From contig JANJGN010000018.1 in NCBI GenBank assembly GCA_026770705.1, forward strand, positions 9,176,001 through 9,240,000: a DNA stretch of 64,000 bases, read 5' to 3'. Below, piece after piece: positions 1-64,000 of this stretch. A model generated the notes under the pieces. It saw only the letters and a list, made by a program, of their open reading frames with translations. It had not been told where the DNA came from and ran no database searches. This stretch comes from Isurus oxyrinchus. Its lineage: Eukaryota. Numbering within the stretch: the first letter of the stretch is position 1; every line of letters starts with the position of its first letter. A program made the position numbers and the translations under genes.

Positions 1-384
1 CACCTAGCCCTGACCAAAAGTCAGTGGACATTTGGCTGGGCCACTGAATCTCCCACAGCAGATTTTTAAGGACTTCTCATAAGTTGCTTTTATTTTCTTG
101 CATGTTTCAATTGTTTTAACTATGTGGCTATTAAATGTTGTTTTAGGTAATAAAGTTTGTATTTTAGGGTGATATAATTTCAGCAATTGGACTCAGGGTA
201 AAGTTAGCCTGTCAAGTGAATTGGTCTAAGCCCTTGTTTTATGGAGGATATTGGGCATTATTCCTAAATTTTTGGGTGGTCATTCTTTCCCCTGACCCTA
301 ATTTTTCTGATTTGACACCATTGCCCAGACATGGAATTGTGGACAAGCCATGGAAAGACTCGAAATACACACTATTTACTCCAC

Positions 385-2502
385 ATTATTGGTGCATCGC
401 TTTCTTTTTAAGCAGGTCAACAATCTTGTTGAGTTGATGTATTCTGGGATCTTTTACCCACCTACACTTTCCAAGTATATGTGGAAGTGTTTCTTGTCCA
501 GAGCCACATCTTCTCAGGTGCTGTTATCGACACCCAACTGACAAGGAATAATTCGTAGGGAAGGAGTTGTAGCAGCTCGATAAAAGTAGACTGCTTAAGC
601 ATGTTGAACCGCAACCATTTATTTGATATGGGATCGTCATGAAAATAAGCTATTCCTATGCCTCGGCCAGAACTATCAGCTCGGTGGGTGAGTGTGATCG
701 GGAAGTCCGGGAACAGTCAGGAAAAGGACCACCAACCTCAATCAGCCCCCAACCGCGATTTCATGCTGGCTGGTCAGTTAATGGCAAGCCGGTGCGAAGT
801 ACATGCTGAAAAGCTCAGCGTTACCGGGTTGGGAGTAGGAGGACATGCGCTGACAGAAATCTCCCTGAAGGCAGAGAGCTGCCTCAGGGAGCTGAAGGCC
901 TGAAACAGCAACAATAAAGACTTCAAAAGCTGAAAAGAAGTGTCCATGCAGCGTAATCAGCCACCTGAAAACTTACCTCATGAAAATGCTGTCCACAGAA
1001 ATTTATTTATATTTTATTTCATCACGGAAATCTCATTCCCGCCCATGGATGAGGTTCGATGAAAGATGCAAAGGCTGCCTGGCCAATTCGCCCATCCGTC
1101 AACCATAAGGTTGGATGGGGTTACGTAAAATGACAGACAATTGCGCTGTTAATGGGTTTATGCGCCCCCTTAATTGTCGGCGGGCACATTTCTGATTTTT
1201 GCGCACGCCCACCAACTAAAATATCACGTGAGCATCCGCCCGATCAGAGTAAAATTCAGCCCCTTGAAACTTCAACACGAGCCATTTTCTAAACTCCACA
1301 TCTCTCCAACCTTAAAATGGATCTTTAGATGTCCCTCTCATCTATTTCCTCCACGTCTTGTATTGACCTTTCAAATTGATCTATAATTACCCGCAAAATT
1401 TTCAGACCTATTATTTGTTCAATTTTTTCTCCAATACTCATTCCACTATATACAAAGAAGGCCTAAATTAATGAGTCTGTTGATATATCCATATGATGCA
1501 ATTTCTTGATAACTGCTGCAGGGATTTGTACCTCAAATTTGGGGAGTCCCAATTCTCCATTTCTATTTCCCGAACGGAACATGTAACATATTTTTAACTT
1601 CTTTTTAATTATATTATCCAATTTAATTAATGTATTTTGCGACATTTCATTGAGAATCAGGTAGAAATAAAACTTAGGGATCATATATCTTTATATATTT
1701 CTTTATATGTCTTTAACATTTCCAATCTCTGGATCGGTATCAAATTATCGATCCACTGCTGTAGTTTTGTATTCCAATTGTCTTCCCTTACACTTGCCTA
1801 AGGATCAATATGGGCATCGATATATTTTTCAAATTCTCCCGGTTTTATAAATTCCAATTCTGACCCATTAATGTTCCAGTCCTTTTCATTATTGTATTGG
1901 AACATTTTATTCTTACTAATCACATAAAATCCTGCGGTGTTTTTGGTATTAATTTCCAGAGCCTTTTTTTTTTACAAAAGTTTGAAAGGATATCTAAGTT
2001 TTTACACATTCCTGTGTACGAACAGTGAAACAATGTGATGTCATCAGCAAATGCCAATGCTGTACACATAACCAGCTTAACCTTACTACCCAGCACGACC
2101 CCTATACCTCTCTCCTCCAGAGTACATAATAAATCGTCCATCACATTATTAAATAATATTGGTGATAACAGATCTCCCTGTTTTACACCCCTTTTAATTT
2201 CTATTGGTTCTGTTTTGACCCCCTTATTTTCAATCATGGTTGTGGTATCCATATACAAATGCTCAATTATTTTAATGAATCTGGGGTAAATACCCAATCT
2301 TTGCAAACTTTTTGACTATTAATTTGTGTCCCACAGAGTCAAAAGCATTTGCCAAGTCCACAAAGACCATTGCACGTTGTTTTTTGAACCTTATAACACC
2401 ATTGAGACAATTTTGCAAAATTGTCATATTTTCATTACATCCCAATGTTCCGGATGTAAACCCCTTCTACCTGGGATTAATATCAATAGCCTTTGCCATC
2501 CT
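385..2502 (-). mobile_element. Decayed R2-clade (RLE-type) non-LTR retrotransposon fragment: RT, thumb and CCHC zinc knuckle, split by a MITE
   Basis: Minus-strand translation gives KGF..GCNEN, VFVDLANAFDSVGH, RGVKQGDLLSPILFN, ALAFADD, WNINGSEL.FIKPGEFEKY and GELGL. Beyond the MITE it continues FQG|GIAYFHDDPISNKWL and RRCGSGQETLPHILGKC...RIHQLNKIV (CCHC and RHN-like motif). The motif order matches vertebrate R2 proteins as I recall them. Frameshifts and stops are present. Confidence 0.8.
657..1262. mobile_element. Non-autonomous Harbinger-type MITE (left end eroded)
   Basis: Ends in gtaaaattcagccc (reverse complement GGGCTGAATTTT, the terminus shared by Harbingers here). Interrupts the R2 frame. 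Internal sequence is similar to 54960-55509. Confidence 0.65.
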
Positions 2503-3958
2503 TCCTGTAATGAGGTCACCAGAACTGCGCACAGTACTCAAGTTGAGGTCTAACTAATGTTTTATATAGTTCCAGCATAACTTTGCTCTTATATTTGTGC
2601 CTCAGCTAATAAATGAAAGGATTCCTTATGCTTTCTTAACCGCCTTATCAGCCTGTCCTGCTACCTTCAGGGACCTGTGAACATTCACTCCAAGGTCCCT
2701 CACTTCCTCTACACCCTTTGTTTCTTGTCACTGAGACAACTTGTACCCAGCTTGCTACATTCCCCTGGATCCTGTGGACTTTTATTTTTTAACCAGTCTA
2801 CCATTTGGGACCTTGTCAAAAACCTTGCTAAAATCCATGTAGGCCACACCAATTACACTACCCTCATTAATCCTCCTTGTTGTTTCCTCAAAAAAATTCA
2901 ATCAAATTAGTCAGATACACCCTTCCCTTAACAAATCCATGCTGACTGTCTGTGATTAATCCATGCCTTTCTAAGTAACAGTTTATTCTGTCCCTCAGGA
3001 TTGATTCCAATAATCTGCCCACTACCGAGGTCAGACTGACTGGCCTGGAATTATTCAGTCTACCCCTCGCTCCCTTTTTATACAAAGGTGCAACACTGGT
3101 AGACCTCCAATCCTTCGGCACTTCACCTGTATCAATCGACGATTGGAAAATGATAGTCAGACCTCTGCAGTTTCCCCTCTGGCTTCTTTTAACAGCCTGT
3201 GGTGCATTTCATCCACTCCTGGTGATTTATCTGCTTTCAAGGATGATAATCCCCTTAGTACTTCCTCTCTGCCTATGTTTATCACATCCAATGCTTCACA
3301 CTCCTCCTCCTTAACTACAATGTCTGCACTGTCCCCCTCTTTTGTGAAGACAGAGGCAAAGTATTCATTAAGAACCATCTTCTGCCTCCACACATAGGTT
3401 ACCATTTTGGTCTTTTATAGGTCTTGCTCTTTCTTCAGTTATCCTCTTACTTTTAATGTTTGGATAAAACATCCTTGGGTTCTCTTTGACTTTACTTGCC
3501 AATTTTCTTTTATGCCCTCTCTTTGCTTTCCTAATTTCCTTTTTGATTTCACCCCTGCCCTTTCCATACCCCTCTCAACTTTCTGTAGTATTGGGTTCTC
3601 AGTGCCTAACATAAACATTTCACTTCTGCATAATCTTACCCTGTAAACTCCTTGACATCCAGGGGACTCTAGATTTGGCCATCCCACCCTTTTCCTTTGT
3701 GGGAACATATTTACTTTGAATCCTTGAATCTCCCCTTTGAATGCCTCCCACTGCTCTGACACTGGTTTACCTTCAAGTAGATGTTTTGATAAATCACTCC
3801 TCAACTTAGTAAAATTGACCTAGGCCCAATTCAGAACTTTAACTCCTCTTTTCTCTTTGTCCTTTTCCATAATGATGTTAAAACCAACCGAATTATGATC
3901 AGTACCAACAAAACACTTTCCCACTGTCACTTCTTCCACCTGCCCAGTTTCATTTCCT
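2497..3958 (-). mobile_element. CR1 LINE ORF2 fragment (endonuclease tail and RT), degenerate
   Basis: LNEYFASVFT, KSPGVDEMH.RLLKE, DWRSTSVAPLYKKG, RPVSLTSVVGRLLE, SQHGF, TNLIEFF and RPQLEYCAQFW motifs. Confidence 0.9.
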
Positions 3959-3959
3959 A

Positions 3960-5050
3960 AGAAAAGGTCCTCGGAGCTGGAGTGCAGTCATCGACCATGA
4001 CAGCTATGCCACTGCCTTTGCAGTGTTTGTCTGCAGGGCGTCCTGGTCCCCTATGGATAGAAGACCTCTCCTGACCACTTCCTGCATCTAGGCCTCTAAT
4101 GCTGAATTGGAGGCCCTTGGAACCCACTCTCTGCCATGCTGCACCATTCTTCTGTCTTTCCCAGGTCAAACTCAATTCTAGAATCATTTCCAGCACCTGT
4201 TCCTTTTGAGAGGTAGAGCTTGGCTTTAAATAGTGTAGGCTATAGCTTGACATCATGCTAGCCACTAACTCCCCCTGCTCAGGCATGCAGTCTCTCTACA
4301 GCACAGCATGAGGTGTACATGTTGCCTGCATGGGAACAAACGGCCACTGTTTAATATGTGTATTTTGATTCCCTCACCCAATTTAGTGGACTATCCAGTT
4401 TTGCCCTCATAAAAAAATCTAGAGATTTCTTGCAAAGACTTTCTGCTTCCTATGTTATAGAGTGTTTACAGTATAGCTTCCTGTGTGCATCTCCTTTTCA
4501 ATGTTGCACCTTACTTTCAATATTGCAAAGGCTGCCCTATTAACTACTCTTCATGTGCTAGTAGCCAATGTACCACTCAAACAGGTTAAACAAGCATTAA
4601 CGTGAAACCACTGATTTATTAACCTGCTCCATGAGACAGCAGGGCTTGGACTGCACATAGTAGGTGGAACAGTTTGTCCTTGCAAGAGTTTGCAGAGAGC
4701 TGAATCCCTGCCCTCAGTGTGTAGGGTACTTGGCTCCACATGGCTCTTTACAATTGTGGGCCAGGTCTCCAGATGGCTGACCATCTGCGTCATACATTGC
4801 TTGCCTCTTGTCTTGTTGCCTAGGAGACAGGAGATTCTGCACATCTGCAGAATTCTTGCCCAAGTTAAAAACATGCAAGTCTTTACAGAGTAATGAGTGG
4901 AGAATCCCCATGTTCAAAATCCTTGTGTCAGGTAGGGATAGAGCAATTTGCTTCGAGTACTTTGCGTGGCACATTTTGATACTGCACTGGATTAACACTC
5001 CATACGATACCAAAGCCCAAGTACTCCAATCACATTAGATCACTGCTCCA
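3960..5050 (-). mobile_element. Highly degenerate LTR-retroelement (Gypsy/ERV-like) integrase remnant
   Basis: Frameshifted hints in integrase order: KYSKQIALSL..NMGI (HHCC region), MCRISC, SHLETWP/EPC, FHLLCAV, GQP..GAT, PFVPMQATCTPH, TNTAK. Read by eye only. Confidence 0.35.
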
Positions 5051-5134
5051 GGTTTAAGCTACCAATTTTGCATTGGCCAGAAGCAATAAAAAGGGTAGGT
5101 ACTCAGAGTTCCTCGTTTTTAAGCAACAGTATTG

Positions 5135-6415
5135 ATCTATTTTGTTTGTGGGATACAGAGATGATATTTCAAGGGTGTCTAACAGGTTTGATCATACAGT
5201 TGTGGTTATGAAGCTGATAAAGTTAAATGTATGTGAGATTATTGTCCAACAGATTGCTGACCTCCTCGCTGACCACACTCAGTTTTTCAGATACCTTGGC
5301 TGTCTACCCAAAAGTACTCAATTAAGGGGTGTACCTTAGGGCACTCAGCTAAGGCTAATTATTTCCCTAATGCTTATTAATGTGGCTCTCTCTACCTCTG
5401 GCCTCAAATATTGAAAATACGTGGATGATATTACAGCCGTGGAGTCTAGGCCATGGGTGTGGTCAATGAAATTCTGGAAACTCTCAATGATCTCAATGAA
5501 TTGTGTGGAGAAAACAGTATGCAGTTAAATGCTACTAAATGTAAGCCATGCAGTACACTTCAGTAAACATGAGCATGTGCCCCTTGAAAAGGTTAGGCAT
5601 CCTGACAGGTGAAAACCTTGAAAATCCTGGGTATATATTCAAGACAACTTAAACTGAAATGGCCAACTGGACAGTATGCTAAAAAGAAATAAATAAATGG
5701 ATATTCATTCTCAGATCCCTCATCCCTTTCAGACTCCCTCTCCGCGACCTGTTGTTGACCTACGCTGGCTTCATTCATCCCTTGAGTCAAATATGCTGTG
5801 CCTGTGTGGCACCCTGACCTCTCACACATGTAAACTGCCCAGATCCAAGAATACAGAAGCATGCACTGAGATTGATTGTAGGCCCTCAGTACCAGTCATA
5901 TGACAACCCCCTTCATGTTATAAAGCTCGAAGCTCTACAAATGAAAAGGGTTAATATTTGTACTAAGTTCAGAAAATCCTTTATGCAGCCTGCCCAATTT
6001 CAGAACTGGTTATCATCACCATACCCAGAGCAAGCAAAGCAATTCAAAAATTCAACTAAGCCCAACCCCATAAACTGCAGTATGGAAAAGTAGCGATACA
6101 GCCCTATTTCTTTATATGGTTTGAAACCGCGGTGAAGTACTTAAATTATTAAATTTATATATACTTCAGGGCCTGTGATTTTGGAATGGTGTAATTGCAA
6201 TATTAATGTAATTTTAATTCAACATCATCCTTCTTTTAAAATCCCATCCACCACTTCCCTCTTACCTGCTGAATTTGTTTATCTGTTTTTGTTACTATTT
6301 GGTCGTTACATGTTTCCATGTTTTTAACCTGATTACTTAGTCTATATTCGAATGTTTCAATGTAAGTTACACTAGGCAGAGAACGTGTTCATTGAATAAA
6401 AAACTTATTATTATG
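5135..6415 (+). mobile_element. Old LINE RT fragment (CR1/L2/Crack group) with 3' UTR
   Basis: D.S..FD, GVP*GT, KYVDD, MQLNATKCK, LKILG and YAVPVWHP motifs; ends with aataaa followed by (tta)n at about 6395-6415. Confidence 0.75.
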
Positions 6416-7074
6416 TGCTCTATTAACATCACAGAAGGAATTACTTCTGTAGAATCATTACAGAATCTACTCACTGCAGTGTTTAGAAATGTGAAAGCAG
6501 CCCAATTGTGTCACAATTACAAGTGTAATAGTGCAATACACGGAGACCTATGTCCCATAAAGACACTGAGATTATCTGATTATACAAAAAGTGATATTTG
6601 CCAGAGAAAGAGAGGAGATGAAAATATTTATATCCAGCAGTGTGCATTATCGTCATAGTGTAGTCCTAAAATTCCACCCTGGAGAACTAACTTAAGGTGT
6701 CAGGCTAGGTCCCCTTTGACTATGTATGAGGCAATGTGATAATATTTCTAACAAGTTCTAAAAACTTATGATTGTCCCAGCAATTAATCCCTACTAGGCA
6801 GCCAATCGGATGTTTAAATTCTGCTGAATTACCTTGTTAACATTAATTTTTTAATAGGTGTTCAGGTAGCCAGTTACACAGTAGCAAAACTGTTCTGAAG
6901 ATTTTTGCTCAGATATCCACTTCTAAAAAAAAGTACGATATTGAAATGGGAACACAGGAACAGGAGTAGGCCATTCAATCCCTCAACCCTATTCTGCCAT
7001 TCAGTTAGATCATTGACGATCTGTATCTCATATCCTTTGCTACTTAGACCTGTCAAAACATCTATCAAACTCAG

Positions 7075-8655
7075 TTGACGTTACGAGTCCTCATGACTCT
7101 TCCACAGAACTGAGTGAATGTAAGGAGAGGGGTGAAATATAAGCTGGTTTAAGGTGGGGGGGTGTGTGGGGGAGAGAAGTGGGGGGGGCGGTGTGGTTGT
7201 AGGGATAAGCAAGCAGTGATAGGAGCAGATAATCAAATGATGTCACAGACAAAAGAATAAAAGAACAAAGAGGTGTTGAAGGTGGTGATATTATCTAAAC
7301 AAATGTGCTAATTAAGAATGGATGGTAGGGCACTCAAGGTACAGCTCTGTTGAGGGTGGGGTGGAAAGGCTAGCAGGGCATAAAAGATTTAAAAATAATG
7401 GAAATAGGTGGGAAAAGAGAAATCTATATAAATTATTGGAAAAAAACAAAAGGAAGGGGGAAGAAACAGAAAGGGGGTGTGGATGGAGGAGGGAGTTCAA
7501 GACCTAAAGTTGTTGAATTCAATATTCAGTCCGGAAGGCTGTAAAGTGCCTAGTCGGAAGATGAGGTGTTGTTCCTCCAGTTTGCGTTGGGCTTCACTGG
7601 AACAATGCAGCAAGCCAAGGACAGACATGTGGGCAAGAGAGCAGGGTGGAGTGTTAAAATGGCAAGCGACAGGGAGGTTTGGGTCATTCTTGCGGACAGA
7701 CCGCAGGTGTTCTGCAAAGCGGTCGCCCAGTTTATGTTTGGACTCTCCAATGTAGAGGAGACTGCATTGGGAGCAACGAATGCAGTAGACTAAGTGAAGC
7801 AGCATTTCAAGTGAAGCAGCATTTCACTTGCATTTCCCCCAACTTAGTCTACTGCATTCGTTGCTCCCAATGTGGTCTCCTCTACATTGGAGAGACCAAA
7901 CGTAAACTGGGCGACCGCTTTGCAGAACACCTGCGGTCTGTCCGCAAGAATGACCCAAACCTCCCTGTCGCTTGCCATTTTAACACTCCACCCTGCTCTC
8001 TTGCCCACATGTCTGTCCTTGGCTTGCTGCATTGTTCCAGTGAAGCCCAACGCAAACTGGAGGAACAGCACCTCATCTTCCGACTAGGCACTTTACAGCC
8101 TTCCGGACTGAATATTGAATTCAACAACTTTAGGTCTTGAACTCCCTCCTCCATCCACCCCCTTTCTGTTTCTTCCCCCTTCCTTTTGTTTTTTCCAATA
8201 ATTTATATAGATTTCTCTTTTCCCACCTATTTCCATTATTTTTAAATCTCTTATGCCCCACTAGTCTTTCCACCCCACCCCCACTAGAGCTGTACCTTGA
8301 GTGCCCTACCATCCATTCTTAATTAGCACATTCGTTTAGATAATATCACCACCTTCAACACCTCTGTGTTCTTTTGTTCTTTTGTCTGTGACATCTTTTG
8401 ATTATCTGCTCCTATCACTGCTTGCTTGTCCCTACAACCACACCACCACCCTCTACTTCTCTGCTCTACCCCCCACCCAACCGCACCTTAAACAGCTTAT
8501 ATTTCACCCCTCTCCTTATATTCGCTCAGCTCTGTGGAAGGGTCATGAGGACTCGAAACGTCAATTCTTCTCCGCTGATGCTGCCGGACCTGCTGAGTTT
8601 TTCCAGGTAATTCTGTTTTTGTTTTGGATTTCCAGCATCCGCAGTTTTTTGTTTT
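7075..8655. mobile_element. Penelope-like element 3' part as a head-to-head inverted duplication (GIY-YIG endonuclease C-terminus, 3' UTR and hammerhead on both arms)
   Basis: 7075-7792 is the reverse complement of about 7841-8565. Both arms encode LVYCIRCSQC..LYIGE.K..LGDRFAEH...GLNIEF*. TSD tatcaaa(c/t)tcag at 7063-7074 and 8656-8667. Confidence 0.93.
8528..8566 (+). ncRNA. Minimal type-I hammerhead ribozyme motif of PLE (variant core CUGUGGA)
   Basis: AGCU-CUGUGGA-A-GGGUC-augag-GACUC-GAAA-CGUC-AAUU; the mirror copy lies at 7073-7111 on the minus strand. Confidence 0.65.
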
Positions 8656-9754
8656 TATCAAATTCAGCCTTGAAAATTTATATTGTCAAAGCATCCAAAG
8701 CCTTTGAAGGAGAGAATTAGATATTTCCATGAACCTTTTACGTGAAAAACTGCTTCCTTACTTCACCCCTGAATAACCCAACTCAAATTTTAAGATTGTG
8801 TCCTCTTGTTGTGGATTTCTCACCAGAGGAAATAGCTTCGCTGTCTATACTTTATCAAATCCTTTTATCATTTTAAACACCCCCATTAGATCACCCCTCA
8901 AACATTTAAACTCAAAGGAATACACTCCTAAGAAATCTGCAATGTCCACACATGTTCTTTTTGACAAAGCATCCATTCGCTGTGTAAGAATAACACTCAA
9001 TGATTTGTTAAACTAATCAAATCTCACTTTGTTCTAGATGGGAAGACAAGAAAGGGGAAGGGGGTTGCCATTGATGGTTGAATAGTGTGAAAATCAGGCC
9101 TCTCAGGTAAACACTGGGATTAACATGCTGCACATCAGAGAATGATAGTTACTCGAAAGTAAGAAGGTTACTTAATCCAGTTCCAAAAATGCATCTGTTC
9201 AAGCTGAAAGAACGTGACTTCGATCTAGCCCTACTCAGATTTCTAACAGTGTTGCTAATAACTGAGCATAACACAACAGCTTATGCCATTTCATTTACTA
9301 TCTGTACCTTCTTTAAGATATTTTGATGACGCAATAAGGCAGTGCATTAATGCAAATGTGTTCTTTGAACATTTCATAATCCTATAGTTTGCCTTAAATA
9401 GACATGGGCAATTGCCAAATCAGGTCAGTTGTATTTGCCTAGGTTAAACAAATCCTTTCTTTCATGAATACAGAATATATTACAGATGCTGTAAATTTGA
9501 AACAGAAAGTTGACATTTCAGTCATCGTTCTGACACAGACACCATTTCATCCCATTAAGCATTTCTGGTGTTTTCTACTTTTCTTCTTACATTCTTCTGG
9601 CTCAGTTCAGATTTGGCAAGTGTTTATTTTCTGAATATTTCGGTTATAAAGTCAGTTTACTGTGAATATTTTGTTTACACCATCTAACAGCCTTGAGATA
9701 ATGCAACACATAAATTCTGTGCGATGTCTTCTACTTTCCCAATTTTTAAAAAAT

Positions 9755-10098
9755 ATTCATTCATGGGATGTGGGTGTCGCTGGCTAGGCCAACATTTATT
9801 GCCCATCTCTAATTGCCCTTGGCCAGAGGACAGTTAAGAGTAAACCACAATGCTGTGGGTCTGGAGTCACATGTAGGCCAGACCATGTAAAGGTAGCTAG
9901 GTCTGGACATAAGTGAACCAGATGGGTTTTTACAACAATCTGCAATGGATTCATGGTCATCACCAGACTTTTAATTCCAGATTTTTATTGGATTCAAATT
10001 TCATCATCTACAGCGGTGAGATTTGAACCCAGGTGCCAAGAGCATTACCCTGGGTCTCTGGAATACTAGCCAACAACAGTACCACTCTACCACCACCT
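9755..10098 (-). mobile_element. tRNA-derived SINE sharing its 3' tail with a LINE
   Basis: B-box-like ggttcaaatctc near 10017-10030 on the minus strand. The tail cattcatgggatgtggg...atttattgcccatc matches LINE 3' ends at 10143, 34975 and 38100. Confidence 0.7.
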
Positions 10099-10550
10099 AC
10101 TTTAATCCTGGCATTTCTTATTCTAACTTTCGTTGTTTTTATTATTTGTTCATTCATGGCATGTGGGCATCACTGGCAAGGACAGTATTTTTTGCCCATC
10201 TCCAGCTACCCTGGAGAGGATGATTTTGAGCCACCATTTTCAACCATTACAGTCCTTGTGGTATAAATACACCCACAGTGCTGTTCAGGAAGAAGTTCCA
10301 GGATATTGGCTCAGCGACAGTGATGGAACAGTGATATAGTTTCAAGTCAGAATGGTAAGTAACTTTTAAGGGCATTTACTGATGATGATGTTCACATGTG
10401 TCTGCTGCTCTCATTCTTTTAGATGGCCGAGGTCACAGGTTTGGTAATTGATGTGAAAGGAGCCTTGGCAAATTGGTGCAGTGCATTTTATAGTTGGAAC
10501 ACATTACTGCCACTTTGTGCTGGTGGTGGTGGGAGTGAATGTTGAAGGTA

Positions 10551-11992
10551 AATGCACAATATTGCAGATGATGGAAATCTGAAACAAAAACAAAAACTGC
10601 TGGAAAAACTCAGCAGGTCTGATGGCATCTGTGGAGACAAAGAGTTAACGTTTCGAGTCCAGATGACTCTTCTTCAGAACTAAAGAGAAGTAGAAATGTG
10701 GTGAAATATAGACTGCTTAAGGGGGGGTGGGACACATGAAGCTGGATAGAAGGCCAGTGATAGGTGGAGGCAAAGGAGAGATTGCAAAAGATGTCATGAA
10801 CAAAAGGTCGAAGGGGTGTTGATGAGGGTGATACTGGCTAAAGGAGGTGCTAATGGTGACATTGAGAGTAGAGAGCAGGATGAGCCGGTGACTGATGACC
10901 CTAGTGGGGGTGGGGTGGGGGAGGGGACGGTGTGGGAGTAAGGATCAAAATAGGCTTAAAAGTGGGGATAAAACAATAAATGGAAATAAATTTTAAAAAT
11001 AATAATTGAAATAGGTGGGAAAAAAATGTATATATAAATATTTTTCAAAAATTGAAATAAGAGGGTCAAAAAGGGGTAAGGATGGAAGAGAGAGTTCATG
11101 ATCTAAAATCAATATTCAGTCCGGAAGGCTGTAAAGTGCCTAGTCAGAAGATGAGGTGCTGTTCCTCCAGTTTACGTTGAGCTTCACTGGAACAATGCAG
11201 CAGGCCAAGGACGGACATGTGGGCATGAGAGCAGGGTGGAGTGTTGAAATGGCAAGTGACAGGGAGGTCTGGGTCATGCAGACAGACCGAAGGTGTTCCG
11301 CAAAGTGGTCACCCAGTCTGCGTTTGGTCTCTCCAATAGACAGGAAACCGCATTGGGAGCAATGCAGTAGACCAAATTGAGGGAGGTGCAAGTGAAATGC
11401 TGCTTCACTTAAAAGGAGTGTTCGGGCCCTTGGACAGTGAGGAGGGGGTAAGTAAAGAGGCGGGTGTTGCATCTTCTTTGATTGCATGGGAAGGTGCCAT
11501 GCAAGGGGCTTGAGGTGTAGGGGGTGATGGAGGTGTGGACCTGGGTGTCCCAGAGGGATTGGTCCCTATGGAATGCTGACAGGGTTGGGGGGGGGGGGGG
11601 GTTGCAGTAGATGAAGGGAAGATATGTTTGGTGGTGGCATCATGCTGGAGTTGACAGAAATGGGGAAGGATGATCCTTTGAATACGGAGGCTGGTGGGGT
11701 GAAAAATGAGGTCAAGGGGGACCCTACCATGGTTTTGGGAGGGAGAGGATGGAGTGAGGGCGGATGCACGGGAGATGGGCTGGACACGGTTGAGGGCCCT
11801 GTCCACTACTGTGGGTGGAAAACCTTGATTAAGGAAGAAGGAGGACATGTCAGAAGCACTGTTTAACAAAGTGGCATCATCGGAACAGATGCAACGGAGG
11901 CAAAGGAATTGAGAGAATGGATGGAGTCCTTACAGAAAGCATGATGTGAGAAGCTGTAGTCGAGGTAGTTGTGGCAGTCGGTGGGCTTGTAA
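10551..11992 (-). mobile_element. 5'-truncated Penelope-like element (older subfamily, frameshifted)
   Basis: Homologous to the 19696-21060 protein C-terminus (DMSSFFLNQGFPPTVVDRAL...IGETKRRLGDHFAEH). TSD tgaatgttgaag(g/c)ta at 10536-10550 and 11993-12007. Confidence 0.9.
10643..10681 (-). ncRNA. Minimal type-I hammerhead ribozyme, canonical core
   Basis: AGUU-CUGAAGA-A-GAGUC-aucug-GACUC-GAAA-CGUU-AACU: stem I AGUU/AACU, perfect stem II, palindromic stem III as known for PLE hammerheads. Confidence 0.8.
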
Positions 11993-12203
11993 TGAATGTT
12001 GAAGCTAGTGGCTCGGATATGAATAAAGTGGGCTGCTTTGTCCTGGATGGTGTCAAGCTTCTTGAGTGTTGTTGGAGATCAACCAGACAAGTGTAGAGTA
12101 TTCCTTCACGCTCCTGCCCTGCACCTTGTAAATAATGGATAGCTTTGGGGAGTCAGCAGGGAAGTTGATTGGCACAAACGATCAGCCTCTGACCCATCTT
12201 GTA

Positions 12204-12611
12204 ACTCTTTCGAGTACAAACCTGTTTTCATGTGTTCCTATTCAGATGAAGTTACATTGTTTCATAGTTTGCCATTGTGAGATTTGAACTCTTGATACTC
12301 TTTCGAGCTGGTGTAACTCTTTCGAGTACAAACACGTTTCCATCTGTTTCAGATGAAGTTACATTGTTTCATAGTTTGCCATTGTGAGACTTGAACTCTT
12401 GATCTTGGGGTTACAAACTCAGTACCATAACCACTTGGCTATTTAGGCCAAGCCTAAGTTAAGAAGATGTAACTCTTTCGAGTACAAACCTGTTTCCATC
12501 TGTTTCAGATGAAGTTACATTGTTTCATAGTTTGCCATTGTGAGAGTTGAACTCTTGATCTTGGGGTTACAAACCCAGTACCATAACCACTTGGCTATTT
12601 AGGCCAAGCCC
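12204..12611 (-). mobile_element. Trimeric tRNA(Thr-TGT)-derived SINE-like insertion
   Basis: Units at 12468-12610 and 12312-12454 (143 bp each) and a truncated unit at 12200-12296. Head has A box TAGCCAAGTGG, loop TTTGTAA and B box GAGTTCAANTC. Perfect TSD ctgacccatcttgta at 12189-12203 and 12612-12626. Confidence 0.85.
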
Positions 12612-14719
12612 CTGACCCATCTTGTAGCCACAGTTTTTATGTGCATAGTCCAATTAAGCTCCTGATTAATGGTGATGGATGGTTTCAGTGGTTGTAATGC
12701 TGCTGAATATCAAGGGGAGGTGGTTAGATTCTCTGTTATTGGAAATGGTTATTGCCCAGCACTTATAACTTTCCTGCTAAGTACACCCATCAGATATTCA
12801 ATGCAAGAGTTTTTACTTTAATTATTATACCATTGGTTCTTCATGCAACTATAAAGATGTCTTTACAGCCTGGAGTTTGTGGTATTAATGCCAGTATTCA
12901 CCATCACTACTTTGCTCCATATGGTGACCCATAACTGATGGGAACAGTATATAACCAGTGGAAGACAGGCAGACTGCATGTCTTTACCCTGATGGAGGAA
13001 GGTGGTGTCACTATCATTGGAGTGGCCATGACTGAGGTCCTGTCCAACAGCAAGGCTGAAACCATCAAAGATGACAGTATCTTTTTTAAATTATTCTTTC
13101 ATAGAATGTGTGCATTTTTGGCAAAACCAGTATTTGTTGTACAACCCTAATTGGCCACGAGATTCCTACTGTTGATTAATTCTACCATGATATGTTCTAC
13201 TGTTGCTATTCTTGAAGGATACTGCTTGGACACTATGAAGCAGTCTTGTATAATTTACAAGGAAGTATTTATTAATAATACTTATTTATGTACATATTTA
13301 CAGTAAGTTTGGAGAGGACTCCATACCAGGCCCTGACACATTGCTATTCATCTCTGTCCTGCCCCTAGTTCTAGGTCATGTATCTTCTTACATCACCATG
13401 TGGGCAGTACTGTACTCAGTCTCATGTTAACCCTTTAGATATTATATCCTACTATAGTGAGCAGCAGAGGTCCATCTGTTTTAGGCACAGCCATTGTGCT
13501 GTTGGGATGGGCGCTCTAGGTTTTTGATCCAGCAACAATGAAGGAATGATGATATAGTTCCAAGTCAGGATGGTGCATGGCTTTAAGGGAAACTTGCTGA
13601 TGGTGGCATTCCCATGTGTCTACTACCCTTATTCTTTGAGGTCATGAGTTAGGAAGGAGCTGTTGCAGGACTCTTGGCCAGTTGCTGCAGTATGCTCTCT
13701 TGTCACTGTGCATCGGTGGTGGAAGGACTGAATGTTTAAGTTGGTGGATGGGGTGCTGATCAAGCGGGCTGCTTTGTCCTGGATGGTGTTGAGCTTCCTG
13801 AGTTGAGGAGCCTCACTCATCCAGGCAAGTGGGGAATATACCACCACACAAAAATGGTTAAACCTTAATTGCCCTTTGATGTGACTTTGAGCTAATCAGT
13901 TATGTCAAAACCATTACAAATTTCAGCAGTTTAGGAGTGCCTACCACCACCTTCCCAGACAGAGAGGAGTGGGCAACAAATGTTGGTCTTGCCAATGTTC
14001 ACAGCCTGGGAATCAATATTTAAAAATGTAACATTTCAGTCTCTCCACCTGCATCTACAATGACTTATTTATAAAAGAAGTTTCAAGAGCTTTCACAGCA
14101 AACCTGATTAAAATTTTAATAACAAATCTCACGATGTACACAGGAAAACAGTTACTCTGGTCTGTGGCAACAGTATGTTTTATAACTAATATTTGTGATC
14201 TATGATTGCAGTTTTCTTTTATGCATCTAATGTTTGTCATTCTAATAATCAGAAATGGGATTGCCAATTCACACAAGCTATGTTGGTAAGAACACCAAAC
14301 ATTTATCAAATCAAAACATTAATTGCTATAGAAACAACAACGTCAAGGAAAAAATAAGCACTTAACTCCACAGCTCCAAGGATTACATTTTTAAAAAGAT
14401 TACCAAATAAATCTTCAGGCATAACAACGTCAATTAGATTCTACCTTTGTGTTTTACTAATGGCAAGTTCTCTGCTACTCATGGACCACAAATTAAATTG
14501 GCATAATCTTAATAGAAAGTTTCCATACAGGCTCAGAACAGAGTAAAACAACTTCTTGCATAACATTTCCCAAGGTTACACAACACTGGAGGCTACATCC
14601 GCTACACAACACTTATAACACATGTATTGTTCTAAAAAGTGTAAACCTTAGCTGGAACCCTACTGTTGTATTAACTTGATTTCAAAATTTATTATGCTTG
14701 TATCTGATTTGATGTAATA

Positions 14720-15976
14720 TGTTGCGAAATCTATGTTTTAATTTTTTTTAATTTTAGGAATTCAAGCGTGAAATGTAAGAAAAATGGAAACACTTGGGTA
14801 AGAAATTGCTATGCATCAAATGTGTCTGCAAATCCACCAAGCTTGAGTTAATTATATATAAACCTATGTTTAATTTGAAAGGCCAGATGTAAGAGGTGTG
14901 AAGGCGTTGACCAATGGATGACCCATCATTAAGCTTGTAGTGGAGCCGGAAGGTCTACCCTTATTTCAATAAAAGATTTTGTTTAAGTATTTCCCAAATT
15001 AAATTAAGATAAAAGCCAGTTGTAAACAAGAGAGTCCCTTAACAGGGCCACCAATCCCGGAAAAGGGGGTCATAAAACTCCATTAGAGATATGAATTATT
15101 CATATGGGTTGCACAATGAAAGAGTTGTGCTGAAGGTGAAATAATTAGCTTGCAGTTCAGCTCAAAGCATGTCATGTTGTCAAGGAGAGAGGCTGTGGGC
15201 ATTAGAAAATTCTTTTCTTTAATTTAGCTGGGTGTTTCTCACAAAAGGCAGTTGCAGTTTTGGTTTGGCATCCACTGCGGCTTATTGCATTGGGAGACCC
15301 AATGGAGATGACTATTCATCAGGCCACACTTCAAGCAGAGAAAGTGCCAACTTTATCATTAGCTGTGTGGAATGCAGTAGGGGGCTGAAGCTCAATTTGG
15401 TATTCATGAGGAGGAAAGAAGCTGGAAGATATGTTGAGTTTGAAGCTGGAGGAAGAAATCTATAGTGGTCCTCTCAGAGTCTTGTGGCAGAAAACAATCA
15501 GCAGCATTAGCTTAGAAAGCTACGAGAAGGCAGTGGTGTGCCTGCTGGCACTTAGAATGAGGAAGTAATTTTGAGGTATTAAAGAAAAGTTGGAAGTCAC
15601 TTAGACAAAATTCCAATGGAAGGACCCCCACAAAATCTTACCTCGGAGAATAGCTGGAACACCGAGGACAATTAAAGTGAATTCCAGATGGCTATGACGT
15701 ATCTTTGAGTTGATCCCTAAAGAAGTGAATGATCCTGCAAGATTCTTGTAATATATAAGGAAACTCTTGGGAGGAAATAAAAAGTAGAACTGAGTTCATA
15801 GCATAAATCATTAAAAACTAAAAGTTAATAGTGTTTGCTTTGTTTAATTCTTTCTATATACTGTAGAGCTTGTTTTTGTTTAAAAACTTGGAACCTTGTG
15901 GTGTAGCTCCTCCAGTTAATCACTGGATGTTCAGATTTCTCTTTAAATGTTAACAGCTCCTACCAGGGTCATAACA
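14720..15976 (+). mobile_element. Probable solo LTR
   Basis: TGTTGCGA...TCATAACA termini, 4-bp flanks aata/aaca, AATAAA at about 15777. Confidence 0.55.
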
Positions 15977-16199
15977 AACATTTACTTTAAGTTTACATTT
16001 ATTGTAAGAACGTAAAACTTGTTGACTTGAACAAAAGGTTGAGAAACAGATACTACTGACAATATTATAAAATCTCTTTGCCATTCGAATTCACAAGTTC
16101 TAATATTAACAATCACGCAGTGTGCCCAATGTTTTAATCACTTCAATACCTATATCAATTCCATTTTACAAATTTACAATTAAATTAAGGCTAAAAATA

Positions 16200-17330
16200 C
16201 TAATTGTCCAACAGTGAAGAAAGAGTGCCTCAAGATTTCCAGATGCAGTATTGGAAGCCTTGACGTGGGAAGTGAAGAGAAGAAAACATTCCCTCTATCC
16301 ACAGAAATTCAGGAAGACCTCCGGACAGACAGTGAGAAAGCAATGACAGCAGATAGCCACTGTAGTCAATGCCAGTATTGTAGCCCAAAGACCTGAAGCG
16401 CCAAAAGAAATTTAATGACCTCACCGTCAAGGACAGTGAATTCACATCCTAATGCCATTTCATTGCAACTGAACTACTAGCCTCACACACTGCTCAATTC
16501 ACCACTCATACATCATTCACCTTCCACTAGTACTCACTTAGCACTACTGCAAGCCTCAAATCCACATCTCATAGCTTTCACACACTAACAGCTATTCAAC
16601 CGTGACAGGCACATCACCCAAAAATATTACACCACACTCACTGATATACTTCCTTCTCTCTTGCAGGACAAGGTATCAGGTAACTGGAGACAGAAGCACC
16701 CAGTTGGCGGGAATAGACATGGCTGCATGTCCTTACCCACATGGAAGAAATGGTACTCATTTCATTAAAGTGGCCATAACTGAGACTGTGACCTGTGGTG
16801 AGGCTGAGAACATTGAAGGTGACAGTATCCTCATACCTAATCCTCCTCCCCACATCCCACTTCCCCCTCAATGCACAATCTCTTTTGTAGAATGGTACAA
16901 GAATGTACCTCTTGCTTTCCCCTCTCCCCTCATTCCAACAAGATTCTTTTGCCTCTCTCCATTCAGATACCCAAGCACTATTACCTGGCCAAGCTGTGGT
17001 GCATGTGAAAGACATGAAGAAGCAACAAGACGCTAATAATGAAGAAACACTGCCACTTGCTCTCATATTCGCATTCACCAACTCAGATGTTAACACCATA
17101 CAGACTTTTGATGGTGGCTCAGAAGCAGGATCTGCATGTGGTGTGACCCCTGAAATTTGTAGCCTATAGCCAGGGCAGGGACCAACGGTGGCACAGCTGC
17201 CAACTCACTAGGTCAGCCATGATCTTATTGAATGGCAGAGCAGACTTGAAGGGCTGAATGGCCTACTCCTGCTCCTAAATCCTAGTAGGCTCTGCTGCAG
17301 AGGACTCAAGTGAAGCTACAGCAGAGGACC
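16200..17330 (+). pseudogene. Harbinger Myb/SANT-like partner gene remnant (three exon remnants)
   Basis: Frameshifted PRF.DAVLEAL...KKFNDLT; exon-2 acceptor ttgcag|gacaag at about 16667; similar to the other Myb copies in the window. Confidence 0.6.
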
Positions 17331-17379
17331 TCATGCATGCTAAGCAATGTATGCAGCATGCTATAGACATATCTAAGCA

Positions 17380-18310
17380 ATCCCACAACCAACAGGTCAG
17401 ATCAAAGTTCCAGAGTCCTGCCACACACAGTGCTGAATGATAGTGGGCAAGTAAACAACTAATCAGAGGAAGAGGCTACATGAATATTCCCATCCAGAAT
17501 GATGGTAGAGGCCAACAGGTGAGTGCAAAAGAAAGACTAATGCACCTTTAGCCAGAAGTGTCAAGGGATTTTGGCCTTCTTCTGAGGACATCACCATCAC
17601 AGAAGTCAGTCTTTAGCCAAATCTACTCATTCCACTTGGTAACAAGAAATGGCTGAGTGCATGGGATACAGCAAAACTATGAGCTCCAACCACTTCCTAC
17701 CAATAGTACTGAAGACTTGTGCTCCAGAATTAGCCATGCCTCTACTCCAGGTGTTCCAGTACTGCTACAACATCTACCCAACAAAATGGGGAATTGTATG
17801 ATGGAGTCAGGTATGTCCTGTCCACAAAAAACAAGAGAAAACCAATCAAGTCAGTTACCACCCCATCTACTCTCGGTCAGCAAAGACATGTAAGGTATCA
17901 TCGACAGCGCTGTAAGCAGCACTTTTATCCATAACCTGCTCTCTGATGCTCAGTTTTCCAAGATCATTCAGCTCCACACATTAAAGCCTAGGTTCAAACA
18001 TGGGCAAAAGAGTTGAATTCCATAGGAAAGGTGAGGGTGACTGTCCTTAACATCAAGGCAGCATTTGATCAAGTGTAGCATGAGGAGTTCCAATAAATTG
18101 AAGTCAATGGGAGTCAGCAGGAATAACTCCCTTTGGAATCATATCTAGCACTAAGGAAGATGTTTGTGATTGCTGGAGGCCAATCATTTCATCCCCAGAA
18201 CATTACTGCACACGTTCCTCAGGACCATGTCCTAAACCCAACCACCCTCCGTTGCTTCATCTGATCTATCTGCCATCATAAGGTCAGAAGTGGGAATGTT
18301 TAATGCCTGA
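17380..18310 (+). mobile_element. CR1-group LINE RT fragment
   Basis: VRVTVLNIKAAFDQV, VPQDHVL.P and CPVHKK remnants. Confidence 0.7.
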
Positions 18311-19266
18311 TGTCATGATCAGCCTACTCAGCTTACTTACAACACAAGCTCACCAGAGCAGCATTAACCAAAAAGGCTTTTGCGGTGGCCAACACAAGAT
18401 GTGTGTGTACTCAGTGCAGACATATTTTGGACCCAAAATGGTACCCATAGTGCCAAAAGTACCAGATAATCTTGCAGCTGCTAAAGTATATTTGGTAAGT
18501 GAGAAGAGATTGGAAGCACTGAAAGTGAATATTTTAAAAGGCCGACTGATGACAAGGTAACAAAAAGACCCTTTGTAAACACACAAAATGTGAAAGAGTA
18601 GTTAAAGGGACTGTAGAAAACACTCAAGAGCAAAGATAAAAATTCAGTTGTGAAGGAGGAAGGTATAAAAGTAAAGAAGGGGCTTGTATTTATATAAAAC
18701 CTTCACATCCTCTGAATGTGCATCATGGTCATTGGAGTACCCTTGAACCGTTGTCACTGCTGTGCTGGAGAAAATGGGGCAACCAATGTACAAGAAACAA
18801 GTTCACACTAACCGCAATGTTATAATGAGCAGATAATGTTTATTTTTGATGACAGATAAACACTGGCCAGGGCAACAAGAAGAAATTCCTGATGAATCTC
18901 TTCATTTCCAGGCGTTCTCGCAGGGGAGTCAGAGCTGCTTTTCTTCTCTGCCAGGGCCAGGCAAGCCCAACGATCAGAGGGGAAATCATTCAACGACAGC
19001 ATCAGAGGAGCCTTTGCCACCGGGCCCCTCTCTTTGGACCAGGGAGCCTCTGGCTCTGACAGCCTCCACAGAAAGCTACAGGGAGGCAGCCTCTTTGGAA
19101 TTGGCAACTGCCCCCCTTATGGCATGTGACCACTCCTAGCCCACCACCCAGGAGGTAGTAAACTTCTATAAAAACAAAGAGAACTGCGGATGCTGGAAAT
19201 CCAAAACAAAAACAGAATTACCTGGAAAAACTCAGCAGGTCTGGCAGCATCGGCGGAGAAGAAAAG

Positions 19267-19305
19267 AGTTGACGTTTCGAGTCTTCATGACCCTTCGACA
19301 GAACT
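19267..19305 (-). ncRNA. Minimal type-I hammerhead ribozyme motif (variant core CUGUCGA)
   Basis: AGUU-CUGUCGA-A-GGGUC-augaa-GACUC-GAAA-CGUC-AACU. Confidence 0.72.
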
Positions 19306-19695
19306 TGATTTCGAGTCCAGGAAAGAGTTGAAATATAAGCTGGTTTAAGGTGTGTGGGGGGGGGGGGGGTGCGGAGAGAGAGAGAGAGACAGAGGTGCTT
19401 GTGTAGACAAACAAGCAGTGATAGAAGCAGATCATCAAAAGATGTCAGTGACAATGGGACAAAAGAACACATAGGTGTTAAAGTTAAAGTTGGTGATATT
19501 ATCTAAACGAATGTGCTAATTAAGAATGGATGGTAGGGCACTCAAGGTACAGCTCTAGTGGGGGTGGGGGGAGCATAAAAGATTTTAAAATATTTAAAAA
19601 TAAGTGGGAAAAGAAAAATCTGTAAAATTTATAGGGAAAAAAAAAGGGGGAAAAAAAGGGGGAAACAGAAAGGGGGTGGGGATGGGGGAGGGAGC

Positions 19696-21576
19696 TCACG
19701 ACCTAAAGTTATTGAATTCAATATTCAGACCGGAAGGCTGTAAGGTGCCTAGTCGGAAGATGAGGTGTTGTTCCTCCAGTTTGCGTTGGGCTTCACTGGA
19801 ACAATGCAGTAAGCCAAGGACAGACATGTGGGCAAGAGAACAGGGTGGAGTGTTAAAATGGCAAGCGACAGGGAGGTTTGGGTCATTCTTGCGGACAGAC
19901 CGCAGGTGTTCTGCAAAGCGGTCGCCCAGTTTACGTTTGGTCTCTCCAATGTAGAGGAGACCACATTGGGAGCAACGAATGCAGTAGACTAAGTTGGGGG
20001 AAATGCAAGTGAAATGCTGCTTCACTTGAAAGGAGTGTTTGGGCCCTTGGACGGTGAGGAGAGAGGAAGTGAAGGGGCAGGTGTTACATCTTTTGCGTGG
20101 GCATGGGGTGGTGCCATAGGAGGGGGTTGAGGAGTAGGGGGTGATGGAGGAGTGGACCAGGGTGTCCCGGAGGGAGCGATCCCTACGGAATGCCGATAAG
20201 GGGGGTGAAGGGAAGATGTGTTTGGTGGTGGCATCATGCTGGAGTTGGAGGAAATGGCGGAGGATGATCCTTTGAATGCGGAGGCTGGTGGGGTGATAAG
20301 TGAGGACAAGGGGGACCCTATCATGTTTCTGGGAGGGAGGAGAAGGCGTGAGGGCGGATGCGCGGGAGATGGGCCGGACACGGTTGAGGGCCCTGTCAAC
20401 GACCGTGGGTGGAAAACCTCGGTTAAGGAAGAAGGAGGACATGTCAGAGGAACCGTTTTTGAAGGTAGCATCATCGGAACAGATGCGACGAAGGCGAAGG
20501 AACTGGGAGAATGGGATGGAGTCCTTACAGGAAGCGGGGTGTGAGGAGCTGTAGTCGAGGTAGCTGTGGGAATCGGTGGGTTTGTAATGGATATTAGTGG
20601 ACAGTCTATCACCAGAGATTGAGACAGAGAGGTCAAGGAAGGGAAGGGAAGTGTCAGAGATGGACCACGTGAAAATGATGGAGGGGTGGAGATTGGAAGC
20701 AAAATTAATAAATTTTTCCAAGTCCCGACGAGAGCATGAAGCAGCACCGAAGTAATCATCGATGTACCGGAGAAAAAGTTGTGGAAGGGGGCCGGGGTAG
20801 GACTGCAACAAGGAATGTTCCACATATCCCATAAAGAGACAGGCATAGCTGGGGCCCATGCGGGTACCCATAGCCACACCTTTTATTTGGAGAAAGTGAG
20901 AGGAGTTGAAGGAGAAATTGTTCAACGTGAGAACAAGTTCAGCCAGACGGAGGAGAGTAGTGGTGGATGGGGATTGTTCGGGCCTCTGTTCGAGGAAGAA
21001 GCTAAGGGCCCTCAGACCATCCTGGTGGGGGATGGAGGTGTAGAGGGATTGGACGTCCATGGTGAAGAGGAAGCGGTTGGAGCCAGGGAACTGGAAATTG
21101 TTGATGTGACGTAAGGTGTCAGAGGAATCACGGATGTAGGTGGGAAGGGACTGGACAAGGGGAGAGAGAAGGGAGTCAAGATAACGAGAAATGAGTTCTG
21201 TGGGGCAGGAGCAAGCTGAGACGATCGGTCTACCGGGGCAGTTCTGTTTGTGGATTTTAGGTAGGAGATAGAAGCGGGCCGTCCGAGGTTGGGCGACTAT
21301 CAGGTTGGAAGCTGTGGGAGGGAGATCCCCAGAGGAGATGAGGTCAGTGACAGTCCTGGAAACAATGGCTTGATGTTCAGTGGTGGGGTCATGGTCCAGG
21401 GAGAGGTAGGAGGAAGTGTCTGCGAGTTGACGCTCAGCCTCCGCGAGGTAGAGGTCAGTGCGCCAGACAACAACAGCACCACCCTTGTCAGCGGGTTTGA
21501 TGACAATGTCAGGGTTGGACCTGAGAGAATGGAGTGCAGTAAGTTCAGAGAGAGACAGGTTAGAATGGGTGAGAGG
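19696..21576 (-). CDS. PLE reverse transcriptase + GIY-YIG endonuclease (N-terminally truncated, no stops)
   Basis: Manual translation extends the listed 454-aa ORF 172 codons upstream without a stop: IKPADKGG, FYLLPKIHK, GRPIVS, MDVQSLYT, GVAMG, RYIDD, FLD, Cys linker CPRKRCNTC (Neptune hallmark), LVY...YIGET, GLN. Confidence 0.93.
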   Translation of the reverse strand, partial: PLTHSNLSLSELTALHSLRSNPDIVIKPADKGGAVVVWRTDLYLAEAERQLADTSSYLSLDHDPTTEHQAIVSRTVTDLISSGDLPPTASNLIVAQPRTARFYLLPKIHKQNCPGRPIVSACSCPTELISRYLDSLLSPLVQSLPTYIRDSSDTLRHINNFQFPGSNRFLFTMDVQSLYTSIPHQDGLRALSFFLEQRPEQSPSTTTLLRLAELVLTLNNFSFNSSHFLQIKGVAMGTRMGPSYACLFMGYVEHSLLQSYPGPLPQLFLRYIDDYFGAASCSRRDLEKFINFASNLHPSIIFTWSISDTSLPFLDLSVSISGDRLSTNIHYKPTDSHSYLDYSSSHPASCKDSIPFSQFLRLRRICSDDATFKNGSSDMSSFFLNRGFPPTVVDRALNRVRPISRASALTPSPPSQKHDRVPLVLTYHPTSLRIQRIILRHFLQLQHDATTKHIFPSPPLSAFRRDRSLRDTLVHSSITPYSSTPSYGTTPCPRKRCNTCPFTSSLLTVQGPKHSFQVKQHFTCISPNLVYCIRCSQCGLLYIGETKRKLGDRFAEHLRSVRKNDPNLPVACHFNTPPCSLAHMSVLGLLHCSSEAQRKLEEQHLIFRLGTLQPSGLNIEFNNFRS

Positions 21577-22399
21577 ATTCTGTCCAGTGTGTTTTCATAA
21601 TTTCAAATGAGTGGTTAGCATATGCAAATGAACAACCCGCATCTCCCAAGGGGCTTTTATGTAGGAAGCCTAACACACTGAGGTCAAACACAGAAGTCAG
21701 TGAGCTGCAGTCCGCTTCCCAAGTTGCTGAAAGTATTGCCTGTTTTAACCCCCCCCTCCCACACCCAAACACACACACTCAGCCATGTTAAAATTCAGCC
21801 CTTTCTGTCGAAAACATAATGCATCAATCATAAATTCACCTACTTTGAAGTTGTGCCCTTTAACATATCCAGTAAATAAGGGCTGAGCCATCAGAGGATC
21901 TTACAACCTGATTTCTGATTTTGAAAAATATTGTCAAATCCTGAGGGGATTCCGAAAACATCTTACACAGAGCAGTTTACCATAATCCTATGGCCTTATT
22001 GGGAAGGCAGTAAAAAGCACATTATAATGTCATAATTTGTCACTGAGGAGATACTAGAATCAATCGACATCGTCTAATATGTGATGGAAAAGACCTGCAA
22101 TCATCCACGTTGTTAAATTAAACACTCCTCTAAATGTTGTGGTCAGCCCATTTCCAGCATTTAAATGGCTTCAACGCATCTCAGATAGTTTCAAATTGTT
22201 AATTCTGCCATTTGTAAATTTAGCATGGAAATATCGGTAAAGTTATTTCAATCAATGAACAACAGTTAATCTTAAAACACTGCATTTTGTAGATGGACAT
22301 GTAATTTTGTTAATGAAATCTCTATATTTCTTGGAATATAGAATAATGATTCTACTTTTTCAAAACTAACTGTTGGAATACTTTAGATAAAAGGATTTT

Positions 22400-23358
22400 C
22401 TCTACATGGTATAAGATGTCATTGCCATGCACGCGCCCCATCAGAACCTTGTAATAGTTATCGAACAGGACCACACCAGGCCACCCATTCCTTGTGGAAA
22501 GGTTAGTACAGAGAAACAGCTGTGATCACAAGTCCATCAGGCAGTGGTCCGAATATAACGTCTTGGAGGCCCTGCAGGGAAAGGAGGTGGTGGACCCGAT
22601 CAGATGGTTCACTGAGAAGCTCAGACCCATTTGGCAGAATGCCTCATTGCCGGAATTTTTAAGCAAGTGGCAAGATGTAGCTTGGTTGGCGGTGAGAAGC
22701 CCCCTCGCCTTCAGATGCTTCTCACATGCCCTGAGTCTCACTGCCTTCATAAGCTGCCCTCGAGGTGGCTGCGGTGAGGAATAGACCATCGCCCACCTCC
22801 TTCTGCAATGTGCCTTTGCAAAGAAGGTCTGGAAAAAGAAGCGGTGATTTATGTTGAGTTTCACCCCGAGCAGCGCCATAACAACAGGACTCTGTGCTCC
22901 ACAATCTGTTTCCACCTGGATAAACATCAGCTGCTGCTGGAGATTCATCAACTCAGTGAAAGGAGCTTTTTGGCTGCCAGAAAATTGCAGGTCTTCCAGT
23001 GCAAAGAACTGTCCAAAGTCAAGTGCTGCCAACTGGCACATTCCAAGGTCTCAGATGACATGAACCAAAGCTTGGGGGAGCTGCCACAAAGGCTCAATGG
23101 GGAAGGTCACTGTCTAAGGGTCCTCCTGTCGTAGAACATAGAATGGCTGGAAAGTACGTAAAAGCCCTCAGGGGTTTGACATGAAATGTAAATGTACATT
23201 GTAAATATAACCGGTAATGGCAAGTGTAGTGAGGCACCTCATATACTTTACTGAAAGAAACTGATCTGTATTGCACTTTATGTAATGTCAAATTTGAACT
23301 GTTTTGCAATGTACTTCTACAAATGTTGTGAATAAAGTATGTTTTTGGGAAAAAAAAC
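22400..23358 (+). mobile_element. Tx1/L1-clade LINE 3' fragment
   Basis: WQNAS...QDVAWLAVR..L, CPRGGCGEE*TIAHLLLQCAFAKKVW (CCHC); ends aataaagtatgtttttggg-A8. Confidence 0.85.
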
Positions 23359-23369
23359 CTCCGTCAACA

Positions 23370-23800
23370 TGAAAATTGGTTTGTGACCACAACCAGCACA
23401 TCATGCAAGTCTCTGTCCATTATTCCCTCAGCAGTTATGACTCTTCCATTCAGCCTCAGTGCTCTGTGGTGTCTTAAATCCAAGCAGGCCTCTGAGTTAA
23501 AGGCTGGGTATGAGGCAATAGGGGCTACCCCTCCAGATATGGCTCATGGCTCCAGTTAAAAACCTGTGTACAGCTGTACAGCAGGACTACAACAAAACCC
23601 ATGCTGCCACAATGAACATCATGGAGTGGACAAGCGGTCTCTTCAAACAATACTTCCTCTACCTGGACCACTCTTGAGAAGCCCTGCAGTACATCCCTGA
23701 GCCTATATCCAGACTTGTGGTCGTTTGCTGCCATTCGACAACTTTGGCATCACCTTTACTACCTGCTGCACACCAATTGAAAAGGAGAAGGAAGAGAAGT
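23370..23800 (+). pseudogene. Harbinger transposase C-terminal remnant
   Basis: GYPLQIWLMAPV...YNKTHAATMNIMEWTSGLFKQYF.YLDHS*EALQY.PE...LVVVCC (HARBI1-like). Confidence 0.8.
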
Positions 23801-24217
23801 GGGAGAAACTGCAACCAAGCACTTTCTGCCCAAGCTCTAAGGTTGAACAATGGTTCCACTCACCACAACTCCAACTCCACATTCACCAGCCGGCCCAGGT
23901 GCTTTTTAACTTTCTGCTTACAATCACCATTGCATTGTCCACTTTCACTCAACAGTTGTTGTTTTTGCTACAAGAAGTATTCTCACATTTTTCATATCAT
24001 CAACAAGGGTATGACTTTTGGACTTTTACCTGAAAGCAGACAATGAGAGGAGACAGAATACACATTCTTCCCTTTAAAACAGTCAACACAAAACTAAAGC
24101 CCTTCGAAATCTTGCTTAAATAATCACTACTAACTACTAAGGCAGGAAGACCACAATCAATGCAATTATGTGAACCCATCAATACTCAACACATTCAATG
24201 GCTTTCAGTTCAAGCCT

Positions 24218-25137
24218 AGTTACAGGGGCAGAACGACAATGGTAAACATCATGTGAGCCCATTAAAAACAACGAGACAACAATCACCTGGGGAAGCCCAC
24301 CAAAATCAAACAAAGAACTAACCTTGATTTGGATTGAGATAAGAAACTCGAAAAAAAACAGTATAACTGGGCCAGCAGATCTGAGTGTGAGGAGGTTTTG
24401 AAAGCAGTTTTGGGCAGGGACACGGAAGGGTGAGCAGTTTTGAAAGCTGACACAGGGCAGTGAGCAGTTGGGAGTGGTTGAAGCAGAGTTTAAGCAGGGA
24501 GCTGAGCCAAGTGGAGGGAGGAGATCTGGAGGTTTGCAGGCCCACAGGCAACATCGCGGCGAGGGGCATGGGATGGCAGGCTCAACCGAAGACAACAAGG
24601 CCACAACCGCAGCCCTCCACGAAGATCGAGCACCCACAACCGTGCCCTCCACCCAACTGAAGAACCTTTGCAGATTCCACAGACCAGGACCACGTGGGGA
24701 CAGCAGGCCCCAGAGGACACAAAGAGCGTACCCCAAAACTGCAACCGACTTACCTGGCTGGATTTCGAACTGTCAAGGAACCCTGGTTAGTGAGCATGAT
24801 CCCTGACCTCTCCTAGTTCAATTTAGTTAGGTTTTGTGGGGTGGGACAAGGGTAAGGGGATTAGTAGTGTGATTTTTCCCTCATTATGCCGTGTGTTCCC
24901 CATTCTTAACTAAGTGTACTTTGTAAGTCTGTATAATCTCAGTGTAATCCTAATGTTATAAGTTCATTTGTGACTCCAACAAACTCAGTTTTTTTCTTGC
25001 ACCAAAACCAGTTGTCTGCTGCACTTTGTCATAACCCCCAAATAGGTCCAAGGTCTAGAACCCAGGGAGTGGGAGTGATTGGAACCGCTCAGAGGTCAGA
25101 GGTGAAGCTGACACACACACCACCACCCCCTACAACA
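24218..25137 (+). mobile_element. Probable solo LTR
   Basis: (a)gttacagggg...cccctacaaca imperfect inverted termini, TATA-like tataac at about 24362; no clear TSD. Confidence 0.45.
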
Positions 25138-25407
25138 GTTGGCTGTAAATATTTTTAAAAAAGCAAAATCCAAAACCAGATTAATTGAGTCAATAATGTC
25201 ATATATTGTAGGAAATTAAACTATTATCCCCTATGCATTCTCTTGGTCTGTGCCTTTTGCGTTGCTTGGTCTCTCCTAGTGTTGCTTTGAGCTGCCTCTC
25301 CAGCAGCTGCAGTCTGAAACGTGGAAGCTGCTGATCTTCCATCGACTGAGCTTCCACAATGCTTTTTACCACGGAAGCTTCACTTCCTTCTACTCAAATC
25401 CCTCCAT

Positions 25408-26954
25408 CGGCTGGAATTTTCTGGCCATGTTGGTGTTGGGCATCATGGCAAGCAGGTAGGGACAATATGGCGAAAAGGCCAAGAATCAGTTTCACCCTGG
25501 TGTGAAAGCACAGCGGGATCATCCATTGGTGTCTCCATGGCAAAACAAGAACCCACAGGAGTCCAGTAATGGGTTGCAAAGTAAGGCCCGACCAGAATCG
25601 TACCCCCCATGCCAGTTTTACCGTAACCCTGGCAGGGAAACATATCAGCCCAGAACACGCCTGGACAAGGGTGACATGCAGAATTTGGGACTTACCTTTA
25701 AGGCCTTATTCAAATCGCGGACATCCAAGGAGAAGAAGATGTTGGAGCCCTACAGCTATCGGGCCCTGGATGCTGGGTGGATTATCATGGACATGGCTCC
25801 ACCACAAAGCAGCTCATAGAAGATGGGAGGTCTCCGCTGATGTCTCGGGTCTGCTTTGGAACATCACGGTCTTGGTCATGGATGATCCGAGGAGGGGGGT
25901 GTGGTTGGAGAGGAAAGTCCAGCTGTAAGTGGGTGAGGAAAGTGTACTGGGGGGGATGGGGGGGTGGTGGATGGGGGCGCGGGGGGTGTGGTGGGTGAGG
26001 TTGGGAGGGAGGGGACAAAGGTGTCAGGGGAGTTGAGGTTGTGGAGGTAGGAGGGAATACAGGGAGAGAATGTGGCAAGTGGGAAGGTAGGTATAACGTG
26101 TAAGGGAGGGAGATCACGGGGGGAGGGAAGGAGTTCGGAGGGGGGAATGTGTCCACCTCCCTGGTCTAGGACCTCTCCCTGCGTTTGTGAGCCAACCTCT
26201 CCTGCATGAAAATAGATGGAGAGAGTCTGAGAAGGACACATGACACTGCGGGGAATGTTTGTGTGGTGAGTGGAGCCATGGACAGGATGAGGCCATTAGC
26301 TCCAGAGGATATGAGCCTGATGGAGATGTGAGGGTGTATGTGTGAGAGTGAGTGGTGTTGTTCCTTGAAGCATGAAATCCCTGTAGAGTGTGATGGGTTT
26401 GTGAGTGTGTGAGTTGAGAGTGATGAGGTGGTTGACTTACCCTGGCGGAATGGATGAGAGTATTTATCCTCTCCCTGCACTGGATGGCTGACCTCCTCTG
26501 TGCTCCAGTGGTGCTGACCACTGCCTCCCAGGCCGGATTGGTGTCTCTGGTGGGCCTCCTGCAGTCAGAGCTGGGGTAGAGGACATCACGTTGGCCTTCC
26601 GCTGTGCTGAGCAAGCATCCCAGAGAGGTGTCATTAAATTTGGGGGCTGGCGTCTTCCTGGCTTTCAGGGCCATCTGGCACCTGGAGAAGTCCTGGCCTG
26701 TAAACATGAAGCATGGGCTCTGGTGCGCTTTAAATATGACGCCTGGTGCAAGGAAGTGAGGTAATGGCGTGGCGGGCAAATCCGAGCCCGCACGCCAGCG
26801 ATCTGGAGTCTTTCCTGGGAATGCACTATTAATGAGGCAGGACATGCCAGGAATGGGATGATATGGCACGAAAATCCACCACTGCAGCCGGCGGGTAAAA
26901 TGGCTTTTTTCATGCCTGCTACCACACTTAGCACAAATCTGCAATGATTCCAAA
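25408..26954 (-). mobile_element. Internally deleted Harbinger retaining Myb/SANT exons 1-2
   Basis: Left terminus cggctggaattttc. Minus-strand MALKARKTPAPKFNDTSLGCLL...WEAV...QCRERINTLIHSAR|gtaagt; exon 2 after ttcatgcag (ERLAHKRRERS). Inserted in an L2 fragment whose 3' end lies at about 26955-27285. Confidence 0.8.
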
Positions 26955-27639
26955 CATATTCCAGCCCTTCACTGTTGCTGTATCCTCCTCAAACCCTAAC
27001 ATGCTCCAACGTCCCTACACCCCTCCAATTCTGGCTTGGTGGACATCCCCGATTTCCTTTGTTTCATCGTTGGCAGCCATGCCTTCAGCTGTCTAGGTGC
27101 CAAATCCTCTCCACTTCACTACCTCCCTTCCGTTAATTTGCTCCTTAAACCTTTCTCTTTGATCAGGCATTTGGTCACCTGTTTAATATCTTCATAGGTG
27201 GCTCATTGTCAAATTTTGTCTGATAACACTCCTGTGAGGAGCCTTGGCATTTTTACATTAAATACAGTGTATAAATGCATGTTGGTCTCCCCGTTATCTT
27301 CCAACTTCCTATAACAGTGATCTGCTTAGACACTTCAGAAAGAAAAAAGTATTTTTCTCCATGAGGGAAAGGTCATCCACATTAGAGTGAAATGCTGGGC
27401 CTGAATTTCATGGTGCCCTTGTGGGTGTCCAGCACTCCTGGCACCTGGTGAGGTAGAGCGTGATGGAATATATGTTTCTATACATTTCACCTCTCTTCTA
27501 TTTTTCCTCAGTTCTGTTGAATGGAAAATAATATAACTCACATGAATATTCGGCACCTTGCACAAACCTGGAGGATCTGCTGCTGTTGATCGCACACTAG
27601 CTAGACGTTGAGCGAGTGGAAGCCTTTACGATTCACAAC

Positions 27640-28165
27640 CACCACTGCCCTGCTGGAAGAGGTACAGAGTTAGATCCAGCTGTCTGGACAAGACCATGGG
27701 GCAGTGCAGAAGAAGGATCCATCTCTCAAGGTGGACAGTGACTTCCATCTGTGAGATGATAGGGCCCGAGATCGCATTCAACTGCGTCGGAGGGCACCCC
27801 ATGCTTGTGACGCTGGAAGTGACTGTCGCTCTCAGTTTTTAAGCCTCAGGTTCCTTCCAGGGTTTTGTTGGAGATCTTTGTGGCGTGTCACAGTCCACAG
27901 CACACAGCTGCATAAAGTCAGTCATGGATACACGGTTCAGGAGGGTCGACCCCTTCATACATTTCCAAACAAACGAGGATAGCCAGGCAGAGTGTGCAAG
28001 AGGATTTGCAGCTATTGCTGGCTTCCCAAAGATTCAGGGTGCACCCGCGTGGCGATTGAGGCACCTGCTGGAGAGCCGGGGGTGTTTGTGAATCATTCCA
28101 CTCGCTCAATGTCCGGCAAGTGTGCGATCACCAGCAGCAGATCATCCAGGTTTGTGCTAGGTACA
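27640..28165 (+). pseudogene. Harbinger transposase middle fragment
   Basis: ICEMIGPEI...GGHPM...ASGSFQG.VGDLCGVSQS...RGFAAIAGFPKIQGA, closely similar to 48470-49324. Confidence 0.85.
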
Positions 28166-28478
28166 GAATGTACACGCGATTTGTATTACTTTCCATGCTC
28201 TGACAAAAACACACGATAATCTGTTTTTAGTGCCAGCTACACTTGTAATGCACCAGTTATGGTTCTGTGGAGAATTCACAGGCTTGCTGTAACAGATTAC
28301 TAAGAAGTTGGACTCTGACATTAAGCAAGCCTTCCTTATCTGTCCAATGATTCATTACCAACATACTACAGTAAATCTCTTTTAAAATGAACAGCATGTT
28401 ATGAAAGACAGTATAAAAGTTCAAGCCTCATTGAAAGCAGATTGAATCAGAAATGACCTCATTCCAAACTGACTTGAA

Positions 28479-29484
28479 GGATTGGGTTTTTGCGACCAAG
28501 GTGGATATCTGGAGTCAGGAAATTTCCTGACTCGCTGGGCCTGCCTTGGTAGAAAGGCCCCCAAATGCTGCAACCTTCACTCTGAGCAGTGGGTGCAGGA
28601 TAGAGTTGGGCCCGCTGACCCAGAAGCAGAGAAAAGGTGGCCACAGGGGCAGCCGAGTGCCCAGGTGGGCTGGTTAGAAGACCCACCTTGATTCTCAGGC
28701 AATTTCTGCCAATTAAAGGTTGCTAGGTCCTCCAGCCCTCAGCCACCCACCCACCACCCCACCCCCCCCACCCCCACCCCCAATCACTCCCCATGTCACC
28801 TCCATGCCTTTCATGCCAACACATGCTTCCCCCAATGATCCCATAGTCCTTTATGGCCCCAATGGGCCCTTCTATGGTCATTCACCCAATACATACTATG
28901 TACAGAACCAGTGAGCCATATAATAACAATTCATAATGAGGCTTAACTGAGAGCCCAGATCCTCATGAAATGATCATGTGAGTGAGTTTATTTATAAGGG
29001 TGCGGAGAAATGTTGACTTTTCTTGAGTGACATCTCTGAGTTATTTTTGCACAAGGTCAAGAGGTGTTAAAATTATGAATGGTGTTTTTTTTAAAGCAGT
29101 TCACACATGTCATTGTTGCCATAGGGTTCATCGGTTCTGCATATAGTGTCTACCGGGTGAATGGGCATGGAGGGTATGAGGAGCCATTGGCATGGGGGGA
29201 AGGCATGAGTTGGCATCAAGTTGACATGGGTGCATAGATGTGGCATGCAGAGTGGGTGGGAGTGATGGTGTGTAGCCAAACAACAGTGACAAAGTCCCAG
29301 AGAACTGTGGTGTGCCTTTTAACCAGTCTGCCTTAGCACTCAGCTGCCCCTGCATCCAGGAGCAATGGGCCTGACTCCATCCCTGGACTAAAAGTAGTTG
29401 ATAAAGGGGCACATCATACTGAGTCTGTCAAGTTGGGAAATTTTCCTTTTGAAGCTATCTGCCTCGCTAGCGAAAATCCAGCCC
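28479..29484. mobile_element. Long-TIR MITE (Harbinger-like termini)
   Basis: Right end aaaatccagccc. Arms share caggggcagcYgagtgc..ctggtta and cactat..cagaacc..tga.cc blocks in inverted orientation. Confidence 0.6.
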
Positions 29485-29564
29485 AGTGTTTCAGGTCAAT
29501 GACCTTTTAACAGAACTTTGATCCCAGTTCTAATGAAAGGTCATCAACCTGAAACATTAACTCT

Positions 29565-30904
29565 GGCTGGAATTTTCCAGTCCAATTGGCAGCTGCCGTC
29601 ATGGCCAGCATGAGCAGACAATTTAATGAGAAGGCCAAAAAAGCCAGTCATACACCTTCGTGAAGCCAGTTTGCAATTGTCCGCTCCATCCATTAATGGT
29701 GGGCCACATTTCCCTCTGCCACACATCGGGAACCTAATTTCAATATTTTAGCATCTCATTATAAACCCTGCTCCCTGGAATCATCCCCACACACTGGATC
29801 ATCCGAGCTCACACCGACATGCACCTGCCAAGCTGTGCTTTCACTCAGGACCTCGGGGTATGTTTGCCTACCTTGTTTCAGGCAGCAAACCCGATCATCA
29901 GCGCCCGGCTTCACAGGCAGCACCACATCACTCTTAGGGGGCTCACGGACAGGTCTCTACCTACCAGACCTGCTGTAAGGCAGGCGTGGCTTTTCAATGG
30001 CTGCAGGGCTAGGCCTTGCTTGGGGAAGGGGGAGAAGTGGCCACAGGCAGGGGAAGAGGCTGCAGGGTGAGGGCTGTACTGGGGAAGGGGAGCATCCCAG
30101 GGTGTGGGTGTGTGGGGGCACATATTCAGCTGTGCAAGTGACCTCAAGATGGTGAGGGCTGAGGAGGTGGTCTCCAGAGGAGATGAGGCCAGATGGAGAG
30201 GTGAGGGTGTGTGTGAGAAGGTGAGTGGTGGGCCAGGATTTTAGGGCCCTTCCCACCAAACTGAGTGGATATTTAAATGGCTTGCTGCATCTGCTGGAGG
30301 GAGACATGTCATGGTAGGGCTGTAAAATCCTGGCTGTGATGTCCTTGAGCTGGCAGTGAGTGAGATGCCAGTGAATGTGTGATAGGCTTGTGAGTGTGTG
30401 AGTTTAGAGTGATGAGGTGGTTGACTTACCCTGGCGGCACAGATGAGATCATTCATCTTCTTTCTGCACTGGATGGCCAACCTCTTCTGTCCAGCATTGG
30501 CACTGACCACCACTACCATCACCTCCCAAGCTGAAGTGGTGAGATTGCTAGACCTCCTGTCAGAGCAGGCATGGAGGACATCACACAGGCCTCCAAAAGG
30601 CTTTCCAGTGACAGGTCACTGAACTCTTCTTGGTTTTCAGGGCCATGTCTTCACTGGAGCAGTCCTGAGCTGCAAGTGTTGAGAACTGTGTGGGCGGCTG
30701 CAGTTTAGATATGGCACCCGGATTGAGGTAACAGTGAGGTAACGGCGTGGTGGGCCATTCAGAGACCGCCCGCCAGTGAGACGGCGTGTTTCCTGTGGCT
30801 GCATAATTAATGAGGTGGGAAGCGGACGATACACCGTGAAAACCCACCATGGCGGCCGGGACACTCACTACCGCACTTAGTGCGAAGCTGGGACAATTCC
30901 ATCC
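29565..30904 (-). mobile_element. Internally deleted Harbinger with Myb/SANT exon 1, inserted in a PLE 3' end
   Basis: TIRs GGCTGGAATTTTCC / GGATGGAATTGTCC; 3-bp TSD tct (29562-29564 and 30905-30907); AIQCRKKMNDLICAAR|gtaagt. The PLE tail continues on the right side. Confidence 0.85.
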
Positions 30905-31246
30905 TCTGTTTCTCCTGTCACAGACCCTGCCTGACCTGAGTATTTTCAGCATTTTCCAGTTTCATTATATTATTTATTATATAAAAACCTCTATGTTCCA
31001 CACTAGATAGGCCTGGCCTTTTGTAAAAGGCTTCCAAATTAGGGACAGTTTTCTCATCCGCAAGTTATTCTCCATATTATTCCGTATGAACTAAAAAGCA
31101 TTGACTTCTTGTAATGGTTTTTATTTTGAAACGACTTAGGTACTGCTCATTGCCCCCCTGCCCTTCTAACCACTGCCACTCTCAATGCAAGATTGTGTCT
31201 TATAAAAAGAAAAATTCAGCTGGCAGGGCAGCAAGTCCGATCTTAT

Positions 31247-31470
31247 AAAAACAAAGAAAACTGCGGATGCTGGAAATCCAAAACAAAAACAGAATTACCT
31301 GGAAAAACTCAGCAGGTCTGGCAGCATCGGCGGAGAAGAAAAGAGTTGACGTTTCGAGTCCTCATGACCCTTCGACAGAACTGTTCGACAGTTCTGTCGC
31401 AGGGTCATGAGGACTCGAAACGTCAACTCTTTTCTTCTCCGCCGATGCTGCCAGACCTGCTGAGTTTTTC
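31247..31470. mobile_element. Fold-back mini-PLE: PLE 3' terminus plus inverted copy, two hammerheads
   Basis: Hammerheads at 31344-31382 (minus) and 31390-31428 (plus); perfect TSD caagtccgatcttat at 31232-31246 and 31471-31485. Confidence 0.92.
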
Positions 31471-31946
31471 CAAGTCCGATCTTATGTTGCTTCTAATACA
31501 TACACAGTTCTTCAACTGTCACACATGTTGCACTAAGACAAGACATTATTCTACTTTATTCTAAATATGTATTGCAGGCCTGAGCCAGGATAGGTGCAAA
31601 CCTGGGTCGGAGATACAGGAGCACATTGTGTTCCTGGTTCTGCAGCTTGTGTACATATTTAGCAAGGATCCCTGACTCTGGCCTTTCATGTCTGATAGGA
31701 GAAAAGACTGTAGTAACATTGTAGAAATTGTAAGGCCTTGTGGTGTATGATAAAGTAAACCATCGGTGTATTAGGCACACATAATTCACTCACTCTTCAA
31801 AGCTTCCGAGCTTTGCATTGTTTGTTGCTTCTCCTTTGTCCTTTTAATCAGTAAAACACTTAAGTTGTGTTATTTATCCTTTGCTTAGAGCTTGTCACTC
31901 AACCTTATTAAATTATAAAGTCAGAGTGTTTGCAGAGTCTACAAAG

Positions 31947-32778
31947 TGTTATGACACAGCAGTTAGTAAAGGCTGAGTTGTTAAATCCCAGAGGGAAACA
32001 TGAACAACTGTCATAACCTATATTTTCAATTGGTATGTTTGAGATGCAGCTCTGGATTCAGAAATGAAACCACCAAGCCTCAAGGGGTTTATTATATAAA
32101 CTAAATTAAACATTTATTAAGTTAACAAGAAATTAAACACATACACATGTCTACAAATTGCTACCATAATAACTTTTAAACAAATCCCCAAATTAATCAC
32201 TCCCAGATAAATCTTCTCCAAGGCAACAATAACCCATAAACTTTAAACAGACACCAGGCAAAGCACAGTTGACCTTACAGATTCAAAATGAGGTCCCTTG
32301 CAATTTGATTTATTTGCAGACACAGTTGTAGGGTTTTTACAGGCTGCTTAGATCTTACATGCCTCTGCCCTGCTCACACAAAACTCTGTTTCTCTGTTTC
32401 TGTTGATACCTTGCTTTCTCTTTCAATGTAAATTTTCCATTGTATTATTAGGTTTTTTTTTAAATTTTACTTCTCCTAACAGTAATCCTTTCATTCCATC
32501 AATTTTATTAGTAACATAAACACATTGCTTGGCAACTCCCAACTAGGTACAAGATTTTACTCCCACTCTTGAACGGTTTATTCAACAAATGCAGATGTGC
32601 ACTTTACCTTTTCCTCCTTACATTTATATAATTGACATCGCAAAGCTATCATACATTAAAGCACCCAGACTAGCTGGTTTTAATCCAATTAAGCCACACA
32701 CAGACACAGACCCTACTACAAGTCCAATTTAAAAATAATTTCCAATAACATTATACACATTAATACCTCTTCATGACA
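31947..32778 (-). mobile_element. Solo LTR
   Basis: TGTTATGA...TCATGACA termini with a perfect 4-bp TSD aaag (31943-31946 and 32779-32782); AATAAA on the minus strand near the left end. Confidence 0.8.
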
Positions 32779-33065
32779 AAAGGCAATAAACAACCAGTGT
32801 TTGTGCATCAATGTCAATGGTATACCCAATTATAATTGTGATGCTTATCAAGTATAAATACAGTACCTGTATTTTGAGTGAATATTTTGGACCACTAATA
32901 ACATGTAATGGCCTAGAGATCTGATTGAATGAGAGGGGCTCGAGAGGTGTTATCCCAGGCTGCTCTGTGTTGCTCTCACACTGTTCACACATCAGTCTGC
33001 AGCTTCATTATGCATAATACATCACATCTCAAAATCCATCACTCTCCAACCATCAAATACTTAAG

Positions 33066-33508
33066 AAAGAAAGACTTGTACTTAAACAGCAGCTTTCCTG
33101 ACCTCAGGACATCCCAAAGTGCATTACAGTCATTTAACTATTTTTGAAGTGTAGTGTTGTATTGTAGGAAATGGGGCAGCCAATTTGTGCACAGCAAAGT
33201 CCCACAAACAGCAATGTGATAATCATCAGGTAATTTGCTTTTGTGATGCTGGTTAAGCGATTGGCCAGCATAGCAGAGAGAATTCCACTACACTTCTTCA
33301 AAATGATGTCATGGGATATTATATGTCCATCTAAAAGGGCAGATGGAGCCTCAGTTTAAATCTCAACTGAAGAACAGCACCTCCAACTATTCAGCACTCC
33401 CTCAGTACTGCACTTAGAGTGTCAGCTTAGGTTTTGGGCTCAAGTCTCTGCAGTGGAACTTGAGCTCAAACCTTCTGATTCAGAAGGAACAGTTTAACCA
33501 ACTGAGCA
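33066..33508 (-). mobile_element. Deu-domain SINE (SacSINE1/AmnSINE1-like)
   Basis: tRNA-like head at the right, cagcactccctcagtactgcact core, L2-like tail. Further copies at 36825-37330 (minus, PLE-interrupted), 51470-51818 (plus) and 18680-18910 (minus). Confidence 0.7.
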
Positions 33509-33671
33509 ACGATAATTAGGGCATGGATGTTGGGGGAGAAAGGAGAGAGGGAGAAGGAACAAGGGCAGGGGAAGAATAAAGTTCCCTTATGAGGACTGGA
33601 GGAACACTACTGCTCCATTTGGCCCATAACAAACCACGTTTGTTTTCTTTTTTAATTTTTTAATTTTATAA

Positions 33672-34962
33672 GATCATAAGAAGTAGGAGCAGGAGTAGGC
33701 CATTGGCCTATCACACCTGTTCCGTCATTCAATAAGATCATGGCTGATCTGATTGTGGCTTTAACTCCATTTTCCTGCCTGTTCCCCATAACCATTGAAT
33801 CCCTTGTAGATCAAAAATCCACCTAAATCAGCCTTGGATATATTCAATGACACAGTCTCTGATGCTGTCTGTGGAAGAATCATCCCAAGAATCAACCTAT
33901 TGAACTTTGTCTGAACTGCTTCCAATGCAAGTATATCGCTCCTTAAGTAAGGAGACCAAAACTGTACACAATACTCTAGGTTCCATCTCAATAGGGCCCT
34001 GTACTGTTGTAGCAAGTCTTCCCTACTTTCAGCCTCCATCCCTTTTTCAATACCTGCATGCTATTTTTTTGTGATTTGTGTACAAGGACACACAGACATC
34101 TCAGTGCTGCAGCATTCTGCAGTCTCTCTCCATTTCAATATTTTCTATTCTGCCTGCCAAAGTGAACAATTTTTCCACATTATTCCCCATCTGCCAAATT
34201 TTTGCCCACCCACTTAATCTATCTATAATCCCTCTCCCTCACAATTTGGTTTCCTATCTATCTTTGTATCACCAGCAAATTTGGTTACAATATAGTCGGT
34301 GCCTTTATCCAAGTCATTAATATCGACTGTTAATAGTTAAATCCCAGCACTGATCCCTGTGGCACTCCACTTGTTATAGTTTGCCAACCTGAAAATGGTC
34401 CCTTTATCCCACGGTGTTTACTGGGAGTTATCCAATTCCCTATCCACGCTAATATATCCGCCCCAACACCATGAACTCTTATCTTGTGCAGTAATGTTTT
34501 ATGTGGCACCTTACTGAACATCTTTTGGAAATACAAGGACATTACATCCACTAGTTCCCATTTATCCACTCGCCGTTACATCCTCAAAGAACTTTAATAA
34601 ATTTGTCAAACACAATTTCCTTTTCACAAAACCATTTTGACTCTGCCCAATTGTGTTATGATTTTCTAAATGCCCTACTACTACCTCCTTAATAATGGAA
34701 TCTAGCATTTTCCCAATGACAAATGCTAGACTGACTAACTATAATTTACTGCTTTCTGTCTCCCTCCTTTCTTGATTGGTGCTGTTACATTTGCTGTTTT
34801 CCAGCCCTGGAATCTTTGCAGGATCTAGGGAACTTTGGAAGGTTACAACCAATGAGTCCACTATTTCTCCTGTCACTTACTTTAAGACTCTAGGATGCAG
34901 GCCATTAGGTCCAGGGGACTTGTCAACCTTTAATTCCATTAGTTTTCCCAATACCTGTTCTA
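33672..34962 (-). mobile_element. CR1 LINE RT and 3' end, internally deleted
   Basis: FQKMFSKVPH, SGVPQGSVLG and LEYCVQFWSPYLR motifs; CR1 3' UTR ggagcaggagtaggcc. Confidence 0.88.
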
Positions 34963-34974
34963 GTTTTTTTTAAA

Positions 34975-35508
34975 TTCATTCACAGGATGTGGGCTTCACT
35001 GGCTGGGCCAGGATTTATTGCCCATCCCTAGTTGCCCTTGAGAAGGTGGTGGTGAGCTGCCTTCTTGAACCGCTGTGGTCCACATGGTGTGGGTACACCC
35101 ACAGTGCTATTAGGAAGGGAGTTCCAGGATTCTGATCCAGCAACAATGCAGGAACGGCGATATGTTTCCAAGTCAGGATGGTGAGTGACTTGGATGGGAA
35201 CTTCCAGGTGGTGGTGTTCCCATCTATTTGCTGCCTTGTCTATCTAGATGGCAGTGCTTGTGGGTTTGGAAGGTGCTGTCGAAGGAGCCTTGGTAAATTC
35301 CTGCAGTGCATTTTGTAGATGGTACACACTGCTGATACTGTGCATTGCTGATGGAGGGAGTGAATGTTTGTGGATGTGGCACCAATCAAGTGGGCTGCTT
35401 TGTACTGGAAGGTGTCAAGCTTCTTGAGTGTTGTTGGATCTGCACTATCCATGCAAGTGGGGAGTATTCCATCACACTCCTACTTTGTGCCTTGTAGTTG
35501 GTGGACAT
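34975..35508 (-). mobile_element. LINE 3' fragment (same family as 10143-12745)
   Basis: PTTLKKLDTFQYKAAHLIG...HSLHQQCTVSAVCTIYKMHC. Confidence 0.75.
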
Positions 35509-35519
35509 GCTACTTGCTG

Positions 35520-36070
35520 GATCTTGCTGGACAAATTTATTTTCTCTTCTATCTCCTCTCATGAGCTCATGAGCTGAATGGTCTTCCCTCGTTCGTGTAT
35601 TCCTTTATCACTAATTATCATCAAGAACTATCCCACGCCCCTCCAAAACCATTCTCATCATCCCTTCCTCAAAAAATCTACTGTCCCTTATTGCTTTGCA
35701 AACTACCGCCCCATCTCAGATGGTTCTTTTCCCTTCTGGAACAGGTAGTTGCCTCACAAGTCCATGAATATTCTTCCTCCTATTGTGTGCTCAAATCTAT
35801 TTTCAACTCTTGCTACTACCAAGGCACCAGAACGACTCAAACATCCTCTGTCCCTGTAACTGTGATGCATTAGTTTATGCCCCTTGGCGACATTACCTCA
35901 CTCAAAGCCTATTTACTTGCACAGAGTCAAAATTGGGCCCATAGAGTCAGCTTCCAGTTAGTATGCTAATAACGTCCACCTCTACCTCTCCACATCCTTC
36001 CTTTGCCCAACATCAAACTTTGGATCCGTTGTAACTTCCTCCATTGGGAAAATTATGCCATGGCCATTGT
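35520..36070 (+). mobile_element. Degenerate L2 LINE RT fragment
   Basis: gtcagcttccagttagtatgctaataacgtccacctctacctctcc (YA.NVHLYLS, a YADD relic) and cccttggcgacatt. Confidence 0.55.
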
Positions 36071-39000
36071 GCATCCCCACCACAATTCCCACCCACAACC
36101 ATCGCCCTTTCAGTCATAAACTATGCTTAAAACAATATGATGGTGCAGCTTACAAACACACGGTGCCATGAATATCATGGGTTTTGCTCTTGATTTCTCA
36201 AGCAATGGAGGTGTTCTTGGAGGGATGGATAAGAAACTGGCCAATTCCACACTTGGGCCAAATAAGCGGGAAATTTATCAGGTGCCACTTAATAGCTGCA
36301 AACATATGGGTAATAGTTAGAAGCCAAGGAGCGGATTATTTGCTCCATCTTTCTACAGGCACAGCCTTGCCCAGAAAATCAGCAGGAGAGAAAAAGGATG
36401 CACTTATTTCTATAATTAAACAACTAATGCACAGTGCATCAAAACTATCTGGAAAATAGCATGGATCCTTGTGACTGCCTCAAAAAGAAATTGATATTAC
36501 TGATTTGTTAAAACACGGATTAGGGATAAACTCACAGAAAAACTCCTGCAAATACTGCAACCTGACGTGTCATGTTGTTCAGTTGATGTTTTAAAAGCAG
36601 TTCCAGCCATCATTTTGACTTTGAACCCCACTGAATATATAACCAGATAAATAGCATAAGAAATACATCAAAATAATTTGTGTTAATACCATGAAATAAT
36701 CCATGGGCTCAATTATTTAATATTAGAAATGTTTAACAGATTTCCCCACAGAGAATGCACGGGACATTTGTGTGGTTCTCAGTGGTCTTAATATTCCAAT
36801 GATCTTTATAAAAAGAGGGAATAAACTTGCATTTATTCACAACCTCAGGATTCTCAAAGTGCTTTACACCCAATTAAATACTTTTGAATAGTAGTTGCTG
36901 TTGTAATGTGGAAAGTGTGGCAGCCAATTTACTCCTATGTGATAATAAAATAAGAACAGATAAAGCTGGTAAAACTCAGCAGGTCTGGCAGCATCTGTGG
37001 AAGGAGAAACGGAGTTAATGTTTCGAGTCCATATAACTCTTCTTCAGAGCTAAAGAGAATAATCTGGTCTGTTTAAGCGATATTGGTTGAGTAACAACTA
37101 TTGGCCAGGATACTGGCCAATACTCTTCTTCAAAATGGTACTATAGGATCTTTCATGCCCACCTCAGAGGGCAGAGGGGGCCATGGTTTAACAGCTCAAC
37201 TCAAAGCAGCACCTCCAACAGCCTCCATACTGAACTGGAGTGTCAGCCTCAGTGATATGTTCAAGTCCCTGGAGACCTGAATCCACAACCTTCTGAGCAA
37301 GGAACAAAAGTGCTACCAACTGAACTGCAGCTGAAAGTCACAACCAGCAAGGGTTTGTTGTTAATTATTTTTGAGTTGTGACCGCAGAAGCATCATCATG
37401 CATGGCAGTAGTCACTATTCACAAAGCAGCCAAGGTGCCTTCAATAATGCCTGTATCATTTGAAAGAGAAGAAAAGGGTGGATAGCTATAGAACAAAAAG
37501 CTTCCTTCTGCAAATCTGAACACTGACTACACTGAGAAGGCTCCCAACAGCAGAGAAACACCCGAATTGGAATCCTCAGCATATGTTTTCTGTACCTGGT
37601 TGCCACCTTTACCTTCAAACTTTAGCAGAGTTAAATAATACATTAAAAGGGCAATGGTTGTAGACAATGCTTCAAATAGAATCTCTGAGTGCAGCATTTC
37701 ATAACACAAGTTTTGCCATGGTTGATGGACCCCTGTAAGAAATATGAGCACAAATGTCAAGTACAATTACATTCAACTTCCTCCTGATGCCAGGAGATGT
37801 CTTAATTTGCAGCCTGTTACAATGACTTGAGTAACTGCATGCTCCCAATCAGTGGACTCCTTCCATGCAACTTCTCCATTGATGAGCCTTCAGCCCAAAT
37901 AAAACCATGTTCCTTCGATGCACCTCCTGCACTAGAACATTCCAACCCTGCATCATTAAAAGACAAAGAGCTGCACACATTTCCGCTGTACATTTGCTAA
38001 CAGTCAGCTTTTCTAATGCATCCACAGTACGCCCTTTATTGCAAGCTGTAGCCTATGAACAATTGTTGCCTCACTGGACTCTGTCCACTCCTTTTTTATT
38101 TGTTCTTTCCCGGGATGTGGGCATTGCTGGCTAAGCCAGCGTTAGTTACGCATCCCTAATTTCCCTTGAGAAGATGATGGTGAGCCGCCTCCTTGAACTG
38201 GGGCAGTCGACATTCCCCAAACAGCCAAGTGAGACCCAATGTCCCCTGGGCAAGTTTTTCATGTGTTCTTGCCAATTAAAATTAAAGGATCAGCCTTGTC
38301 AGAAAATGTGACACAGCCTGCTCTCTGAATTGACAAGGTAAGAGCACCTGCACAGTCTGAGCACAGTCTTTGCCTTAGTGAAAATCAGGGTTTCAACATA
38401 ATATCATGGGGATAATTTGCCTTTTTAGGCAACCACACTATACACTCCTAAACAAGTTCCTTCACCCAAACAAACATGGCTCTGTTCCTCTATGTGGGAA
38501 AGTGAAAACAAAGATCAAGGCACCCTGATTTGAACTCTTGCTCCTAAGTAACAAGGGGAGGAATCTTCTGCTCTTGCCTGCCATTGGCCTCGCCTCTGCC
38601 TGATTGGCTTGTGGTTTGATGGGCCCTGTGGAAAAGAGGCAGCGTGGGTCTTTCACTGTGGCTCTCCAGCCGGTAGATGAGACCCCCAACAGCTCAACAA
38701 GATTGCACCTGAGGTCAACATTATTGTGATGGTTTCTCAGCTGCCACCCTGAAAGCCAAGGCACGGTTGTCCAATACAAGAACAGCTAATAAAAACAAGG
38801 AGAAAATAAACCAGATGAGTAAATCATACAGTGGAGAAGGCCATTCTGCCTAAGATGCCAATGTTGGCCCTGTGAATCATCCAACCAATTAGTCCCACTC
38901 TCCTGCTCTCTTTCCACAGCCCTGTAAATGTTTCCTTTTTCAAGTATTTATCCAATTCCCTTTTGAAAGTTACTATCAACTCTGTTCCCACTAAACTTTC

Positions 39001-39601
39001 AGATTATAAAATAAAAAATAACTGGGAAAATCGTGAATGTGCTGCACCCGGCCAAGGGTACAGCAGCTGTACATCAGTAAACTTAACAAACGCATTTTAC
39101 ATAGGCTGGGCCAAATAATTACAAAACTCAGACCTGTAAGTCAACCCCAATTTAAGGAATGCAAAGTGACTGTGAAAATTGCAAATGTGCCAGTTTGCTT
39201 GAATTCTTGTTAATAATTCATGTCACCATGTGCACCAAGGTCCAGAAAGTGAGGAAGGAGTTCACAATGTTCTGCAGCTTTATTACAACCTGTTTTCATG
39301 CACTGAAATCACAACTGTAGCATTTCCAATGACAGAGCAAATTGTACAATGTCGGCTGGCAGGATGAGTGGCTAATGTTTTAGAAATTAGTACGAGAATT
39401 ATACCATGCCATATGTACCGTGCACAGCCTGTCCAGGTTTATCATAAAGGTTTTGGGAATAACAGAGAAAATCAGACAGCAACAGTTGCACGCCACACCG
39501 GTGACAGCCTTACACATGAATATTTTGGAAATTCAATTCAAATCAAAACCTGATCATTATATCAAAGCAAAATACCACAGATACTGGAAATCTGAAACAA
39601 A

Positions 39602-42600
39602 GGGCGGTATCGTCCCAGGTTTGCGGTAAGAGCGGTAAGGGGCGTGAAAAAAGACATTTTACCTCACAGGCAGTAATGGGGGGGTTTCTCACTGTATCGT
39701 CCCTTCCCGCCCCCATTAATTATGCAGTCATGGGTAACACACGCCATCGCTGGCGGCCAGCCTCCGATGTGCTCGCCACGCTGTTATCTCGCTGCTTCCT
39801 CACGCCAGGCACCATATTTAAACTGCAGCTACGCGCACAGTTCTCGATGCTTGCAGTCCAGGACAGCTCTGGTGAAGAATTGACCCCTAAAGCCAAGGAG
39901 TATGCAGCCCCCCCGATTCAGTGAGGCATCCCTGGGACACCTTCTGGATGCCATGGAGGCCTACCGCAATATCCTCTACCTCCACTCTAGCCGTAGGAGG
40001 TCTATCAGTGCCACCACTCCGGCTTACAAAACAATGGCAGTGGTGGTCAGTGCCAATGCTGCACACAAGAGTTCAGCCATCCAGTGCAGAAAACGGATGA
40101 ATGATCTCATCTGTGAGCCAGGGTAAGTCAACCATCTCCTCACTCTAAACTCCCACACTCACAAGGCCATCACACATTCACTGGTATCTCACTCACTGTC
40201 AACTCAAGGGACATCACCACTCACTCTCCCACACACACCCTCACACCTCCATCTGGCTGCATCTCCTCTGGAGGCTGCCTCCTCATCCCGTCCATGGCTC
40301 CATTCAGCACACACACACGTCTGGCATCCTTCTCACTGGCCTGGCATGCACCTTGCTCACACTCTCTCCTTCTGGCTTAATGTAGAACAAGATCATGCAC
40401 AATTACTGGGAGAGGTCCCAGACCGGGGGTGGGGGGGGGGGGGGGGGGGGTCAGGATTCTGTACCACATCATCCCTGTCTCTACACTACCCTAAGTCCAC
40501 TGTTCTGTGTTCAATGCAGCTACCAAGCACTGATAATCTCTACTTTCTGGCCTAGGCACATCTGACACGTCTCCCTCAGGCAAGCTTGACCCTGACCCCA
40601 GCGCGGAGACCAGTTCTGATGAGGACCCTGAAGGCAGGCCTGTTGAAGATCTGTCATGGCGCAGACCCACACCCTCCACCAGCACAGAGACACACACCTC
40701 GGTGGGACCTAGATGTAGAGCAGCCTCGGGATCACAATCTGGTGAGAACAGCACACAATCTGTTCCACAGCAGGCGGAGACAGGAATACCCCTTGTTCGC
40801 CGGCACTCGGAGGACTGCGGGAGGCAAGGGGTATTCTGAGTCCAAGACAGATGATGAGCCTCTGAACTCAGTCCTCAGTCAGTTAGTGGAGCTGCAAAGA
40901 CATTCACGGGAACATCAGGAAGGGATGTCTGGCGCGCTCCTCAGATTGCAAGAGACGATGGAGGAGTCTGTCTGCCTTCAGTCCGAGGTGATAGCGCCTG
41001 CCCGATAGCGGCTGCAATGCAGACATTGGTCCTGGACATCAGTTCTGCACTGCTGAGTTAGATGTTAGATAAACATAGAGAGGGGAGAATGTGAGAGATG
41101 AAAAAAGAGAGGAGAGAGTGTGAGAGATAAACTCAGAGAGGAGAGAGTGTGAAAGATAAACACAGAAAAGTGAGAGTGTGAGTGATAAACACAGAGAGGA
41201 GAGAGAGTGTGGGAGATAAACACAGTTAGGAGAGAGTGTGAGAGTTAAACACAGAGAGGAGAGAGTGTGAGTGATAAACACAGAGAGTATAGTGTGTGAG
41301 TGATAAATACAGAGAGGAGAGAGAGTGTGAGAGATAAACAGAGAGAGGAGAGAGTGTGAGTGATAAACACAGAGGAGAGAGTGTGATAGATAAGCACAGA
41401 GAGGAGAGAGTGTGAGTGATAAACACAGAGAGTATAGTGTGAGAGGGATAAATACAGAGAGGAGAGAGAGTGTGAGAGATAAGCACAGAGAGGAGAGAGT
41501 GTGAGTGATAAACACAGAGAGTATAGTGTGAGAGTGATAAATACAGAGAGGAGAGAGAGTGTGAGAGATAAACAGAGAGAGGAGAGAGTGTGAGTGATAA
41601 ACACAGAGAGTATAGTGTGAGAGAGATAAATACAGAGAGGAGAGAGAGTGTGAGAGATAAACAGAGAGAGGAGAGAGTGTGAGTGATAAACACAGAGAGT
41701 ATAGTGTGAGAGAGATAAATACAGAGAGGAGAGAGAGTGTGAGAGATAAACACTGAGAGGAGAGAGTGTGATAGATAAGCACAGAGAGGAGAGAGGGTGA
41801 GTGATAAACACAGAGAGTATAGTGTGAGAGAGATAAATACAGAGAGGAGAGAGAGTGTGAGAGATAAACACAGAGAGGAGAGTGATAAACACAGAGAGTA
41901 TAGTGTGAGTGATAAATACAGAGAGGAGAGAGAGTGTGAGAGATAAACAGAGAGAGGAGAGAGTGTGAGAGATAAACACAGAGGAGAGAGTGTGATAGAT
42001 AAGCACAGAGAGGAGAGAGTGTGAGTGATAAACACAGAGAGGAGAGAGTGTGAGTGATAAACACAGAGTATAGTGTGAGAGAGATAAATACAGAGAGGAG
42101 AGAGAGTGTGAGTGATAAATACAGAGAGGAGAGAGAGTGTGAGAGATAAACAGAGAGAGGAGAGAGTTTGATAGATAAGCACAGAGAGTATAGTGTGAGA
42201 GAGATAAATACAGAGAGGAGAGAGAGTGTGAGAGATAAACAGAGAGAGGAGAGAGTGTGAGAGATAAACACAGAGGAGAGAGTGTGATAGATAAGCACAG
42301 AGAGGAGAGAGTGTGAGTGATAAACACAGAGAGTATAGTGTGAGAGGGATAAATACAGAGAGGAGAGAGAGTGTGAGAGATAAACAGAGAGAGGAGAGAG
42401 TGCGAGATAAACACTGAGAGGAGAGAATTTGAGAGATAATCACAGAGAGGAGAGTGTAAACTTGGTTCCTGCACAAGATAAAGGCAGGTGTCTCAGTCCA
42501 GGGCTTCCTCCCTGTGTAGGGTGTAACATTCAGACCAAAGAGATGGTCCAACTTCACATTCACTGGACACATCAGTGATGCCTGCACCTAAGTGGTGCTT

Positions 42601-43761
42601 GTCATTGCTGCCAGAATGTCATGGGCAGGTGGTACAGAATTCCCTCATTCTCTCTGTGTGCTCTCAGCACCTTTGAGGTGAGACTGGCCCCTATCTCTTC
42701 AGCATCTGTGTCCGGTAATGCTGTGCTCCTGAAGGGGACAGGTGCCGAGGCTGACAAAGGAACAAGTGTATTTAAAGTTTCATGGCTGCGTCTCTATGAT
42801 ATGACCCTGATCACAGAGCGCAGCGAGCTGTCCTCAGTCAGACAGGAGTCAGACATTCACAGAAGCAATGTGAAGATCTATGGAGTGTCCTCACTGTATC
42901 TTGTCATCATCCTCCATGATATTCATGGCACCATGTGTTTGTAAGCTGCACCATCATATTGTTTTAAGCATAGTTTATAACTGGAAGGGCAATGGTTGTG
43001 GGTGGGAGATGTGGTGGGGATGCACAATGGCCATGGAATAATTTTCCCAATGGAGGAAGTTACAGCTGATCCAAAGTTTGATGTTGGATACACAAGGGCA
43101 AAGGAAGGGCGTGGAGAGGTAGAGATGGGCGTTATTAGCATACTAACTGGAAGCTGAATCTATGGGCCCAATTACAGCGATGGGGGCCTCACTTTGGACA
43201 AGCTTTTCTAAGTGCATGGCCGCTTCCCTCCCCCCACTGCCGCCACCCCCCGCCTTCCCCTGGGCACGTGCTTGTGTACTTCCTTCAGCCTGTGCTACCT
43301 TGTCCCCCGACCCCCAGCCTCACCCGCGCTGGAGGCCTTACCCCGGCACCACACTGAAAGCCAGCTGGAAAAAGTGACTTGCCTGTGCCGCCCACGAATG
43401 TGCAGCGTCGCCTCCTGGAAGTCCTATGAACAATGCTTGCAAGCGCTCCGCAATGCTGTGTGCATTCACTTCCAATTCCCCCTCGAAGTCCAGGTCACCA
43501 GGTGCACACCTTTCAAAGGCAGTCTTGAAGTCACGCTGACATGGACGGTAAGTTTGATGTGGGGGATGATTCCAGCGTGCGGCCACAGTGATGAGATACA
43601 AATGCATTAAAATTAAGCTCCTGACGTTGGAAGGCAGGAAACACAGCCCACCCTTGATGAGAGGAGCAGATGATCGCAAACTGGTTTTTGGCCTTATGGC
43701 CATATTGTCCACTCACGCTCGCCATGATGCCAGCTGCCAATGGGACCAAACAATTCCACCC
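39602..43761 (+). mobile_element. Rearranged Harbinger (Myb/SANT gene on plus, transposase termini on minus) inserted in a PLE 3' tail
   Basis: Termini GGGCGGTATCGT / GGGTGGAATTGT; TSD aaa (39599-39601 and 43762-43764). The PLE tail ctggaaatctgaaacaaa|gacggaaagtgctggaaaaactcagc is continuous across it. PRFSEASLGHLL...QCRKRMNDLICEPG|gtaagt. Confidence 0.82.
41060..42455. repeat. GA-rich minisatellite (about 25-31 bp units, 89-bp higher-order repeat)
   Basis: Units gataaa(c/t)acagagaggagagagtgtga; the gtatagtgtg marker recurs at 41432, 41521, 41610 and 41699. Confidence 0.95.
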
Positions 43762-44059
43762 AAAGACGGAAAGTGCTGGAAAAACTCAGCAGATCCAGCA
43801 GCATCTGCGAAGACAGAAACAAAGTTAACATTCCGAGTCCGAAGAATAGTCTTTTGGACTCAAAAGGTTGACTCTGATCACTAAATAATTTGACACTGTT
43901 ACTGAAGGTGGGAAAGCCATTTACACAATTTTGCGTTTTGCTTCAGTTAGATTGGGGACCAAATGTTGATTGTAATTCATACAATAAATAAATGATAGGG
44001 AAATGGTGCAGATTGTGTAGGAAATACCAATAAATGCAGCTTGTAAGTTTTCATCCCTA

Positions 44060-44725
44060 CACAATACAATTTATACTGTCCAGTTTTACCATCCGTTGGA
44101 GACTTTAAGAGGAGAATTTCCAGAAAATCCATCGAAAGGAAGTTTGACAAACAACAAGAACTGTTTAAAAAAAAAGCGCAGACATATTAGTGGAGAGGGA
44201 AGACACGACAGTTACAACTTGATATGGAAACATGTGAGAAAGTACATTTTGGAAGAAAAAGTAATGAGAGGGGGTATACATTCAATCGAAAGATGCTGAA
44301 GAGTGTAGGTGGATAGAAGTGAACAGAGGCCCAAAGGTTCAAATATGAAGTTCATTAAAAATCCAAGGGCAGGTGGATAAACTCAAAGTAAGATGATGAT
44401 TTAACAGGGCTTTTAGAGTGTGAATAGGGAAAGGTGGTTTTCGCCATTCTATAAAACAGTTTTGCGGGTCATTATTTTAAAGGTGCAACTAAAAGACGGA
44501 GGAGTGAGGTCAGGAGCAATTTCTATGCAGACAGTTGTTAGAGCATGGAATATTGACTTAGAGACCACTGCAATCTTTAATGGAAATTGGATAAGTTTGA
44601 AGTAGAGGGAAGGCTCTGGGGGTGATCAGATCAATGGTATTAGTTGCAGATTGCTTTGGGTATGATCCGACACAGGAACAATGGACCAAATGGCCTCCTG
44701 TGTGCTGTAAACATCTATGGTATTG
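44060..44725 (+). mobile_element. CR1 3' fragment, degenerate
   Basis: KC..VHFGRK-like remnant; 3' UTR aatggaccaaatggcctcctgtgtgctgtaaa. Confidence 0.65.
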
Positions 44726-45627
44726 TGGTTCTACGCCTGTTTATACCTGAGCCAGGTGTCACAAACCCACTATTGCCTTGCATAGTCTTCTTGGTATGCA
44801 CAGAAGCCTTCACTAGAATGGTGACTCCCCAATTTGTGATTGAGATAACTCAATAGAAAATTGATTTTCCAAGGCTGGAAATTAAAGGAGAATATATGCA
44901 GGGGGTGCTCGTGCATCATTTAGATAGATGTGCTTTCACCCAGCAGACTAGCTCGAATACAAAGCAGGCCATCTCATCACTAAATGGAGAATTTCCAAAT
45001 TAACCACAACCTGCACTTTCCTAATGTAATCATGGGCTGATAAACCAATACTCGGGTCTGGTGAATATGATTGGCAGGAGAATTGCCCTGCTTTCAGTTT
45101 AAAATTGTTACAGCCTTAATCTTGGTTAGGGGAGGGAAGTGAATGCAGTATTTGAAGTCACTACAGCTTGGAAATACTCAATAGGTTAAATCTACCAACA
45201 ACACAGTTTGTCCTTTGGTGAGAAAATGGAGGGTTTTACAGTTGCTTGTTACAATTTTCAAGTATTAATGCTTTAGGTGTCTATCCATTATTGCCTGGGT
45301 ACAGAAAGCCTGCAGTGGAATTTAGTCTCTTTCCCTGAAGAATAGTTACAATCAATTCCACCTGCCATGTTTGGTTGCTCAAAAGGATTTCATTGTTTTG
45401 AATTGAAACAATGGCTACAGATTAAACACCACGGCTGAATTTTGTGTTTGACAGGCGGGCGGGCCTGATCGAATTGGCGGCGGGTAGGGAGCCAATCCCA
45501 GCCGCCGAAAGGGGCCGCGCCACCATTTTGCACGGGTGGGCCAATTAAAGCCCACCCAGCGGGTTTGCGACTCCCCATGTACAACGGGAAAATCGAATTG
45601 GCGGCGGGCGTGTTCAGACCACAGGTT

Positions 45628-45655
45628 CCAATGGGGAACCGGCAGTCTGTATAAA
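45628..45655 (+). promoter_or_regulatory. Candidate promoter of the Harbinger Myb/SANT gene
   Basis: CCAAT at 45628 and TATAAA at 45650, 40 bp upstream of the ATG at 45690. Confidence 0.4.
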
Positions 45656-45689
45656 GAGCGGCCAGGCAGCCTCCTTGAGGCTGTTGACC

Positions 45690-48470
45690 ATGGCCAGCGA
45701 CCGGGCAGCACAAGAGGTGAAGGGCAGAGGAGGAGGAGGGGAGCAGGCTGCAGGGTAGGCCAGCGGTGGGGGGGGCCTGTGTGCCCCTCAGTTCTCAGAT
45801 GCCTGCCTTGCTATCCTCCTCAGAGAGGTGTCCAACCATCAGGAGGTCTTGTTTCCGGAGGATGGGAGGAGGAAGGCCCCCCACGTCACCAGGCAGGTGT
45901 GGGAGGAGGTGGCGGTTGCTGTTAGCTCCCATGATGCTGTGCGGCGCACAGGAACACAGTGCCACAAGCGCTTCAATGATTTGCTGCGCTCTGGAAGGGT
46001 GAGCACCATGTCAGCCTTGGCCATTTGACCCAGCAGGTAGCCTTAGTCTTTGAGGCCCACCCTCCACATCTTAGTGTTGTTACTGCATTGGGCATTTGGC
46101 GCATGCTGGGTGGGCAAACAGATAGTGCCCATGCTTACATCAGCCTGTGTGGGTGAGGAGAAGGTGGGTTCTCCCCGCAGCACATGTTGGTGTTTGTCTG
46201 GGGGTAACCTGCAGGGGAGACAGCTAGACACATACTCAAAACTCCAACACATGTCTTATTGATGGTGATGAGATGGTGGAAGGGGAACCTCAAGGTGTCG
46301 TGGCCAAGAGCCATCTGCTGGCCTCAGCACCACACCTAGTTGTGTCTCCTTGTCATGGACGCTAAGACCCGTGTGATATTCAAAGTGATGGACGCCGAAT
46401 GTGTCCAAGGTGGCTGTTGGGGGGAGGGGGTTGGGAGCAGCTGTACTATCTTCTGGGGACTGATCACCAGTAGTGTGGACAGGAGCCGCTGGAGGCCTCA
46501 GATGGGCCACTGTGGTTAGGGTGCGGTGTGCGCGTGCAGAGTACATGAGTGATCAGCCCCAATTAATCCTCTTCTCTGTTCTGCAGACAAAAACAGAGAA
46601 CAATATGAGGGAGCACCAGCGGACTGGTGGTGGGCACACCGTGCTCCAGTGCCTCATCACCTACGAGGAGCAGGCCATGGAGCTGGGGAGGAGGCAGGTG
46701 GCCAGGACAGCAGGTGTGGGTGAAGCTGGGGGTCAGCCGCCAGGTATTTGAGGGCCACAGTCCCATCCACTGTCTCCCCACCATCCAAAGCACTGATGGT
46801 TGCTGCAATCGTTAATGCAGCAACACTGCTCATTCACAGACTGATACACTCAGACGTGTGGGTCATACACAAAGGTCCCTCGCCCCTTGATGCCATGCCA
46901 TGGCATTGCTGCTGCATAGCTAAAGACGTTTTGCATCTTAGGAGGGTTTGTACCGTCACCACCCTTTCAGCCAGTGCGTCCCACATTACTCTGTCCAAAA
47001 GGTCCTCAGCACCTCACCTGTCAACCTCACAGCACTCAACTTAAATAAATACCACCACATTACTCATCCCTGTGCTAAGGGGAAATGTTGCCCTCTGTCC
47101 ACCCGTTCTATGCCTCTCAAAATGATATGAAGGTCAATAATGTGACCTGTCGATCTCCTGTGATCCACGGCAAATGTCACAAGTGCTTGCGATGTTTCCT
47201 CATCACTCCAACTCTCCAGTCCAGCATGCATCCAGGTCAGGTACCTCTGCACTCTCCCCACTCCAATCCCATCCCTCCCATGAAGCGCAGGTCACAACTG
47301 AACGCAGAAGTGTAGATGTGGCCTCGACAGCGTTTTCTGCAATTGCAACATGACCTCCCTTTTCCTACATTCTATTCCTCGGCTAATAAAGGCAAGTCTG
47401 GCTGCGACCTTGTTAAACAATTTATGTTCCTGTTCTGCAAACCTAACGGTCTGCCAGCAAGGTCCCTGTAATCATCGTGACTTCCCACGGTCCTACCATT
47501 TCTCCTGTATTCCTGTACCTTGCTTGTCTTGCCCAAGTGCTTAACCGCACACTTATCCACATAACATTCCATGTGGCAGTCCTTAGGCCATCTGACCAGC
47601 CTGTCTGTATGTGTGTGTAATGTTTGGGCCTCCTCTTGACTATTTACCACCCCACCAATGTTCATCTCCTTAGGTTCTTGAAGGTTGAGTGCATTATGAT
47701 GTTGGGGGGGGAAAGGGATGAAAGGTGTTATTGACTGAACGCTAACTGATGCACTGTCCTTGTTGTTAATTTCAGCATCACCACTGCATGGCTGCCACCA
47801 GGAACAAGTCCAGAGCCCCCTCTCCACACCTGAGGGCCAAGACATGCAACTTGCGTCACATCCTTTCAGCCAGCCAGGCACCAGCACAGCGACTACCACA
47901 TCGGTGGGGAATTTAGTGTTAGCTAATGTCCCCGGGCACAGTGGAGAGGCCACTTCACAATCGCTGGAGGAGATGGCACGGACAGAGAGTGCCGATGGCG
48001 CCAGCAGCCGGAGGACTGCAGGAGACTGGGCACATACTGAGTTGGGCGGTGATGATGTGCCTCTGGAGATGTTAGCCATTCAGCAACTGCAGGGCAAGCA
48101 GCAGGGTGCACGGGAGCATCTGGCAGGGTTGCATGAGGGTGTGCTTCAGTTGGTCTCTGTGGTGGAGGAGTCCAGGCAGAGTGTCAGTGATGGCATGAAC
48201 CTCAGGACAGAGCTTCAGACTTCCTCCATTGAGAGATTGGCGACTCTCATGGAGAGGGGATTCAATCACAATGAGAATTTTCTGCTCGGATTACGCTCGG
48301 ACCTGCAAACCCTCACAGCACTAATGACCACGGGTGGTTATTGGCAATATGGGAGATGTTTTGGGCACCAAGTGTCACCACTTGGTGCCCATCCATCTGC
48401 AATGAGCAGGGAGGTCCAATGTGACCTCACATCGGCACAGCAGCTGCCTGTCATTGCTGTGAGCTCCTCT
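45690..48470 (+). pseudogene. Harbinger Myb/SANT-like DNA-binding protein gene, three exons (45690-45998, 46587-46743, 47776-about 48470)
   Basis: APQFSDACLAILL...WEEVAVAVS...TQCHKRFNDLLRSGR|gtgagc; ctgcag|TKTENNMRE..RTGGG...G|gtattt; ttcag|exon 3. Splice phases 0 and 1 are consistent. One in-frame TAG at 45756. Confidence 0.85.
47330..47670 (-). mobile_element. CR1 fragment inside intron 2 of the Myb/SANT gene
   Basis: GGVVNSQEE...DRLVRW...DKCAVKHLGK. Confidence 0.7.
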
Positions 48471-49324
48471 CAGGGCGTCATGAGCCACCTTGTGAGGGGA
48501 TAGCCCTTGTCACCCAGCAGCCATCCATCCAGCCGGGCTGGAGCACTGAAGAGCCCCGGCACCTGGAAGTGTCTGAGGATGTAGGTGTCGTGGGAGCTGC
48601 CTGGGTACCTTGCACACACTTGTAGAATCCGCATCCTGTGATCACACACTATCTGCATGTTCATGGAGTGGAAGCCCTTCCTGTTGACGAAGGCACCGGG
48701 CTCACCTGCTGGCGCCTTGATGGCCACATGTGTACAGTCTATAGCACCCTGGACACGGGGGTTGATAGCAATGGTCGCGAAGCCTCTGGCGCGCTGTGTC
48801 TGGATTGCCTGGTCGCAGCGGAAGTGGATGAAGATCAATACGCATCTGAACATAGCGTCTGTAACCTGCTTGACACAAATGTGGACAGCTGATTGGGAGA
48901 CACCGCAAAGATCACCCACCGAGCCCTGGAAGGAGCCAGAGACATAGAAGTTGAGGGCAACTTTGAGCTTCAGAGCCGCTGGCATGGGGTGTCCACCCAC
49001 ACATTTAGGGGAGATCTCAGGGCCAATCATCTGACAGATATAGTTGACTGTCTCCCTTGAGAGTCTGATCCTCCTTCGGCACTGCACCTCAGTCATATTG
49101 AGGTAGCTGCTTCGCCGCCTGTATACCCTGGCAGCAGGATAGTGGCATCTTCTGTGGCCCCTTCCACCTTGGACAACCTCTTGGCCCTGTGTCCCTTGTG
49201 TCTGCGCTTGGCCTCCCAAAGGTGGCTCCCCTGGAGGCTGATTGTCCACTCCTGGCCTCCTCCTTATTCTATCCCTCCCTTCCTCCTCAGAGGAGCTGCC
49301 TCCAGTGGAGATGTCAGAACCCAT
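48470..49324 (-). CDS. Harbinger DDE transposase (HARBI1-like), C-terminally truncated
   Basis: RVYRRR.SYL, ALNFY.SGSFQ, GAIDCTH, NRKGFHS.N.Q, YPGSSHD, LLGDKGYPL..WLMTP*. The third catalytic Glu is missing. Confidence 0.92.
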   Translation of the reverse strand: MGSDISTGGSSSEEEGRDRIRRRPGVDNQPPGEPPLGGQAQTQGTQGQEVVQGGRGHRRCHYPAARVYRRRSSYLNMTEVQCRRRIRLSRETVNYICQMIGPEISPKCVGGHPMPAALKLKVALNFYVSGSFQGSVGDLCGVSQSAVHICVKQVTDAMFRCVLIFIHFRCDQAIQTQRARGFATIAINPRVQGAIDCTHVAIKAPAGEPGAFVNRKGFHSMNMQIVCDHRMRILQVCARYPGSSHDTYILRHFQVPGLFSAPARLDGWLLGDKGYPLTRWLMTP

Positions 49325-50887
49325 ACCCAGGCTAAATGGAGGCCTCCGGAAAGCTGCAGGCCCGATAAAGATTCCTGTCTGCAGACTGGTGAGCTGAAGC
49401 TTCAAAGTACAGAGAAAGCTGTTGGAAATTGTTCTGAACTGGTAACAATCACACAGGCAAGTTTAAAACACTTTCTGCATTAAATACTTCATGAAAAACA
49501 TTATCAATCCCTCTGAGCCCACTATCCTGCCTGTGGATGAGGTTTGTTAAAAAATCACCTACCCACCTGCCCGTTGGGCCCACGCGCTGAGGTGAAGTTC
49601 GCACGGGCCCCTCAAAATCGGCTTCAATTGCCGAGTTAAGGGTCTTAATAAGGCCTTTAGTTAATGGCAGGCGCGCATCACACTTCATAGTGCGCCCACC
49701 CACCTCAATATCGCGATGCCGCGTGCTGACATCGGGACACTCACGCAATATGTTAAGCGCTGATGTGCAGGCTCCACCACCCACACGTCAGCCAGAAAAT
49801 CCTGCCCCTTGTGTTTAATGTCCCTCGTGGATAGTTTATACCTTGCAAATCTTTTAGTTTCTGGTCTTGGGAGAAGGACAACAACGTTAGGTGACTCTCC
49901 CCAAATTATATTTGTCACGTGGAACCATTCTCCACAAAGTCCACCTGAAGCCAGTGCGGAACACATCATTTAGTAAAGAGGACACATGCCCAAAATGAGG
50001 CCCATACTTGCAACAGTACAATTCAGGAGATCTCTAATTCAGTGGCAGCACACAGCAACAATCACTGATAGAGTGTGTGTCCTATGCTACTGGAAAGCCA
50101 AGTGTCACCTTTTACACTTAAGATTGCCATTGACTGCAAAAAAAAATGTGCATCTAGTTAAAGGAACGCAAACCAAACCATTCTGAATTTTCATTTAAAT
50201 TAATGCACTATATTCTGGAAATTAAAATGTATAAAAAATAATATAAGGGTTTTCCATTTTGCGAAAGAGAAACTCATGTCAGAAAAGGAAGCAGATGACA
50301 AAAAGTTGCACCTTTTCGATTCTTTCCGACTGCAGTTTTGATCCATACCTTCAACTCCTCTGTTTTCACCTCCATCTAAACTGCTCAGTTTCCAGTACTT
50401 TTCTCCCATGCGCTAATGAAGAACACTCCGTTGAAGCGGTTAATAAAAGGTATGTTTTATTTAAATTCTTATTGTAATCTAATCGAAAGTAACATTTCTT
50501 GAATGTTGAAAGTGTCGTTATCTATTGTATTTCCTCTGGGACTATACCATGAGCATCTCAAACTAAAGGGACAATTGTGATTTGACAACTCTAGTGTATG
50601 GTAGTATGAGTTTTAATGGCATAAACCTGCTTGAGTGCCGAGTGATAACACTAAAAATTAGATTGAGATCTGATTTATTAATTTTAGCATGTAATATTAG
50701 TGTGCATTTAATCACTTTGGCAGTCAGGCCAATGATTTGTTACAATAATTTGTTATAGAGTGCACCCTAGCGTGAAGTGAATACATCAATCAGCTTGTAA
50801 AGAGTTAGTAGTTTCAGCCTGTCTCTTTTCCAAACAGGAGTGATTCTACAGAGATGAATCATTGACAGACCAGTTAGGTTAAAATAA

Positions 50888-51104
50888 CAGAGATAAAAAC
50901 AAAAAAACTGCGGATGCTGGAAATCCAAAACAAAAAATAAAAAATACCTGGAAAAACTCAGCAGTTCTGGCAGCATCGGCGGAGAGGAGCACAGTTAACG
51001 TTTCGAGTCCTCATGTCCCTTCAACACTCGAAACATCAACTGTGCTCTTCTCTGCCGATGCTGCCAGACCTGCTGAGTTTTTCCAGGTATTTTTTATTTT
51101 TTGT
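50888..51104. mobile_element. Fold-back mini-PLE (inverted within the hammerhead)
   Basis: Arms aaatacctggaaaaactcagcag... and ...ctgctgagtttttccaggtattt; TSD ttaggttaaaataa at 50874-50887 and 51105-51118. Confidence 0.9.
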
Positions 51105-52129
51105 TTAGGTTAAAATAATACTCGTCACTGATCTGAAAAGGCAAGGGTATGTAAGCCTAAGAGGAAGGTAAACTGCTGCTCCTAGAGTTTTCGTTGAGTT
51201 TCATTGGAACAGTGTAAGACAGAGGTCATCAGGAAACCTGGGAGGGGGAATTAAAAGGGAAGGTCATGAGCAATAGGGCAAAGTATTTCATCTGCAAATG
51301 GTCTCCCCGCGTTGAGGAGACCACACCTTGATGTCTTACATCCAAGGAGTATTTGAGGCCCTGGAAATGGTATGGTAAGAGATGAATAGGCAAGTGTTGT
51401 TTTGTTCCTGCAGTTGCACGGAAAGATAAAATGGGAAGGTTAATTCAGGCACAAGATACGCCTTAGAGTTGTCAGTGACAGTGCTTTTCAGTGCAGAACT
51501 GAGGGAGTGCCATATTGCCTTGGCTGCCATCTTTCAGATAAGATGTTTAACTGAGACTACGTGAATATTCAGGGAGTCGTCAAAATATCCATTATCCTAT
51601 TTGAAAAAGAGCAGAAGGGCTCTTCTTGCATTCTTCCTAACATTTAATCCGTCAATCAACACTGCCAAAGACAGCTCTCATTTGTGGGATCTTGCTGTGT
51701 GCAAATTGGCTCTGCATGCATATATAATAACAATGTCTGCACTTCAAAAATAACCCAGTAGCAGTGAAACACTTTGAAACATTCCGAGGAAACGTGAAAG
51801 ACGCTATATAAATACAAGAGAGGTACAATTCAATAGCTCCCAAAAACAGCCGCTGGTATCAGAATGGGGGATTAACCCATGCCTATTCCTCCCAGTGCAG
51901 GCAGCACGTAAACATTGCGCTGCCTATTCATTTACATGATAGCATGCATCCCAGCACTGAATGTGCTGTTGAATGGTTGCATTTCTCAGTCACAGAGGCC
52001 CCTGTCTATGCTAGGCTATCACCAATTAAAGCTGAACACCACCACTTAAAGCCAGCCTGCCCCTCTGAAAAGGGAGGTCCATCCTAGCTGTGGTAGGTGT
52101 TCGACGTCACTGAAGAGTGTCTAACTTGA

Positions 52130-54130
52130 AACAAGAGTGAATATGGAGCATCCTCCAAGGTGCCCTGACACAGCACAGGAGGCCCTCTGGTATTGGATGG
52201 ACAGAAGGAGAAAGGTCTCGCATCTACAGGTGTTGGGAAACTTTTCAGACAAATTTTGCAAAGACAGCAGGACCCAGATAGTCATAAAAACAAAAAACTG
52301 TGGATGCTGGAAATCCAAAACAAAAACAGAATTACCTGGAAAAACTCAGCAGGTCTGGCAGCATCGGCGGAGAAGAAAAGAGTTGACGTTTCGAGTCCTC
52401 GTGACCCTTCGACAGAACTAGATAGTCATCGCTGTCAATGCAAGTAGTGTAGCCTGGAGGACCTGATGTGCAGAAAGAGATATAATGAACTCAGGAGTAA
52501 TCATGCACGATGAATTTATCCTCAAATGCCACATTCATAAAACTGAACGAGTACCTCACTACCCTACTCAATTCACCATACCCTTTCACTCAGCTACTAA
52601 CAACAACTGTAAAATGCAATTTATACCTCACATTCAAAGCTTCCCCTCAGCCTCACAAACCCAGCACGGCTGCAAGCCTCATATCCACATCTTGGACCTT
52701 GCACACACTGCCAACAATGACAGTCACACCAAACAAACCCTTTGCCCCATGAAAAGGCAGCAGGTAACTAGCAGCGGGAAGCATGGCTTCACCTCCTCAC
52801 CCCAGCTGAGGAGACAGTGCCAAGGCAAATGGAAGACTAAGTGGGTGCACAAGGGTCAACAGTTGGCATATGTATGGAACTTTGGATGGCTTTTTTTGAT
52901 AAAGTTGGTTCAGAAAGTTTGCTTTGAGGCAGCTTTTACTTCAGCAATTGCAGCCAAGAGAACGCTGTGATGGTCAGTGACAGAGGGATGGTGAGGAGTA
53001 GGAACACTGATGAATGGGGAACTCGTGTTGTGTTCAGAGATGCAGCTGTCAGAAGGGCTGGTCGCCTCCTCTGCTTTTTCCTCCTCAGCTGCTCACAGTA
53101 TACCTGGTGGAAAGATATGTGCTTTCATAATGGTGAGGCTGTACAGGATGCAGCAAATCATGATGAATCATAACATGCTCTCTGGAAAATACTGCAGGGC
53201 TCCTCCACAGTGGTCCAGGCAGCAGAAGCATCGCTTAAACAACCCCAAGGATTTTCTTGATGACATTCCATGTGGCAGAGGCTCTCATTCAATGCATGCT
53301 GCCCAAGTGTCCTTGGGTTATGTAGCAAAGTCGTGAACCAGGTGGTCAGCCCTTGTCACCCAGTAACTACCCTCTGATCTTTTCTGATGGCAGAAATGTT
53401 GATGGTACAGCCAAGTGGCACAGGACATAGGCAGCCTGACTGATATTTGGATATCAGATATTGACCTGATACTGGCCAATGCCCTGAGCATGTTTGTATA
53501 CCAGTTGCACACTAGGGGAATGGAAATATTTATGATTTATGCGGTGCAACAAAACAACGTGTGTGAAATCAATAGTACCCTATATCATAGGGAAGCCCCA
53601 GTATCCTGGCAAAGCCATGTGCTTATGTAAGCCATCTGCTTACTTGTCTCTGGAAAGAGAGAATGAAATGGCTTCCCTTCTCTTTGCACATTGGTCATCT
53701 CCCTTATATAACAGTGGGCAGCAAACTGCAAGATGTTAGAAGTTTCCCCTGCTCTAGCCTGGAAGAAGCCAGACACATAAACGTTCATGGCCGTGGTCAC
53801 CGACACAGCCACTGGTAGTGCCGTCCTTCCCCTGCTCTGTGGTTGTAGGCCTACCAGCAGCAAGTAGCGGATTTCACTGAGCCCCTCCTTAGCATAGTGA
53901 AAACATCTAGCGTACAGTTCCCCTCTGAAGTTGAGGTAGCAGAATTTCTCAATGAAAACCTTGGGCAGTTTTGGCCTCCTGCTGAGACATCTTCTCCCCT
54001 CTTCTCGCTCTCTTCAGGTAGCTTGTCCTACTCCGTGTAACCTTTACTCATTCTCTTTGTCACGCTGCAGGTGGAGATACAAACCACTGCCCCATGGCTG
54101 GTATCAAGTGGCCTGAGCAGATCTCCTGAA
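52130..54130. mobile_element. Old degenerate Harbinger (Myb remnant on plus, transposase on minus)
   Basis: Plus strand: PPRCPDTAQEAL. Minus strand, about 53100-53260: ILGLFKRCFCCLDHCGGALQYFPE..IMICCIL; ctcaacttcagagggg near 53935. Confidence 0.7.
52286..52419 (-). mobile_element. 134-bp PLE insertion consisting of a hammerhead plus 3' tail
   Basis: Hammerhead at 52381-52419; perfect TSD agatagtcat at 52276-52285 and 52420-52429. Confidence 0.92.
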
Positions 54131-54209
54131 GTGAGAACTGGAGTTTTCGCCATGTGCCGCACTATCTCCCCGTAGGTATCACCAATTTTAAACAACAGTA
54201 GAAACCATG

Positions 54210-54712
54210 ACAAAAATAAAAATACCTGGAAAAACTCAGCAGGTCTGGCAGCATCTGCGGAGAGGAACATGGTTAATGTTTCGAGTCCGTATGGCTCTTC
54301 AACAAACTAAGTAAAAATAGAAAAGAGGTGAAATATAAGCTGGTTTAAGGGGCAGGGGGAGGATAGAGCTGGATAGAGGGCCAGTGATAGGTGGAGATAG
54401 CCAAAAGATGTCATAGACAAAAGGACAAAGAGGTGTTGAAGGTGGTGATATTATCTAAGGAATGTGCTAATTAAGGGTAGAAAGTAGGACAAGCAAGGTA
54501 CAGATAGCCCTAGTGGGGGTGGGGTGAAGAGAAGGGATCAAAATAGGCTAAAAGGTGGAGATAAAACAATGGATGGAAATACATTTAAAAATAATGGAAA
54601 TAGGTGGGAAAAGAAAAATCTATATAAATTATTGGAAAAAAAGGGGGGGATCGGAAAGGGGGTGGGGATGGAGGAGAGAGTTCATGATCTAAAATTGTTG
54701 AACTCAATATTC
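54210..54712 (-). mobile_element. PLE 3' UTR fragment
   Basis: Ends ...NIEFNNFRS*; degenerate hammerhead at about 54271-54309; TSD aaccatg at 54203-54209 and 54713-54719. Confidence 0.85.
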
Positions 54713-54959
54713 AACCATGGAACACTTCTACCAAGCAGCAGCCAGTACAAATCAACACAACCAACCTGGGACTGTCTGATGATTCCTTTAACTAACGCTG
54801 GTGTAAACGGGTGGGGTGGGGGGTTGTAGTGTAAAGGTTAGCAGAATGGATATGCTAATGTATGACGTAGCTGATGACGTAGTTGATGATGTATCACTGA
54901 CATCAGTCAGTCATGTGTTAGACTCGAGAGAGAGAGAGAGAGAGAGAGAGGTAGGAACC

Positions 54960-55509
54960 CATGAATTTTTTCCTTGGTGGGCCAGGGAGTGGTCAGGAAA
55001 CGAGCTCCCGACCACAATCGGCCCCCCTCAATCGTGATTTCACGCTGGCCGGCCAATTAATGGCAAAGCTCAGCGCTGGGGGCGGGAAGAAAGTGGGCAA
55101 CAATGTCTCCGCGGACGTGGGTGAGCGCTTCGAGAGAGCGCCCTGAAGGCAGATGGCTGTATCAGGGAGCTGCAGACCTGCAAGTAACAAAATAAAGCAG
55201 AAAAGAGCTGCAAAAAATGTCCATGTATCACAATGAAACGCCTGAAAGCAGACCTCATAAAAATGCTGTCCCCAGATATTTCTTTTTGATTTATTTCCTA
55301 ATGGGGATTTCATCCTGCCCTTGGATGAGGTTTCATCAAAAATGTAAAGACTATCAGTCCCGCCAACCGTGAGGTTGGATGGGCCACGGAAAATCGCTGA
55401 CAATTGCTCCATTAATGAGCTTAAATGACGCTCGCCCTACATCACCTCGCAAGATTTTACGCCCGTTCGGATTGGGTGCGTGCTGCCCACAGAACATAAA
55501 ATCCTGCCC
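54960..55509. mobile_element. Harbinger-type MITE (family of 657-1262)
   Basis: atgaatttt...aaaatcctgccc termini; shared cgtgatttcacgctggc and gatgaggttt blocks. Confidence 0.65.
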
Positions 55510-57584
55510 ACCATGTTCAGGATCCAACATACCTACTGTAACCTGTTTAGATGTAGTATGAATAAACCTGTTCTAAGCAAATACCAGAGTACAACTAGCC
55601 TGTCTGAGGGAAGATAGGTCGCGCATACCAGTAACCAAGAACCAAGCCAAGAGCCCACAGATTGGAGGGACCATTCCAAAACAAGGGTGGGGGCAGTGGG
55701 TGGAGAGTTCCTTCCTGCCCATACTCAGCTGTGTGAGGTTAAGAGAGGGCATTAGCTGGAGCCGCGAGCTTGGCAATGGCGTATCAAAGCTCCACCTTGA
55801 CTGATGTGATGACCTGCCTATACTGCATATTTCCATCACATGTTCCTAGTGCCGGTGTTACTGAACTACCAAAAATAGCATCTGGCATGGTCACCCCAGA
55901 AGTGTGCACACGATGTGTGGAGACCATTTTGAACCTGAAATAGCGCTCATTATGCCTAAAATACAGGAACTACAGAGCTGAAATTTGCAGCCAAGTCCCT
56001 TCTTTTATCTTTCAGCTTGGCACTCTACAGTAGCCTGGCCTGAACATATTTATAAAATACAATAGATATAATCTATCAATCTGAATTTCAGAAATAAATT
56101 GGTTACAGGTACACATTAATGCTTAATGCAGTCAGTCAAAATGTCAAAATAAGCAACAACCTTTGAATTATTCAAAGCATCTCAATTTCAGAAAATTGTT
56201 CATCAAGCTCAAACATTAAGAGGTTTTATTCATCAATAATTACAGCTACTGTAATTACATTTTGAAAGTATGTACCAGCAGAGAATGCTACATTGTTGAT
56301 TGTATTAAGCTTGAGAAGATAAGTCCAAAACATTCTACATGTAGCAACAACTCAACACTTATAAAGCACCTCGAACATAGGAATAATCCCAGGACACTTC
56401 ACAGAGGTGTAATCAGACAAAAGTGGATTCCATGAAGGAGATGTTAGGAGAAGTGACCAAAAGTTTGGGTTTTTAGTAGGTCTTGGCTAAATGTACTGCC
56501 TGAGTAGAAGCTAACATCCACTCTACATAATGAAGGACTTCTTGTTTCAGAGTTTCAGTATGTTATAATGGTGTTTATCAGTGACCACAGTTCAACTCTA
56601 CCATAGATTCTTTCATAGATAACAAAGCCTGTACTTTCCATTAGCAAATTACTCTCAGAATGACATTCTGGGATTTGGGCTATAGAACCTATTTTTCATT
56701 GTCAGCTGTCTTTGTGATTTTCCTTAAACACTGTATTGTAGAGAAATGACATCACTGCATCATTTACCTGGGTCAGAACCTTTGAGGGTAATTTACTGCT
56801 CATCAATTGAAATAAATTTTCAGGATGTTCTGTACCACCACAAAAGCACAGTCAAGACTATATTGTGAGACATGGATTGTTCTGTCCCTCCCACTGGCTA
56901 TTATGAAATCCTACTCTTTGCTAATATACTCTTAAGCTTTCAGCACCAACCTTAATTCTTTTTTATCATACTTACCATTACTTTCTCCTTGTTTGCTTCT
57001 CTCTTAAAATAGTTGTGTTTATCTCATTCAATATGAGGCAACGGTCATCTTTACAGAGCAAGATGAACGTTTCTAGCACTCGTTCAGAAGACCCCTTACA
57101 TATTCTCTAATGTTACAGTCTAATGATGGCACTGCATATGATAAAAGCTAATAATGTCAACCACAAATAAAAATACTTGCTAAAATATGTTGTTGTATGC
57201 AATCAAGCAAAATATCAACATCAAACATATCAGCCACTTAATATTGTCAAAATCTTAGAAGATTTAATCATATTCCACTGTGTTACATTATGATAATTTG
57301 AATAATCTAACTGTGCAACTTTATTCTGAGATATTTCTGTGCTGAAGTCATTTCAGTAATATTAATTTTAAGGATTATTATTCTTTTATTTGGAAAAATA
57401 ACAAAGCATTATTATTAATCCTATTTTGATGTAATAATTAGGGAGCTATCATTCAGGTTTAATGCTGTTTCTCTTGTACGATTCTACAAATGCATATAAA
57501 TTGTTTTAACCCTAAATACTTGCCCCAATATCACCTCCTTTTACATCCCTTTGGTCAATTAATCACTCTGCCCTCCATTGAATC

Positions 57585-57790
57585 AGAAATCATTCCCATT
57601 TGTGTTCCCTGCCCCCTCCTTCACCTGGCTCTGTACTTTGGTTAAAAGCTGTTCATCTCTAACATTTTCCAGTTCTGATGAAATGTCATTGACCTGAAAT
57701 GTTAACTTTGTTTCTCGCTCCACAGTTGATGCCAGACCTACTGAGTATTTGCAGCATTTTCTGCTTGTGTTTTTACATTCCATATCTTGT
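57585..57790 (+). mobile_element. Old PLE 3' end with a canonical hammerhead core (57671-57707)
   Basis: AGUU-CUGAUGA-A-AUGUC-auu-GACCU-GAAA-UGUU-AACU followed by gatgccagacctactgagtattt. Confidence 0.7.
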
Positions 57791-59477
57791 GATTTTTCAC
57801 AAGATTACAGCAGGTACATCTAAAAATTTGCTATCTTGTTATTTCGGTGTGAAGAGCTCATCACAGGAAGCTCACCCACTGATGGCGCACTGTCAGTTAG
57901 ACTCATTAAGAGCCACTTGAGAGCAGTTATCCTGTCGCCCACCAGATTCGATAGTGATTTATGGTTTAAATGGAGCTCACACGTGGGTCTCATGCACCTC
58001 CCTAAATCTGACCAGAAAACCCTGTCAGATTTGCTTGCGACCTCATAGGGAGGGATCTCTTATTCATAGGCACTCAGTGCCCGATTGAGGGACCTGGCAT
58101 CGGGAAGCGGTGTGGACTCACTGAAAGCAAGCCCTCTGGCCTTCCTAAAATGGAAAAAAATAGTTCGGACCGGTACACTTATTTCCCAGTTTTTACTGTT
58201 TTTTACCTTCTGGATTGAATCTAAGCTTTCATCTTAAGAGCATCATGAAATTCAAAAACCTTCCAATATATTTCATTAATTTTACTCAGTGGTACATCTA
58301 ACTAATGTCTCCATAACATGGCTCGATCATTATTCAGAAATTCATACAGCCCTTCCAAAATCAATGTACACATGTGCATTCAATATTAAGTTGAATGCAA
58401 AATATCCAGCTCATCAAAACCCGACAGCCTGAATGTGGCAATCATTTTGTAAAAGTTGTTAAGCTCATTATTCATGTCAACTAACAAAACCGAATATCAT
58501 AGTTCTTTCCAACAGCACTGTAAAAATGTACCAAGGTTCCAACAATAATCACTAGCAAACAATCCAAATTTTAAATTATAGTATCAACAATGTTCACAGA
58601 GCTAAACGAGATAAAGTGAGTTATGCATTTCAAATCTTGATTCAGCCATAGCCCACAGAAATCAAGGCTCTTTGCTTTGGGTTGCTTGAATCACATCCCA
58701 CCTGTCATGAATCCTGATATACACATTGTAAATTGTGTTCAATCCATTGCTGACGCAAGAATCTCATTGTTTTGGAACACCAGTCATGTTGCTTTTGTAT
58801 TGAATTCTTAATGTTGGCACATTATCCCTTTGGGCATAGATCAACATCAGTAGTGCTGCATAAAAGGGTAAACAAACATCAGCATATTATGAGTGACACC
58901 ATCTGAAAAAGATCACCTTGCATTAGTAAAGATGAACACTAGCCAGTATAAAGTAGCTGATGCAAAGCCTAGCAATAATAAAAAAAATTTAAAGTTTAAA
59001 TACAAACTCAACAGGACAATTCGTTTGCAAAGAATAAGAAATGCTGAGTACTTGATGAAGGGACTGAATGTAGGGTTGTTAAATTTGCTGATAATACAAA
59101 AATTGGTAGGAAAGTAATCCGTGAGAATGACATAATTGTAACTTCCAAGTTCCCTGCTGTCCAATTTGGGGGGTCTTCCCCAAGGATGCGCTGGGGAACC
59201 CCTCTCGGAACTTCACAGGAAAGGATTTGCATGCCAAGGCCCAGAGGTGCAAACTTCCTCTGGGCCATTGCCCTGCTCTGGGAACATCAGAAAATGCAAT
59301 TTAAATTGCAAACTTCAGATGGTTCGGGCTGTGTTACACAAATAGTTACTGAGAAAATATTATAGGATATAAAACCTCTTCTAACTTCTGGGTAACTATT
59401 GTAAAGACACAAAGCAGCACCACCCCCCTACCCCCACCACCCCCCACCACCACCCCCCGCCACACCCCCGACCCCCA

Positions 59478-60385
59478 GAGTCACAGAATCACAGTGCAGA
59501 AGAGGCCCTTCGGCCCATTGAGTCTGCACCGACAGGTGAGAAACACCTGACCTACCTACGCAATCCCATTTACCAGCACTTGGCCCATGGCCTTGAATAT
59601 TATGAAGTGCCAAGTGCTCATCCAGGTACTTTTTAAAGGATGTGAGGCAACCAGCCTCCACCACCCTCCCAGGCAGTGCATTCCAGACCGTCACCACCCT
59701 CTGGGTAAAAAGGTTTTTCCTCACATCCCCCCTAAACCTCTTGCCCCTCACCTTGAACTTATGTCCTCTTGTGACTGACCCTTCAACTAAGGGGAACAGC
59801 TGCTCCATATCTACCCTGTCCATGCCCCTCATAATCTTGTACACCTCGATCAGGGAGCCCCTCAGTCTTCTCTACTCCAACCTCTCTTCATAGCTTAAAT
59901 GTTTCATCCCAGGCAACATCCTGGTGAATCTCCTCTGCACCCCCTCCAGTGCAATCACATCCTCCCTATAATATAGTGACCAGAACTGCACACAATACTC
60001 CAGCTGCAGTCTCACCAAAGTTCTATACAACTCCAACATGACCTCCCTACTTTTGTAATCTATGCCTCGATTGATAAATGCAAGTGCCCCATATGCCTTT
60101 TTCACCATCCCACTAACATGCCCCTCTGCCTTCAGAGATCTATGGGCACACACGCCAAGGTCCCATTATTCCTTAGAACTTCCTAGTGCCATGCCTTTCA
60201 TTGAATACTTCCTTGTCAAATTACTCCTTCCAAAGTGTATCGCCTCACACTTTTCAGGGTTAATTTCCATCTGCCATTTATCTGCCCATTTGACCATCCC
60301 GTCTATATCTTCCTGTAGCCCAAGACACTCAACCTCACTGTTAACCACCCAGCCATCTTTGTGTCATCCGCAAACTTACTAATCC
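59478..60385 (-). mobile_element. Relatively young CR1 3' fragment
   Basis: SKFADDTK, WQMEINPEKC, LEYCVQFWS, TRGHKFKV and FTQRVV.VWNALP; tail tgattctgtgactct. Confidence 0.92.
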
Positions 60386-60399
60386 TAGTCGCAGCCCAT

Positions 60400-61340
60400 G
60401 CCCTGACTATCCCCCCCCCCACCCCACACTAATTCCCCACCACCTCCGACCATCCATGAGATTCTCTCCGACCCACCCGACTTGATTACAACCCCCCCAC
60501 CCCCACCCCTGAAGGCCTGGCCAGGCCCAACCCTCCACCCCCAGCAGGCCTAACCCTCCCACCCCGCAGTACTGATCCCCAATCCCCCAATCCCACAGGT
60601 CTGAGCCCCACTGCCCCCGTCCCAACCTGACCCGACCCGACCTGATCCCCCTCCCCCTCAATCTCCCAACCCAACCTGACATCCCCCCAACCTCCGACAC
60701 CTCCCGTGGGGCCTGACCTCACTCCCACCCCTCCTCGATGTCCAACCCACCTCTCCAATATCTGACCCCTCCACCTCCCCCGATGTCCCCTTCCCTAATA
60801 TCTGACAGATTCCCTACTACTCCAATGTCCAAGCCCCCCATCCCCGCCACCGACATCCGGCCTTACCACCCCCGCCCAATATCTGACACCCCTCCTGATG
60901 CCTAAACAACCTCCACCTCCACGGTGTCAGCACCCCCACACCCCCTCCAGATGTCTGACACCCCCAACCCCCCTACCCCCACCGGATGTGTGACAACCCC
61001 CCACCCCTCCTGATGTCCAACACACCCCACCCCCTCCAGTGTCCGAGCCTCAACCCCACCTGATGACCGACAGACCCCAACCCTCTGATGTACGACGTCC
61101 CCCACCATTCCTGATATCTGACACACCCCCAATCCTCCCAATGCCCAAGCCCCCACTGCCCCCCTCCCCCATTGTCCCACCCCTACCCCCCCTCCAATGT
61201 CCAACCCCACCCCTCCCGATGTCCCATGCCCCCCTATTCCCCCGATATCTGACACCTCCTCATCAACCAATCCCCCCCACCTCCCCACCTGACCTCCAAT
61301 CCCCCTCAGACCCCAAGTCCTATCCACACCTTAGGCACTC
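60400..61340. repeat. C-rich degenerate tandem array
   Basis: Recurrent cccgatgtcc and atatctgacacccc units with strong C skew. Confidence 0.8.
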
Positions 61341-63462
61341 ACCTTCTCCCTGGTCTTTAGATTTCAATCTGAACTTTAAACTTACCTGGTTTACAGCGGC
61401 TTGTACTGTACAAAAGGGGTCACGTCCTCCTTCAGTTCAACTCTGCTGGACTGAAGCCCTGGGCTTCAGAGAGAGCTGCGCTGCCTGGATCTTGTCCGGC
61501 CTGAGTCAGAAGGTCGGGCAAGGCAGGCACAGAAGAAACTTCACGTTAAGTAATTGAGCACGGAGCGGCCAATTGATGCTGATTGCCACTCTGAGGAAGT
61601 TATGGCCCAATGAGTCTGCAAAGGGATATAGATAGGTTAAGTGAGCGGGCAAAAATTTGGCAGGTGGAGTATAATGTGGGACAGTGTGATTGCAGAACCC
61701 TGAGGTAAAGAAGAGTCTGGGTGTCCTGGTAGGTGAATCAGGAAAAGTTAGTATGCAGGTATAGTGAGTGATTAGGGAGGCAAGTGGTATGTTGTTGTTT
61801 ATTGCATGGGGAATGGAATATAAAAGTATGGATGTTTTGTTACAGTTCTACAGGGCATTGATGGGACCAGATCTAGAGTACTGTGTACAGCTTTTGTATC
61901 TTTATTTAAGAAATTATATAAATGCATTCGAAGCAGTTCAGGGAAGGTTCACTTGGCTGATATCTGGGATGGGAGAGCTATCTTAAAAGGAAAGTTTGGA
62001 CAGGCTGGACCTGTACCATTGGAGTTTAGAAGATTGAGAGGGGATCTTGTTGAAAAATATAAGATCCTGAGGGGGCTTGACAGGGTGGATGGTGAAAAGA
62101 TGTTTCCCCTTGTGGGAGCAACCGGAACTAGGGGGCACAGGTTAAAAATAATGGGTCTCCCATTTCTCTCAGAAGGTTGTGAGTCTTTAGAACTCTCTTG
62201 CCCAGACAACAGTGGAGGTCCGGTTACTGAATATTTTTAAGGCAGAGGTAGAGAGAGATTCTTGACTAACAAGGGAGTCAAAGGTTATTGGGGGTAGGCG
62301 GAATTTGGAGTTGAGGCCACAATCAAATCAGCCATGATCTTATTTAATAGCGGAGCTGGCTGGAGGGGGCCAATGGCCTACTCCTGTTCCTAATTTGTAT
62401 GTTCATATTTTTCAGCTCCTTTCAATCTATTAGAATCATATTGTGGAGTAGATCTTAGCTGTCTGCAACAGTGTGAAATGAGTGATTGCAAGTTCACAAC
62501 CTGTTTTAATCACTCCCAATTTTTGTTCTCACTGAAATCAACAGGAGTGACGTAAGACAGGCAGCCAATTCCCAATCGTGTAAGGTCAAGATCTACCACT
62601 ATGTATAGCATCATTTTCTACCTGAGCTTTGCATAAAAGGTCCTGGAGACATGTACTTGTTAACTTGTCACAGTAAGTCACTTGCCTTAGCTGTGAGCTC
62701 CTCTGGTGCAATTAACTACCCAGTGTTTTTCATTCTGCTCCTCACTCTCCAGGAAAAGAATGCTATGAAGCAGAGATTCTCCCTGCCTCATAGATTAAAG
62801 ATGCATAATTAAAGCTGCAGGCTCTGTGGTTTTAAGCAACATGTCTTCATTTGCACTATGAATCCAGAATTAGCTCTACTTCAAATAGCCTATAATTTAC
62901 TTTCAAAATATTCAGAAACAGTGCAGCAAATTCGGGCAAAGGTAGATGTGAAGTTAAACATGGAAATCCAAAAGTTGCTCTCCGAGTTGCACCGTTCTGC
63001 CATTGGCTTCTCAAAAACAGCGTCTCACTGAGTGGTTCCCCATTGACATGCATCAAGTGGTGCCAAGCTGCTGTATTTACACTGTAAGTACAAACAAAAC
63101 TCATCACAGACAGTCAACTCTTGTCCATTTCATTGATGTAATAATTGTTAATTTCTGCAAATCAACCTCCCTGCATTGTAAATGAACAATTACAATCTCA
63201 TTCCTTTAGCTTTTAATTGTTGTGCTAGATTTTAAGACACTGTAACTCCTGGAGCCAACTGGAAAGGCATCGGAGACTGTTGCACCTGGGCACTTGGCCT
63301 GTTCTGCAGCCAGCAGTGCATGCACAGATTCTCCTGTCAGGAGAGTGAGTGCGTGTTGTTTTGTTCCCAGGGCAGTTTAACACTTCAAAAAGGCCAGTTT
63401 AACTACTAATATTTTTATTTTGATGTATTGGAAAAAATTGAACAAGATGGAAAGATGATACA

Positions 63463-63535
63463 GCCCAGTTAGCTCAATTGATAGATAATTGGATTCTTAA
63501 TCCCAGGATCATGTTTTTAAGCCCCACATTGGGTG
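63463..63535 (+). pseudogene. tRNA-Lys(CTT) pseudogene
   Basis: 73-nt gap-free match to vertebrate tRNA-Lys-CTT (GCCC..TAGCTCA...CTTAATCCCAGG...AGCCCCAC.TTGGG.G); B box destroyed; T-run 5 nt downstream; no CCA. Confidence 0.85.
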
Positions 63536-64000
63536 ATGATTTTTTTTCTTAATTATTTTATTCTCAATACGTCTTTATTGATTTTTACCAATGGTGAATC
63601 TCCACAGTTAAGAAGGCTCTCGCCCAAACTAATTGGTTGCTGGGGGAAAAAAAATATCGATTTTTGCCGTTACAAGAGCAGAGCTGTTAAAATGGTTGCT
63701 CTCTGACTAGTTGCACCTTTTTTCCCCGTTAACTGATTTTGTTGCAAAGGAGAGAGTTATAAGACAGGAGATAGCAAAAAAAAATGCATAATTCAGTGCC
63801 AAAAAGCAGAGCTGCACTTAAAAGCATCTCTCACTTTGAACAGCCTGACACTGACACTACACATCAGGAAGTGTTCCCCCCCACCATCCCCCCCCACACA
63901 CCCCCCCCTCCCCCCACCGCCCCCCCCCACCCCACCCCCGAGTGTTGTGACACAAATAAACAATGCCATTTAAAAAAGTCTTCATTTTTATGAAATTTAA

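Follow-up and report, generated by a model that had tools for sequence, protein, structure and literature searches.

A body-less Penelope insertion in Isurus oxyrinchus with two head-to-head arms that turn at a likely RNA start

The window, a 64,000-nt stretch of contig JANJGN010000018.1 from Isurus oxyrinchus, contains an insertion of 224 bp that is located between two copies of a TSD and consists of two head-to-head arms and a 7-nt spacer. The left copy of the TSD (CAAGTCCGATCTTAT, 15 bp, 31232..31246), of which the final 2 nt also match the tail of the element, is followed by the tail-bearing arm on the minus strand (31247..31382, element +136 to +1), which is 98.5% identical to the end of an ORF-bearing copy at 19170-19305. 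The junction filler GTTCGAC (7 nt, 31383..31389, plus strand) connects it to the tail-less inverted arm on the plus strand (31390..31470), which covers +1 to +81, or +83 with the microhomology to the TSD, and borders the right 15-bp copy of the TSD (31471..31485). Here, +1 refers to the A of AGTT in the 5' strand of hammerhead helix I, which is placed at 31382 on the minus strand and at 31390 on the plus strand. A sequence-only reading of this DNA had suggested that the spacer is partly templated from the ribozyme core, and TTCGAC together with the initial AG of the right arm indeed repeats the left-arm positions 31371-31378. The two arms are complementary over 88 nt at 98%, and the predicted fold of the insert has an energy of -175 kcal/mol (z -25.6). 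A contig from run X19, which represents another sample, joins 31231 to 31471 with a single copy of the TSD. This empty site shows that the TSD is real and that the insertion is young, and it confirms the extent and position of the 224-bp insert with a perfect 15-bp TSD that the same reading had proposed.

Both arms contain a minimal hammerhead motif. The motif on the minus strand (31344..31382, GAAACGUC) has helix I AGUU/AACU, the core CUGUCGA and helix II GGGUC/GACUC, and by hammerhead numbering the cut is predicted between +35 and +36, corresponding to 31348 and 31347. The motif on the plus strand (31390-31428) has the core CUGUCGC and a further A-to-C change at 31400. Each strand thus carries a motif, as had been claimed, but neither core is the canonical CUGANGA. 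A descriptor composed of helix I, helix II with an extra base after position 9, GAAA, and a palindromic ACGU that replaces helix III, all of which are present here, gave 47 matches in 1.2 Mb and 0, 0 and 0 matches in three shuffles. The helix II variants among these matches keep pairing, and the core is canonical in 9 and non-canonical in 38 of the 47. A search of the stub, as we call such short insertions, against Rfam gave no hammerhead match and only chance matches to miRNA precursors. The A-to-C change at +11 was rejected as an arm-specific mark: the first 30 loci had been selected by the query, and the change occurs in 96 copies genome-wide and shows no arm bias (on the tail arm in 20 and on the tail-less arm in 10 of 30). 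An A6C change gives low hammerhead activity (PMC3088659), and the minimal hammerhead type of PLEs needs a dimer to cleave (PMC4209133). Cleavage of host transcripts from either strand by the ribozymes of the stubs, which the sequence-only reading had raised, would be unlikely because of the non-canonical cores, the dimer requirement and the predicted 88-bp duplex, which would dominate a read-through RNA and bury the motif.

The parent family is represented in the window by a 5'-truncated copy on the minus strand (19168..21594) that contains an ORF (19696-21594), a 3' UTR, the ribozyme and the tail, with a TATA-like box about 32 nt before its +1 (19305). The single ORF encodes an RT (RVT_1, E 5e-8) followed by a GIY-YIG domain at the C terminus (E 7e-4, below the Pfam cut-off), as in EN+ PLEs of the Penelope/Poseidon type, and by resemblance the element may belong to the Poseidon clade. 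In the tandem copy L045, the unit is 3268 bp long and the ORF follows directly after +138, and the stub thus both ends an insertion and opens the unit. Accordingly, the earlier description of the insert as the PLE 3' terminus is correct for insertions but not for the repeat unit, whose 5' start it is. Partial tandems form the pLTRs, and a second pLTR was reached in 18 of 20 refetched copies. Read from +18 in L045, the ATG in helix II opens a frame of 18 codons only, and the long frame begins about 150 nt further on.

Three other sites in the window had been described as having the same architecture. At 50888-51104, there is a fold-back with a 14-bp TSD (50874..51118) and arms that turn at about +6 and +25, the latter arm being without the ribozyme core. 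At 29486-29562, there is an old inverted remnant (29487..29556) that consists of the two ribozyme motifs only, at 80%, and has no TSD above 5 bp. At 43765-43875, blastn gave no inverted self-match and there is no TSD above 6 bp, so that only an old short fold-back, recognised by eye, is left of the claim. The window also contains a non-inverted solo stub on the minus strand that extends from +1 to the tail (52276..52429, stub 52286-52419) with a 10-bp TSD, and a long fold-back of the same Penelope family with nested inverted arms (7075-8656). Other features are a 330-aa frame on the minus strand (48470-49462) that resembles a Harbinger-type DDE nuclease, another large frame adjoining it (47739-48503), and a long low-complexity tandem array that keeps several frames open (41039-42587). 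Genome-wide, one 38-mer of the stub occurs 87,605 times in 4.98 Gb, and young near-perfect palindromes of 80-100 bp number about 46,000 (95% range 23,000-82,000), as extrapolated from 11 in 1.2 Mb.

The distribution of arm ends was obtained by junction-blind sampling of 120 evenly spaced 10-kb stretches, 30 + 30 pattern loci and another 60 of the matches listed. The sample comprised 209 distinct arms, reduced to 169 index arms and to 159 after 10 internal pLTRs had been dropped; the arms, which are not all independent events, were required to contain +45..+82, and ends further downstream fall outside the sample. Ends at -8..+8 were found for 56 of the 139 arms at risk, a rate of 25 per 1000 nt that is about 19 times the upstream rate, compared to 1.3 per 1000 nt at -37..-300 and 1.6-5.7 at +9..+44. 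The peak is about 16 nt wide, and a single arm of the 159, L129, ends at the predicted cut site (+36). The rate at -9..-36 was 3.9 per 1000 nt versus 1.3 further upstream. In four arms (L055, L186, L231, L265), the end falls on the TATA-like box, between -23 and -30.

Fold-backs were also counted genome-wide with exact patterns by the spacing between two 15-mers, which is 110 if both arms end at +1 and 40 if both end at the cut. There were 763 with a spacing of 22-47, 2302 with 48-73, 4723 with 74-99, 9549 with 100-125 and 1560 with 126-151, placing a cliff just upstream of +1 and making the cut-cut bin the smallest. Summed over the five bins, the counts amount to at least 18,897 fold-backs, and the proposed class of small palindromic insertions is thereby substantiated. 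Among the non-inverted (solo) short arms, 17 of 25 end at -8..+8 and none at +31..+44. In older relatives with the canonical core, 26 of 79 blast ends, which are imprecise, are placed at -8..+8 versus 3 at +31..+44. What peaks are thus cDNA ends, in inverted and non-inverted arms alike, and they do so where the ribozyme begins, at a distance of 35 nt from its cleavage site. Three short arms (L163, L211, L269) continue directly, without a change of orientation, into remote parts of the unit (about -2260, -1357 and +229), which suggests template jumps after the +1 region had been reached. At another locus (L179/L180, G000:C1:1177570-1177931), both arms end at +1 inside a 14-bp TSD, with about 200 bp of other DNA between them.

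The sequence-only reading had taken strand inversion to be focused on the ribozyme, for which cleavage or folding would be the means, and had named a sharp peak, as opposed to a smooth spread, of the truncation and inversion points as support. A sharp peak exists, it falls exactly on the 5' edge of helix I, its shoulder at +9..+28 falls inside the motif, and one arm ends at +36. However, the peak is off the cut site and is shared by the non-inverted arms, and these two observations, together with the TATA-like box about 30 nt upstream, indicate that ribozyme cleavage does not account for it. Folded RNA would be expected to stall the RT on the 3' side of the RNA, full-length copies run past +1 (see below), and the cut-cut spacing bin is the smallest. 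Furthermore, the young core has a U at position 6, where changes lower the activity (PMC3088659, for A6C), and the older copies with the canonical core have their peak at +1 as well. Taken together, we consider a focusing role of the ribozyme highly improbable. The position +1 is instead likely to be the transcription start of the element RNA, judging from the surrounding sequence. The motif TATATTT is located 28-32 nt upstream of +1 and is kept across spacers that differ in sequence yet are 20-24 nt long, and +1 itself sits in YYAGTT, which resembles the Inr consensus. TATA plus Inr-like motifs have been described in a pLTR (PMC3846280), while Penelope in D. virilis has a TATA-less internal promoter (PMC2377424). 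No cap-derived G was seen: among solos, 1 of 14 has a G at -1, and among fold-back arms, 4 of 34. It is very unlikely that +1 is a 3' splice site (AG|UUCUG) and that the stops reflect a splicing intermediate. In the Penelope of D. virilis, an intron end and helix I fall together (PMC4209133), most of the spacers are pyrimidine-rich and end in AG, and CTTAT fits a branch point; but the arms keep the genomic bases -1 to -7 with no common upstream exon following, the spacer in L122 is purine-rich with upstream AGs, and, as a weak indication, no GT-AG joint ending at +2 was found in four contig runs of guessed RNA status.

With moderate confidence, we interpret the focal insert as a single dead-end insertion of Penelope/Poseidon type in which the opening 80-140 bases of the unit are present twice, head to head. 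It was probably made by reverse transcription primed by both nicked target strands, each cDNA being copied until it ran off where the RNA is likely to have its 5' end. The endonuclease would cut the two target strands about 14 nt apart, and one target end would prime at +138 (the tail) and the other at about +103 (+82 in the focal insert), on the same RNA or a sibling. Both cDNAs would then run off the RNA at +1, the putative transcription start, and microhomology-type repair would connect their free ends, with GTTCGAC, which looks like a product of slip-back synthesis, as the filling. The ribozyme would mark the turning point for no other reason than that the RNA starts with it.

Several features of the arms bear on this reading. 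Their 3' ends are bimodal, at +95..+109 and +127..+138, and the focal short arm, which ends at about +82, belongs to a minor class (3 of 159 arms). A TSD of at least 11 bp surrounds 44 of 55 unbiased head-to-head pairs (mode 14, chance overlap included), and 42 of the 44 combine one tail arm with one tail-less arm inside the TSD. Once arms that were censored (25), without a partner (44) or direct-joined (8) had been set aside, short arms were paired with short (55) and long with long (22), and only 5 pairings were mixed. The two arms share 10 non-CpG variants versus a permutation mean of 0.7 (maximum 7 in 2000 permutations), and both arms therefore stem from one template or lineage. Priming on two strands would resemble the insertion of PAc in vitro, where both strands are cleaved and extended, two RT starts are separated by the tail, and ribozyme cleavage is dispensable (PMC11167929). 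Among the solos, a TSD of at least 11 bp is present in 8 of 18 tail-less and 1 of 7 tail-bearing ones.

The main rival to two-strand priming is a snap-back, in which a single cDNA that starts at the tail leaves the template at +1 and then folds back on itself to prime the second arm, with the endonuclease resolving the product at about +103 and central asymmetry arising from hairpin opening or later deletion. Self-priming is favoured in the Discussion of PMC3846280, and the tail has been ascribed to EN-mediated resolution (PMC8557442). The shared variants and the nearly equal turning points of many long pairs (-539/-589, -450/-462) fit a snap-back or gene conversion equally well, and the fillers are locally templated. 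However, tail-less ends are also found alone (18 of 25 solos), and the tail-less arm is the one that goes further 5', by at least 5 nt, in 11 of 35 minis, which one cDNA could not produce without later deletion; the tail arm extends further in 4. Each arm can thus hold sequence that is absent from the other, although the asymmetry of 11 versus 4 is not significant against 50:50 (P=0.12) and could result from later deletion at palindrome centres. The tail-less arm is at times longer by kilobases (-5/-853 in L250, +60/-1641 in L068), and L224 has arms that are unlike each other at two linked subfamily sites. We regard a snap-back as rather unlikely. It is extremely unlikely that the fold-backs form a self-propagating non-autonomous family, for which the at least 18,897 copies and the recurrence of simple microhomology junction types might speak. 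All 37 sampled junction strings differ, a few by CpG decay only, and the exact focal junction occurs five times genome-wide, the other four with the tail on the opposite arm and different short-arm ends. The stubs, which lack the one common junction and fixed ends of a SINE or MITE, are independent events, and the shared-junction outcome envisaged in the earlier reading was not borne out.

Full-length copies differ from the stubs with respect to +1. Thirty arms continue into the ORF, 22 to the locus edge, and 18 of these reach +44. None of the 18 stops at -8..+8 and 16 pass -100 (P=3e-4 versus 56/139), and hence +1 is no barrier to the RT; one further full-length copy (L193/L194) starts at +6. 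Within one copy, the upstream pLTR differs from the downstream one by 1.8%, versus 4.1% between copies (20 of 22 refetched), the own copy ranks first for pLTR similarity in 8 of 17, and a TSD of at least 9 bp is present around the whole copy in 8 of 20 refetched full-length copies. These three observations make it less likely that the partial tandems arose by insertion into copies already present. The missing stop, the similar pLTRs and the whole-copy TSDs suggest that copies of more than one unit arise in one event on a template that does not end at +1. Such a template may be a circle or a multimer transcript, or else the RT may jump efficiently. A simple LTR-like strand transfer was rejected, as it predicts at least 40% stops at +1 in full-length copies and none was seen in 18 (L193/L194 apart).

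Of six arms with 3' ends at +186..+407, four have their start no more than 20 nt from +1, which is consistent with a linear RNA that was primed close to its 5' end. Tentatively, one Penelope RNA may serve in two template forms. A linear precursor primed near its 5' end would give stubs that stop at +1, while a unit-length circle, formed by a dimer cut of the two pLTR hammerheads and ligation, would give long or more-than-unit copies that never stop there and regenerate the promoter-bearing pLTR. The non-canonical young core (38 of 47), given the low A6C activity (PMC3088659), argues against a circle, as does the lack of reads ending at the cut in PMC11167929. If true, the two-template reading would support, from the genome itself, the rolling-circle role that PMC4209133 had proposed, and would offer an answer to how pLTRs are regenerated.

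The origin of the inverted arms of PLEs and the regeneration of pLTRs have been stated to be open questions (PMC2377424, PMC8557442). The tens of thousands of stubs are base-level records of where cDNAs start and stop, and they yield direct tests of an RNA start at +1, of two-end priming and of a circular template. They also seed the genome with near-perfect palindromes of 80-100 bp, which could be a putative source of double-stranded RNA when read through.

In LINE-1 twin priming, both target strands prime and a 5' inversion arises within one TSD, but the L1 cDNAs cover different parts of the RNA, whereas here both arms copy +1..+100 from defined starts. The layout of the insertion has been published for EN+ PLEs (Pen2a_Av, PMC3846280; PMC8557442; D. 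virilis, PMC2377424), which likewise have head-to-head arms, a one-sided tail of 30-40 bp, a TSD around the whole and, in the pLTR, a TATA plus Inr-like motif (PMC3846280). Their inverted 5'-truncated copy with a one-sided tail inside the TSD is found in 42 of the 44 pairs. The stubs differ from these published insertions in that they are without a body, occur in tens of thousands of copies and have turning points that peak at +1; the body-less stub is a real variant of this layout. PAc, a Poseidon element of Anolis carolinensis (PMC11167929), shares the RT with a C-terminal GIY-YIG domain, a unit that begins with the ribozyme and has an ATG in helix II, two classes of 3' ends that differ by the tail, and the stem-loop at the start sites; it was studied in vitro, and 5' junctions and inverted stubs are outside the treatment in its available text. 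A literature search that covered mainly openly accessible papers returned no report of the peak at +1 or of the contrast with full-length copies, and the genomic ends in the supplementary Fig. S2 of PMC11167929 may be relevant to the 5' ends. Non-LTR retrozymes (10.64898/2026.07.22.740005) are also short, non-coding and pLTR-derived with a type I hammerhead, but they form head-to-tail tandem families, whereas the stubs are head-to-head single events and the focal insert contains no head-to-tail tandem of hammerhead units. The focal insert represents the body-less extreme of the known Penelope layout, with its inverted pLTR, one-sided tail and TSD.
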